A program made the translations under genes and the position numbers. A stretch of DNA of 63,919 nt, the filler included, from Aduncisulcus paluster (taxonomy: Eukaryota), in the NCBI GenBank assembly GCA_024181965.1. It is 5 parts of 5 records of this genome, joined end to end, with 100 filler letters (N's around TTAATTAATTAA, not from the genome) between each part and the next. Parts side by side here need not be neighbours in the genome. Positions count along the whole stretch, not along the records: positions 50,950 to 59,302 come from BQXS01010864.1; 4 more parts are not named here. One strand, 5' to 3'. This document shows, in pieces, positions 1 through 63,919 of this stretch; the stretch's first letter is position 1; the number at the start of each line of letters is the position of its first letter. The notes under the pieces are model-generated. The model made no database searches, was not told the origin of the DNA, and saw only the letters and a program-made list of their open reading frames with translations.

Positions 1-1148
1 ATAACAACCTCAATGGGTTCTCCTTGTATCCCAATAGGAGCAATAGCTCGATGGTGTTCAAGAAGTTTGGTTGTTTTGCGGTGAGATGATGATCGGTGCT
101 CATGTCTCGTCGTAGCATGTTTTTCATGATGGTGTGATTGGTGACGATGTGAAGGATATGAATATTGTGGTTGAGAGTATGAGGGGTTCTTTTGAGCATG
201 TTGCCCACCACTACTACTACCACTTGTACCAGAACCTCTGTGACCTTCCTTCTTAGACTTCTTGTCTCGCTCTTGATTACCGCCTACACCATGTATTGTA
301 TGGTAATGTGATTGAGTGTTTGATGAATGTTGCTGTGAGGGTTTATGTGACAATGTCGAAGACAACATAGCTTTTCCAGCACTAATGTGTGTCTTTGGGC
401 CACTTTTACCACTTTTTGAACCACTGATATCGCTGGATGGTGGAAATATAACAGTATGAGCTCCACCGAAGTCTTTGGAGACTGATTGAAGAGATTGGAG
501 ATGTCTCCGACGCATCTCTTCGGCCTTTTGATGCTCGATTTGACGCTGTCTAGCACGATGACGCTTCAGGGCTTCCCTTTCTAACCGTTTCCTCTCTTCG
601 GCTTCACGACGTTCATTGGCAATAATTCTTTGCCTTTCTTGCTCATCCCGTTCCCTTGTTTCTTGCTCAATACGCCTTTGAAGGACAATGAGATATTCCA
701 CACTCGGTTTATGAAGGATAGCTGGTGATGAAACTGCCCGCTTACGATAAGAAGATTTCCGTTGAAGTTCTCGAGATTTATATCGCGATTCCCGAGGTTC
801 TTGGCGAGGTTCGTATGTTTTATGAGATTTTTGGACATCAGAATGATGCTCAACTCTATGCTTTTTTGTTTGGTGTGATGATTTTGTCGAGGGTAATGTA
901 TACATTGATTTGGTTGGTACAGAAGTTCCTTTAACCATTTTTACAGTCGATGAGGCCATATCAGCCGAATAAAGGGTTGGGAGGGCATCTTTTTCATTAT
1001 CATCTCCTAATGTTCGGGATTTAGAAGTTTTATCACGATGTTTCCGTTTTAATTGTGTATTAATATATAATGATGGAATATAATGACCAATTGTTTTCTT
1101 TTCTGACATATGGGCATCCCTTTTGCCTTTTCGAGGCTGCGGATGCAT
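1..1148 (-). CDS. Hypothetical low-complexity/charged coiled-coil protein, runs off the left edge
   Basis: Manual translation from ATG at 1148 (MHPQPRKGKRD...EQETRERDEQERQRIIANERREAEERKRLERE...) stayed open over the ~970 nt read, and it appears to continue to position 1. Missing from the ORF track, consistent with no stop inside the window. Confidence 0.75.
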   Translation of the reverse strand, partial: MHPQPRKGKRDAHMSEKKTIGHYIPSLYINTQLKRKHRDKTSKSRTLGDDNEKDALPTLYSADMASSTVKMVKGTSVPTKSMYTLPSTKSSHQTKKHRVEHHSDVQKSHKTYEPRQEPRESRYKSRELQRKSSYRKRAVSSPAILHKPSVEYLIVLQRRIEQETRERDEQERQRIIANERREAEERKRLEREALKRHRARQRQIEHQKAEEMRRRHLQSLQSVSKDFGGAHTVIFPPSSDISGSKSGKSGPKTHISAGKAMLSSTLSHKPSQQHSSNTQSHYHTIHGVGGNQERDKKSKKEGHRGSGTSGSSSGGQHAQKNPSYSQPQYSYPSHRHQSHHHEKHATTRHEHRSSSHRKTTKLLEHHRAIAPIGIQGEPIEVV

Positions 1149-1318
1149 TAGTAAGGAATTATTTGATATATTTGAAAATAAATTGTGAAATTAAGAATTT
1201 TTTAATTATTTGTTTCCGATAATATTCCCTATATTGAGCCAAAAATCAAATTGGTGAGTTTTTATAGAATCATTTTTTCCTGCAGTATTTAAAATTAATA
1301 TTGGATAAAAATATTGAT

Positions 1319-2789
1319 ATGGGTAAAAGAAGAACCTTGGAAGATGAAATTTGCGACGAAGATCAAATTTCAGCTGTGTTATTAAAGGATAAAGAAGAAG
1401 CTCGCTCTTGGAAAGATATCACGGCTTCTATTTCTCCAAGAAAGATAAAACCATTGAAATCGCCAAGTATCCGTCGAAATTCCTTACAATTAGATACCAC
1501 ACCTGAAGTTAAGAAATCTTCTCCATTAACGAAAGAAATATCAATAGATAATGCTGCTAAAGAACAAAATACTGAAAATCCAACCACATCGTCATCATTC
1601 CTCACCTCTTCAACCCATTATAAACCTCTAATCTCTCTGACACAACCTATTTCATGTCCCGTGAAAACCCAAAAAAGTGATTCTGAAATGCTCCATCACA
1701 TGCAAAGTTCCAAAGAAATCTCTACTAATTCTTTCGGAACGTCGTCCTCATTGTTTGGCTCTTCTTCTTTCCTCCTCCTCCTCTTCTTTGGCTTCTTCTC
1801 TCTTTTCAAAATTCACTTCTTCGTTGTCCGCTTCTTCTTCCTTCTCCTCTTCTCTCTTCTCTTCTTCTTCAGGATCATCATCATCATTGCCCTCAACTAT
1901 AGCCCAGGCTGATATGAATCAATCATCGAAAGATTCTCATCAAGATCCGAAATTAGATACTTCTTCTTCATCGTCATCTTCTTCTCAACCTCATTCTATT
2001 TTTAGCTCGAATAGTGGATTGTTCAAACGTCATTCCTCCTCTTCCTCTTCCTCTTCCTCTTCCCCTTCTTCCTCTTCCTCCTCTTCTTCCTCTTCTTCGA
2101 TATCTCTGAGACAGTCTCTTATAGATAGCCAGAAAGGAAATATTACCTCTGGCATTGTCAAAGTCTTTTCCCTCAAAAATATCTCAGATACGGACCTCAT
2201 CAAAGATGGAGATGTAAGAGTTCAAGAATGTAAACACGAATGGATTGAAAGGGGTATAACTGTGATGTCTGTTTGTGAGCTTAAAGATACCACACAAATA
2301 CACAATGGGGAAGGTAGTGGAGATCAAGAAGCCAAAGAAGAAAAGGAGAAAGAAGAGAAGAAAGAAGAGAGTGAGAAGAGAGAGAAGAGAGACTATGTTT
2401 TGAAGTGTTATAACGACAAAACTGGGAAATTGATTGTAAATTCCCGTCTCTTCCCTTCTTCTATAATAATTAAACAATCTAGAGGTAAGAATGTTATTAT
2501 TACATTGATTAATGAAGGAGACGAAGAAGAAAGGAAGAGAAAAGTTTCAAAGGCAATCCAATCCATCGACTCGATCATCAGAGGCCTTCAGCAGGAAAAA
2601 GAACAAGAAAAAGAACAAGGAAAAGAACAAGAAGTTGATTCAAGGATGATGAGGATAGAGAAATTGAAGGCTAAGAAAGAATGGTTACAAAAGGAGTTAC
2701 ACGAGCCCAAACTTAACGTATTTTCATTAATGTTCAGGAAGGAAACATTGGCAAAAGAATTTATTTCGACAATTCAGAAAATTTTATGA
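1319..2789 (+). CDS. Ran-binding-domain protein, Nup50/Nup2-like; single +1 frameshift near 1768-1770
   Basis: Basic N-terminus (MGKRR), SFG/LFG motifs and Ser-rich linker. The C-terminal RanBD/PH-like motifs are EWIERG, YNDKTGKLIVN and FRKETLAKEF. ORFs 1301-1912 and 1677-2789 join if one T is removed from the TTT at 1768-1770. Confidence 0.6.
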
Positions 2790-3086
2790 TTACTATGTAA
2801 AATATATACCTGAAGAAAATGATGAAAACGACAACAACATTTCTTGTACAAGGTTTGTACAAGGTTTTCTGAATTATTTAGAAATGTGATATATTACAAA
2901 TATTTTATATTTTTATGTGGACAATGCATCAGTTTAGCGGCTAAAACTTTCGCCGTAGTTGGAACAGCAATCAATGATTGGCAATCATCAAACTTTGATG
3001 ATGATTAAAAAAGTGTGAGGATCCGTGGTGTATGTCATAAATTAGATTTCTCTTTCACCGACTTATTTTGAAGAAATATCCTTGGT

Positions 3087-4190
3087 TTATTTCCATGGAA
3101 GAAGTGGCAATTTGTCAATTATTTCACTTTCCTTGAGCTTTGTAAAAACAAGGGAGTAGATAACGAAACATCGACTATTTTTCTGATTCCACCTTCCTTT
3201 CTGCTGGATCTCACACAAAACGACATCAAATAAATCAATAGGAAGGAAGTGCCATTCAAATTCATGTTTTGGTTCTGTGAATTCATATCTTTTGGATGTT
3301 TTCTTACCATCATAATCCGTGAAAGTGAAGAGAAGAGAAGATGAACTCCAATCTTTATGCACACAGATATAAGCACCTTTTATGGAATTAGGGAATGAAA
3401 AGGGGATAAAAAGATGTGACAAACATGCTTCACATTTCCCTTTTAACATTCTTTGTGCATCTAAAGTCTGGTCAAAATACTCAGACTCTGGATTTTTCGA
3501 AGTATCCTTTCCATTAACCATTGAAATCAAGGGATTTTTAATAAGTAGATCATCACGTGGAATAGGAATAGAATCTCTTCCTTTCGATTCTTTATCTCCT
3601 TCCTTAACAAACTCAGGATTCACAACTGGAGTTTCAGACCATAGTTTCTCTTCAGATTCTAGAGCAAAGATTTCTTCAGGTGTTTCTTTTCTACTAATGA
3701 AAACGAGGGATTTGATTGTAAAATACTCTTCCTCTCTTCCTTTCCCTGTAATCTCACACAAAACAACATCAGGAAGATTAACAGGAAGGAAATACCAGTG
3801 ACATTCTTCAAAGTCGGGAAAATCATATTTCTTGGATAGTTTCTCACCCTCTGAAGATGTGAAAGTGAAGATGAGATGAGATGGAGGTGAGTCACAAGAA
3901 TCATCACCGTCCAAACAGATATACGCACCTTCGATTCGGGAAGATGAAGCAAAAGGAATAGAAATATGGGTAAATTCTCCATAATTGCCCCCACCTTTCA
4001 TCATTTTTTGTGCTTCAAAAATTTGACTATACCCATATTCCCCTTCTTTCCTGGTTTCATTTCTTGCTTGGATAATTGGGAAGGAAGCCAACATAATACT
4101 GGGAGAATCTCCAGGAATTGGACAACAATCCTCATCTCCGTAACAAATAAACTGTGGTTTCATGATTTGAACCAATCTAAATGAACTCAT
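3087..4190 (-). CDS. Lineage-specific protein of two tandem ~150-aa beta-sandwich domains (possibly APC10/DOC/galactose-binding-like)
   Basis: 367-aa ORF with an internal duplication (HISIPF..GAYIC..FTFT..KKYDF..WYFLP..VVLCEI occurs twice). Close paralog at 28690-29863. Confidence 0.8.
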   Translation of the reverse strand: MSSFRLVQIMKPQFICYGDEDCCPIPGDSPSIMLASFPIIQARNETRKEGEYGYSQIFEAQKMMKGGGNYGEFTHISIPFASSSRIEGAYICLDGDDSCDSPPSHLIFTFTSSEGEKLSKKYDFPDFEECHWYFLPVNLPDVVLCEITGKGREEEYFTIKSLVFISRKETPEEIFALESEEKLWSETPVVNPEFVKEGDKESKGRDSIPIPRDDLLIKNPLISMVNGKDTSKNPESEYFDQTLDAQRMLKGKCEACLSHLFIPFSFPNSIKGAYICVHKDWSSSSLLFTFTDYDGKKTSKRYEFTEPKHEFEWHFLPIDLFDVVLCEIQQKGRWNQKNSRCFVIYSLVFTKLKESEIIDKLPLLPWK

Positions 4191-4740
4191 TGGCTATCTA
4201 TGAGTATAGTTAGATGTTGGATAAAAACTAAAACAATTTGTACGTAAGATACGATATAATTAATATAACAAATATAACAATTAAATAAAAATATCAGCAA
4301 ACAACACCAATCAGCTTCAAATTGGGCAAATGGAATAGAACAATTGAACATACAACAAAAAGATTATTGACACAATATCACACCTATTAATGGGAAAATA
4401 GAGAATAGAATATCAGTTTTGTTCTTAAATGTGGCAAAAAATTAGTTAATCGACCGATTAACGGCCGGAAACACCGCCGTGAAACGGCGTTTCGAGTTCT
4501 GAGAACTTCTTGTAGGAGGATCTATGTACTACTCTTGAAATATTCTAAATTTCAGTTCATATTGGTTCTATTGGGAGGCTCCTCAAAGCCTCCATTTGAC
4601 CTTGATCAATGAGCATTTATTTTTCATCACCTGAGATGGAGCCACTTGTGGTTCTTATTAAATACTGGACATTCAATCATAAATGAGAATATCGGACAAT
4701 GTTCGTTATATATGTTATAATAATAATGAATTATTTGGCC

Positions 4741-5238
4741 TTAAATGAATGAATGAAACTCCCAAGTTCCAAACATTTCCTTTGCCAATTCTCGATAATC
4801 ATGTGACTCCTTTTCCATATCTTCAGGTGATCGCCTAACACGAGGATCAGACATATCAGCATCGACGTGAACTCGTTTCTCAAGAGAATCATATATCTTG
4901 TCCTTGGGTTCAAAATCACCTGCAAAACGAGGGATGACATGAACATGGACATGATTAACTGTTTGACCTGCTAAAGGACCATCCTGAATACTGACAGTAA
5001 AATCTTTTGATTTGTAAAATTTTTTAAGTAAAATGGAAACTCGTTGAACCAATAAAAACAAATCTGATACTTCACTATTTGTGAGATCAGTAATCGATTT
5101 AACACCAAATCTACGTGGGGAAACTAATATATGTCCAGGTAATACTGGAGCTATATTCACAAAGCAAAAGGAAAGCGGTGAAGTAAGGAAAACTTGCGTT
5201 TGAGCGATAGAAATTGATCCAAATTTATATGATGACAT
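4741..5238 (-). CDS. FHIT: Bis(5'-adenosyl)-triphosphatase (FHIT, HIT family)
   Basis: VNIAPVLPGHILV, QDGPLAGQTV, histidine triad HVHVHVIPR, and C-terminal RSPEDMEKE. Confidence 0.93.
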   Translation of the reverse strand: MSSYKFGSISIAQTQVFLTSPLSFCFVNIAPVLPGHILVSPRRFGVKSITDLTNSEVSDLFLLVQRVSILLKKFYKSKDFTVSIQDGPLAGQTVNHVHVHVIPRFAGDFEPKDKIYDSLEKRVHVDADMSDPRVRRSPEDMEKESHDYRELAKEMFGTWEFHSFI

Positions 5239-5481
5239 AATTTATCTGATATCTAAGAATAAATAATATTTTTGTTATTTAAAGACTATTATTAGTTGAA
5301 GGCATTCAAAACAGATTCGAAACTTCCAATAGGCTAATCTTTATTATAAATGTTATCTTATATTATTATGTCATCTTTCTACGACCAATTTTCTGATAAT
5401 TATATATTTATTTCATTATAATATCAATATTTCAACTTGTACGAATAAGGATCTATTTGATAACACAATAGGGGTGATTTA

Positions 5482-8400
5482 TCACAAATGAAACAGCAAA
5501 AACATATTTTTATCGTTGATTTCGCCCACATCTGTGTATACTCTTGGAAGTTGGTGAACAAATCTGTCAACACACTTTGCTTCATCAAGAAGACCTTGAA
5601 GAATGAAAATAGCACCAAGATATTGCAAAGTAACCTTAATATCTTGCAAAGAAGGAATAAAAGGCTTTGTTTCAGTCACTTTAGCACCAGATAATTCTGG
5701 AGAACTCAAAGAAGAAGATGAGGAAGAAGATGTTGTTTGCACACTTTCACCCTCTAATGCTTTCACATTCTTCTTCAAGCCAGTAATACTTGGACTCAAC
5801 AATAAAGAAGATGCTGAATCAACTTGTATGATTGAGAATGATAGTTTATCAGGAGTTTGGGTGGTGAAAATCTTCTCTTCAAGATCAGGTTTTTTTTCGT
5901 CAGAGATCTTTGACTTTATCAATTGTTTTGAATTATCTTGAATAACAATTCCAAGAGAGGTACATAGTTTCTTGATTGTATTCCCTGCTTCAATGTAGTT
6001 ATTTTGAGATAAATAAGAGAGAGCGAGATGAAGACGTGATATCACAATGGGAGAGAGAGAGACAACTTCTGAAGAAATAATCGAATCAAAGGGCAATAAA
6101 TTTTTAGTTATAACCTTATTCTTATTCTTCATGATCATCATCTTCTTCTTCTCTTCTTCACTACATTCACTCTCTTGTTGAATACTGATATATGATGTCA
6201 CAGGTGTTCTAGTTTTATGATCTATCGTTGCCATGGATTTCATCGTAGTCTTGCCATCACACAAACCGATGCAAGAAGAAGAAGAAGCAGAAGAAGCAGA
6301 AGAAGAAGCAGAAGAAGAAGAAGAAGCAGAAGAGCTTAAGCTGGGAGTATAATGATAACAATAATGATAAAACTCTTTCATTTTGATATCATAGAGCGCA
6401 AAGAATTTGTGTGCTACTTTTGGTTGTCCGACTTGCAGACATGATATTCCACAAATAGATAAAACCCTTAACATATATTGAATAGTAACTAACATTCTTC
6501 TGGATATATTTGATTCATTCATTTTGATGGTATCTTTTCCAGAATACAGCAAAGGATAAGGCATTCGAAGTGTATTAAGTTTTAAAAAGCCATTAATCTC
6601 ATCTTCACTGAAAACTCTTTCATTTTGATATCATAGAGCGCAAAGAATTTGTGTGCTACTTTTGGTTGTCCGACTTGCAGACATGATATTCCACAAATAG
6701 ATAAAACCCTTAACATATATTGAATAGTAACTAACATTCTTCTGGATATATTTGATTCATTCATTTTGATGGTATCTTTTCCAGAATACAGCAAAGGATA
6801 AGGCATTCGAAGTGTATTAAGTTTTAAAAAGCCATTAATCTCATCTTCACTGAAAACTTTTTCATATTTGGGTTGTGTTTCTTTTTGACTTTTTCTTTTC
6901 TCCGTTTTTTGTTGTTCTTGTTCATGATCTTCTGCTTTTCTTCTTCTCTCTTCTCTTTCGTTCGTTTCTTCTTCTTTTTTTAGCCATCTTTCGTAACATT
7001 CCAATTCTTTGAGAAAGTCTTTGGAATATGACAGGCAAGAAGAGAAATCACCATATTGCAAGTAACTACCACAGATATACAAGTGAACCTCATCAATCAT
7101 CGTGGATATAGCTATTTTTAGATCGGTGTGATAGTAGAATAAGATAGAATAGACCGATAATGTCTTTGCCAACCGAGATAGACGGGATATCGTGCTCGCA
7201 GTGTGGATGTGAGGAGGCGGGAAAGATGGGTCCAAAACACGACCAGGGGAAGGCATCGTTGCTTGGGAAGAACTAGCCGCTGTCATTGGAGAATTATAGC
7301 CACCAGTTTGAACCTGTCTTCCACCACTGCTTGATGCTGGAGATACCACTTGATGATGATGTCTGTGGACTCCCCTTGTTTGTGGAGAAGGTGGATTCTT
7401 TACGTGGTGTTGATGCTGGCTTTGTTTGGAACTAATGGAGGGTATTTTTGGCTCGGATAAATGGTGAATTGGCTTGAAGCTGGCATGTCTATGGGACAAC
7501 AAAGTCGCAGTTGTGGAAGAAATCAAAGGAATAAGTGAGAAGAGGAAAGGAATTCGAACTAATTGAACACTGAACAAGAGAGAATAGAGTTCACGAATAG
7601 ATTCTGTTTCTTCGATGGAAATAGACTCCTTTGTTAGATCGGTTTCAAGTAGCCAGAATATTCTAATTTTATCCTCAATCCACTTGACTTGAGAAACACA
7701 CCCACCGCACAATCTACGCTCTCCTATTCGTTTGAGGGCAGTAAGTAACAGCACAATCGATTTCTGGATCTCTTCAGAATCTGGTTGTGCAGTCCCATGA
7801 ATAATCGGGGGTAATTTGTCAGTAGATTCTTTTCCTTCTCTCGTAGATTCCATGGAATCAAGTTTTTGGGTCTCCTTATCAAGTGATCTCTGGTCTTCAG
7901 ATTCTTTCTTTCTTCGATTCCCTGGCATTTCCTTGCTTTTCTGATCGTATGCCCATTTCTTGCATATCATGATATATTCTTTCAAACACGCGTCTTCTCT
8001 CCCATCTTTCTCTTCAGTAACCAAACAAAGCTCATTCTGAAGGAAAGATGTTGCCGAGGATAAATTTCCTTCGTATACAAGAATTGTTGCATACAAAAGG
8101 TTGAGAGTGGAACGAAATAGGACTAATATGGAGTGTAAAAGGGGAGATTTGGTCTCCCTAAGCCAGAATTCAAGAGATTTTATGTCAGTTTCGATTAAGT
8201 GAAGCGCTTTGTGATGGTTACCGACAAATATATGCTGGAAAGAATCTAAAACGGTAGATATCAGAAGTAATATCCGAGAAACAAACAATTCATCCTTTGT
8301 TCTGCGGATATAAGCAACGAAATGACTAAGAATCGGAGAATGATTCTCAAGAAAGGAAATCATTTGAGTTTCATGTTTAAGACCAAATGACTCACTTTCT

Positions 8401-8718
8401 CCTCGGATAGATTCAATTTGAAGCATTTTAAACCGAGGAAACATTGTTTTTTTCACTCTATCTATCAATATTGAAGGAAGGGAATTGACTGAAGATTCAT
8501 TCGTTTCTGATATATTTTTTTCAAGAGTAACATCAGAAGCTACACATCCAGCACGATGAATTGGAGGATCTACAATAATAGGAGATAGATATGGATCAGT
8601 AGACCCCATGGCATACAAAGCTTCTCCATGAGCTAAAATAGAGGGGAGAGAAAAAAAAATTAATTAATAATAGATAAATTCAAACGTGACATAAAAATGA
8701 ATTCTTCGACATACACAT
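5482..8718 (-). CDS. Large helical hypothetical protein (~970 aa), split by a 242-bp tandem duplication; probable intron 8633-8714
   Basis: ORFs 6582-8618 and 5482-6564 share an identical segment (MPYPLLYSG...KMKEF) and fuse in frame when one 242-bp copy is removed. ATG-T|GTATGT...TTTTAG|CT gives MSHGEALYAM. Confidence 0.65.
6369..6858. repeat. Perfect 242-bp tandem duplication with AAAACT junction microhomology
   Basis: 6369-6610 is identical to 6611-6852, with no N gap between them. Confidence 0.9.
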
Positions 8719-9158
8719 TAATTCTAATTTTTGAAGGTGTACAAAAGGAATATGAGTAAGGTTTGAAATAACAACATGTCAAAAAAAATAGAGGAACATA
8801 CAAACTTATGATTAGCTTTTCTTTAACAAAATACNNNNNNNNNNNNNNNNNNNNACATCAGAAGCTACACATCCAGCACGATGAATTGGAGGATCTACAA
8901 TAATAGGAGATAGATATGGATCAGTAGACCCCATGGCATACAAAGCTTCTCCATGAGCTAAAATAGAGGGGAGAGAAAAAAAAATTAATTAATAATAGAT
9001 AAATTCAAACGTGACATAAAAATGAATTCTTCGACATACACATTAATTCTAATTTTTGAAGGTGTACAAAAGGAATATGAGTAAGGTTTGAAATAACAAC
9101 ATGTCAAAAAAATAGAGGAACATACAAACTTATGATTAGCTTTTCTTTAACAAAATAC
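8530..9158. other. 20-N gap with duplicated flanks (assembly overlap artefact)
   Basis: 8530-8834 is repeated at 8855-9158, differing only in one A-run (8 vs 7). Confidence 0.9.
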
Positions 9159-9362
9159 AGGACTTCTGATCCTAATCTTTTGTAATAGAAACAAAAATAA
9201 GAATTTTTTTCTCAAGGTTTTGATTGAGGAGATACTGGACTCATAAAATTAAGACCTGATAAAATAATGAAATTTAAAGAAGATGAATAGTTTTATTTTC
9301 ATATTCCTTGAATTTTTTGAATTTCATACAAATAAATAAATAAATCTGATTCACAACATTAT

Positions 9363-9444
9363 GGTGAGATGGCCGAGTGGTCTAAGGCGGTCGCCTAGAA
9401 AGCGATTGTGATTTCACGCGTGGGTTCGAATCCCACTCTTACCG
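9363..9444 (+). tRNA. tRNA-Ser(AGA)
   Basis: Acceptor stem GGTGAGA/TCTTACC, D-arm GCCGAGTGGTCTAAGGC, anticodon stem GTCGC/GCGAT with loop CT-AGA-AA, long variable arm, T-arm GTGGG-TTCGAAT-CCCAC, discriminator G. Confidence 0.95.
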
Positions 9445-10480
9445 TTTGTAGTCTTATGAGTGGTGCAAGGTCACCATATCTGGAATAGGCATTTTATGGT
9501 ACAGAGGTCAAAGCACAACGAGCTATGTCTAAATATGGTCCTAATTACTTGTGTAAATATAACTGAACTACCTAATGGTGAGCCAATTTATTATATCTGA
9601 TCGATATGAATATCATTCCGGCATACTGCCATATGCCACATTACTTTCGAAAAATATTGCAGTTCGCCGAACTCCGGCGGAGAAAGAGAAGGAGTCTGAC
9701 TCCGATCTAATCGGATTAGATTTTGCTATGGTTATTAGAGTTAAATTGGCTTTGATATATTATCTATCTTTTACTTAGAAATATTTATCATTTATTATAA
9801 TGGTTAAATCTTATCTTGCCCTGTGCAATTCAAGCCTTGAATTATCCTGAGGATGAATTTGAAGAATAGTTAGGAGGTATTTCTATCATCATAGCGGAGT
9901 AATGAACATATAAATCATATTTACAAGGATTACTTGTCGATAATATAATGTATGCTGCCATAAAAGGAGAATAGAAAAATGATTGACAACGAAGTCAACT
10001 TACTTTAGTTCGTCGACACAAGGATAAAATAGAACATGTAGAAGGTAATAAATATTATTTTATCCCATTATATCACCAAAGATATATCATGATGACATCC
10101 AAATGGCGATTTTTCAATCTTTTGATGTCAACAACGGACAATTGCAATATTATATCAACTTTTATGCCATACTATTTATAATATTATGTTTTTAAACGTC
10201 CAATTTAGAAAATTCGAAAGATATTTTTTACCAAATTTTAAAAATCATACTTTTCGCTACAATAGCGAGATTTTATTTTGAAATTGTCGTGTATTTCAGT
10301 ATGTTTTCTCATTCTTTGCAAATATTTATGCTATTATTTGTTCCTATTTATCTCTCTCATCGTTATTTCATTTTTACACTCTTCCAATCATCCTAGTCTG
10401 CTGGTCAATCGCATCTTCATCATTTATCATTTATAATTTGAACATTTTAACTCCATTTCAATCTTTCATTGGTTCCATAA

Positions 10481-13400
10481 ATGGGTAAAGACAAATCTAA
10501 AACTTCAAAGGGTTCAAAGTCTGGGCACAAACGTAAACAAGACGACAAGACTCTCACCTCTGCGTCTGCTATAAGGTGCTTGTGTTTCTGTGGCAAAGGT
10601 GGGTTCGGGGCCGTTTACATTGTGAGTATTGACGGCGTTTCTCATCCATGTGTTCTGAAGAAACTTCTTAAAGTCGGTGACAAGGACGTTATCAAAGCGT
10701 GTCGCAAGGAGTTCAAGATCCAATTGAAGTTGTTCACCAAATGTTTCAACCGTATCCCTCGCCCCATCTACATTCTTGACCTTCTTGACGAGGACTATAA
10801 AGGCGTGTATGGGTTTTGCATGGAGTTTTGTATTGGAGGCAGTGTGAAAGACTTTTCCAGGAGTTGGTGTGTTGGAGGCAAGTATGGACGTGGATGTTCA
10901 AGCTCCTCTGTTGAATCTGAAGACTCAAGCTCCGACTCTGACTCTGACTCTGACTCTGACTCCGATTCAAACTCTGACTCTGACTCTGACTCTGACTCAA
11001 GCTCCACTCGCATTGACCCCATGACTCTTGATCCTCTGAGAGTGAGTGCATTGTGTGTTGGAATGATCGAGTGTCTTTCCGAAGTGTTCAAAGCCAAGCC
11101 CGACCTTATTCACAGAGACATTAAGCCTGACAACTTCCTTGTTCGTGTTGATCCCGATTCCATGAAATGTACCATTGTTCTCTCTGATCTCGGTCTTGCT
11201 CAGATCCAAGACTCCATCTCCTCTTCCACGACTTCCAAGAGCTTTGTTGATATATCCAAGTCTGAAGACGTTGAAGCTAAACACTCACACGAATCCAAAT
11301 CCAAACCCAAACCCAAACGCTCCATCTGTGGCACGCTTGTGTACAACTCTTGTGAAGCTCTCAAGGGAGATCATAGCCAAGAGAGCGATGCTTACTCACT
11401 CGGGCTGACTATCCTTGCAATGTTCAAGGCTCAGGATCCTTTCCTTCAAATGGCAGTATTACAAGGAATTGACAAAATTGAATTTGTCACCCAATTGTCA
11501 AGGTTAATACGGGCTGATATGGGTCCAAAACTCTGTGAATCCCATCTTTTTAAAACTCTAAAAACCATTGAAGGTGGTAAGTTCAAGCCTGTTTATTCCT
11601 GTCTGAATGAAATATTCGAAGGAATGACAAAGGTTGACATTGATGAACGTATGAGTGTTCATGAAGCTCGGGATAAAGTTCAATCCATCAAACCTCTTCT
11701 TCCAAAGATTGGAGAAGGGTGGAAATGTCCATCCATTGACGATATTGTGAAGGCTCATCTTGCCAAGCATAAAGGTTATTCTGGATGCATTCTCGAGGGA
11801 GATACTTCAATTCAAAATGTTGAGTTAAAACCAAAATGGGATGATGGTTTGAGTCGTCCATCAGAATCCAAGACACCAAGTACAAGTTCAAGTGCTTCAA
11901 CAGAAGAAGAAGAAGAGGAAGAGAAACAAAGAGAAGAACTCAAAACAGATTATGTGAGGAAGAAAGAATTAAAGGCCTTGATTTTGTCAATCAAAAGAAT
12001 TGAGTCTCAACCTACCGTCACATCCCTTTACAAAGAATCATATCCTCGTCTCAAGGCTATCTTTGATGAATTCTCTTCACCCTCTGCTATCACATCCAAT
12101 ATAGATCTCTTTGAGCTTTGTTTCGAATGTTTGTCCTTGTTCGTGGAGCATAAAGTTACAAAAGGGGATGGGACTTTGAAGGAAGATGAGGATGATATTG
12201 AGGTTATTCTTGATAGTTCTTCCATCAAGAACATTATTGACACTTTCTTGCCTTCAATGATCCGAGTTGAAAATATTCTGAGAGTGAAAGAAGAAGAAGA
12301 GGAGGAGGAGGAGGAAGAAGGTGGAACTGGTGAAGCTGGAGTGAATTCCATTACAATGTTATTATTTAGGATGCTTGGCAACTCTACAAATCATGTTGAA
12401 TCCCTTTGTGTTTCCATTTTCCCCCAAATTTCTTCCCTCCTCTCCAAGATGTTTATTCTTACCCTATCCAAGAAATTTGAAGATTCTTTTATTGAGGATA
12501 TCCTTCTAACATGCGCAACTATTGCATATGCCAAAGATGATCCCACCAAGAACTCTCTTTTATCCCTNNNNNNNNNNNNNNNNNNNNAACTCTACAAATC
12601 ATGTTGAATCCCTTTGTGTTTCCATTTTCCCCCAAATTTCTTCCCTCCTCTCCAAGATGTTTATTCTTACCCTATCCAAGAAATTTGAAGATTCTTTTAT
12701 TGAGGATATCCTTCTAACATGCGCAACTATTGCATATGCCAAAGATGATCCCACCAAGAACTCTCTTTTATCCCTTCTTCTCCCTCACATCTTACCTTGG
12801 ATGAAGAAGTATCATGATAAGAAGTTCTTTTTCTTGTGGACAAACATCTTGAAGAATATTACACTTGATAAAGATAACACCGATCCTCATAAAGATCGTT
12901 CCTCAAAACTTTGGTTTGTGTTCCATCCTGTCTTGGATGTGATTAAGGATACTGCTTCCAAAGGTATTACATTTGATGATGATGCTGTAATTCGTTGTTT
13001 ATTGTTCTTTGCTAACTTGAGTTGTATTCCTTCCCAAGCTGTTGAAGTGCATGATTGTATTAAAGATGGTCTTCTTGATGGTTGGTTTGAGATGATAAAG
13101 AAGAAGAGTGAAGAAGGGAAAGATGATGGTAATTGGGGAATTAAATACTGGTCCAGACTCATTTCCATGTTCTCAACTGTTCCATCTCTTGTTCCTCACA
13201 TATCTCCCAAATATGATACCAACATGGAATGGTGCAAGAATAATGGAGGTTGGCATGAAGATTATTCAAGATATCTTGGTAACTGCTATCCTTCTCTGAA
13301 GAACTGGTCAGAATTGGTTGAATCTATCAAGAAATGCCCTGACTCAGAATCAACTTCTAAGCTCTACCATGAACATCGAGATGAGATTCTTTCTGTCTTC

Positions 13401-15326
13401 CTTGCATTCAAAGCAAAGAGTGAGATTGAAGAGCACAAGAGAGAGATTATTCTTTGTGTTCAGTGTTTGATATGGTTTGTTAGACATGTTATTTCTGGAA
13501 ATCATATCTATCTTCCTATTTCTGATCTGAATGATCTCATTGGCACTTTCATTGATCATCTATCAAGATGTGAGGAAGTGTTGGAAGGAGATGTTGATGA
13601 AGAGTATTGTAGTATTTGTATTAATTATACTTTCAAAGTTGAAGATAAAAAGGATTCCTTCCTTCCAAAGCTCTCCCCCACTTTCAAACGTATTCTTGAG
13701 AGAGGAAGCAAGAAGAAGTTGGGAGGTGGAGTTGCTCTGAATTTATTGTATACCCTTCAAAACATCTCCCATTCCCATTCTATTTCCACTAAATCCTCCA
13801 TTCTTACCCTCATCAAACCATATATCAGAGATTGGTTGAGGATATATAATGATAGTAAGTGTTATGGGCAGTGGATGTTTATTCTATCACATATCACCCT
13901 TTCAAGTGATGATGAAACACCCAACAAATCATTGTGTTCTGAAGCCTGGCCTCTCTTCCATCCTGTTCTCGATATTGTTAAGAGAAAGTTTGTTGGGGAT
14001 AAGATTGTTGAGGATTATTATGAAGAGGTTATGCAATACTTCTCTAACTTATGTTGTGATCCAACACACGCCCTTGAAATCCATGATAATGTTAAAGATC
14101 TTCTTGATGGATGGTTTTCAGTTATAAAGAAGAAAGAACATAAATGGGGAATTGTTTATTGGTCTTATCTCATTTTCATGTTCTCCACTGTTCCATCTCT
14201 TGTTCCTTTCATATCTCCCAAATATGATGACAACATGCAATGGTGCAAGAATAATGGGAATGTGTATTATTCAAGATATCTTAGTAACTGTTATCCTTCT
14301 CTGAAAAAATGGTCTGATTTAATTGAAATTACCGGAAAATGTCCAAATTCAGCATCAACATCCAAACTCTACCATGAACATCGAAATGGGATTCTTTCTG
14401 TCTTCCTTGCATTCCAATCAAAGAGTGAGATTAAAAGGCATAAGAAAGAGATTGTTCTTTGTGCTGAGTGTTTGAGATGGTTTGTTAGACATGATATTTC
14501 TGAAAATGTTATCTATCTTCCTATTTCTGATCTGAATGATCTCATTGATACTTTCATTGATCATCTATCAAGGGTTGGAAATGTCTTGGAAGGAGATGTT
14601 GATGAAGAGTATTGTTGGAATTGTATTAATTATACTCGCAAAGTTACAGATAAACGGGATTCCTTCCTTCCAAAGATCTCTCCCACTTTCAAACGTATTC
14701 TTAAGAGAGGAAGCAAGAAGAAGTTGGGAGGTGATGCTGCTCTGAATTTATTGTACACTCTCAGAAACATCTCTTTTTCTCCTACTTTTCTTTCCACTCA
14801 ATCCTCCATTTTCACCCTCATCAAACCATATATTAGAGATTGGTTGAGGATATATAATGATATTGAGTGTTATGGACAATGGATGATCATTCTATCATAT
14901 ATCACCCTTTCAAGTGATGATGAAACACCCAACAAAACCCTCTGTTCTGAAGCTTGGCCTCTCTTCCATCCTGTTCTCGATATTGTTAAGAGAGAGTTTG
15001 TTGGGGATAAGATTGTTGAGGATAATCATGGAAATTTATTATTATTATTCTTTTCTAATTTATGTTGTGATCCAACCCACGCCATTGAAATTCATGATAA
15101 TATTAAAGATCTTATTGATGGATGGTTTGCAGTTATAAAGAAGAAACAACATAGAAGCGGAATCATATTCTGGTCCAGACTCATTTCCATGTTCTCCACT
15201 GTTCCATCTCTTGTTCCTCACATATCTCCCAAATTTGATGACAACATGGAATGGTGCGACAATAATGGGGATGTAGATGAAGATTATGAAAGATATCTTG
15301 AGAACTGTTATGATTTAATTCTGTGA
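10481..15326 (+). CDS. Ser/Thr protein kinase fused to C-terminal ~335-aa helical (ARM/HEAT-like) repeats; ~1545 aa after collapsing the gap duplication
   Basis: Kinase motifs GKGGFG, VLKK, HRDIKPDN, DLG and GTLVYNSCE. 12380-12567 is duplicated at 12588-12775 across a 20-N gap; removing it joins the 708-aa and 934-aa ORFs in frame (4638 nt). Confidence 0.85.
10933..10998 (+). repeat. (GACTCT)n microsatellite encoding an Asp-Ser tract inside the kinase domain
   Basis: Direct reading: gactctgactctgactct... Confidence 0.9.
13281..15310 (+). repeat. Two ~1.0-kb intragenic tandem repeats (period 1005-1017 nt)
   Basis: NCYPSLK begins at 13281 and 14286, and NCY recurs at 15303. The units are highly similar at DNA level. 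Confidence 0.9.
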
Positions 15327-15357
15327 TAATGGTGGATGGTATGGAGATAATTAAATC

Positions 15358-15436
15358 CAGTATAGTATAGTATAGTACAGTATAGTACAGTATAGTACAG
15401 TTATATGTTACGATTTCAGCAATAGTACAGTATAGC
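15358..15436. repeat. TATAG/TACAG pentamer microsatellite
   Basis: cagtatagtatagtatagtacagtatagtacagtatagtacag, with a further copy near 15423-15436. Confidence 0.8.
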
Positions 15437-16706
15437 AGAAAATCAATTTATCGTTTTTGAGTGATATTAACGGTTATAGTTAATATTTATTTGAAATAAT
15501 GGATATAAATTCCATGGTTATAGAGAAAATGGACTTTAGACCAACAATCGGGCCATAATTAATTTATAGATTCATGGATTGAAACACCATTTTTTTAAGC
15601 CACGTTTTGAAATCCAAACTACTCGTCCGTGACAACAAAAATAATAAAAATAAGTCCATAAACTGATAAAAAACATAAAAAAAACATATGGAAAAGATGC
15701 ATTCACAGATAAATAAATAACATAACCTTGATCCCAAGTCCAATGTTCAAGTAAGGAGTAATCTACGTCAAAAAGAAGGCTTCTGTCATGCCTATTTTCA
15801 CGGAAATAAATCTGCGAATTCCAGGTTCTTGGAGGATGTGTGCCGATAAATAATTTCTTAGAATTTTGGATCTAGGAGATATTAGAGCACAATCTGGAAA
15901 TCTTATATTGTAACGGCATTATATTGTATAGTTTCATCATGATTTGGTGCACAACTACGAAATCAAACCAAAAGGTAACGGTATACAGAGAGAAAATGTG
16001 ATTCCATTAATTGTGACTATTTGTCGAGAATCAATGATATTCATCGATTAAATCCATAACTTTTCATCATATAATGTAACTTTACAATCCAATATGTGAA
16101 CAAAACTCGGGAGTTAGGAAACGATTTTGAGTCGGGAGTGGAATAGCAAGACCGGATGCATTTATTAGGGAAGGGGAGATACTAAAAAGACAGAAATAAA
16201 AAGAGAAAAGAAAGGCATTGAAGGATATTAAAGGGTATATTAGGTGGTAACAGACTGACTGCAGTACGATAAAGTTTCAGACAAGAAGGATACTGATTGT
16301 AGTGTATTCAGCATAGAGACGAAGACACCGAAAGGCAAACTCTACCAAGTAAACAATGTAGTGAAAAAACTAGTGAACAAAAGTTGCACATAGTGTGTAA
16401 CTAAAGAACCGAGGAGTAGGGAGGAATAGGTGTACGGTAATCAATAGAAATTTCTGAAAAAGGCAACAGCAAACATATATTGAGAAGATTTAGCAAGACA
16501 AGGCATCAAGATGCTACTCTCTAGAGCCATTAAAATAAGCTAAGTCATTTTAGAAAGGAGTCAAGAGTGAATAGGAAGCAATGAAACCAAGTATTGATTA
16601 AAAATTGGGTATTAGAGAATGTAGGTGTAGTTCACTTCAGTATAATGGAGAATATCAAAATATGCTGATGGATCGAAATGGGTAACTACTCAAAGTAATC
16701 ACATTA

Positions 16707-16806
16707 NNNNNNNNNNNNNNNNNNNNNNNNNNNNNNNNNNNNNNNNNNNNTTAATTAATTAANNNNNNNNNNNNNNNNNNNNNNNNNNNNNNNNNNNNNN
16801 NNNNNN
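16707..16806. other. Artificial spacer N44-TTAATTAATTAA-N44
   Basis: The 12-mer has stops in all six frames; the identical 100-nt spacer occurs four times. Confidence 0.97.
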
Positions 16807-18367
16807 ACTCGATAATCTGTTTCTTTTTTGTTTGGGAATCTTCAGATTCATCCTTACTCTTGCTGGATGGAGCCTTATCAACAGAAACAGCCTCTTTTTT
16901 TATGCTTTCAATTGGATTATCAAGACTCGACGGAACATAACTCATGGATTTCTGCTCTAACTTATGTTCAGCTTCGAGTCGAGCTTCTTCATCTTTCATT
17001 TGCTGAACCTGTTCAATCCACGCTTCCACACGAGGAACCCACTTTGTAAGTGCTTCTCTAACACATCCACATGTGTACACACCAAGACAGAAATCTAAAA
17101 GCCCATTTGATCCATATCCATACGTCATGATCGAGGTATTGAGACGAATCACAAGGGGGGGCGGGGATGACGCAACTCTCCTGGGGGATGGCGAAGAGAG
17201 ACTTGAGGATGTGCCGTGAGTGCTGTACGAAGGTGTCGCAGTGCTATTCTTGACTGGGGTGGGTTGATCAGACAAAGGGGAGGCTAGACCGTCCTGAGGG
17301 AGGTGAGGTTGGAATGAAGAGGGAGGGGGAGTATGGGAGTGAGAAGAATGATCTGAATGAGAGGACGAGTGCGTACTCCCTGAGGATTGGAGAGAGGAGG
17401 AGGGAGATATGGAGTCGGTGACTTTAGACGGTTTTTTGGCCAATTCCTTGGAATGGGCCACCTTTTTATCATCTATTTCTACATTTTGAGGAGTAGAAAA
17501 TGGGCTTGATGATTTGGTTATAATTGGAACGTACATGGACCTTGATGGAGTATGGATAGAGTGGGTACCATGCTTGTTATCAAGCGAAAACAGGAATTTA
17601 ACCTCGGGAATAATGATAAAATTAACTCTACTTGACCGGCCGAGCGTTCCATGAGACGAGGCAACCTTGGATTTGCTCTGAGTTACTCTCTTTTTGGGTC
17701 CTTCTTTTTTAGTTGCTAATTTCGAAAATGCTTTGAGAATATCACATAAATAACTTGATTTTATGAGTGAATGCAAATATATCAACAATTCTGACCATTC
17801 ATGAATTGTTGTTTCTTTTGATTTTTCATCCTTGTCTAATACATCATGATCTGATGGATTTAGTGAATCAAATCCCAAATCCCGTGAAAATAAATAGCTT
17901 GAAGATGAGGAATCGCAATTTTTTGAAATATATGAAGGTAGATTGAGTCGTGGCAATCCAGACGAAAGAGAACATTGAAAATGCTTTCTAGATAATGTTT
18001 TAATATGAACTGCTAATATTTTATCTTTTTTAGCCGTTGTTTCAAGTAAATCCTGTATCAACGGCATGGAAACAAAAGGAGTAATAGTATCTGCATGATA
18101 AGGAATATTTGAACCAGAAAATATCTCATAATGAGATTGTGAGGAACCTTTTGATTCTTGATCCATTATATCTCTATCGGGGTAATCACTAGAATTAATA
18201 GTATGACCATATTGAATCCTAATAGGACTATCGACAGGATTAATTGCCAATGAATCCAAAACTGCAAGCTCAGGAATACCCGAATGGGTCAAATGCATAC
18301 TATACAACTTCCCAGCGATTTGGAACTGACAAACTCTTGCAAAATCAACAGTTGAAATGATCTCCAT
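16807..18367 (-). CDS. Hypothetical protein with Ser/Pro-rich region, 3' end lost in gap
   Basis: Long ORF (>515 aa) running into the spacer; an upstream exon is possible (TTTTCAG acceptor-like site near 18405). Confidence 0.7.
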
Positions 18368-18696
18368 TGATGATCTCCAGAATCGTCTGAATCTATTCGA
18401 AAAGCTGAAAAAAAGGAATTGATATCAATTTTATATAACAAATTAAAAACAAATTTAAATTTTATGATGCATCTTATCTCCTATTTCAAGAGCTAAAAAA
18501 TAATATCGAGAATAGCCTCAGAGGTCTTAAATAAGAAAGGGATATTGGGATCAAAACTCCTGTGGACCCGGCAAAAATGAACGTAGTGTAATATTTCTTG
18601 CTAATTTTGTCAGGGATGATGTCAACCAAATGACGTGACAAGCAATTTTTTATGGTTTGATCACGAAGAATCCAATATAAAAAAGAAATATAAAAT

Positions 18697-20502
18697 ATGA
18701 AAACAACAACAGATTATTTTACTTCTCCAACAGATCAAAGTAGACTTTCCAATTTGCAATTTCTTTGGCAGAACTATCCCATCATAATATATTCTTCATG
18801 TATTTTTATATTAATTGGTTCATTTATATTGTATAAGTGGCTTAAGAAGCAAAAAGCGCCCAAATTACCCAAGTTATCTAAACAGGAGATTCAGAAACGA
18901 ATTGATGAGTGGAAAGCGTCACCACTGAGTGATATTTCTCACCTCACTACTGATAGATCCTTTTTCCCTATCACCCCTATTGGAACTTCAGATTCAATCA
19001 TCATACAGTCAAGATGTATTGGTGAGCCCACTCCTCAGCTTATTGTCTCTCTTCCTCCTGTTGAATCATCAACGCCCGTTTCCCCCACACCACCAATGAA
19101 AGTTGTTGATTTTTGTTCCAGTGATTATTTGAACATGTCGAGAGATTCCAAGTTGATAGATATGTCTAGAAAAGTTATTGAGAAATATGGTGTTGGTTCA
19201 TGTGGTCCTCGAGGGTTTTATGGGACTATGACATCACATTTGCGTCTGGAAGAGGCCTTTTCCAAGTTTTTGGGAACTGATGCTAGTATTTGTTATGCTC
19301 TTGGATATGCCACAAGTGCTAGTGTTATTCCCGCATTCTCAAAGCAATCTGATATTATTATTGCTGATAATAATTGTTCAATGGGTTTAAAAAGTGGAAT
19401 TAGATTATCTCGTTCATTTGTTGTTTGGTGTGACATGTGGGATCTTGAAGATTTACAACGAGGATTGAATGAAGCGGAAATAATGTTTAAAAAGTTAGAA
19501 AAGAAAAACAGTCGTTCAGTTATTCCTCAATGGATCCGTCAGTCAATGAATTTTCAGCCTTCAACGCGGAAATTTATTGTATTTGATTCTATCTCTCCCA
19601 AATCTGGAAAAGTGTGTAACTTCCCCATTCTTCATGAAATAGCAGAGAAATATGGTTATAGGATGTGTATGGATGAAACTGAAAGTATTGGAGTGCTTGG
19701 AAAACATGGAAAAGGTGTGACTGAATATTGGACTGAAAGATTACTTGATGAGTGGGAGCAAGCCAGAAAGAGAGAGAAACGGGATGAATCTGAACCTCGC
19801 AGACGTGGAGAAGTTGAAAAAGAAAAAGTTAGCCCTCTTCCACCCTCTGGCTACACCAGTAGAGATGTGTCCTTTACGACTCTTGCTCTCTCCTCTTCAT
19901 TTGGATCTGTTGGTGGTATTTGTGTTGGATCTCATGAAGTAATTGAACATCAACGACTCAATGGTCTTGGGTATGTGTTTTCCGCCTCTGCTCCTCCTTT
20001 CTTAGCCGAAGTACCTGCTCAGGTTGCTGAAGATCTCTCTGCTGGTAAGTGTGAGGCTCAGTTAAAGCGTCTTCAACATAATATATCTGTCTTACGTGAC
20101 ACTATAATGCATCAGGAGCATGCTGAGGGGAATAATCTTCATGTTCGCTCAGATCGTATGTCTCCTTGCGTTCATGTTTCCATTGATGTTGGTGTCTCAC
20201 AATGTTCATGTGATTCTGACTCTCCACATGCATTGTGTTCTGTTTGCAAGACACATATCATAAACATGATATGGCGTAAAATGCTGCTCAAAGGTTATTG
20301 TATCGATCGTAATTTCCCTGTTAATGCGCCATCTATCCCTGTGGAAGGCGAAAAGGAAGAAGAGGGTGTATCTGTGAGTATACGAGTTAGCAGTGAACAT
20401 TCTCTTGCTCAATTGAAAGGGGTAGTGCGTGAGTTACAAAGCGTGTCCGAAAGTATAAGAAGTGATGTCAGTTCTGGAGCTGGTGTTGGAAGGGCTGAAT
20501 GA
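18697..20502 (+). CDS. LCB1: Serine palmitoyltransferase subunit 1 (LCB1/SPTLC1)
   Basis: N-terminal TM segment, YGVGSCGPRGFYGT, EHQRLNGLGYVFSASAPP; lacks the PLP-binding Lys, as expected for LCB1. Confidence 0.9.
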   Translation: MKTTTDYFTSPTDQSRLSNLQFLWQNYPIIIYSSCIFILIGSFILYKWLKKQKAPKLPKLSKQEIQKRIDEWKASPLSDISHLTTDRSFFPITPIGTSDSIIIQSRCIGEPTPQLIVSLPPVESSTPVSPTPPMKVVDFCSSDYLNMSRDSKLIDMSRKVIEKYGVGSCGPRGFYGTMTSHLRLEEAFSKFLGTDASICYALGYATSASVIPAFSKQSDIIIADNNCSMGLKSGIRLSRSFVVWCDMWDLEDLQRGLNEAEIMFKKLEKKNSRSVIPQWIRQSMNFQPSTRKFIVFDSISPKSGKVCNFPILHEIAEKYGYRMCMDETESIGVLGKHGKGVTEYWTERLLDEWEQARKREKRDESEPRRRGEVEKEKVSPLPPSGYTSRDVSFTTLALSSSFGSVGGICVGSHEVIEHQRLNGLGYVFSASAPPFLAEVPAQVAEDLSAGKCEAQLKRLQHNISVLRDTIMHQEHAEGNNLHVRSDRMSPCVHVSIDVGVSQCSCDSDSPHALCSVCKTHIINMIWRKMLLKGYCIDRNFPVNAPSIPVEGEKEEEGVSVSIRVSSEHSLAQLKGVVRELQSVSESIRSDVSSGAGVGRAE

Positions 20503-21071
20503 GGAATTTATGTATTGCACTGAGTAGATATTTTGCTGTTATTATTTTTTCTTTCTCTTTTTTTCTTATGTTCCATCATTTCGGTTGAATGATCTTCTGT
20601 TTTTTTTTTATTTTGTCTTCCAGTCAATGATTGCTTGCAATATTCATTATCACAATGAGATTAATTTTATTGTGAAGAGGGAAAATTGCTAAATTTTGTT
20701 AAAAATAAGTGTCGATTTGACATCTTGATGATGTTGATTTTGTATTTCGGATTTTCAGTTGACTTTGTATGATAAAGTAAAATGAAAATGTGACTCTCCT
20801 GCATATCATATTTGCATCTCCTAAATGTCAATGTATTTCGCTTAAAAAAATGTCACACTCATTGTTCAAGATAATAGAAAAAAGTGAGTATCTACAATGT
20901 ATTTATTTCATCTCTTATAAAAAAATCCAAATTGGCTATTCAAGGAGTGAAATAATTGATTTGGCTGTCAGGCAGAAGAAAAAATAGATTTCTCGTTCTT
21001 GTGTGTCTTACAATAATTCTTCAAATTTTGTGGATACCATTTTTAATAATTTTAATTTTATAATATATTTT

Positions 21072-24000
21072 ATGGATGATACAGATGAATGTACAATCCC
21101 TTCACACGTGGATTCAAAATCAGTCTGTATAGAAGCCACAAGAAAAAATATTGCAATGGCTCGGCCAGTTTCCATCGATACTATTTCATTATCGAATATA
21201 ATAACTGCTGTAGAAGCTGATTTCTCACTATGTTTAATGGAATTACTCACTCTCGCCATATTGGCTGAAAATATAAAGACTTCAGATATTAGTTTTGCTA
21301 TATTCCTTGGAGTGAGATGTGGAGTTATAAATCGTGAGGCAGAATCTCGTATATATTCTCATATCGAGCATTCCAAAAGAACTCAGACTCCATCTGAAGC
21401 TTTACAAAGATTACAACAAATACTTGCCATATTGTCATTTTTATTATCAACATCAAGCATTTTAAAGAGATCTCTTGACTCAAGTGAGCCAGATTCTTCG
21501 ATTCTAACTTCATTGTCTTCTTCTTCCCTGTCTTCCGAGTCATTCTCCTCTTCCTCACACTCATCTCTTACCATGTTATTACAACCAATATCGTCTATCG
21601 ATGGCGCCAATGTCTCTTCTTTGGCCACATCTTTATTAACCGCAATTCCACCATTGTTCGGTTTAATGTCAACATCCACAAAATCTTTCATTTCAAACAT
21701 CGAGTCAATGAGATCTCTTATAACTTCCTCTGCACATTCAAGGATGAGCACACTTCTTGCCAATAACATTTCTTCTGATGTCATTCCAACTCAGTCAAAA
21801 GGAGGGTTCCAATCGGATATTAAAATGGATGAATCTCTGGCTTCAAATCAGTCTCAAATAGACCCTTGGATGGGTTCATTGATTGCGTCAGAGCTCAGTG
21901 ATGAACCCAGTTTGGCCCCTTCCCAAGCTCTTGAAAGTATCTTTGGAAGCTTCGCCAAACAGGTTCGACAAGAAAGAGAGGCAGGGGATGATATCATATT
22001 GCCCATGTCCAATTCTCTTTTCCCAATGGCTCAAACTTCAACTGTTTCAACTCCTCCCCTCGTATCTTCTGCATCTACTGAAGAATCCAACTCTCAATTC
22101 GTGAGGGATTTTAATATTGTTCAACCAATCGGTGTCGGAGGATTTGGATCGGTTTTCAAATGTGTTCATAAAGTAGATGACATCATTTACGCTGTCAAAC
22201 GGATAGAAGTGAAAGCATCTTCTATTTTCAGTTTGATGCTCAAAATTCAGAAGATCGTTCGCAGAGAAGTGAGGGTATTGTCCGAGTTATCTCACCCAAA
22301 TATTGTCAGATATTATAATTCTTGGGTCGAAATGGATAAAGGGTCGGATGTTGCCATGGCAGAAAGTGACTCGTCACAAGTATCTGAATTCTCTCGTCAA
22401 GATGCGAAATCGTCGGCATTCGCAATCACTGATGCATATTCCGATGACCTTCTGCATGATGATGACAACATCATGCAAATGCTATTGCGACCTGTTGAGC
22501 ATGACGTCGAAAGTTCTTCCCTCGATCAAGGATCATCAGACCTTTCAAAGATGATCTCCAACATTGTATTTCAAAGTTCTCAGTCGTATGAACCTGTCAG
22601 TGAGAGTGACTACCTATCTGAAGAGTATTCTTATACATATGAAGAAGAAGAAGAGGAGGAGGAAGAGGAAGATGAGAAGGAAAAGGAGAGAGGTGGAGAT
22701 GAAGAGTACGAAATTGAGGATATTGAAGATGTTAGGTATACGGGACCAAGGGGTAACTATTCCCCTGATCATCCAACTGATGTACAGGTCACTGAGAGTG
22801 AGGAGGATGAATATTCATCTGGACATTCACATCCAAATGGCATACTTGCATCCGATTCTATCATTCCTGGCTCTCTTGTTGATCAGGAAGGGTTAGAATC
22901 GAGTGAACGCGCTGCTCTTTTGCAAAAGGTTGAACCGATTTTCCCAATATCTTTTGATAATCCATCACCAGAATCATATACAATTGAACCTTCGCCAAGC
23001 TCATTAACTCACTCGATCACGGCTGAGAAAGAGAATAGTGGAGATCATCAAGTTTCAGATGATCCAAACCCTCTGTTGCGTGCTATCGATCAAGGAGTGT
23101 CCCTTGAAGCTGTTATCAATGATAAGGATGAAGGAAGTGTGGCTGGTGGTCACCTTTCATCCGGCAGCAATGTCAAGAATGAAGATATCTTTGGTGGTGT
23201 ATCACAGGATTCAGAGCCCAGAATTATTCACAGTCTAACGGATTCTGATGATAAATTCCTCCCAATTGAATCCGTATCTCCTGCTGAAGAACAGGGGATT
23301 CTGTCTGAACAAGTTATTGGGGGAGCTGTCGTTCCATTTAGACAGGCGGTACAGGAATCGGCAGTTGTTGTTGGTACTAAGAGTGAAAAGGATGGAGGTC
23401 TTGTGTCTGAATTGCTCTCTATGATGCCATTGTTGCCTCAGGACAAACAATTCCAGTTCCATTCAAGGTACATTGCAAAGAAAATGTCTACCCCAAGTGA
23501 TCAAAGCCCATCTCCAAGTATAGATAAAGTTCTTGCAGATTCTGTTGCTCCTTCTTTCTCATCTATAAATTCAGTGCGCTCTTCTTCACCAACCTCTGCC
23601 AAACTCCAGGCTTCTCTCTATATCCAGATGCAGTACTGTAGTTGTGGGACTCTATGGGACTTTGTGAGTGGCAATGGTGGTAATGTTGACTCCAGATATA
23701 TCGGAGGGGTTAAGAAAACGTGTCCTTGCCAGCAGCATCATGAAGAGATTATCTCAAGAGACGGGGTTGATGATGCTCCAACTCAAGTCTTCCACCATTC
23801 CTCTCCTGATCGAATCCCTATTGTCAAACTAATTCCTCTATTCTTTCAACTTGTGTCTGCCGTCCAATATCTCCACTCAAACAATGTCATTCACAGAGAT
23901 ATCAAGAGTCTGAATGTTTTGGTTCGTGGATGCAAGAAAAGTGGGTTGTGTTCTTGCAAAAAAAGCATCGATGATTCTGTATCAATGTCCTTGTCATCGG

Positions 24001-25076
24001 TTATTGACTCGAGTCCTTCTGAACATGCCAAGGAATCTGAACTCACGGCTGTCCTTGCTGACTTTGGACTTAGTCGGAAAATAGATCAGTCTGTGGATGA
24101 ATTTGAGAAAGAGTGGAGGAAACGGTTTGAGAGGAGGAAGAAGAAGGAACAACGGAAGGGGAGAAAACTCATAGCATCAAAGCTCTCCTCTTCCCAACCT
24201 GAGATTGACTTGGATAATGGTAAAGATAATAATGGTCATGGTGATGATGTTCACAATGCTGTATGTGCGAAGGCTGTGAGACTCGATGGGGTTGACCAGG
24301 AGCTTGTTCCATCCCATCCCCCATTCTCTCTTCACTCAGCACTGCCATTATCGTCTGGTCTTGGTACTGCTGCTTATGCCCCTGTTGAGCAACTTCAAGG
24401 CACATGCATGTATGGGTTAAGTAGTGATATCTATGCTCTTGGAGGGGTTCTCTTCGATATATTGACATGTCCAAGAAACTCCATTAAAAGGGGCCTTTGT
24501 TTTGATGAGTTTTATCGTTTATTGTGTAAGCCTGTGTATGAAGCAGAGATTAAGGAAATGGAACAAATTGAGGAAGAGATGAGAGAAGAAGTCTCGCAAT
24601 CAATGTTTTCTGCTGCATCAGAGGAGATTGAAGAAGAGAAGAAGGGAAAAGATGGTTCTTTAAGCCAGTGTGAGGGAAAATTTGATTCAACAATATATTA
24701 TCGGATGAAGACTATCAAAGAAAGTCGAAGAAAAAATATTGCATGTTTATTACCTCTTTCCGAAAAGCTCTCCCGTTCTTCATTTCCCCATCTTTCATCA
24801 ATGCCTCTTGTCTGTGCAGCATGCATTAGATTGCTTCACAAGGATCCATGTTTAAGGCCAAGTATTGATGAAGTTGCTGAGTGGATTCCTTCTCTTCAAA
24901 TGGAAATTGGTTCATCTTCAAAGATGGAAAAGAAACTCGATACCTCAGAAAGCATTTTGAGGAAAATGGAGCTTAGAATCCAACAATTGGAAAAAGAAAA
25001 TGAGGCTCTGACACTTGAGAATTCTCAGTTGAAAGAAGAGAATATTCATCTTAAAAAATTATATATAAAATATTAA
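21072..25076 (+). CDS. eIF2alpha kinase (PEK family) with very large kinase insert
   Basis: DF..VQPIGVGGFGSVFK, YAVKRI, REVRVLSELSHPNIVRYYNSWVE, ~430-aa acidic insert, LYIQMQYC, HRDIK, DFG; C-terminal coiled coil. Confidence 0.88.
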   Translation: MDDTDECTIPSHVDSKSVCIEATRKNIAMARPVSIDTISLSNIITAVEADFSLCLMELLTLAILAENIKTSDISFAIFLGVRCGVINREAESRIYSHIEHSKRTQTPSEALQRLQQILAILSFLLSTSSILKRSLDSSEPDSSILTSLSSSSLSSESFSSSSHSSLTMLLQPISSIDGANVSSLATSLLTAIPPLFGLMSTSTKSFISNIESMRSLITSSAHSRMSTLLANNISSDVIPTQSKGGFQSDIKMDESLASNQSQIDPWMGSLIASELSDEPSLAPSQALESIFGSFAKQVRQEREAGDDIILPMSNSLFPMAQTSTVSTPPLVSSASTEESNSQFVRDFNIVQPIGVGGFGSVFKCVHKVDDIIYAVKRIEVKASSIFSLMLKIQKIVRREVRVLSELSHPNIVRYYNSWVEMDKGSDVAMAESDSSQVSEFSRQDAKSSAFAITDAYSDDLLHDDDNIMQMLLRPVEHDVESSSLDQGSSDLSKMISNIVFQSSQSYEPVSESDYLSEEYSYTYEEEEEEEEEEDEKEKERGGDEEYEIEDIEDVRYTGPRGNYSPDHPTDVQVTESEEDEYSSGHSHPNGILASDSIIPGSLVDQEGLESSERAALLQKVEPIFPISFDNPSPESYTIEPSPSSLTHSITAEKENSGDHQVSDDPNPLLRAIDQGVSLEAVINDKDEGSVAGGHLSSGSNVKNEDIFGGVSQDSEPRIIHSLTDSDDKFLPIESVSPAEEQGILSEQVIGGAVVPFRQAVQESAVVVGTKSEKDGGLVSELLSMMPLLPQDKQFQFHSRYIAKKMSTPSDQSPSPSIDKVLADSVAPSFSSINSVRSSSPTSAKLQASLYIQMQYCSCGTLWDFVSGNGGNVDSRYIGGVKKTCPCQQHHEEIISRDGVDDAPTQVFHHSSPDRIPIVKLIPLFFQLVSAVQYLHSNNVIHRDIKSLNVLVRGCKKSGLCSCKKSIDDSVSMSLSSVIDSSPSEHAKESELTAVLADFGLSRKIDQSVDEFEKEWRKRFERRKKKEQRKGRKLIASKLSSSQPEIDLDNGKDNNGHGDDVHNAVCAKAVRLDGVDQELVPSHPPFSLHSALPLSSGLGTAAYAPVEQLQGTCMYGLSSDIYALGGVLFDILTCPRNSIKRGLCFDEFYRLLCKPVYEAEIKEMEQIEEEMREEVSQSMFSAASEEIEEEKKGKDGSLSQCEGKFDSTIYYRMKTIKESRRKNIACLLPLSEKLSRSSFPHLSSMPLVCAACIRLLHKDPCLRPSIDEVAEWIPSLQMEIGSSSKMEKKLDTSESILRKMELRIQQLEKENEALTLENSQLKEENIHLKKLYIKY

Positions 25077-25374
25077 TATGATATTTAACCTTTTTTTATT
25101 GATTTTTACTCTTAATAAGTTATATTTTCTAATCAGTCAAATACAGGTTGTAGCCGGTCATTTTTCGGTTTCGACAACTTTCGATTGTATCATCCGCAGT
25201 GGCCGGGATATTGTATTTCATAAAAATATTGATTTCAATAAATTTAAATAATCTATCTAATGCGTTTTGGTGGGTAATAATCATATTTCGATTTCGGGTT
25301 CCCAAACTGGTCGGTGGTTGAAAGTTCGACAATAAAACCAGGCTTTTTCTCGAAGCAACAAAACCGCAATCATA

Positions 25375-26118
25375 ATGGGTGATCCATATTTTGACTTTGA
25401 TGACGGGAAAGAAGAAATTATCCCTCCGAAACCTGAAAATACAACTCCTGTAGCACCTGTCCAATCTACTCCTGCTCCAGTTAAACCTATTGCGCAACCC
25501 GCCACTATTCCAGTTGAATCTCAGCCAGTTATTGAAGAGCCACCATATCCTTTGGTGAAAGAGTTGCCATCAAATACTTTAGACGAGCCACTTTCAGCAA
25601 CTTTTATGAGAGATCTAAGGGTGATCGGAAATAAGTTAGTTCATGTTTTATGGCCCCTTAAAAAGGATGATGGTCATGGTTTGTCGACTGAATGGGATTT
25701 GTGGGGTCCTTTATTGTTCTCTCTTATCTTTGCAACTGTGCTCTCAATTAATTCATCAAACAGCAGTGACAGCAATTATAATTCTTTTGCATTTGGATTC
25801 TTTATTATATGGATTTGTGGAATTCTTATTTCTGCAAACGCTATTCTTATTGGTGGTCAAATCAGCTTTTTACAGACCGTGTGCTTACTTGGTTACTGTC
25901 TCGCCCCGATATCTGTTGGAGCTGTTCTGTGTTGGTTCTGGAATAACTATTTATATCGTGGAATTATTTTGGCTGGGGCCATCTTTTGGAGCGTCTGGGC
26001 TAGCAACGGATTTATTTCTGAAAGTATATTGCCTGGGAAGAAATTTGAAGCTGTTTACCCCGTTGGGCTGATGTATGTCGCTCTTGGATGGGTTGTTTTC
26101 ACAATGGGGAGAGAGTAA
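25375..26118 (+). CDS. YIPF6: Yip1-domain protein YIPF6/Yip4-like
   Basis: NTLDEP..RDL, WDLWGPL, FLQTVCLLGYCLAP; five hydrophobic segments. Confidence 0.88.
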   Translation: MGDPYFDFDDGKEEIIPPKPENTTPVAPVQSTPAPVKPIAQPATIPVESQPVIEEPPYPLVKELPSNTLDEPLSATFMRDLRVIGNKLVHVLWPLKKDDGHGLSTEWDLWGPLLFSLIFATVLSINSSNSSDSNYNSFAFGFFIIWICGILISANAILIGGQISFLQTVCLLGYCLAPISVGAVLCWFWNNYLYRGIILAGAIFWSVWASNGFISESILPGKKFEAVYPVGLMYVALGWVVFTMGRE

Positions 26119-26236
26119 TAATTTCTACCATTGGTACATCAGCTAAAGCTGAATATTTCTTAACACGTTCATTCCTTGATAAATATCATGATATTTCAAT
26201 TTCTTTGTCCAACTTTCATTAATTGACTTCTTACTG

Positions 26237-26895
26237 AGATATTCAATTTCTCACTCAACTATTATATTTTGGCACTTTGGTGTGAGGAGAAAAATGAAAA
26301 TAAACATTTTCTCGATTTTTAAGAACTTGATCCGCAATGAATGCTGGATTAGCTTTCGGATTCTGCCGAATTCTAAAAAAAATTGAAAATATCAAATTTC
26401 TTTGAGACTACGGAGAAAAATGCTCATATTCGGGATAAGAAAACTTAAGGAGAGCTTTCCTTATATACAAACTATTCTTCAAGCGATATCAGGAGGTATG
26501 GAATTCCTGTGCTCTCAACAAGAATTATTTCGATACGTTCTGATTGGTACTGTGTNNNNNNNNNNNNNNNNNNNNAGATATTCAATTTCTCACTCAACTA
26601 TTATATTTTGGCACTTTGGTGTGAGGAGAAAAATGAAAATAAACATTTTCTCGATTTTTAAGAACTTGATCCGCAATGAATGCTGGATTAGCTTTCGGAT
26701 TCTGCCGAATTCTAAAAAAAAATTGAAAATATCAAATTTCTTTGAGACTACGGAGAAAAATGCTCATATTCGGGATAAGAAAACTTAAGGAGAGCTTTCC
26801 TTATATACAAACTATTCTTCAAGCGATATCAGGAGGTATGGAATTCCTGTGCTCTCAACAAGAATTATTTCGATACGTTCTGATTGGTACTGTGT
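26237..26895. other. 20-N gap with duplicated flanks (assembly overlap artefact)
   Basis: 26237-26555 is repeated at 26576-26895, differing only in one A-run. Confidence 0.9.
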
Positions 26896-28097
26896 ATCTT
26901 ATTGAGGTTATTTTGTTTTCTGGAATTTTAAGTCGGTTGGTTTATATATTCGGAGGGTTATTTTTCCTTGGCTTCTTGATCACGGTTCTCATCACTATAG
27001 CGAAAGACTTTTTGTGTCATTTAGCCACAAAAATACCTGGTTTAGCTCTAGTAGTTAACACTATTATATCTATTTGCGTATTCACTTTCTTAAATGTCAC
27101 CCTTGCTTCAGTTGACCCATTCCCTCCTGTAACTTCATTTGACAGTAATTATATCAAAATTGACCAGGCTAAATCCAGAGGATGGTATGCCGGAGGAGAT
27201 GGAGAACATAATTTGCGCCGTTTAACCAAGAGTAGAGACACCAGATGGGAAGGAATTCACTTCCAAGAAATTAATCTCTACTTTGAAACATCATTTATTG
27301 ACACCATGTATTTGAAGATTTGGGGAGGTTCTGATTGTCCTGAGGACCTTCGTATTCGTTTCCATTTAGAGGACGATTCCTTTGTTGATCGGATGGTTCA
27401 TGTCGATCTCCCCGCAAAAAGATTTACTCGGGAATGGTTAGAAATCCCTGTTGAAATCGATAACGTTGAATATATTGATGTTAGACACGTTTCCTCCTAT
27501 GGAGCTCCTTATACGACTCTCTTTGGTGTTATTTTAGCTGATGAGTCTCCCGAAAAGGTGCAAGAGAAAAGAATTCGTGCTGAAATTGAGGATACAATCA
27601 AGAAGGAAGTCTATGATAGTCAAATTGAAGAGTTTAATCGCATTCTTGCCAGTAGAGAGGACGAATTGCGGAAAGAGTCACAGTTGGCACTCGATGAGAT
27701 GGCTGCTCAGTTCGCCTCTCAGCAAGAGGATATTTTGGAACGTGAGAAACTTGTTATGGAGAGAGAAAAGCGTCTCAATGGGCGTGAGACTGGCATTGTA
27801 TCTTCTGAATCCTCCATTCGTGAAGAGTGGAGTCTGATTTCATTGATGCTTCAGGAAGTGAGAGAATTGGAACAAAATATCATTGATCACTCATCAAAGA
27901 TAGTCTTGTCAGAAAGCGACTCCATCGATAACACTGTTATTGTGGAACCAGAGAGTGAAGAGCAAGAGGAAGAGCAGGAAGAGGAACCAATACGAGATAA
28001 GGTGGATGGGATCCTTGTTGATCACGATACGTTGGTCGAGATTGAGAAATCAGACGCCATTCATCATGAAACACCCATTTCTGAGGTTACTTTGTAG
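26838..28097 (+). CDS. Membrane protein: ~3 N-terminal TM segments, one beta-sandwich family domain, coiled coil and acidic tail
   Basis: Hydrophobic N-terminus. INLYF..MYLKI..P..LRIRF..WLEIPV..V.YIDV resembles the domain in 3087-4190. The start codon is uncertain (26760 or 26838). Confidence 0.7.
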   Translation: MEFLCSQQELFRYVLIGTVYLIEVILFSGILSRLVYIFGGLFFLGFLITVLITIAKDFLCHLATKIPGLALVVNTIISICVFTFLNVTLASVDPFPPVTSFDSNYIKIDQAKSRGWYAGGDGEHNLRRLTKSRDTRWEGIHFQEINLYFETSFIDTMYLKIWGGSDCPEDLRIRFHLEDDSFVDRMVHVDLPAKRFTREWLEIPVEIDNVEYIDVRHVSSYGAPYTTLFGVILADESPEKVQEKRIRAEIEDTIKKEVYDSQIEEFNRILASREDELRKESQLALDEMAAQFASQQEDILEREKLVMEREKRLNGRETGIVSSESSIREEWSLISLMLQEVRELEQNIIDHSSKIVLSESDSIDNTVIVEPESEEQEEEQEEEPIRDKVDGILVDHDTLVEIEKSDAIHHETPISEVTL

Positions 28098-28689
28098 ATG
28101 TCTAATGCAGGATGGAGGATGTGAAAAATGATGTCGTGATTCTTGACATCATTTTTCTTTTTGTTGTAAATGATTTCACCTCCTTTTCTCACTTTTCTTT
28201 TCAATGATACAACCATTTTTCCATTATCTATCATATTTTTCTATTTTTTTATCTCTAGCAGTTCCGTTATGAACGTTTTTGTTTTATTTTTGTATGCTAT
28301 ATCAAATTTATTGTTTAATACTCGATTATCAGTGATTATTGTACGAGATTACCTCCATTTTCAAAGAATACTATCTTTTAAATAGTATTTTCTCGTTGAT
28401 GTGGGCTTTGCTCGGAAAGGATATTCTTATTCACCAGAGCATTGTGATAATTTGGAATATTGAGTAAAATATTTTCAATTTTTTATATGGAATTCTAGAT
28501 TGTATGATCTCACCTTCTATGGTCGTCACTGTACTTTGTGTGTTTTGGTCTCGAGAAGCAGTTTTTCCTTCGTTATAAGAAATACAAGATTTGCTGTATG
28601 TCAGATATTTCATTAGATGTGCATTAAGACATGTTTTATGCAATTATATTCACTATTTTGTGATGGTTTTTAGATTTTTTGATTCGACA

Positions 28690-29863
28690 ATGGCATTGGC
28701 AATGAATTCATCAACCGGTATACAAATAATGAAACCTGAGTTTATTCATGAAGGACATTACGATTGCTGTCCAATTCCTCGAGATGCCCCCAATATTAAG
28801 AGTGCAGAATTTCCAACTATCAAGCAATTAATGGAACCAAGGACGAAGGTGAATATGGGTACGATGAGAGTTATAAAGCACAAGAGATGATGAAAGGAGA
28901 GGTTAATACGGGACATTTTACCCATATCTCCATTCCTTTCTCTTCATCTATCCCAATGAAAGGGGCTTATATCTGTCTAGCAAGCTATTCTTCACCTCCA
29001 TCACACCTTATCTTCACTTTCGCATCTTCAAAGGGTGAGAAAACATCAAAAAAATACGAATTTCCTGAATTTGAAGATGAACATTGGTATTTCCTTCCCG
29101 TTGATCTCCCTGATGTTGTTCTGTGTGAGATTACAGGGAAAGGAAGAGAAGAAGAGTATTTTGGAATCTCATCGCTTGTTTTCATTAGTAGAGAAGAAAC
29201 TCCTGAAGAAATCACGTTTCGTGAAGCTAGAGAGAAACTATGGTTTGAAACTCCAGTTGTGAAACCAGAGTTTGTTAAGGAAGGAGATGAAAAATCTGTC
29301 GGTAGAGGTTCTATTCCCATTCCACGTGATGATCCAAAGATTGTAGATCCTTCATTCTCAATTGTTAAGTGCAAGGATGATTCAGTGAGTAAGGAATCTG
29401 AGTATTATGATAAGAGAGTTCAGAAGCACAAAAAATGTTAAAAGGGGACGATTATGTATGGTTATCCCATCTTTCCATCCCTTTCCCATCACCTAGTCCA
29501 ATGAAAGGTGCTTATATCTGTGTTTATATGTGGGATAGTTCACCCTATCTTCTCTTCACTTTCACCGATTGTGATGGCAAGAAAATATTTAAGAAGTATG
29601 AATTCACAAGACCTAAACATGAATTTGAATGGCACTTCCTTCCTATTGATTTGGATAATGTTGTATTGTGTGAGATAGAAGGGAAAGGAATGTGGTGTGA
29701 CAAGAATAGTCGTTGTTATAACATCAACTCCCTTGTATTTACAATGCCAGAAGAAATGGTTGTGAGTGAACTATTGTCCCTTCTGCCATGGGAACATTCC
29801 AAAGATGATATCATGATAAAACTTGAGAAAACATGCTTTTTTGGAGGATCTTTCAACCCGTAG
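28690..29863 (+). pseudogene. Frameshifted paralog of the 3087-4190 two-domain gene (pseudogene or sequencing errors)
   Basis: Three overlapping ORFs reconstruct the full paralog: a missing A near 28822-28824 (IKAINGTKDEGEYG) and an extra AG near 29414-29418 (DKSSEAQKML). Confidence 0.8.
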
Positions 29864-31212
29864 ATTTTTCATCACCTTTACGAATCGTAAATTATGATAA
29901 AACTTTTATCATAAAACCTTTTTTCTTTGTTAAGAATGCAGGAGATATGTGAGGAATCTGTTGAAGAACTTGAGGTCTCGGATCAAGATGAATTTGAAGG
30001 CTTTGCAAAGCCTCAGGCTTTGCCTCTAATTTCTTGTTGTATAACATCTTTCATTTATTCATTATCAAAAGGATTTCTTCACTTTGATGGAGAGGAAAGA
30101 AACGAGAGTTTTGAAGCATGCTAAACTGCTGAATTTAAGCATTTGGATGTCATTATCAACAATCCACATTGTATCGTATGTTGATTATGCGGGTGATTAC
30201 TCACTTACCAGGGGAAAACAAATAAAAATAATGATAAAATAGATTTAAGTGAAATTGTTTTTATCAAGCTTCTATGAGAATGTTATAAATGGTACATCTT
30301 GGCTCCATGAATGGGAAACCATAAATATCAATCGAACAGAGAGCAGATAAGAGTGAGAGAGAACGATTCGAGAAGCAAGGAAACCAGAATAAAGCTTCTC
30401 TGGTGATATTCATAGATTTCAACTTTTCAGCATATTTCAAATCTCGGGAGTTATGAAACGATAAAGAGGTCTTACAAGAGAATAGAATAGGGAACACCAA
30501 AAAAATCATAAAACCGAGATAATGGATAGGCTTAAGGAGTCGATGTTATTTATGGAAAACAATGTGAATCTGGCATCATTGCATGAGGGAACTTTAAAAT
30601 TCGATGTGCTGGCAAATCTCGGGATTTATCAACCAGGGGGACGGGGTCAAGATATTTCTACTCTGGGTTCCACAAATCTCAATGTCAGATCGGATGATCA
30701 GGATATGGCATTGGAGTGTTAGCATCAGGGGATTAGATTCATAGCAGTATACAGACACATGAAAAGCATCATATTCCGAGTTCTTGATATTTTTGATTGT
30801 AAGCAAAAGCAAGTGAAAATGGACAGAAAGGCAAGGATAAGGATAGAAATGAAATGGAAATATATCCATGTTATTGAATAGCATTGAAATCGTTCATAAA
30901 TGTTCTTAACACGTGAAATGGAACTATATCCAGTCCTGATGGGTTCCAAAAAGCCTGAGATATCGAGAATAAACACCATGGCATGGAAATGTAAATAAAA
31001 CATGTTTTTATCATTTACCAGCATTTAACTCGTTTATATGTGTTTTTTAAATTTCCAATCTTATCTATTGAAGGGTTGATTGTTCAGTTTGTTGGCGGCT
31101 AAGCACCGATGTCCATTTTTTCTCGTCGTACAAGCAAATTGTATGTTTACTATATGCCATATCTTTTATTAAATGTATATTAAGAAATATTTTAACCGGA
31201 TTCATTCATTAT

Positions 31213-31312
31213 NNNNNNNNNNNNNNNNNNNNNNNNNNNNNNNNNNNNNNNNNNNNTTAATTAATTAANNNNNNNNNNNNNNNNNNNNNNNNNNNNNNNN
31301 NNNNNNNNNNNN
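31213..31312. other. Artificial spacer N44-TTAATTAATTAA-N44
   Basis: Same as 16707-16806. Confidence 0.97.
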
Positions 31313-31970
31313 CCACAGAACCTGGTGAACATACAGTTTTGGAGAATAAACCCATGATAATGCAAAATATTCAACTTTTTATCGGTATATATACTTATAA
31401 TTCCAAATATTACGAAGAGTAATCACGGAGGCTAAGAAGAAATACTGTAATGTTAGCAAAATCGTGATGTGTTTTGTGTATCTTGATACTTGATGAGATG
31501 ATGAAACATCCATGTCGTTAATAAAATATACACATTCAATTTATGACAGATCTAAATATTTCTCATTGCTCGATACTTCCAGAAGTTCTTTCTATTCATC
31601 TCTCGCTTCGTACACCTTTTTTGTCAACATCACTTCCATCTTATATGCGATGATCTGAGAGTTTATTGTATATTTATTCCGAGACAATGTTTACTTCGAT
31701 GTTTGTCCTGTTGTTTCAGGGTCTAAAACATCAATTCATTCGTTCCGTCCATTCTGTCCATTCCGTCCATTTTATGGTATATTAATTGATGACACGCGTG
31801 TGAAGATCTGTGATATTTTTCAGTACTCAACAAACACAACTCATCCAACACACTGCCATACTTGAAGGTGTTATCATCTCATCCAAGATAGATTGATATC
31901 TCTCTCTTCTTGTCGAATCTAATGATCTTATTCCTTTCTCATAATTCATTATTTATCCACTTATATGCCT

Positions 31971-33788
31971 TTATTCATCATGATAAGCATCATTACGTTG
32001 GGTACGTGCAATTCGTTCACGAATCTCATCAATTTCTCTTTTCAGAGCATCTGTATCATCGGGCATTTGTGATGGGGAATGTAACTCACTCATAGCAAAT
32101 GAAACACCGGACATCCGTTTCTTAGTATCTTTATCAACAGCTTCAATAAAGAACTCGCCTTCCTTGGAGTCAGCATTGCTATCTTCCACGACAACATTGA
32201 CACAACGTCCACCACCAAGAGCCTCGGCAGGGAACATTTGGTGTGGCTGTTCTTCCATGGCCTTTGACATGCTCATTCGAAGAGTCTCCGGAACTCGCTC
32301 AGTGGACCCACTGCGTTCTCGAATCTCTCGCATCGTACCTTCCAACAAACGTCGCTCAACTTGGCGTGCCTTCTTAACAGCAGCGGCCTCTTGAGTCGCA
32401 GAATCAAGTTGTGAACGAAGCATGGCAATCTCTGAGGCACGTGACATTCTTGGTGCTGCTTCAGTGAATGTTGTATGACGCCCTTCGTCACGAGCAATAC
32501 CAACACTCTGGCGTTGCGGGAAATCAATTGGTTTGGATGCAATGCCACTCAAAGAAGGAATTGGATCACCATGACGAGACATTATAGGTCCTGGACTATC
32601 GATTGGAGGGACAATGTTACTCATGTGGGATGGCATTGTAGCACGAGTTGAGCTTGAAGGGAAGGTTCTTTGACCTTTCTGACGTACAATAGCAATAGCA
32701 TTGCATAGACTTTTGATCTCATCTCCATTATTTGCAATGATACGTTTTTGTTCTTCTGTCAACTCTTCCAATTCTCTTGTTCTTGAACGTAAAGCAGCAA
32801 GTTCACCTTGGGCTTGTTCACATTCCTCCCGAATAGAAGTCATTTCTCTATCAGATTCGGTTTTGGCAAGCTTGATAGATTCATTCTTGGATTGCACCTC
32901 TTTAAGGGCTTCCGATGTGTCACGATGTTTTTCTTTCAATTTAATAAGTTCCAAATTGATACTTGAAAGCGTTTTGCTTGAAACCCCTTCCCTTTCTTCA
33001 AGAGATTCTTTTTCAGTTCGTAAAACATCACGTTCTTCCCTAGTTCTTTCAAATTCGACTTGGAGCTTTTTAAGTGATTGTTGAGATTCGATATACTTTG
33101 TTTGTACAGATTCAAGGCGTTTCTTGAGTGTTTCGATAGTTTCGAGAGAAAGAGATTCACTTTTTTCATATTCATCACATCTCTGTACATACCATTGAAT
33201 ATCATCAAATTTATCTTGTAATTCCGTCAAAGAAGTCAATAATTCCTGTTGGATCGAATATAACTGCTCATTTTCAGCATTACACTCTTCAAGCTCTTTT
33301 TTCATCAATTTATGATCAGAATCGTATTTTTTCTTCTCATCATGTAATTGAGAAATAGTTTCTTCGAGTTGTTTCCTTTGGGATATCAGATCTTGATGAT
33401 TTTCAATTTCTGTTTGTATTGTCTTCTCAGCTTCATCAAGGGCTTCTTGACTTCTCCTTTCAAGCATGTCATAACTTTCTTTAATATCAAGAAGGTCTTC
33501 ATTCATATCTTCAATTTTTTGAGACTGTTCTTGTATAGTCACCCGATATTGTTCATTTTCTGTTTCTAAGTCAGTTAAATCATACATGAACTCACCTCCT
33601 CTGGTCATACCAAAATTTTCAGCTCTTTTGTCGAGAGCTTTCTTTAAAATATCAATATAACGATCTTTCTCTTCAGTATTTCTTCTTTCTTCTTCTAATT
33701 CCATTGCAAGTCGGCTTATTCTTTGTTTTGCAAGTTCCAAATCCTTGTTAAGAAGAATTATTACTCTTTCATTATTTCCCGATTCCAT
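31971..33788 (-). CDS. Long coiled-coil protein (605 aa)
   Basis: Heptad-rich E/K/L/Q composition over the first ~370 aa; no specific family recognised. Confidence 0.8.
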   Translation of the reverse strand: MESGNNERVIILLNKDLELAKQRISRLAMELEEERRNTEEKDRYIDILKKALDKRAENFGMTRGGEFMYDLTDLETENEQYRVTIQEQSQKIEDMNEDLLDIKESYDMLERRSQEALDEAEKTIQTEIENHQDLISQRKQLEETISQLHDEKKKYDSDHKLMKKELEECNAENEQLYSIQQELLTSLTELQDKFDDIQWYVQRCDEYEKSESLSLETIETLKKRLESVQTKYIESQQSLKKLQVEFERTREERDVLRTEKESLEEREGVSSKTLSSINLELIKLKEKHRDTSEALKEVQSKNESIKLAKTESDREMTSIREECEQAQGELAALRSRTRELEELTEEQKRIIANNGDEIKSLCNAIAIVRQKGQRTFPSSSTRATMPSHMSNIVPPIDSPGPIMSRHGDPIPSLSGIASKPIDFPQRQSVGIARDEGRHTTFTEAAPRMSRASEIAMLRSQLDSATQEAAAVKKARQVERRLLEGTMREIRERSGSTERVPETLRMSMSKAMEEQPHQMFPAEALGGGRCVNVVVEDSNADSKEGEFFIEAVDKDTKKRMSGVSFAMSELHSPSQMPDDTDALKREIDEIRERIARTQRNDAYHDE

Positions 33789-34219
33789 TTGAACAGATGA
33801 TGGGGCAAAATTTGTTCATCTTGGAAGTGTCTTAATTATTTTAGGATTTTGTGCATAATATTTGTGGCATTTTACTAATAATTCTCAAAAAGTGGAATAT
33901 AAAGGTTTCCTTTTTAGTAGTTAAATGAGAAAATTTTTGTGTGTTCATTTCGATAATTATTGGGGACATTAGTAAGTAATTCTCAATAAATATGATCTTT
34001 ACAAAATTAATATTGTATAATTATCGAGATAAATATTCATAAACGCGATAGAAAATTTACAACATGTTTTGATGATAATTAATCAAAATTTCCTCTTAAA
34101 ATTACATCAATTTTGAAGAATTAACATATTTTTGCTTTCAAATAATGAAATTTATCATTCAATCGATGTCGAAATAAAATCTTGCGATTTTTTGTCAATA
34201 TATAGAAACATATTCAAAA

Positions 34220-36172
34220 ATGGATCAGGTCAATGTACATGATCTTACTGAGGGTTTGAGAGATTGGCGTAATATCCAAGATATCGTACGTCTTACCTTT
34301 AAAGCTCTCTCTGAAACTATTCTTGTTCATGAAGAGGCAATCAAGAACCTAGAGCGGATAGTTGATAGGAAATCCGATTCTGAAAAAGTTGAAGCCGCAC
34401 TTACTGCTAAAGTATCCCATTCAGCCCTTGATGAGAGACTTGACGAAATTTTTCATGCACTTGATCGTAAGGCCAGTGCATTAGAAGTTTCCCGGCTTGT
34501 TGATTCACGTCCTACACATTCTGAAATGACTTCTCAGCTTGATACTCGTACAAAACAACTCGAAAAACTCATTGGTAGAGCTGAAGAAAATACTGACACC
34601 GCTATGGGTGAAGTGAGATCTATTCTGAGCAGAAAGACCGATACCGATACACTTAAATCATTCCGCCAAAGTGTAATCGCGGCACTTCAGCGCAAAGCCT
34701 CCAAATCGGATGTGGAAAGGTTGACTGAAGAGAAGGCTTCGAAAAGTGAGGTGAATACAGCTCTTGCAGGTAAAAGTGATGTGGAGACTCTTAAAATGGC
34801 TCTTGAAAGTCGTCCAACAAAAAGTGATATATTGAAATACGTTGAAGAAAGAGTTGATGAGATGAGGGAAGAATTACTCCAGCAAACTCAACACAAATTA
34901 TCTGATGCTATTCACGAATTCAAGACGGATATTTCCAAACTCACACATGTTTCTTCCCATTCTCAACTCTCGGAAGAAGTTCAATCTCTTGCTCACTCTC
35001 ATTCTGCTAGATTAGATGCTATCACAACTGAAATCGCCTCCTTGACTCACAGCTCTGATTTTAAGCATTTTGTTCGCGAAATTGAGGATCGGGTTGCAAA
35101 GAATCATGACGAAACCTCGCAAATGGTATCGCAAATCAGCAAGAACGTTTCTACCTTCAGTGAGACCACCAAAGATACTCTTGAGATGCAAAAGCATAAC
35201 ATTGGGATATTTACTAAAGATATTGCCGACAAAATGCGTGAATTGCGGGAGATGTGTGATTCGAGGATTTCTTCTCAATCCTCCTCCTACCAGCATCATG
35301 TTAGCCGAGTTGTTGAACAGGAGAAAAAGGACCGCGATGAAAGGTTAATCAAGCTTGAAGATCAAATGAAAGATATGTTCAAACGTGTTAAGGATGAATC
35401 CCAAGAAAGCGTGAAGGAGGTTAGAGTTGAGTGCTCTCGAATCACTGACACACATGAAGAGACCTCTGTTGACACTAAGAATGCCATTGAAGCGCTTGAA
35501 CAGCGTCTTATCTCAATTCAAAAGGAACAAGAGACATCTTCCTCCAAAATCCTAACTGCCGCAAAGGAGGTGACAAGTATTTCGTCATCAATCACTGATT
35601 TCGCCCGTGTCTCTGATATGTGTGCCTTATTGGATATGAAGAGCAACGTTGAAGATGTTAACCGTGCTTTGGCCGAGGTTTCTTCAGAACTTGACACAAA
35701 GGCCACTGCAAGTGAGGTGAAAGCTGCTCTTGAGAGGCAGACCTGTATAAACAATGCCCTTTCAACAGAACATGCTGTTGGTCGTTGGTTATGGAAAAGC
35801 ATGAGGCTGAAATCAACCGGTGCTGTTCCATGGAACGTTCAAGTCGCCAACACAAATCCTGAAAACTTTAGATGGGAAAAAGATCGTTCTATCATCCAAA
35901 TTGTTGCTTCAGGTCTTTACGAGATGTCATTTGGATTCTTTGGAAAACGTCGTCCAACGATTCAAGTTCTAGTGAATGGAGAAGCTGTCATGAGTGCTGT
36001 AAATGCTACTGGAAAAGTTGTGTACCATCCTTCAAGAGGAAAGAGTAGTGGATGTGTCACTGGTCAAAATGTAAGAGAATTTATCGCACTGCCACCAAAT
36101 AGCAAAATCCAATTGATATTTGCAAACGGAGACCCTGCAAGTCAAGGATTCTTGAGTTTGAAAAAATTGTGA
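34220..36172 (+). CDS. Coiled-coil protein with K-A/S-D/S repeats and C-terminal C1q/TNF-like domain
   Basis: WRNIQDIVRLTFKAL N-terminus, repeated KAS/KSD/KTD motifs, C-terminal GRWLWKS..VPWNVQ..NT.PENF.WE..SGLYEMSFGFF. Confidence 0.7.
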   Translation: MDQVNVHDLTEGLRDWRNIQDIVRLTFKALSETILVHEEAIKNLERIVDRKSDSEKVEAALTAKVSHSALDERLDEIFHALDRKASALEVSRLVDSRPTHSEMTSQLDTRTKQLEKLIGRAEENTDTAMGEVRSILSRKTDTDTLKSFRQSVIAALQRKASKSDVERLTEEKASKSEVNTALAGKSDVETLKMALESRPTKSDILKYVEERVDEMREELLQQTQHKLSDAIHEFKTDISKLTHVSSHSQLSEEVQSLAHSHSARLDAITTEIASLTHSSDFKHFVREIEDRVAKNHDETSQMVSQISKNVSTFSETTKDTLEMQKHNIGIFTKDIADKMRELREMCDSRISSQSSSYQHHVSRVVEQEKKDRDERLIKLEDQMKDMFKRVKDESQESVKEVRVECSRITDTHEETSVDTKNAIEALEQRLISIQKEQETSSSKILTAAKEVTSISSSITDFARVSDMCALLDMKSNVEDVNRALAEVSSELDTKATASEVKAALERQTCINNALSTEHAVGRWLWKSMRLKSTGAVPWNVQVANTNPENFRWEKDRSIIQIVASGLYEMSFGFFGKRRPTIQVLVNGEAVMSAVNATGKVVYHPSRGKSSGCVTGQNVREFIALPPNSKIQLIFANGDPASQGFLSLKKL

Positions 36173-36498
36173 GATTCTAAATTGATGAACGAGCTTAACC
36201 GATATTATTATTTATTTTTTCGATACGATGTTTAAAATAAATGAGAATTTCTATGCTTTCATATATTCTCCGATTTGAGCTATCGGCGTTAAACGGAAAT
36301 TCCAGCCGGCAAAAATGGTCAAACACATTCCTTTAGTTCATCCAATAAAAGTATAGCAAAATGAACTTCTTTATTAATCATTCGACAAAATAGTTTTTAT
36401 TCTTTCAAGTTCCATTATTTGTTCAATTCTGTTGTTTTTTGTGTCTAAAAATAGTTCTCCACCAATAATCAAGATTTTTCCTTTTGAACCACTCAGTC

Positions 36499-37907
36499 AT
36501 GTCCCAAGAAGCTATTAAACTTGAGAAGGAATTCTGTGCCCACAACTACCAGTATGTTTCAATAACTATAATTTCAATCGATTTCCTTGCTGGTTGGATC
36601 TATGACATTATTAACTCGAATTATTTTTTCTTCCCGTTGATATTTAATCTGATTTTTTTAGCCCCCTTCCTGTCGTTTTCGACCGTGGAGAAGGTGCCTA
36701 CATCTACAACCCCGAAGGTGTCAAATACATTGATTGCCTTGCCGGTTACTCCGCCCTTAACCAGGGTCACAGACACCCCAAGATTATCGCTGCCCTTAAG
36801 GAGCAAGCTGACAAACTCACTCTCTCTGCTCGTGCCTTCTACAGTACTGGTCTCGGTTCCTACGCTAAGTTGATGTCTGAGATTTTCGCTGACAAGATTA
36901 AAGGTGAGGGTGATGCCATTGCCCACCCAGCTGTTCTTCCCATGAACACCGGTGCTGAAGCCGTTGAGAGTTCTCTCAAGATTGCCAGACGTTGGGGTTA
37001 TGAGAAGAAGGGAATTCCTGAGGGAAAGGCCATGATTGTCTGTGCTGAGGGAAACTTCCATGGAAGAACCATCGCTGTTATCTCCATGTCCGTTGACCCT
37101 GAATGCCGTGAGGGATTCGGACCTTTCGTTCCTGAGATTTTGACCGTTCCATACGACAACGCTGAGGCTCTTGAGAAGGTCTTTGACCAACATGGTAAGA
37201 ATATTTGTGCTTACATCTGTGAACCAATTCAAGGTGAAGCCGGTATCTACGTCCCTGCTGATGGTTATCTCAAGAAGGTTAGAGAGCTTTGTGACAAACA
37301 CAACATTCTCTGGATCGATGACGAAATTCAGGCTGGTATTGCCCGTACTGGTAAGATGCTCTGTGCTGAACATGATGGTGCCAAGCCCGATATTGTTACC
37401 CTTGGAAAGGCTATCTCTGGCGGTGTCTTCCCCGTGTCTGCTGTTATCTGCAGGAAAGAGGTCATGAGTGTTATCACTCCTGGATCTCATGGTAGTACTT
37501 ACGGTGGTTGTTCTCTTGGTTGTGCCGTTGCCAAGAGAGCTATGGAGGTTGTCCTTGAAGAGAAGCTCTCTGAGCGTTCTGCTGTTTTGGGTGAGCGTCT
37601 TCAATCTGGTCTCCGTGCTATTGACAGCCCTATGATCGATTTGGTCCGTGGTAAGGGTCTAATGGTTGCCGTTGTGTTCAAGGACATGCATGGTAAGCAA
37701 GCTTGGGATCTCTGCTGTCTCCTTGCCCATAAATACCAGATTCTCTGCAAGCCAACCCACTCAACTATTATCCGTATCACTCCTCCTCTTGTTATCTCTG
37801 AGGAAGACATTGACTACTTGATTGAATGCTTCGGTAAGGCTATCAAGGAGTTGGAGGAGATGAAAGTTGAGGAGTTAGATGAGAAAATCCCCATCAGAAA
37901 ACTCTAA
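36499..37907 (+). CDS. OAT: Ornithine aminotransferase (class III PLP), 432 aa, one intron 36552-36661
   Basis: Splicing GTATGT...TTTAG restores HNYHPLPVV. Also MNTGAEAVE, NFHGRT, EPIQGEAG, DEIQAG and the PLP lysine in LGKAISGG. Confidence 0.95.
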
Positions 37908-38141
37908 GTTTTTTCGCAATAAATATTTACTCGAGTAGAAGATGAAATTGGTCTTGTTTGAACACTTCAGGGAAATCCGTATTTTTACAGGCAAAAAAAA
38001 ATTAAATCTCATCGTTAATATCTGTTTTGTTCTTTTGCATTAATTATTTTTTTTTTCTACTGGCTAATTTTGAGATTTTTTGCACTCTGATGGGTATCCA
38101 AGAAAAGAATGAATGAGTTTTGTGACCTACACAAAACAAAA

Positions 38142-39359
38142 ATGCCTGCTAAAGATACTAAACACAAATTCAGGGTCAGATCTCAAGTTGCTGTTTCTTT
38201 TAAAGTTGTTTTTGAGAAGTTTTATGCCAAAAATCTTCCTGCTATGGATCGTGGTTCTTCTGATCCCTTTTTCCGAATGGCCTTTGATCATGACTTCAAA
38301 CATTGGACATCTCCAACAATAGAAAGAAATCTTAACCCAAAATGGGAAGATAGGTTGGAATTTGTTTATTCCACCCATTATGCCAAAGTGCTCTCTTTGA
38401 AGAAAGTTTCTTTCAAGTTCTATGACAGAGATGTGGGAGCTGATGATTTTATGGGTGCTGCTGAAATTAATATGGAGCTTCTTGCAGGTGGACACAAGTA
38501 CTATGTTCTCCAGCTTAAAGATAACGAAGGAAATGCAAGGGGAGAATTCGGATTTAAATGTTCTTTCCAACATCAGTCTGAAATCCAAGCCATGTTCTTC
38601 GATGAATGTATCACTTTAACTCCTCCTCGTATGGGAGAAGACTTTGATTTCCCTCGTTCTCTGTTATTCAAAATCAACCTTCTGTATGGAAAATCCATTG
38701 AAACCACTGTTCGAGAAGTCAAAGTGGATGAACTTCCCGAAGAAAGAATGGAGCATGGTGCTATTCTAATCAAGGAACCTGATTTTGTGCTTCCGGCCAT
38801 TTCTTGTTTCTTAGTTAATCATCAACTTGGTGATGCTAAGATTATTCTTGAAGTTTGGGGTAAACTGGGCTGCTGTGGATCCTTAGAGCGTCTTGCTTAC
38901 TTCCCGATTCCTCTCATTGGTCGTGAGTTTGTCCGAGGCAGTAGAGTCGTTGGAGATGAGCCCACCCAGCAACAATTCATGCGTAATGTTCAAGGAGAGT
39001 TCTGTGTTCGTGATGGGAAAGCTGATGGTCTCAAGATCACATTCGGAGGAAGATTGGAGGTTCACAATGCCCCTCTTTCCCCTCGTGGTGTTGTGATGGC
39101 CTCTCTTGCTCTCCAGATGCGTGAACGCGGAGAAGCTGAATTGAGAACCAATGAAAAGGGTAAAATGGAATTAGTGTTTGCTCAAAAGGATGAAAGAAAG
39201 GCAATTAAGAAGGTTCTTCATCTCCATAAGGCTGTTTCTGCCCTCTCTGGAATGCTTTTGAAGATTGAGAAGAAGAAAGATGGTGTCAAACAAGATGATG
39301 ATTCTTCAACTTCTTCTGAAACTGATTTCGCTCTTGCCGTTCCAACAAAGGCTGGATGA
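38142..39359 (+). CDS. C2-domain protein
   Basis: AKNLPAMDRGSSDPF, TIERNLNPKW, FYDRDVGADDFMG (Ca-binding Asp pattern); start 38109 or 38142. Confidence 0.85.
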   Translation: MPAKDTKHKFRVRSQVAVSFKVVFEKFYAKNLPAMDRGSSDPFFRMAFDHDFKHWTSPTIERNLNPKWEDRLEFVYSTHYAKVLSLKKVSFKFYDRDVGADDFMGAAEINMELLAGGHKYYVLQLKDNEGNARGEFGFKCSFQHQSEIQAMFFDECITLTPPRMGEDFDFPRSLLFKINLLYGKSIETTVREVKVDELPEERMEHGAILIKEPDFVLPAISCFLVNHQLGDAKIILEVWGKLGCCGSLERLAYFPIPLIGREFVRGSRVVGDEPTQQQFMRNVQGEFCVRDGKADGLKITFGGRLEVHNAPLSPRGVVMASLALQMRERGEAELRTNEKGKMELVFAQKDERKAIKKVLHLHKAVSALSGMLLKIEKKKDGVKQDDDSSTSSETDFALAVPTKAG

Positions 39360-39680
39360 GTGATGTTGTTCTTTATGTTTTTATAAGGTTGAGATATTGA
39401 GGTGAAATTCGCTGAAGAATTCACTACTCCATTGTTTTTTTATTATTATTCCTTTCTTTGTTCACCAGACTTTTTAAACCCTCGTTTTGTAGTTTTTTTT
39501 TACCTATGATTTATTTTCTAACCCCATTCCAAAATAAAAACTTCACACAACTATCTTATTTTCCTCATATTTTGACAGAAAGTCCAAAAGAAATAAATAT
39601 TATTGGGGTTATATACCTTTATTTGTCAGCAGCAGAGATAGAAAGAAATTTAACCATAGGATTGCAGTGTTTCACCGAAC

Positions 39681-40610
39681 TTAGAAGAGACCTCCGAAGC
39701 CACCCTCAGAAGAGGATTCTTCTTCTTCCTCCTCTTCAGCATCAGCAGCCTTCTCTTCAGCCTTCTCCTCCTCAACGGGAGCAGCAACAACAAACTTGGA
39801 AGGATCAGCAAGGTACTCCTTCAACTCAGCAACAGCGGGGAAGGTGATTTCAGTTTCGGCAACGACGGACAAAATGTTGCGGAAGACCTCGCGGAAGATG
39901 TGAGGAGCAGCAAGCTCGGATGGGATGTGACCACCAAGAGCAAGAGCAGTCATGTTGGTGACAGCGGTCTTAACAGCTCTAAGGTAATCCTCATCTGTAA
40001 GGTCAAGAACATCAGGAGAGTACATCTCACCATCATCGTAGATCATACAAACCTCAAGTCCATAGAAGAAAGGCTCGATCTTGATCATGGACAACAAGTT
40101 AGCCTCAGAAGGACCAACAATGTCACCCTTGGTGATAATCTTAACAGCTTCAGTGATTTCAACAGCACCACGAGCAACCTTAACAGGGATGTCAAGAACC
40201 TGAAGGACACCAACTTGGTTGGGAGCAAGACCAGTGCTCATTGGCTCGACAACAACATCACAAGGAGCGATGGTACCAGCCTTGGCAGGGGCCTTACGAC
40301 GGAAAGATGTGAGAATCTCACGAATCTCGGCAGGGTCCTCATCAGTGAAAACGAAACCAACATTACCCTTAAGGTACTTGTTGAGTTGACCTAAAGCGGG
40401 GATTTCCTTAACAATTTTCCTAAGGACAAAACGCATAAGAGAGTTCTTACCAAGAATAACCTCGGCCTTTCCTCTAAGAGTGAAACGGATATCCTGCATC
40501 TGCTTGGAGCCTACATTATCAACACCCACGATAAGAATCTTGGAGTATTGGTGGAAAGCATTTTCCAACTTTTCAAAGTAAGCCTTCTTCTTCTCAGGTT
40601 TAAGGGGCAT
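39681..40610 (-). CDS. RPLP0: 60S acidic ribosomal protein P0 (uL10)
   Basis: VDNVGSKQMQ.IR..LRG, GNVGFVFT, acidic C-terminus ending GFGGLF. Confidence 0.97.
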   Translation of the reverse strand: MPLKPEKKKAYFEKLENAFHQYSKILIVGVDNVGSKQMQDIRFTLRGKAEVILGKNSLMRFVLRKIVKEIPALGQLNKYLKGNVGFVFTDEDPAEIREILTSFRRKAPAKAGTIAPCDVVVEPMSTGLAPNQVGVLQVLDIPVKVARGAVEITEAVKIITKGDIVGPSEANLLSMIKIEPFFYGLEVCMIYDDGEMYSPDVLDLTDEDYLRAVKTAVTNMTALALGGHIPSELAAPHIFREVFRNILSVVAETEITFPAVAELKEYLADPSKFVVAAPVEEEKAEEKAADAEEEEEEESSSEGGFGGLF

Positions 40611-40943
40611 TCTCTAGCGCTGCAAAAGAAAGATTGTTCCAAATTCTAAAAATGGATAAGTTTCTCAACTCGGAGGTAAATATTCCTTAAATTAATAGAT
40701 AATAACAAAAAATAGTTTATTTTCATACATCTTTGAAAAAATGGGTGATATTGTAATGATATTCCAATAGAATCGGTGGAAAATTATCATTTTGTTGTGG
40801 CCAAAGTTCTTTTGAAAATAGAAAAAAATATTTTATTATACAAAAATACATTCTATATTGTTTAATATTATGCCAATAACTAATGTGAATTACCGAAATA
40901 CACGAGAGGATTGAAAATGGGTTCAGATGTTTATTCAACAGGC

Positions 40944-41664
40944 TTAGAAGAGGTTAGGGCGCTTGGCAGAGAAAGTACCTCTGTACTTGTTGTTACGAAC
41001 GACCTTGGAACCTCTAAGAAGGGGGAAGGCGAGCTTGCTGTCATGGTAAGCAGTGACCTTTTCACGTTTGCATTCCTTAGCAGCGATCTCTTTAACATCA
41101 ACAATCTGGATGGTGTCAAAACGAGCACTGTGTTGACCAGCCATCTCACCATCTAAATTAATCATAAAATTAAAAAAGTATGTAAGATATGATAATAAAA
41201 TAAAAAAAGGTTAATAATAATAATATACATACACATCTGAGCAACAGCTCCAGTCATAGTAACGTCACGGTACTCACGGTACATGTTGAGAACACCAGAA
41301 CGAGATTGGAAGCGGATCCAGAGACCGTAGTTACGGGCGGAAGTCCTCTTCTTGTCCTTGATCTCCTTGACGTCAAGAATCTCAGCGGCGGTCCTCTTCA
41401 CCTTCCTCAACTTCTTTAAGAAGTACCAGAAGCGAGACTTGGCCTGAACTTCATTGTAAGCGAAGATACGCATCTTGTAAATCTGGGTGGCCTCTGTACC
41501 AGTGGGGACCTTTCTGCCACAAATAACGAATTGGTGAAGCTATAAAATGAATGAAAATAAAAAGTAATGATAGAAGAACAACAATTATAAAATCAAAGTC
41601 AGAGATTGAAGGGTTTCAAAAAGAAAAAACAAAAGAAACTCAGCAAATTATGTAAACATACCAT
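40944..41664 (-). CDS. RPL18A: 60S ribosomal protein L18a (eL20), 172 aa, exons 41662-41664, 41233-41539 and 40944-41152
   Basis: MRIFA.N...AKSRFWYFL, NMYREYRD, MYGEMAGQHSAR after splicing two GTATGT..AG introns (41540-41661, 41153-41232). Confidence 0.95.
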
Positions 41665-42209
41665 GACTAGACTAGAATTATAAGAAAAAGAGTGTCACAA
41701 ATGAAAAAGAGAGAGGTGAGAGAAGAGAAAAAAAATATATCGGAAAATAGTGGGAACAAATATATATCAGCATATTATATCGGGATATTATTAATCTAAT
41801 TGAATTAATTATAAAGTTACATACACTCTACTAACGGCGAAGAAGCAAACTTAGCGGCTTTATGATGCTTGCTTGAAAATAAACAAAAATAGCTCTGCCT
41901 GAGAAACATTCTCTCTCCACCCTCCAGCCAGTTAATAAAATTATTTTTATAAATTATTTTCGCAATACATACCATTGTATTTGATTTTTCTGCTATCATA
42001 ATATGGATTGTTTAACTACCACATTAATTAGGAGATGAAGTTGTTCCAGTCTCAAATTGAATGTAAAAATGTATTTAATAATGAACAATTGATATGTTAT
42101 ATTTATTACAATTTTTTGAAATTCATTTCTGAATTGTTCTTGAACTAGAAACTCTCCATTTTATTATTTTTGTTTTGAATCGATTCATATTTGTTTTTTG
42201 GATATTTAG

Positions 42210-42527
42210 ATGTTATTTTGTCCTTTTTGTGGTGTGTGTCTTCTTGTAGACCAAGAGGGGATGCTCAAATTCTTTTGTCCAACCTGTCCTTATATATTCA
42301 ATGTTACTAGAGTCTTCACTAAGGGAGTCCCATTAAAGAAAAAGGTTGTAGATGATGTTCTTGGTGGAGATGATGCTTGGAAGAATGTAGATTCGACTAA
42401 AGCTGATTGTCCCAGTTGTGGTCATGACACTGCTTTTTATCTGACTGTTCAAATTAGATCTGCCGATGAACCTTCAACAATATTCTTTAGATGTGCTAAA
42501 TGTGGTCATAATTGGAGAGAAGGATGA
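42210..42527 (+). CDS. RPC11: RNA polymerase III subunit C11
   Basis: FCPxC...CPTC zinc ribbon, VDDVLGG..AW.NVD, QIRSADEP, C-terminal zinc ribbon. Confidence 0.95.
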   Translation: MLFCPFCGVCLLVDQEGMLKFFCPTCPYIFNVTRVFTKGVPLKKKVVDDVLGGDDAWKNVDSTKADCPSCGHDTAFYLTVQIRSADEPSTIFFRCAKCGHNWREG

Positions 42528-43154
42528 ATTTTTATCCTCAATTTTCAGTTTTACAAGATTTAGAAATTATAATTGGGAGATAGCATATGAACTATTGGAC
42601 ATTCTCCTAACTAACTAATAATCCGTGTGGGATCACTATTTAATAGAAACACCAGGAATCGTGATTCTAGTGATTTTCTATAGATGTGTATGGTAGGAGT
42701 ATTTTATCTTAAGTATTGGCCCTCCAATCGGCTCCGAGATGAAGTTTGGACCATTTTTGTCAATTATTTTACTCAAATAGGTTTCAAACAAAGAGTGAGT
42801 TTTGTTTTCTAGTTGGAGCTTTCCTGTTCCAAAAATTTTATTAGAAATAAATAATTTAATTGTTGTTTATAATATATGGATGTTTACATGAGACTTCCCT
42901 TGTTAATTGAGCTCCTGGATATGAAAGGTCTTCATTTGGTATCTTCTACGCATTCCGTTTATAAAAAACTTATTTATTTTTTATCTTTGGAATTATCCTA
43001 CTTATATTTGTATGTTTGTTTGAATTAACATGTTTTTCTCTTTGAGTTTAAGGCTCAATCATTTCTGATGATTAACGCATCTTTATATATATATTTTCTC
43101 CTCAAATTCCACTTTTTTTGTTCCAACCATCACATTAATGGATTAGAAAATATA

Positions 43155-46046
43155 ATGTTTTCAGCTCAATTCATCTCTCATGGAGGGCGTGATCATTTTC
43201 CTTCTTCTATTCCGGTCATCTTTGGAGTACAAATTGATTATGAGAAAGTATCTGGAGTTCTCCGGGAAAAAAATTCTAAATCTGATGTCGTTCGCTTTTT
43301 GGAGGGACAATGGAGTATTGTTTTTTCGAAGATCTCAATTCCTTTTGTACATCCTCGTTGTTTGAAAAATATTTATGTTTGTCTGAGCAAACGTTCCCCT
43401 AGAAATCCAAAGTCTATCTCATGTTCCATCTTTCAACATGATGGTTCTCACCAAAAGATTCAATTTCAATTTCCTGTTATGGATCAACCCTTCTCCTGGT
43501 ATTCATTGCCCATTGGATCATTAGATAACGTTATATCGTGTGAAATTGACCATGTAAATACTTGGCAAGGACAAGAATTCTCTTATCTGCATGGTATTCG
43601 GTTTGGTCTTGATGCAGGTCGTGAAAAGGAACTCTTTCATGAGTTTGAAGAGAAAGAACGCATGAAAAAAATATCACAGATACAAATGCTCAAAGAAGTT
43701 TTCGATACACCTCATTTTCCTTTGATTGAAGCAGATTTTTTGACAACAGGTGGACCTTTAACTCCCACTTTGCCTCTTCTTAAACGTTGGAAAGGAATTG
43801 TGAAGATAAACAAATATGCCATGGGAGGAAAATTTGTCAATGGACATGGAATTCCTGAATTGACTTTATTTCGAAAAGGAAAACATCCCATCAATTTTGA
43901 ATGTTTACACTTACCTCTCAAATCAGAAAGTAATCTCAAATCAATTCATGTTTGTGTCAATTCTAATGAATATCAGCCCCAGTGTCTTGCTATCTTGTTC
44001 TATCTCTCCTCCGGTGAAGTTATTCGAAAACAGTATCGAATTCCTCACGTTGTGCCATCTCCACCGCTCCGTCAATCACCACTCCGACACGTTGATGAAC
44101 CTGGGGATTCATCATTGCAGTATGAATGGTTTTCACTTCCTGTTGGAACAAGTAATGTAATCCGGTGTGATATTGAATGCCAATGTGCCTGGAATTGGGA
44201 TCTGTGGTGTGAAATGAATGCCATTCGATTTGTTGTTGAATCGAAGGAGGAATATCGTTCAAGAAAATTAATAGAGAGGAGAAGAAGTGAATCTGATGTT
44301 AAGCTTAGGATGAAGACTCCAGACAGATTGAGTGAAAGTGTTCCTTTGACTATATGCCACTCTGCAACAAATGGAGATGTTCTATCATCCTCTGCATATT
44401 CAAAGACTTTGGATAAGCCCAGCAAAGAAGAAGAGAGGGACGGTTGTGATGAAGCAAGAAGACCCCATGGAGTGGACGACAGTGTTCTCTCTGATTCTAT
44501 CCTCCTTGAGAAAGTAGTTGAGGAGAGAGTACAGCAGAGACTTGAAGAAATAATGAAAGAAACTCATCATAGTTCATCGTTGAGTGGTCCCAATGCAGGA
44601 ATGGTATCTCCCACTTCTCCCACTTCTCCCGCTCGAGTATTATCGCCTCAGAATGAGTTTCTCACTCCTCACACTGAACTTCTCGAAATTATTCCGAAAT
44701 CTCCCGTTGATCCCAAAATAGATCATCTCTTACCGACTATTTCTGTTTCTTCGGAACTCCAATCTCATCCACACCGTGATCCTTCTATAGTGTTTCCATT
44801 CTCAATGGAGATTCTTCCTCTTTGCACTCTTGGCCAAGGAGCCTTTGGAGAAGTTCTTCTTGTTCAAGTTCCAGCAATGAAGGGGTCCACGGATGTATGT
44901 GTGCTGAAGAAAATGCTCAAGGTGGGCGATAAAAGCTCTGTGCAGGCCTGTTATCGTGAATTTAGAGCTCAACAACGTTTATTCATGAATCCTCTGTGCT
45001 TCAACAGGATTCCCCGACCCTTGTTTGTTTTTGACAGACTCGATGACCAATATCATGGAATTCTTGGCTTTATGATGGAGTATTGCGTTGGAGGGAGTGT
45101 TTCGTCATTTGCCGTAGATTGGTGTTCTTCTCAAGAAAAGAAGACAGATATTTCATCAAATTCCATGGATCCTCTTCGTGTGGCTGCTCTCTGTGTTGGA
45201 TGTATCGAGTGTTTGAATGAAGTTATCTCTGCCAAAGCTGATCTTGTCCATCGTGATATCAAACCTGAGAACTTTCTTGTTAGAGTCTCACCAGAGACTA
45301 ACAAATGTACCATTGTTCTTGGAGATCTTGGTTTACTGAAACTCCATGACACTGTTTCATTTACAGGGTCAGAGACTTGGTCATGTTCTCCCAAGAAAAA
45401 GGCATCTTCAGAATCTCATCCTTCTCTTCAAAGTATGAAGCACGATGATCATGAATCATTACCAACTCCGAAAGATGAACGATCGACCCTCACTTCTTTC
45501 TGTGGCACGCTTGTATACAATGCTTATGAGTGTCTGAATGAAGGATTGTATTCTCAGAGTAGTGATGCTTATGCTCTTGGAATGACCATCTTGAGTCTGT
45601 TTACAAGTTCTCCTCCTTTCTTTGGACATCCTTTGTTACACGGTGTCATTGATACTGTTACCTTCGTTGATCGACTCATATCGATATTTGAAAAAGATAG
45701 AATTCCATCGTTACTCAACGTCCCTCTATTTGACAGCCTTCAATCGATGGGTGACGATGGACAGTATTCCCTTGTGTATGAATGTCTGAATGAGGTATAT
45801 TCTGGACTTACTTCAGTAGACATGAAGAAGAGAATGAGTGTAAAGAATGCCTTCAGTCGTGTTCAGAAGATAAAACCTCTTTTGCCGGATATTGGAGTTG
45901 GATGGAAACCTAACTCTCTTCAAACAGTGATTTCAAAGCATACACATGTTTTTGAGGTTGATGAGATGAGAAAGTTTGAAAGGGGTTCGTCACATGATCT
46001 TCCTTCTTCTGTCTATCTTGAAGAAAGTTGGGATAAAAGCCTTTAG
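43155..46046 (+). CDS. Protein kinase with two N-terminal beta-sandwich family domains
   Basis: Two ISIPF/LHLPL..I.VC..P..W.SLP..NVI.C.I domains, then kinase motifs GQGAFG, VLKK, HRDIKPEN, DLG and GTLVYNAYE. Same kinase subfamily as 10481. Confidence 0.85.
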   Translation: MFSAQFISHGGRDHFPSSIPVIFGVQIDYEKVSGVLREKNSKSDVVRFLEGQWSIVFSKISIPFVHPRCLKNIYVCLSKRSPRNPKSISCSIFQHDGSHQKIQFQFPVMDQPFSWYSLPIGSLDNVISCEIDHVNTWQGQEFSYLHGIRFGLDAGREKELFHEFEEKERMKKISQIQMLKEVFDTPHFPLIEADFLTTGGPLTPTLPLLKRWKGIVKINKYAMGGKFVNGHGIPELTLFRKGKHPINFECLHLPLKSESNLKSIHVCVNSNEYQPQCLAILFYLSSGEVIRKQYRIPHVVPSPPLRQSPLRHVDEPGDSSLQYEWFSLPVGTSNVIRCDIECQCAWNWDLWCEMNAIRFVVESKEEYRSRKLIERRRSESDVKLRMKTPDRLSESVPLTICHSATNGDVLSSSAYSKTLDKPSKEEERDGCDEARRPHGVDDSVLSDSILLEKVVEERVQQRLEEIMKETHHSSSLSGPNAGMVSPTSPTSPARVLSPQNEFLTPHTELLEIIPKSPVDPKIDHLLPTISVSSELQSHPHRDPSIVFPFSMEILPLCTLGQGAFGEVLLVQVPAMKGSTDVCVLKKMLKVGDKSSVQACYREFRAQQRLFMNPLCFNRIPRPLFVFDRLDDQYHGILGFMMEYCVGGSVSSFAVDWCSSQEKKTDISSNSMDPLRVAALCVGCIECLNEVISAKADLVHRDIKPENFLVRVSPETNKCTIVLGDLGLLKLHDTVSFTGSETWSCSPKKKASSESHPSLQSMKHDDHESLPTPKDERSTLTSFCGTLVYNAYECLNEGLYSQSSDAYALGMTILSLFTSSPPFFGHPLLHGVIDTVTFVDRLISIFEKDRIPSLLNVPLFDSLQSMGDDGQYSLVYECLNEVYSGLTSVDMKKRMSVKNAFSRVQKIKPLLPDIGVGWKPNSLQTVISKHTHVFEVDEMRKFERGSSHDLPSSVYLEESWDKSL

Positions 46047-46142
46047 ATATGATCTAATAGATCTATATCAAAGCTAGATCGAAATTTATTTCAGTGTGTC
46101 TCACTAAAATTTTTTCGAGAATTGAGACACTGATTTTTATTT

Positions 46143-49100
46143 TCATTCTCGTTTCTTTTTTTTCTTGATCCGTAATTCTGGTGGTAAAAGAGGTGGCAAA
46201 ACAACGTGCCCGGACATCCCCAATTTTCCGCGAGATTTGTCTTGGGAAGGAATGTAAGTCGGAAGAGATCCACTCTTTGATTTTGATTTTCGAGAAACAC
46301 TCGACATCATAGCGGATGACATCATAGCATTCTTTCTTCTCATTCTATAATTAGGATCATTCTTTCTTGAACCTCTATCGGGTCTGAATGTGGACTCACT
46401 CAAATCTGAAAGTAAAGACATACTGGATTGGGAGGAAGCTGAGGGACAGGGTGATGTCATGGAATCTGATGGCTCTCCGCTAAATAAATCCAAAGCATCA
46501 TGGGAAGCGGCCAACATCTCTTCTTTCCGTCTTCTAGAAGAGGAAATCCTGACGCCAAGGCCGGTTGCTTCATCGAATACAGCTTCATCACCAACAAGAG
46601 GAACATGAGAATTCGATTTCCTTGGGGCCTTACGTTCACGAACTTTGACATCCTTTCTTGCATTGGCCCTGAATCGTTTTATACGATCAAATGATGATGC
46701 ACCTTCTTTCTTCTTTGCAATTCTACGAAGTCTCTGTTGCGCCAACACAAACATTCTTGGAAGATCGGTTTCGGCAGAAGATCCTTCTCCAATGTCGTGT
46801 TCTTTCTCACGTCTTCTTTTCTTGCCACGCTGAGAGGTTGTCGTGCCAGACTGGTCTCGAGATGAATCTGAAAAACCACTGGGTAGATACTCTCCTTCAT
46901 CCTCATCGTGAGGGCTAGTCTCGTGTGCAACAACAATGCCGGAAGATATTTCTTCTTCACTGGCCATATGATGGACAGATACATGTTCAATCGGCATATG
47001 GGATCTATCGGAAGTACCGTCATCAGATTCAGAGAGGAAATATCCACCAGCACGACCAGAAGAGGCGATCTGACGAGCATTTGGATTGTACGCATCTGGA
47101 CTCTCATGATAATAGCCACTACGCTCACGTTCAAGGGCTCTTTCAGACTCCCTCTCAATCCTTTCTCGTTGTTGTCTCCATTGTTCAGCCTCAAGTCTTC
47201 TCTCTCTCTCTCTCATCTCTTCCTGTGAAAAGGATTGATGAGATCCTTTTGACATGAGGCGTATTTTCCTCCTTTCTTCTTTTTTTCTCTTGAGAAGGTC
47301 TGAGAAGGATGTTGTTGAAGTTGATTCTTCATGGCTTTCTTCCTCTTCTGGTCTTTTCCCACTTGTCTCCTGTGTAGTCTGACCGACATCTGCATAAAGT
47401 GAATCGTCAATTCCAGCAATCAAAAATGAATCAGTGACAATGGCATCCTCAATGTCATGTGACAGATCAAGGTCAGCAAGCAAGTCCTTGTCAAGGGATC
47501 GTTGTCTCGCTTTGGCTTCCTCTCGCCTGCGTTGCTCTTCTTCTCGCCTGCGTTGCTCTTCCTCTCGCCTGCGTTGCTCTTCAATAAGCTTTGAGCGAAC
47601 CTGTTTATCTAGATATTGCTTCAATAAATCCTTGGCGATAAGTGTTTGTTTGGATAAATGATTTTTATACCACCAGTGTTGGATAATTTTTGCGCTTAAT
47701 TCCTCCCTTTCTTTCTGAATTCGCTCTTGTTCTTGCTGAACAATAACATTTCGTCTGGTTTGTGCTTGAGATCTTCCAATATGGCCTCTAAAAACACGTT
47801 GGATGCAGATGGCAGCTTCATTTCGATGTTTTGCCTCCAATGAACGCTTTCTTTCTGAAATTACAACAGAGTGCAGAGTGGCAAGAACTTTGCGACGAAA
47901 GACAAATCGTTTAAATACCCGCAAAATAATACTAACACTGTTATTCACAAGAAGAAGGGCGTTTTTGTTCGTAGATTCCAAGTTTACGCGCCCATCATGT
48001 TCACAGAATATAATTGGCATATGTGCTCTTCTAAAAATAGAATCGCTATTTATGGTTCGTTCCTGTATTCTTTTCCTCAAATATTGCAGAGATATTGACA
48101 TGTGGAGGATATCTGCCATATATCTAACATATTGACGCCAATTCCTTACAGGATCAGTGTCATTCTGATCTGGAAAAGTAAGTTTCTCAAGGAGTTGATG
48201 AAACACACCGATTCGATAGTTTGAGGGGGTAGAAAGGGAGAAATTAAACAGTTTGAGCCACGAATAAGATAGAGGAAGCGGGCTAAAAATAGAACAACAA
48301 GATGAAGTGTTATAAGAAGATTGAGAAACAATTGGTTGTTGTATTGGAATTGGACAACTACCTTGAAATAACTTAACATTATTATTTTTCTTGAATTGTG
48401 ACTTCATTCTATGCTGAATTCTTTTTTTCTTGTTCCGTTTTTTCAGCATAAGTTTCTCACGACGAGATAATTTTATACACTTTCTCTGAAGATTCAAACA
48501 AGAAACAATCTTCACACTTGTTCTCTTATTCTCATTATTAATTATATCTATTTTTGGATAAGACCTATAAATAGAAGTATTTTTTGAGGAATTGTTCACA
48601 TTCCCCGTTGTAACTCCTCTTCGTTGTTGTTTCAGCCACTTTTGCTGAAGAGATTCAAGCTCTTCTTCTTCATGAATACGATTGTCAAGCCAAGGCAAAC
48701 AAGGAATGGAAATATTTGAACTCCATGATTCAAAAAAGGAAGGAATTATCATATCTTTTTTCTCTTTGGCCTCTCTTATTGAAGGAATTTTTGTAGTTGT
48801 CATTGAATTTGATGAGGCTTTGTAATATTCAATCGTTCTTTTCCGTATTGTTGCTGTGTTTTTCTTGGCATCTGCATTTAGTACAGTATATTCGATATCA
48901 GAATGTTTTGCATCATGTGGAATAACCCCAACATCGAACACATCGCCATTAAGGTGGAATTCAGACTCAACTTCTCTCATTCCCAAAGCAGGAAATCGGA
49001 GTATAATATATTCTTTCAGTTCCAGCAAAGAACTCAAACCGAGGGATAGCAATATAGGTGATATGGGAGATGCCGCTGAAGATGACCGAGATCTCTGTAA

Positions 49101-50849
49101 TAGGGAGATACTAAGCCTTGGAATGGAAGCTGTGGAGGCATCTTGAGGCTGTTGCCTGGGAGGTTGTTGTGCTCCAGGAGTATATGATTGGGATATGAGA
49201 GTGGCAGATGCACCAGCTGAAAGGAAAGATGGAGAAAAGGAGAGAGAAACAAGAGTGGAAGGAACAGAATCGAGGATAGAATATATATGGTCAACGCTTT
49301 GAGATAGAATAAAACATGAAAACGATGTAAGAGATGGGAATATTGTTGAAGGAGAAAGAAGAGAGGAAGAGGAAGAAGGAATAGAATAAGATGGAGATGC
49401 ATTAAGATCCTCTCTACAAGCCCTATGAATGCCAGGAATGAAGGAATGCCGATCATAATCCATATCAGGAGAATGGTGGAATTTGATTGCGGCTTTAAAT
49501 TGATTTGGATGAAGAAATAATTGTTTGACACCTTCAACAGAAAGATGGCGTAGGGAAGGCAAATTAGTGGATGAGAGCGAAAGATCTGAGCCATGCATTG
49601 TAATTGAGAGAGAAACTAAGGTAGAATGCGAAATTGAATGAATAAATGAATAAATACTATCATAACCAAGCGCTGATGGGGAAGTTGGATCTGTTTTGAG
49701 AGATCCACAAATTATATCCACAACATTTCGATGGGAATGATGAGGAATATCTATTTTTAGTCGTTCTAAAATTGGAAATGTTTTCTCAATGTCCATATCG
49801 ATGATATTCGAATAGATACATGCAATATTGGAAAGCTCGAGGGATCTTACACAAGGAGGAAGAAGCGAAAGACACTGGGCAGAAAAAATATTGAGAGGAG
49901 GAAGTGAAAACTTATCTTCATGGCTTGGTAATGGGTCAGAAGGTGAGGAAATCAAAGGAGATGATGGAATTCCTTCAATTCGTTTTCCTTCCAGGTTATC
50001 GAAAGACGATTTTGATTGTTGTTCACTCTTTCTCTCTTCTTTTTTCGTTGAAGGTGAGTCCATCCCCGAATCATTCCCATATAATTCATTCTCTGAGAAC
50101 TCTTCTTCTTCTTCTTTCTCAAGTCTATCTTTAGAACCTTCAAATTGGACAGAAGGAGAAGAACAAGGAGAAGGAGAAGAAGAAGAGGTTTCCTTCGTTC
50201 CTTTTTTAGAATATTGAGAAAGACAGTGAATTCTATATTTATCCATAATTTCCTTCAGCTGTTCAGCCTCCTCTGATCCATTACCCTCAATGAAAACAGA
50301 ATGGCAGAGAGGGGGAAAGAGATGTGTATCAAATGGAATCATTGGGGAGGAGAGATGAGTATCAATGTCCTGACCGACAAGAGAGTCGATTGAACTCTGC
50401 TTTTTAATATCTCTATTTATATCTCTGTTTCTATTAATAGATGGTTTGATGGAGGGAATAATTCGTGATGTGACTGAACATTTGGAAGAAGCAACTAAAA
50501 ATAGTTGTGAGACCGACGTTTTAATCTGTGAAGCTATTTTTGGAACACCATCTCCAACGAACGGGGATGATCTAATTTTAGATACCAAATTCCCAAGAAC
50601 CTCAAGAGAATTGACAAGATTTCCAATAGAATCAATATAAGAGTGTTTATCTTCTTCATTATTAATTGGAATATCCTTTAAGTTTGGAGGAAAATGTTTG
50701 AATGAAACGGAAAGGGAAGATGAAAATGGGAATAAGCCAGAGACTGCATCAAATTCAGAGTCGTTAGAGTCAAGATCAGATTGAAAAGATCTGGATAACT
50801 TGATAAGGTTTGAATACCTATTCATAATCGATAAGATGCTATTATCCTC
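46143..50849 (-). CDS. Large IQ-motif protein with degenerate LRR-like region, 5' end open at gap
   Basis: IQ motifs ICIQRVFRGHIGR and IIQHWW; frame stays open from 50825 up to the spacer. Confidence 0.75.
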   Translation of the reverse strand, partial: EDNSILSIMNRYSNLIKLSRSFQSDLDSNDSEFDAVSGLFPFSSSLSVSFKHFPPNLKDIPINNEEDKHSYIDSIGNLVNSLEVLGNLVSKIRSSPFVGDGVPKIASQIKTSVSQLFLVASSKCSVTSRIIPSIKPSINRNRDINRDIKKQSSIDSLVGQDIDTHLSSPMIPFDTHLFPPLCHSVFIEGNGSEEAEQLKEIMDKYRIHCLSQYSKKGTKETSSSSPSPCSSPSVQFEGSKDRLEKEEEEEFSENELYGNDSGMDSPSTKKEERKSEQQSKSSFDNLEGKRIEGIPSSPLISSPSDPLPSHEDKFSLPPLNIFSAQCLSLLPPCVRSLELSNIACIYSNIIDMDIEKTFPILERLKIDIPHHSHRNVVDIICGSLKTDPTSPSALGYDSIYSFIHSISHSTLVSLSITMHGSDLSLSSTNLPSLRHLSVEGVKQLFLHPNQFKAAIKFHHSPDMDYDRHSFIPGIHRACREDLNASPSYSIPSSSSSLLSPSTIFPSLTSFSCFILSQSVDHIYSILDSVPSTLVSLSFSPSFLSAGASATLISQSYTPGAQQPPRQQPQDASTASIPRLSISLLQRSRSSSAASPISPILLSLGLSSLLELKEYIILRFPALGMREVESEFHLNGDVFDVGVIPHDAKHSDIEYTVLNADAKKNTATIRKRTIEYYKASSNSMTTTKIPSIREAKEKKDMIIPSFFESWSSNISIPCLPWLDNRIHEEEELESLQQKWLKQQRRGVTTGNVNNSSKNTSIYRSYPKIDIINNENKRTSVKIVSCLNLQRKCIKLSRREKLMLKKRNKKKRIQHRMKSQFKKNNNVKLFQGSCPIPIQQPIVSQSSYNTSSCCSIFSPLPLSYSWLKLFNFSLSTPSNYRIGVFHQLLEKLTFPDQNDTDPVRNWRQYVRYMADILHMSISLQYLRKRIQERTINSDSIFRRAHMPIIFCEHDGRVNLESTNKNALLLVNNSVSIILRVFKRFVFRRKVLATLHSVVISERKRSLEAKHRNEAAICIQRVFRGHIGRSQAQTRRNVIVQQEQERIQKEREELSAKIIQHWWYKNHLSKQTLIAKDLLKQYLDKQVRSKLIEEQRRREEEQRRREEEQRRREEAKARQRSLDKDLLADLDLSHDIEDAIVTDSFLIAGIDDSLYADVGQTTQETSGKRPEEEESHEESTSTTSFSDLLKRKKEERRKIRLMSKGSHQSFSQEEMRERERRLEAEQWRQQRERIERESERALERERSGYYHESPDAYNPNARQIASSGRAGGYFLSESDDGTSDRSHMPIEHVSVHHMASEEEISSGIVVAHETSPHDEDEGEYLPSGFSDSSRDQSGTTTSQRGKKRRREKEHDIGEGSSAETDLPRMFVLAQQRLRRIAKKKEGASSFDRIKRFRANARKDVKVRERKAPRKSNSHVPLVGDEAVFDEATGLGVRISSSRRRKEEMLAASHDALDLFSGEPSDSMTSPCPSASSQSSMSLLSDLSESTFRPDRGSRKNDPNYRMRRKNAMMSSAMMSSVSRKSKSKSGSLPTYIPSQDKSRGKLGMSGHVVLPPLLPPELRIKKKKKRE

Positions 50850-50949
50850 NNNNNNNNNNNNNNNNNNNNNNNNNNNNNNNNNNNNNNNNNNNNTTAATTA
50901 ATTAANNNNNNNNNNNNNNNNNNNNNNNNNNNNNNNNNNNNNNNNNNNN
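50850..50949. other. Artificial spacer N44-TTAATTAATTAA-N44
   Basis: Same as 16707-16806. Confidence 0.97.
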
Positions 50950-51436
50950 CTTCTTCACGCTTCAGACGTTCCAGACGTTCTTCTTCCTCACGCTTCAGAC
51001 GCTCAGCTTCTTCAATTCTCTTGCGTTCGGCTTCTTCTTCCTCACGCTTCAGACGTTCTTCTTCCTCACGCTTCAGACGCTCAGCTTCTTCAATTCTCTT
51101 GCGTTCGGCTTCTTCTTCTTCACGCTTCAGACGTTCTTCCTCTTCGCTTCAGACGCTCAGCTTCTTCAATTCTCTTGCGTTCGGCTTCTTCTTCTTCTTC
51201 ACGCTTCAGACGTTCCAGACGTTCTTCTTCCTCACGCTTCAGACGCTCAGCTTCTTCAATTCTCTTGCGTTCGGCTTCTTCTTCCTCACGCTTCAGACGT
51301 TCTTCTTCCTCACGCTTCGGCTTCTTCTTCCTCACGCTTCAGACGTTCTTCTTCCTCACGCTTCAGACGCTCAGCTTCTTCAATTCTCTTGCGTTCGGCT
51401 TCTTCTTCTTCACGCTTCAGACGTTCTTCCTCTTCG
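50950..51436 (-). repeat. Coding minisatellite (RLKREEEE / AERKRIEEAE units; single-alpha-helix-like)
   Basis: Recurrent cacgcttcagacg and ctcagcttcttcaattctcttgcgttcggc blocks, with indels between copies. Confidence 0.9.
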
Positions 51437-54400
51437 TATTCAAGACGTGCAGTCTCTTCAAGTTCTAGCAATTCTTCCTCACACTTCTTTTTCCGCTCAA
51501 TATCTTCTCGTTCCTTTTCTTGTAGGGACTCTGCAAGGATAACATATTTCACTTCTTCCAGTCGCTGAGTTCGCGCGTTTTCCTTTTTCTGTTTTAATAT
51601 TGAAATGGGTGAATGTTTTGATTGAATCAACTCTTTCTTCTTTTTCCAAAATCTCTGCAATATCATAGTCTTAGTTGCTCTTCTACAAATGTCTGATTCG
51701 GCCTTTTGCCAGACCTCTTCAACCTTTTGTTTATGAGCCATTCGCCAATTCTTTTGAATATGTTTGCATAAGCTTTTGGTTGTATTGAATTCCATGTGGG
51801 TGATGACAACTTGACGTCGAGATGTAATCATATTTACAGCTTCCAATAATAGAGGTTGGACTGAGAACGTATGAACAGGTTTCAGATTAGAGTTTAAAAA
51901 TAGAATCCTTCTATAAATAGTCGATGAGAAAGAAGATGGGGATACATTGTGTTCCTTTGAGAGGAGTTGGCCACAATACACGGCGAACACAAGAGAAAGA
52001 AGGGGCAAAGAGGAACTGGGCGATAAGTATGGGAGAATCTTTGTAAAAGACTCCAATGGAGGCAAAAATGACATTGGAGGTTGTTCACTGTCAAGCTTGT
52101 CGTGAAGTTTCTTGGCACTCTCAAGCAAAACGGGCAATAATACTTTGTGAACTTTCTTGAGAGAATGGCTGGTATTTGTGAAATGAGTGAATTGACCTGG
52201 CCGAATGGGTTCAGATTCTTCACCAAAACATCCGCTTGACATTCCAGTGTTGAAATATAGGCGAATAAACTGAAGGCGTGGATTATAAGCAAGGCTAGTA
52301 GCTGATACTGACGGTGAACTTGTTGGAGAATCTTCATTGGAAGCAGAATGAATGGAATCAACAAAGGATAGTTGTTTTATAGATTTTTGAGAAGAACTCA
52401 GATTCATGGTGCCTCCAAAAGACAAGACGGGAGAGAATGTTGGAAAGACTGTTGGAGAACTCATTTCAATTTCACCAGGGGATGGATTTTGTGGCTCGAT
52501 GGGGTGCTCGGACATTACTCTAGATTTCTTTTCTTCCCACATCTCTTTCTCTCTCCTTCTAACATCATCACGCATGTCAATATGAACATGCATTTTGTGC
52601 CACACTCTTGCTCGTTGTTCATCAAGGCGTATTTGCTCCTGTTTGGCCTCCTCAATTTCCCAATTTCTCATAGAACACAATAAATCCATGACAATTCCAA
52701 CAATATCATGCTTTATCCATTCTTTTTCTGATATAATTCCACTCATAAAGCACAAAACAATGGGTAAAAGCCACGAAGAAAGAGCCCTTGGCAACGAAGA
52801 AATCAATGAATCGAAGGAACATAAAGAAATAGGAATGTAGGCAAGGGCAGATGAGAGAGAAAGTAAGGATAAGGCTTGATCAAGCATGGAAAGCTTAGGG
52901 GATTCTGTGGTAGTTTTTTTGGAGAGTGGAGACATACATAGATATGTGGATGGTGATGGCAATATACTCCCGTACTTCAAATTGCAGCTATCCTTCATGA
53001 AAGAATTCAGCATAATATACTCCGAGGCTGATGGGAAACGAACAAACTTCCCTCGATTCCAGATGTATCGGTGGCGAAGTCGGAATGAACATATACCTTT
53101 CTCAATAACGGGATTAGATGAATCACTGGTGAATCCACCCTCAGCCATTGTTTCTTTCCAATCATACACAAATTTATCGAGCATAGAAACATCTTTTGAG
53201 TCGGATTCCTTTGGCTTGGCCTTGGATTTAGCAATCAATGGTACCTTTCTAATTTTCTTTGATTTCTTTGGCTTGGAAGTTCCTGATCTATCTTTCCTCT
53301 TTTTCTTGTCATCCAATATTCCAATGAAATGCTTCCATCTAGAATATACAGCAAGAGGGAGGGGGAGAGAAGATGGGAAAGGGGATGACACGAAAGACTG
53401 AATGACATCTTCTGAGGTTTCTTTTGATTTTATACCAATAATATCCTCTTCTTCATCACTTTTACATGTCCAAACCTCCTCAAGCATCTTGATATCGCTC
53501 ACTGATGAGGGAAGTGCAGCAAGTCCAACACAAATGCACACAAGGATGAACTTTAGTTGATGATCGTGATATCTTGACATTGTTGAGGATGAGAATATGG
53601 GATCTGGAGATATCAATGACCTGTAAATCTCAGCCAAGAGGGCGGAAGAAGGACAGGAAGGGATAAGAGGTTTAACACTTCCAGAATAATCGAGAATTGA
53701 CTCAGTATATTCATTAGTCTCACTTTTTTTGCCATTAATTATCTTCTTTGCATCGAATTCCCCACGTTCAGTGAGGATAACACGGATTCTTTTCTTGACT
53801 ATCTGAACAATCTCCTCAAGATCTTGGTCAAGACCCTTTACCGAAGACAATCCTCTTTCTCGTCGCATTCTACGGGTACGGGTTGCAGTTACATGTGGAG
53901 TATGTGGATGAATTGAGGATAACGAAAGCGTGTATTTTGAATCAGAAACTACACTTTGAGACATTCGATGTCCTTTCAAAGAGGTTATCTTTTGATGATA
54001 TTCGAGCTCTGGAATCAGCATGGTCTTCTGAATAAAGGCTGCAAGAGACAAAGGAGATGTAAAAAACCTAGGGAGTGAGCTAAGTCGAGGAAGGATGGGA
54101 GCAGTTGTATGAAGGGAATATTTGAATTGAAATGGCGAAATTAAGTCCAGATTACCCTTCTCCAATTGATCGTTATGGTATTGTTTGGCACTAATACCAA
54201 TAGACGTAATTGGAGTGAAGAAGGGGGAAGTAAACTTGGAAGATGAGCGCTTAAACTTCATAGACGTAAGAAGATGGATGGCATTTATAGGTTTTTTACA
54301 AAAACATCCACATAATCCTTTCAAAATCAAAATTAAAGAATCCATTCGAGTTTCCGGGGCTAAAGGGGTATTCATTGGAAATATTCTTCCAAGTTCACCT

Positions 54401-55002
54401 AAAACTGGTGGGGGAGAAGGGGTATGATGTTGAGTTAATAACGAATCTAAAACAAGAAAAGACATGACAAGGCATATAAAATCGTGGCTATTACGTTGCA
54501 TATACCATTTCTTGACATCTTTTGGCATATCTTTTGATTTTTGATCGAATTTCTTGGGATATAAACGTCTGAACGATGCAGCTAAGGCTTCAGTAATTCG
54601 TCTTTTATAAATTTGTTTAGAAGAAGGTATTTCCGAATAATGTTTAGTAATTTGACATAAGACGGGATAAAAATAAGCGGGGTTGATACATAAAAGAATA
54701 TTAAAGATCTTATTTGATGAGGAAGCAGCTTTGAAAACGATAGAAGAATTTAAGATTTGAATGGATTCTTTATCAATCAAAGATAGCACATAATTATACG
54801 ATTCAACATATTTTCGATCAACCATCCATGGATGGATACATTTTGAGAACGATTCCCCAGTTGGAGTTTCTGAAGATGAAGATATCGGCAATATCAAACT
54901 ATTAACATAAGAAATAAATGTATCACTCTCCCTTTCTGCAATATTTTCTCGAAGAGTACTCATTATTCTATTGTGTGTGCCAAATGACATCGATTTTTTC
55001 AA
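50950..55002 (-). CDS. Large hypothetical protein with IQ-like motifs and a C-terminal E/R/K repeat; 3' end unresolved in the repeat and gap
   Basis: 1230-aa ORF (HIQKNWR, ILQRFWK). The repeat RLKREEEE-AERKRIEEAE continues in shifted frames to the spacer. Confidence 0.75.
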
Positions 55003-55188
55003 ATCGCCACATCTGGCAAAACATGCTCCAAAATCCTGATTCCACTGGCGCGATTTTGTTAAGTTGTTTATTCTTGGTAGTTTTACCAGTACACATCGTC
55101 ATTTTGGGGATGTAGAGAAAAAGAATACTTTATTGTTAGATAAGTAGATAAGTAGATATCACAACCTGTCAGTTAATCGGCATAATGA

Positions 55189-56002
55189 TTATACGCCGTA
55201 ACTGACGGCTCCAGGCTGAACGACATGCTGGTCAGGAACACCTCCACCATAACTAACAGCAGTGTTTGTAACTGGTGAATGGTGGGGATCAACTGGGATA
55301 GATGGAGAGGGCACAGGGGGTTGGCTCTGGTGAGAAGAGGCATCCATTCCATAAGATACACCAGGATCGCCAACATGAACATCAGATGGTTTGATAACTG
55401 GAGGTTGGGCGGTATCACCATAAGAAGCAGCACCAATGTGAGAATACACTTCAATATCGGTGTGTTTGTGGGGCTGATACTCAGTAGAAAGGGTGGGAGT
55501 GGGCTTGTCTCCTTTCATTTCTCGACCGGAATGATGTTTTTTAGGAGGGTTGGCAGAAAGCCAAATGGTAATGACATGACCGAGGTAGACTGCAAGAGCA
55601 AGGAATCCGATACATAAGAAAGTAGTTCCAGATGTGTATTGAGGATAGGATTTTCCTTGTTTGATACCGAAGAATAAAAATGTTTTTTTCTGATATTGAG
55701 AAAACTTTTCAGAAGTTCTCATGGCCAATTGACACTCATCGGGAAGATATCCCACAGATTTATAAGAACATCCAGATGTGGCAGAAGGGGCAATAATAAT
55801 GCCAAGTATAATGCAAATAGGTCCAACAAGGGAAAATAGAACTAATAATCAAAAAATATAAATATAAGAACTAAAAAAAAAGGACAGAAAGCCTATAATA
55901 AAATACTTGAACAAAAGGAGACATACCCTCACCGAGGAAGGCCAATGTATTATATTTGCATATATGACCATAAAATTTAAATATTTCACCAAAAAAACCC
56001 AT
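55189..56002 (-). CDS. Two-TM membrane protein with Pro-rich tail, 242 aa, intron 55842-55926
   Basis: Exon 1 MGFFGEIFKFYGHICKYNTLAFLGE splices (GTATGT..ATTAG) in frame to VLFSLVGPICIILG and on into ORF 55189-55755. Confidence 0.75.
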
Positions 56003-56349
56003 CTCTAACTCTCAAAATGAAACACAAAAAGTAGTAATTATTCACGCGCTGAAATAATATCTTTTTGAAAGAAGTTCAATAGTAAATTAAATTTTCGTAT
56101 TGTGTGGATTCCAATTTACCCTTTTATTATGGTCTTTTCAGTTTTGCAACGGAAATAGGAAGTGTGTTCTTAGGTGTGTGTCTGAAGGGGTAACTTTTCA
56201 ATATAAACTGAACACACAAAAGAAATTAAAAAGTATATCAAATTTGTCTAAAAAGATGTATGTAATATCTCTCAAGCCAACAAGAAATACAAATGGCGTG
56301 TTTTCGATCTATACTTTAAGTAATCAATCTTTTTTCATTTATAATCAAA

Positions 56350-57117
56350 ATGCATCCAACTCAAGAACAGATTGACAGTGTAAAAAAGATTCGGCAACTG
56401 GAATTAGATGCTTTTACTGCTGTTGCCAAAGCCTGTCGTGCAAATGAAACTTTATTATACGAAAGATTAAGTATTTTACCAACTATGGCAAAATTATTTA
56501 AAATAGATGGCGATACCTTCCGTAAAACTCTTGATTCTGTGGCTGGGGAGGAAGGGCTTAAAGAATTAGCTTCTTTCTCGAAATTGTATGTTTTATGGTA
56601 TTATTCTTTATGTTATTTTTAAAAAAATATATCTTATTTATTCATTTTTTCCTATTCTTTTTCAAGTTATGAAACAGCTTCTGGTCCTACAATTGAACCA
56701 GTGATGGCACCCATTTCAAGTCATAGACCAACCAAAAGAAGGTCAACGATTACATCTACCCCACCTCAACCTGTTACTCCTGTCCGCCCTCATCCACACC
56801 ATGTCACAACTTCCACAATAGCTTCCATTGCTACCCCGACTAAATCAACCCCAAAACCCCCTAAAACAGACAAAGATACAAAAACTCAAATTCCAACAAG
56901 TGCTCTTGGTGTTCTTTTATGTGATGATACCGTATTTATTGATCGAGCCACAAAGAAAAAGCATGTTGATCTTGGGAAACAAGTTGTGTCTTTTATGGAT
57001 CTCCCTATAGATAAATTACAAGAAACTTATTCTGTCCAAGATTTGATGGAATTCAGAGGAAAATTACTTCGAGAGTTGTTCACTCTTCACGACAGATATG
57101 CACAGCTTACACTTTAG
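56350..57117 (+). CDS. ENT (EMSY N-terminal)-like domain protein, 228 aa, intron 56586-56666
   Basis: IRQLELDAFTAVAKACRA..L.YERL..L..MAKLFKI fits the ENT helical pattern; the GTATGT..CAAG intron joins two ORFs in frame. Confidence 0.65.
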
Positions 57118-57320
57118 AAATTTTAGATAATATTCCCGATTTAATTGGGTAAAAAATCAAAGGAAGAAGAGAGTGCTTTGTGCGAATATGTTGCAAAATC
57201 GTAGTTTAGGCTGAATAAAGAAAATTTTAAGAAATGAATATGTATGTAACATCTTCTGATCCTATTATTTATGGATGACTAAATTACAAAAATTTCCTTA
57301 TTTTTGCTTTCAATTCGGTC

Positions 57321-57500
57321 TATTAGGGGGTTTTCCGAATAGGGGGGTAATTTCGAAATAAAAAGGCAATAAATGAAATATCCCACCAATAAACTTTATT
57401 GGTCACCAATTTCGAAATTGGCCCCCTATTCGGAAATTGCTGCCCGATTAATGAAATTGGTCACCAATTTCGAAATTGGGCGCCAATAAACTTTATTGGT
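57321..57500. repeat. Cluster of palindromes and inverted repeats, putative transposon terminus
   Basis: 15-bp IR at 57332-57346/57422-57436; palindrome CCAATAAACTTTATTGG twice; palindrome CCAATTTCGAAATTGG twice plus a partial copy. Confidence 0.7.
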
Positions 57501-57697
57501 GTTTTGGCAACATTTTAATGTCATTTCGTGCAGAATTAGATTTGGAAAGAGCACTGAAGCTGAGGACACAGCACCCCAATGGCACGAACAGTCAGTAAGC
57601 TTATCTTTCTTGTCCCAAAGTGGTACTAGGGCAAGAGAAGAAGAGGAAGACTAATCTATATTGTAATAATTATCGCGATTTGAATGCCAAATATGAT

Positions 57698-58299
57698 CAG
57701 GGGTGTACATCTGGCGGTCACTTGAAATTGTAAAATGCAGCCAATTAGGCAGCCAATTGTTTTAGTCATCAACGGGTAGATTCACTGTATCTAGTGATAT
57801 TAGACGATTTTGCATGAATTATAGGAATAATTAGTCAAATTACTTGTCCATTAAAAGTAAAAAAGTAAACTTTTGGAAGAAAATATTTAATATAGCATGC
57901 TGTAGGATAATTTTAGGTTGATTCGTATTTGAGCAGAATAATAAAAGAACATTGCCTAATATGGCCTTTTTGTATTATTAATATCTTTAAAAACATTTTT
58001 TCTTGAGATGGCATTTCATTTATATTCGTAATTTCACCTCAATCAATGATCATCTTCTTATCCAAGAAAGTAGAAGAAAGGATCCGAGAAATGTCTCATA
58101 TGAAGTGTATATACAATGTAGAATATGAAATAGAGCCGTATAAACCCATAATTATTGCGAAACGATGCAAAAAAAAGAGATTCAAATCACGAAATTTGTG
58201 GAGTTATTTTCAAAAAAAAACGCAAAATGCAGCCACTTGGCAGCCAATTGCAGCCAAATTTCTCGTTGGCAGCCAGCGGCTGCAAGATGTACACCCCTG
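57698..58299. mobile_element. Non-autonomous hAT-type DNA transposon (MITE), 602 bp
   Basis: Perfect 15-bp TIRs CAGGGGTGTACATCT (57698-57712) and AGATGTACACCCCTG (58285-58299). 8-bp TSD AATATGAT at 57690-57697 and 58300-58307. Subterminal GCAGCCA repeats at both ends. Confidence 0.92.
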
Positions 58300-58339
58300 A
58301 ATATGATATTTGAAATATCAATAGCAATACTACTAGTAA

Positions 58340-59302
58340 ATTAGTAATTTATATTATCTGTCTCATGAAATTAATTGCTGTTTGGCTGAAACGTTCATAA
58401 AAGAACCCATGTCTGCACCCCTTCCTCTAATTTACGGCTCCACGAAGGGGTATTCATCCTGCCTTACCGAATGGGCTTCCACAATGAGTATAGCAACCAC
58501 AACCTGGCTCAAGAAACAATACTGGAGGTATTGTTACCGCTATTGTCGGGTTATAACCCATGGTTCTCAATTAAGCGGATATAACCTTCTGGGTTTAGTG
58601 CGGAGTGCAGATCTTACATCAAGTGAGTTTAATTTTAGCAAATACCCGCTCCTTAAACTCATTAAAGAAGGATTTAAGGACTTTGAGCGGAGATTTGAGG
58701 TAATTAGATCAATATCCTCTTTTTTTACTGCTCGGATGGCTGCGGCCCGGGCCGGCGATGAACCGGTTGGTTTTCGTTCAGTTCCAATCCTCCCCACTTC
58801 TTCTTCTATCTCCTTCTTCCAAATCCCTAATTCTTTAATTAAGAAAGATTTGTTGAGCTTAAAGGGAGAAAGGTTTTTAATGAAAACGATTAGAAGATTG
58901 AGAAAGAGAAGTGACTGTGGAGATATTGGCCTAGTTAAGATAAAAACTGACGGGATAAACGTTAGAATCCTCTTCGGTCCTACTTCGGCTAACTATAGCT
59001 GTGTTTATAGCTCCAAAGAAGTAGAAGTCGAAAAAATAGATTATTACCCACCACCTCCTCCTCCACCACCCTTATATCCCTCCACTATGGTTGTTGGGGT
59101 AGATCCTGGGCGTGCAGCACTTGCCGGAGTGGCGGTTCTCTCGTGTTCCCCCAGTGGTACGGTTTCAAATCAATCTTCTGTAATATGCACATTAATTCCA
59201 GCTCCTTCGCGTAAAATCAGTACTAGGGTAAATAATATTATGAAATTATTTAACAAAATAGATTTTATTTCGACAAGAGAAGACCCTATAGCCAGACTGA
59301 GC
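58340..59302 (+). CDS. Fanzor1-like (eukaryotic TnpB homolog) RNA-guided endonuclease, 3'-truncated by gap
   Basis: Ordered Fanzor-like motifs: ASTMSIATTTWL..QYWRY, RSVPILPT..FFQI, IKTDGINVRILF (TDG at 58946-58954), and RuvC-I VVGVDPG (Asp codon 59102-59104). Frame is open 58340-59302; first ATG at 58409. Confidence 0.8.
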
Positions 59303-59402
59303 NNNNNNNNNNNNNNNNNNNNNNNNNNNNNNNNNNNNNNNNNNNNTTAATTAATTAANNNNNNNNNNNNNNNNNNNNNNNNNNNNNNNNNNNNNNNNNN
59401 NN
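59303..59402. other. Artificial spacer N44-TTAATTAATTAA-N44
   Basis: Same as 16707-16806. Confidence 0.97.
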
Positions 59403-59403
59403 T

Positions 59404-62400
59404 AAGGACACATACTTTATCCCCAATAGTTGTATTTTGAACAATGTGGATGATTATGTATGTGACTCAGAAACATATCCAACGCAATGCCCTTCAATAG
59501 TTCTGAATGAGGTGTTCAACAGTGTGGATGGTGTGAACGCGAAACAATGTGCATTCATTGCGAAGGAAGGGAGCAGTAGTGAGTGTTACACTGTTCATGA
59601 TGATTATATTCGACAATATCTGAAGGATCAGTGTCTTTCCACGAGTGACCCTGAATCAAATGGTGTCATCAGTGTTGCCACCATGAGGAGTGTTTTGTCA
59701 TGTCCATTGGATGCTAATAGTAATGAGTCATTGTCAATTCCAGCTATTGCTTCTGCAGCTTCCTTAGGTTCTGTGAATTCCATCACGACTCTGCAAGGTC
59801 TTGAGTATGCCACTTCATTGACCTCTCTGACCCTTGATGGTTATGACTTGAGTGGAGATATTAATTCCAATGCTGAGTATGATAAGTTGGTTGTTCAGAT
59901 CTTAGCGAAGGCTGTGACATATGCACCCATTGATTCTGGTCTGAGGATATTATCTGTGAGTGGATGCGGATTGAGTGCTATCAGTGATGTGCTTGACTTG
60001 ACTCCCATTGCTTCTGGAGACCCAACCACAGACCAATTCAAACTGACATCCCTAGATCTCTCAAACAACTCCATCTCTGATGTTTCTGTTCTCATCACAT
60101 CATCAATGTTCCCAACCAATGTTCTTTCCTTTCTTGATATTAGTGATAACAATATTTGTGACATTGATGCTGTGGTGAGTGCGCTTGATGAACATTTTAC
60201 ATTTTTGTCCTCTTCAAATATCTTCTCATCTAGTCAATCATCATGTCCATGCGCTGGCCTCTATCCCTTGTCTTTCTCCAAGCATAGAACTTGTCGAAAG
60301 ACATCGGCTGGAGTATATCGAGTTGAATGTTGGAATGGGTATTATTGGAATAAGAACTCATCGACATGCATTGAAGCTACAACAGATAATGATAAACTTC
60401 GAAGTCAAGTTTGTGAACGTAATGGAACAGTGCCAACAATTTATATGGATAGTTCTGAGATTTTGTGTGGAATATGTGGCCTTGGATATCATGGGGATAC
60501 ATGTGAATACGTTGACATTCCCGATGCTAACCTTCGAAGTGCTTTGTGTCTGGCTGTTACTAATCCAACTCCTCATGATTTATTATGCAATGACTTGACT
60601 ATTGCAGACATGGCTACTATGACTTCTGTGAGTGCTTCAACCGTGGACTCCTTTGAAGGTCTACAGCATGCTGTGAACCTCACATCTTTATCCATCTCTG
60701 GCACTTCGTCTAGTTCTGTGTCCATTGGGAATACTGATCTTGGATACATTCCTTTGTCATTAACTGATTTAACTCTTGAGGATGTCTATCTTGATGCTGA
60801 TAGTGACTTCTCTATCTTCCCCAATCTTACAACACTCTCCGTGAAGAACAATTCCTCGTATGATTTGACAAATTCTGCTCTATTCCCATCCTCATCGTCT
60901 TCTTCTTCATCTTTCACATCTCTTGATGTTAGTTACACTGCATTGTCCTCTTTCTCTTCCATTCCAACCTCAATCACGGACTTGACTGCAAACAACTGTT
61001 CCTCACTGACGAGTTTCTCAACCATCTCCAATCTCACGAATCTTGTCTCTCTTGATGTAAGTTATGCCTCAAATGTATCAGACTTCTCTTCTTTGCTCTC
61101 TAATATTCCACTCACAATATGTATTCTCTATGCTAATGGATGTGATGTTACTTCAAATACGGATTTCACATCATTTACAGCGCTCACGACACTCTCTTTG
61201 AATGACAACACAGAATATGATATCACTGAGTCTGGGCTTTTCCCTTCGTCTCTCAGTTCTTTTAGTGCCAACAACACTTCACTCTCTTTGTTGTTCCATC
61301 TTGCTGCCAGCATACCCAATGTGACTGATCTTTCTCTGAGTAACAATAACATCTCTGATCCTTCCCCATTGTATGATTTGTCCAGCAGTGGTTCTTGGAA
61401 CAGCCTTGACTTGTCCGATAATCATATCTGTGGTGGTAATAGTGCAATTGAAACTTTCCTTGCAAATAAGTTTTCTCCTGCGACCGTGAATGTTTCTGGT
61501 CAAGCCTGCATATGTTCCTCTGTTGACCCCGAATCGATTCCTCTCGCTACCAACAAGGTCTGTGCTGAGACTCTGCCTGGGTCTGGTGCTTGGTATGTTG
61601 TGTGTGCCAGTGATTCATTCACATCATACACATCTGCTGAGGACTTTACATGTATCCAACCAGATTCATTCACCACAAACTGTTCTGGAGGGTGTGAGTA
61701 TGGATATGAGTGTAGATATCTTGACGATGAAGTGGTTGGCACTGTTTCTTATTCTACTGGAGAGTGTCAACAAGTGATCGTCGATGATAACTTGCATGCT
61801 TGTGTTGCTGATATGTTTGTGGATTCTGATGGAAATGATGATTATACTCATCGAATAGATTCCACGCTATCGCTTTTCAGCGTGGCCTCCTTGAAGACTC
61901 TTGTGACTGTTGAAGACAATGACGGGAATATTACAAGTGAATATTTACAATACAGGTACACGAGTTCATCAGATTTCATCAGCGATCTCTCTGGGATTGA
62001 ACATCTTGCTTTCGTTACATATATCTATATCTTATATATTGATGTTTTAAGTCTCAATGATCTCGAACTCGTGTCAACTCTAACAAACCTCAAATATCTT
62101 TATCTACTAAGTTATCAGTATGGCCCTACAACCTTCGATTTTCCAGATTTCACTCTTCTTTCTGATCTTGATACTTTGAATATTTATAATGCATCTATGA
62201 CCTTCCCTGCAGATCAATATGTTCTACCTTCTTCTCTTAAAACATTATCCATTTCAAAATGTGATATATCTCAAACAGGTTTTGAAAAGAATGTCAGTGA
62301 TCTTCTTGTCAATCTTAAAGCACTCAATATATCAAACACTTCCATATCTTTCCCCTCGGATCGATATGTTGTTCCATCAACGATTAGAAACTTGGATATT

Positions 62401-63919
62401 TATCGCACATCTATCAATCAAGCTGGTTTTGATAAGAATGTTGGTTACGATTACTTATCATCCCTTGAATATTTACAATTTGGAGGAGAATATAATGAGA
62501 TTACTTCGATTGAATCGTTATCAGAGAACCAACTGTCAAATATCACCAGCTTTTATTTCTATAATTATCCCATTTATGATGGGTTTAATGATGTTATTTC
62601 TGAAATGACAAGTTTGATAAATGTTGGTTTAACTAATTGTAATTTGTTGACAATTCCTGATCTTTCAAACAGTGCTACTACTTTGACGGGTCTTTTCATT
62701 AACTCCAATCCCGATGTTACATCTTTAGTTCCATTATCTAGGATTGAATTTGATTCACTTCAGGACATTCGCATACCTTATTGTTCCATTTCTGATCTCT
62801 CTCCTTTGTATGATATCCCCAACATATCGAATATTAATTGTTTTGGCAACAATATATGTTTTGGATCGGAGGGTATCTCTGAGCTTCAGAACAAGTTTAC
62901 CCAATCATCTGGCATTTATTTCTCTGTGGGATCACAAAGTTGTGAATGTTCCTCCGATGATCTCGGCTCGACTCCTATCACTGACAATCTTGTGTGCAGT
63001 GAAACCAAGCCTGGATCTAACACATGGTATGTTGTGTGTGCCAGTGATTCATACACGTCATACACCGATGCGTCGACATTTTCATGCATTTCCCCAGCTA
63101 ATGCTGATGGGACATATGGATGTTCTGGCGGGTGTAAGTATGGATATGAGTGCAGATATGACTCAGATTCAACTTCAACATCGTGTCAGCAAGTGATCGT
63201 CGATGAGAACTTACATACCTATGTTGCCGATATGTTTGTGGATTCTGAAGACAATCCTGATGATACACATCGGATTTTTGCCATAGATTCCTCGCCTTCC
63301 CTTTTCAGCGTTGCTTCCTTGAGAACCCTTTCTGCATCTACTTTGTCCAACAATGGTTTTGCTCTCTCCAACTCTGATAGGTTTTCCTTGCTTGATGGAA
63401 TTGAACATATCCGCTCTCTTACATCCATTTCGTTGCCATATCACAACTTTGTGAGTGCTGATCCATTGGGTTCTCTGCATGGTCTTGAGTCCCTTTCCCT
63501 TGCCCATAACATGTATGGTGCTCCTGAGGATGCTGGTGGGAATGCCATTGAAGGCTTTTCTGATCTGTCGTTCATCTGCTCCCTTCACTCACTCTCCACT
63601 CTGGCACTCTCTTCTGTCACTTCTGTGTCTGCTCTTCCCGACACTTCCGAGTGTGCTGATACATACACCTCCTTGAGCTCTCTCAATCTCGCCGAAACAT
63701 CCATTATTGATGTTAGTGCTCTTCTTGTTGCTGCCGACTCTACCAATGTTTCGTTGACGGAGCTGATAATGAATGGTGTGTCGTTGTATGATGATGTTGC
63801 AGAAACGACTTCATTGTTTGATCCATCCATTCTTGTGAGTTTCTCTTCCATTTCCTCCTTAGGCCTTGCCTCCCTGGGTCTTGTAGATTCCGATCTCTTA
63901 TCCATTGTGCATCTTGCTC
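59404..63919 (+). CDS. Internal fragment (~1500 codons) of a giant internalin-like LRR / Cys-rich / EGF-like surface protein
   Basis: Frame from 59404 reads as coding at every point sampled up to the window end, so it is absent from the ORF track. Motifs: LTSLDLSNNSISDVS LRRs, IPDANLRSAL cap, LQGLEYA/LSGIEHL, EGF-like CGLGYHGDTCE, and a repeated WYVVCASDS..CSGGC.YGYECRY module. Confidence 0.85.

Follow-up and report, generated by a model that had tools for sequence, protein, structure and literature searches.

The open frame at positions 58340-59302 on the plus strand of the window (the whole 63,919-nucleotide stretch of DNA that was analysed, filler included) very probably comprises the first ~60%, counted from the 5′ end, of an Aduncisulcus paluster gene that is nuclear, transcribed and low-copy, and homology places it in what appears to be a very divergent, fornicate-specific branch of Fanzor1. 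To our knowledge, Fanzors are the only known eukaryotic RNA-guided DNA endonucleases, and they are under development as compact genome editors. We regard the encoded protein as a further, divergent member of the known Fanzor1 kind and as a predicted nuclease. The earlier note had called it a Fanzor1-like RNA-guided nuclease; the Fanzor1 affinity is upheld by homology to a full-length A. paluster protein (P0004) and by profile comparisons, whereas the nuclease part of that description is a prediction, the catalytic remainder of the gene being off the contig.

Translation of 58340-59302 (here P0001) gives 321 codons free of stops, with all the motifs quoted in the earlier note in the order given there, and the chance of an open run of this length is ~2.6e-10 at the window's base composition. 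Upstream, the frame is closed by an in-frame TAA at 58337-58339 (+), the stop reported earlier, which is indeed present in the sequence; a second in-frame stop, TGA, lies at 58304-58306. The first ATG is codon 24 (58409-58411, +), which is also the start in the database gene model. Residues 24-272 of the translation have 100% identity with a hypothetical protein from A. paluster (NCBI model ADUPG1_008065). This organism is a free-living member of the Fornicata (Metamonada), and the metamonad host suspected from the sequence is confirmed.

The frame stops at 59302 because its contig, of 8,353 bp (50950-59302), ends there. It is followed by a non-biological contig joiner (59303-59402; N44 + TTAATTAATTAA + N44), which occurs four times in the window and separates five contigs. 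The sequence from 59403 belongs to another, unlinked contig, and the remainder of the gene therefore lies outside the window. Accordingly, RuvC-II and RuvC-III and the omegaRNA cannot lie 'in the gap', as had been suggested, since the gap is the joiner and what follows it is unlinked; these parts, together with the zinc finger and the element ends, are outside the window.

Within the frame, four blocks are collinear with Fanzor1 (REC helix, LP strand, TDG hairpin and DPG RuvC-I) in an alignment that is weak. The first is a long helix (residues 35-72; 58442-58555, +) containing TMSIATTTW (residues 48-56; 58481-58507), which aligns with the Fanzor1 REC helix, weakly when taken alone: it matches positions 129-166 of the Fanzor1 profile in the first of two hmmsearch pieces, hhalign gives 50-69%, the same profile columns are occupied in SpuFz1, and AF2 models a helix at 40-75 (pLDDT 58-70). 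[quoted passage not shown] The second block, SVPILPTSSSISFFQI (residues 147-162; 58778-58825, +), corresponds in alignments and in profile-profile alignment to the conserved WED-region Fanzor1 block 'F.LLP.k.sf..s.ItId'. The third is a beta-hairpin (58925-58981, +) that we equate with the Fanzor1 WED hairpin from the second hmmsearch piece, the alignments and the AF2 strands at 196-203 and 208-214. It includes IKTDGINVRILF (residues 201-212), in which T203, D204 and G205 (58946-58954) align to the TTDG of SpuFz1; across the 50 Fanzor1 proteins from giant viruses, as in our 46-sequence alignment, this TDG is (nearly) invariant. A linker of eight prolines (residues 237-244; 59048-59071, +), evident from translation and alignment and of variable length among relatives, joins this hairpin to the fourth block, the RuvC-I strand MVVGVDPGRAALAGVAV (59087-59137, +), which is identified by alignment, profile and AF2 (strands 250-253 and 263-266). 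It carries VVGVDPG (residues 251-257) with the candidate catalytic Asp255 (codon 59102-59104), ~231-232 residues past the first Met at 58409; the earlier estimate of ~230 thus agrees with the 231 counted from the ATG. D255 and P256 are invariant in 46 of 46 aligned sequences, and VVGVDPGR aligns via the profile to the D383 motif (IDPN) of SpuFz1. The proposal that TDG followed by xxGxDPG is a Fanzor1 signature is supported by the giant-virus proteins, in which D, P and G of the latter motif are likewise (nearly) invariant; TDG as a defining Fanzor1 trait is our reading of the present alignments. A MAFFT pairing of KIDFISTRE in the frame with DEY-TSK was rejected as an artefact, as BLASTP made no such pairing and hhalign gave the alternative 0.3%.

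We then considered the relatives of the frame. A phmmer search of 1.84 billion representatives returned six proteins at E<=0.001, and the real relatives were all from A. paluster: P0003 (3.9e-51), P0004 (3.4e-13) and P0005 (1.7e-6). BLASTP aligns residues 23-299 of P0001 to 75-339 of P0004 (7e-18; ~275 residues), and among the contig's 176 six-frame pieces an HMM of the P0004 family matches the frame alone, at 1.8e-17. P0004 is a full-length protein of 559 residues in a cluster of four members of >=90% identity on separate contigs. P0003, the nearest paralogue, has only residues 224-360 in common with the window, the rest being unrelated, which shows that some copies are partial or chimeric. 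The genome contains diverged Fanzor-like families of at least three types (P0001/P0003, P0004 and P0011), and all close homologues of the frame come from one fragmented draft genome. Word-indexed protein searches found no longer relatives of the frame and, near its own length, nothing beyond P0003 and the database model of the window's protein; the same search with P0004 returned A. paluster proteins only. With the A. paluster alignment, none of 45 viral-contig and none of 422 metagenome-contig pattern matches was confirmed, the pattern covering the RuvC-I strand only. Sequence searches of Pfam, NCBIfam and PDB (phmmer for PDB) with the frame alone gave only noise, and PDB searches with P0004 alone or with an A. 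paluster-only profile found no TnpB or Fanzor.

By its sequence motifs, the P0004 family is TnpB/Fanzor. All four full or C-terminal family members carry the Pfam TNB domain (PF07282) at 37.7-45.3 bits, above its cut-off of 26.3, and NCBIfam guided_TnpB matches the family at 1e-7 to 2e-11, within the last ~58 residues of P0004 only; with NCBIfam IS607_TnpB only P0008 was matched (E 0.11). P0004 also carries the motif given by Bao and Jurka in the excerpt used here, D-X(125,275)-[TS][TS]-X-X-[C4 zinc finger]-X(5,50)-RD (PMC3627910), with D296, a spacing of 183 residues, T479-S, CxxC...CxxxC and R512-D513; D255 is its sole element in the window, the contig ending 66 codons beyond it. Furthermore, passages in Jiang 2023 (PMC10530073) describe a rearranged RuvC in Fanzors, in which Pro or Gly replaces the canonical RuvC-II Glu and another Glu, ~45 residues downstream, serves as the alternative; P0004 shows this rearrangement, having Gly430 at the canonical position and Glu476 46 residues further on.

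The affinity to Fanzor1 was examined with a profile (A3) built from 50 giant-virus ORFs of 503-812 residues on IMG/VR contigs, mostly GVMAG. These were gathered by a motif from P0004 and are not an unbiased sample; a strict degenerate DNA pattern for DEYHTSK.CP..C gave no loci and a relaxed one 89. The profile matches SpuFz1 at 1.4e-74, PpFz1 at 1.8e-63 and GtFz1 at 2.5e-51, with only 4.8e-7 for Fanzor2 and 0.4 for ISDra2 TnpB; its E-values for Fanzor1 structures are thus lower than those for Fanzor2 or TnpB by over 40 orders of magnitude. With P0004 it gives 77.6 bits from the TDG hairpin to the C-terminus (~300 residues), a score inflated by ~12 motif residues because the set was gathered with a P0004-derived motif. 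In hhalign, the P0004 family matches A3 with 98.0% (E 1.7e-13) and, in a second run, 95.3% (E 2e-8, 394 columns), and P0001 plus P0003 alone match Fanzor1 with 53%. The frame itself matches the Fanzor1 profile weakly, with 8.4 bits in two collinear pieces; it is nonetheless the best of the 176 contig pieces (E 0.0069, the next 0.34), and none of 3000 shuffles reached its score (maximum 5.0). Since this direct score is only 8.4 bits, the assignment to Fanzor1 is largely by transitive homology via P0004. In the ESM Atlas, the database model of the window's protein is nearest to DUF8286 clusters from Nucleocytoviricota and Mucoromycota (0.98, 205/256 features; 22 of 30 hits), and DUF8286 adjoins the TNB domain in the giant-virus clusters that neighbour P0004. 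Taken together, these comparisons support membership of the frame in a TnpB-superfamily lineage, with best affinity to Fanzor1. In a tree, a branch of 2.56 changes per site leads to the A. paluster family, which falls outside the 50 sampled giant-virus proteins; long branches make this placement within the superfamily unreliable, and no donor or direction is drawn from it.

Predicted structures extend the picture for P0004. The AF2 model of the frame, made from the 46-sequence alignment, is poor (pLDDT 51.9, pTM 0.43), and the Foldseek check proposed in the earlier note found no PDB match at E<=0.001; because the model is poor, this null result is uninformative about the fold. The P0004 model is confident in its C-terminal half only (pLDDT 70-91), and all 31 of the Foldseek matches listed at E<=0.001 are Cas12, TnpB or Fanzor chains. 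In VIA-align, it scores Z 10.5-13.3 over model residues 258/288-542, with AsCas12f at 13.3, TnpB at 12.3 and SpuFz1 at 10.8, and residues 288-540 superpose on SpuFz1 375-633 (222 residues aligned, Z 10.8); there are matches to RuvC resolvase, at Z 11.4, and to Tex, at Z 10.6, as well. The fold ranking of this model does not separate Fanzor1 from Cas12f or TnpB.

The condition of the gene bears on the most serious alternative, which is that the frame derives from Fanzor1 and is no longer a nuclease, being either a decaying, truncated or damaged transcribed pseudogene or a domesticated nucleic-acid-binding host gene; we hold this to be a possibility worth taking seriously, short of likely. With the in-frame stop at 58337, the frame lacks ~75 N-terminal residues found in P0004 (and ~100 or more found in typical Fanzor1), as a damaged gene might, and a six-frame search of the contig with Fanzor1 and P0004-family profiles found no upstream exon for them. 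Of the earlier description as a divergent, compact Fanzor, the divergence holds (15-20% identity to solved Fanzor1), whereas the compactness may partly reflect this 5′ truncation. Damage would also fit a hAT-like MITE of 602 bp (57698-58299) inserted 40 bp upstream of the frame, recognised from its perfect 15-bp terminal inverted repeats CAGGGGTGTACATCT, its 8-bp target duplication AATATGAT at 57690-57697 and 58300-58307 and its read depth. The MITE is high-copy in the genome (DNA word depth 25k-65k against 2.4k-4.3k on the frame), loose ends of sequencing contigs fall exactly at its edges, and it is a neighbour, not a component, of the Fanzor-like gene. The same alternative could draw on the partial, chimeric paralogue P0003, on similarity to P0004 that fades past residue ~291, and on the 8.3-kb contig, which showed no transposase, no element ends or TIR and no further copy of the flanks, the only element with TIR and target duplication being the separate MITE.

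Other features of the locus argue against a lost nuclease, beginning with the 321 open codons, which would hardly arise by chance (~2.6e-10), and the intact TDG and RuvC-I DPG. Compared with a paralogous contig, 10 of 15 differences fall at third codon positions (P=0.0085), a bias indicative of purifying selection in the WED segment; seven codons differ synonymously and six non-synonymously, and past residue ~291, on the side of decay, three of four differing codons are non-synonymous. There, however, AF2 places a helix at 291-306, so that the tail to 59302 lies at the distance expected of the helix after RuvC-I. The frame is also covered by RNA. One contig of run X2 has the upstream gene, which encodes an ENT domain, in spliced form (81-nt GT..AG intron removed), and for this reason alone X2 is taken to hold RNA, no listed run being recorded as such. 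Contigs from X2 span 58272-58832 and 58953-59302, the second of these continuing ~359 nt beyond the contig end, and X2 depth on the frame is similar to that on the neighbouring spliced gene, falling to 5-23 in the intergenic 57443-57664. The DNA depth of the frame is ~2-4x that of single contigs, and we therefore take it to be low-copy. A 64-nt GT..AG 'intron' (59157-59220, +), deduced from the ...SPSVLG C-terminus of the database model, is probably a prediction artefact that supplies a stop for a truncated gene: the RNA-run contig is gapless over 58953-59302, with no joint reported at this place, and P0003 and P0004 both conserve the frame that reads through it. Rfam gave nothing near any gathering score for 56000-59302, and the RNA depth peak at 58775-58996, folded on both strands, shows no special structure (z 0.32 and -0.54).

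An origin outside the A. paluster genome, whether by insertion from a giant virus (Nucleocytoviricota) or through contamination of the assembly with a foreign contig, we consider highly improbable. The sole outside relatives found are on giant-virus MAG contigs and the Atlas neighbours are mostly Nucleocytoviricota, yet this viral cast of the nearest relatives is a sampling effect, as the viral collection was the only eukaryote-linked one scanned. The contig itself also carries the spliced ENT-domain gene, which is eukaryotic, and the high-copy hAT-like MITE of this genome; its GC content (0.34-0.38 over 56-60 kb) is similar to that of the remaining window, the published A. paluster genome having 39.1%; the genome holds at least three diverged Fanzor-like families, with the four members of the P0004 cluster on different contigs; and the 2.56 branch and 15-18% identity put the family very far from the sampled viral clade. 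Least probable of all is a lineage-specific protein unrelated to TnpB/Fanzor, with TDG and DPG by chance, which would suit the poor AF2 model (pLDDT 51.9, no Foldseek match at E<=0.001) and the lack of direct Pfam, NCBIfam and PDB matches but is already largely refuted by the P0004 homology (3.4e-13 among 1.84 billion proteins, ~275 residues), the full TnpB/Fanzor catalytic half of P0004, the four blocks in Fanzor1 order with a profile score reached by 0 of 3000 shuffles, and Atlas neighbours in DUF8286, the companion family of the TNB domain.

On the reading that we prefer, a divergent Fanzor1 gene cut off by the contig end, the window holds, in the order of Fanzor1, the REC-lobe helices, the WED strands with the TDG hairpin and the initial RuvC segment, in which Asp255 is the candidate catalytic residue. 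Off the contig would follow the helical RuvC insert, a Gly where RuvC-II canonically has its Glu, the DEY-TS motif with the relocated Glu, the TNB domain with its C4 zinc finger, and the RD motif. Provided that this half is intact, we infer a SpuFz1-like mechanism: the 3′ end of the gene's own element would give rise to an omegaRNA, to which the protein would bind; recognition of a short TAM would fall to the REC helix and the WED domain; R-loop formation would follow, and the single RuvC site would cut both DNA strands. Homology, the order of the motifs, RuvC-I, RNA cover and the nuclear setting have been demonstrated, whereas nuclease activity, a guide RNA and mobility are predicted. A bolder proposal, which we think unlikely, is that fornicates have a compact Fanzor1 lineage of their own (~500-560 residues rather than 600-700, without the usual N-terminal extension and diversified into at least three families in one genome). 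The window member would then be low-copy, transcribed, under purifying selection and without a recognisable transposon around it, and thus a domesticated RNA-guided, or RNA-binding, host protein and not a transposon passenger.

In the literature searched, key Fanzor main texts included, we found no Fanzor or TnpB linked to metamonads, Giardia or Trichomonas; such hosts may be listed in supplementary tables. So diverged a fornicate lineage (15-20% identity to solved Fanzor1, with a full-length form of 559 residues) would widen the known Fanzor host range and would also offer a natural scaffold of short length and a new surface for reading the TAM. The window alone is of limited value here, comprising only the non-catalytic front part and RuvC-I, and experiments would be better directed at the full-length P0004 family, which is encoded elsewhere in the genome.

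Among known systems, Cas12f gives the best structural matches to the P0004 model (Z 12.5-13.3) and has the RuvC/TNB core in common with it, but is prokaryotic and CRISPR-associated and has no sequence-level match to P0004 beyond the TNB domain; a CRISPR array would not be expected on this eukaryotic contig. Fanzor2 / IS607-type TnpB (e.g. mimivirus L79, PDB 9B0L) and ISDra2 TnpB (8H1J) have the same RuvC and TNB core and zinc finger as P0004 (Z 11.5 and 12.3, respectively). In sequence profiles, their match to P0004 is restricted to the C-terminal ~60 residues. ISDra2 TnpB keeps the canonical RuvC-II Glu that is absent from P0004. The giant-virus Fanzor1 clade is the closest outside relative reached, the only eukaryote-linked collection scanned being viral. 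At 15-18% identity, it shares IDPGR, AYG/GFGD, DEY.TSK.C..C, RD.NA..NI and RP..F with the A. paluster family, TDG being invariant in the viral set, whereas its first ~100 residues (basic tail and first helices) are absent from the A. paluster proteins. SpuFz1 (PDB 8GKH; as described in parts of PMC10432273) is ~15-20% identical to the A. paluster proteins and is not reached by HMMER with A. paluster sequences alone. It has 638 residues against 559 in P0004, most Fz1 being of 600-700 according to a passage in Xu 2024, and its catalytic D383 compares with Asp255 in the window (232 from the first Met), the N-terminal region of the frame being much shorter. The frame further differs in having DPG for DPN and a poly-proline linker between the TDG hairpin and RuvC-I. 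The order of the blocks is nevertheless the same in both, from the REC helix through the 'LP' WED strand and the TDG hairpin to the DPG/DPN of RuvC-I, and P0004 continues the likeness with Gly at the old RuvC-II position, the DEY-TS Glu (E541 in SpuFz1), the C4 zinc finger, RD (D606) and the RP..F tail.

We consider it quite likely that the open reading frame (ORF) at 58340-59302 (+) makes up the 5' part of a gene of Fanzor1 type. It runs for 321 stop-free codons, with a chance probability of ~2.6e-10 from base composition, and lies at the extreme end of an 8,353-bp contig (50950-59302); four copies of N44-TTAATTAATTAA-N44 divide the window into five contigs. Every motif string quoted for the ORF in the earlier note was found in its + strand translation: TMSIATTTW at residues 48-56, SVPILPTSSSISFFQI at 147-162, IKTDGINVRILF at 201-212, eight prolines at 237-244 and VVGVDPG, including Asp255, at 251-257. 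A TAA at 58337-58339 shuts the frame upstream, and codon 24 is the first ATG. The 'gap' after the ORF, in which RuvC-II/III and the omegaRNA had been placed, is actually a contig joiner. Only 66 codons of contig follow Asp255, so the window lacks the relocated Glu, the RuvC-III Asp, the zinc finger, any omegaRNA and the right element end. The leucine-rich ORF from 59437, being on a different contig beyond the joiner, is uninformative on this gene. That frame (59437-63918) has 1,494 codons, is open at the window end and carries repeated leucine-rich, Cys-containing modules; the ORF's own contig also holds a 1,230-aa ORF at 51310-55002 (-), which matches nothing in Pfam and has a tail rich in Glu and Arg.

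[quoted passage not shown] The metamonad origin proposed earlier was borne out by the 100% identity of the ORF to ADUPG1_008065, a 252-aa 'hypothetical protein' of this species, whose draft genome is split into 25,863 contigs (N50 4.6 kb; PMC9933649). The annotated end of that protein, ...SPSVLG, is reproduced only by removing 59157-59220 (64 nt, GT..AG), whereupon a TAA follows. Because a contig from X2, a run treated as RNA-containing, spans 58953-59302 gap-free, no joint was reported at 59157-59220 and the read-through frame is kept in paralogues, this intron and the annotated C-terminus are probably a gene-prediction artefact of the truncated contig. Upstream, an ENT (EMSY N-terminal) domain gene (56350-57117, domain E 1.8e-9) has an 81-nt GT..AG intron (56586-56666) that is removed in a 948-nt X2 contig; the contig at 50950-59302 is therefore nuclear. 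X2 depth was 417 over the ENT gene, 5-23 over the intergenic stretch 57443-57664 and 453-528 over most of the ORF, a profile compatible with transcription of the ORF, the strand and level of which such contigs do not give. At 58775-58996, summed X2 contig depth rose to 5.6k-12k (single sites to 19k) versus ~450-530 elsewhere on the ORF; in their letters these contigs agree with the window and not with the paralogue, no corresponding rise is seen in DNA depth, and unusual RNA structure was absent there on both strands (folding z 0.32 and -0.54). The peak may reflect contigs cross-laid on CT-rich/GA-rich low-complexity tracts, or an abundant transcript containing the fragment.

Searches of the ORF against Pfam, NCBIfam and PDB sequences gave noise only. 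Among 1.84 billion representatives, phmmer returned six proteins at E<=0.001, of which four are true relatives, all from A. paluster: the ORF's own model, P0003 (3.9e-51), P0004 (3.4e-13) and P0005 (1.7e-6). The remaining two matched the proline run and are not relatives. By BLASTP, ORF residues 23-299 align with residues 75-339 of P0004 (E 7e-18), a full-length 559-aa protein that lies, with its cluster mates P0009, P0010 and P0008 (>=90% identity), on separate contigs. This family scores 37.7-45.3 bits against the Pfam Cas12f1-like TNB zinc-finger domain (cut-off 26.3) and 1e-7 to 2e-11 against the NCBIfam 'RNA-guided endonuclease TnpB family', the latter under the whole-protein cut-off because only the final ~58 residues match. 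P0004 carries LGIDPGR (D296), LLAYGD (G430), VDEYHTSKLCPYC (E476, T479), a second Cys pair and HRDSLAALNI (R512, D513). It conforms to the Bao-Jurka motif, D-X(125,275)-[TS][TS]-X-X-C4-X(5,50)-RD, as worded in an excerpt of PMC3627910, and to the rearranged Fanzor RuvC site, in which, according to a portion of PMC10530073, the canonical RuvC-II Glu becomes Gly or Pro and a substitute Glu lies ~45 residues downstream; the Gly-to-Glu spacing in P0004 is 46 residues. By these domain matches and motifs, P0004 has the full TnpB/Fanzor catalytic half. UniRef labels it automatically as 'Cas12f1-like TNB domain-containing protein'; the window gene itself is named only 'hypothetical'.

The A. paluster genome holds at least three diverged Fanzor-like families. 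P0011 represents a third type (VGIDPGRSVLFG, with SDG replacing TDG) and looks chimeric, since part of its model is a stretch with 85% identity to the P0004 family. The TDG hairpin is skipped in P0003, yet encoded by a paralogous DNA contig, and beyond RuvC-I P0005 diverges from P0004. Mis-splicing seems to affect several gene models of the A. paluster Fanzor-like family.

For a Fanzor1 reference, a viral contig collection was scanned with back-translated DEY.T[ST]K.C..C, yielding 89 loci, mostly in giant-virus MAGs. We kept 54 of the 89 motif-bearing ORFs (>=500 aa), 53 of which form a single BLAST family; discarding the lone outlier, L001, and three exact duplicates left the 50 sequences of profile A3. 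The IMG/VR giant-virus contigs (L002-L089) hold a large Fanzor1 family. The TNB domain was detected in 38 of the 50 A3 members (Pfam, E<=0.01). Against solved structures, the profile matched Spizellomyces punctatus Fanzor1 (SpuFz1, 8GKH) at full length with E 1.4e-74, Parasitella Fz1 with 1.8e-63, Guillardia Fz1 with 2.5e-51, Mimivirus Fanzor2 with 4.8e-7 and ISDra2 TnpB with 0.4, and these values identify A3 as Fanzor1. Its (nearly) invariant columns comprise T, D and G of the TDG strand, D, P and G of RuvC-I, the old-RuvC-II Gly, DEY, four Cys and RD..N. Because conserved A3 columns align to SpuFz1 TTDG, IDPN (D383, N385), MGDWS, LDEYKTS (E541) and NRD (D606), the 'TDG then DPG' order claimed earlier as a Fanzor1 signature is genuine; according to an excerpt of Saito et al. 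(PMC10432273), Mg is coordinated by D383, N385, E541 and D606. P0004 scores 77.6 bits against A3, from the TDG hairpin through the C-terminal RP..F tail, a score that is partly circular because the reference was fished with ~12 residues of P0004's own motif; the remaining ~290 aligned columns are free of that circularity. With hhalign, the P0004 family matched A3 at 98.0% (E 1.7e-13) and, in a second run, at 95.3% (E 2e-8, 394 columns, P0004 83-541 to reference 122-570).

Against A3, a profile built without A. paluster sequences, the window ORF itself scored weakly, at 8.4 bits, in two collinear pieces (ORF 35-72 to profile 129-166; ORF 200-261 to profile 317-379). It ranked first among 176 six-frame pieces of the contig (E 0.0069; runner-up 0.34), none of 3000 residue shuffles reached 8.4 bits (maximum 5.0), and the reversed sequence scored -3.2. 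In a 46-sequence alignment (A4: 7 sequences from A. paluster plus 39 viral ones, the latter left after the 50 had been thinned by hand to reduce near-duplicates), D255 and P256 never vary and TDG hardly does, and block alignment placed the four ORF blocks named earlier on four conserved Fanzor1 blocks. As a separate line of evidence, the ESM Atlas places the window's database model nearest, by language-model features, to clusters (0.98, 205/256 features; family set in 22 of 30 hits) made up of DUF8286 proteins from Nucleocytoviricota and Mucoromycota; among giant-virus clusters, those closest to P0004 (620-707 aa) combine DUF8286 with the TNB domain. A local Pfam copy matched PF26935 (DUF8286) in none of the 50 A3 members, and a literature search found no mention of DUF8286.

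The ORF model built with A4 was poor (pLDDT 51.9, pTM 0.43). It places long helices at 40-75 and 115-138, a further helix at 291-306, the TDG-bearing hairpin at 196-214 and strands at 250-253, 263-266 and 280-282, a predicted secondary structure consistent with the expected layout. Foldseek with this model returned nothing at E<=0.001, which, given the model's quality, is uninformative on fold. For P0004, confidence is confined to the C-terminal half of the model (pLDDT 70-91, ~residues 290-545), and the Foldseek matches listed for it at E<=0.001 (31) were all Cas12/TnpB/Fanzor chains. VIA-align gave Z 13.3 to AsCas12f (3.7 Å, 196 aligned), 12.3 to ISDra2 TnpB, 11.5 to Fanzor2, 11.4 to RuvC resolvase, 10.8 to SpuFz1 (6.0 Å, 222 aligned, model 288-540 to chain 375-633) and 10.6 to Tex. 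The model confirms a predicted RuvC+TNB fold, but fold does not choose the family, and the putative Fanzor1 label depends on sequence profiles.

The N-terminus of the ORF is doubtful. Compared with P0004 it is short of ~75 residues, and of ~100 or more compared with typical Fanzor1; the 23 in-frame codons ahead of the first Met show a faint likeness to the Cys-rich N-terminal region of P0004, and a profile search in six frames of the contig found no upstream exon. A 602-bp MITE (57698-58299), putatively hAT-like by its 8-bp duplications and CAGGG termini, lies 40 bp upstream of the frame. It has perfect 15-bp TIRs (CAGGGGTGTACATCT) and an 8-bp target-site duplication (AATATGAT, 57690-57697 and 58300-58307), in run X1 its DNA word depth lies at 25k-65k versus ~1.1-1.3k for single contigs, and both edges coincide exactly with contig loose ends. 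A. paluster has a further high-copy element or satellite at 57332-57501, a palindromic tandem repeat block (19-nt unit ATTGGTCACCAATTTCGAA x4.7, with nested inverted repeats 28 and 47 nt long) that reaches a DNA depth of ~29k and has its own loose ends at positions 57383 and 57419. The nearest paralogue, P0003, has in common with the ORF only its residues 224-360 (window 58772-59236), the rest being unrelated; it is thus a partial or chimeric copy, uninformative on the missing half of the gene. Over 58822-58994, a paralogous DNA contig differs at 15 sites, 10 of them at third codon positions (P=0.0085), with 7 synonymous and 6 non-synonymous codons, the latter encoding the P0003 residues. This third-position excess suggests that the WED segment is, or at least was, under purifying selection. 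That this gene copy is inactive or domesticated is possible, on the unlikely side. For experiments, the P0004 family, being full-length, makes the better target.

If the remainder of this Fanzor1-type gene is intact, its product would be omegaRNA-guided and would cleave within one RuvC site, as SpuFz1 does. Its TAM, the short motif next to the target, would be expected to differ from that of SpuFz1, because in a weak alignment the TAM-reading Q129/Q130/N133 correspond to S39/S40/T43 of the ORF. A literature search returned no relevant link of Fanzor or TnpB with metamonads, Giardia or Trichomonas, and metamonad terms are absent from the main texts of key Fanzor papers, whose supplementary host tables may list metamonads. 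Known Fanzor hosts are fungi, amoebae, algae, some animals and giant viruses, and the window gene is a new, very divergent member of the Fanzor1 type.
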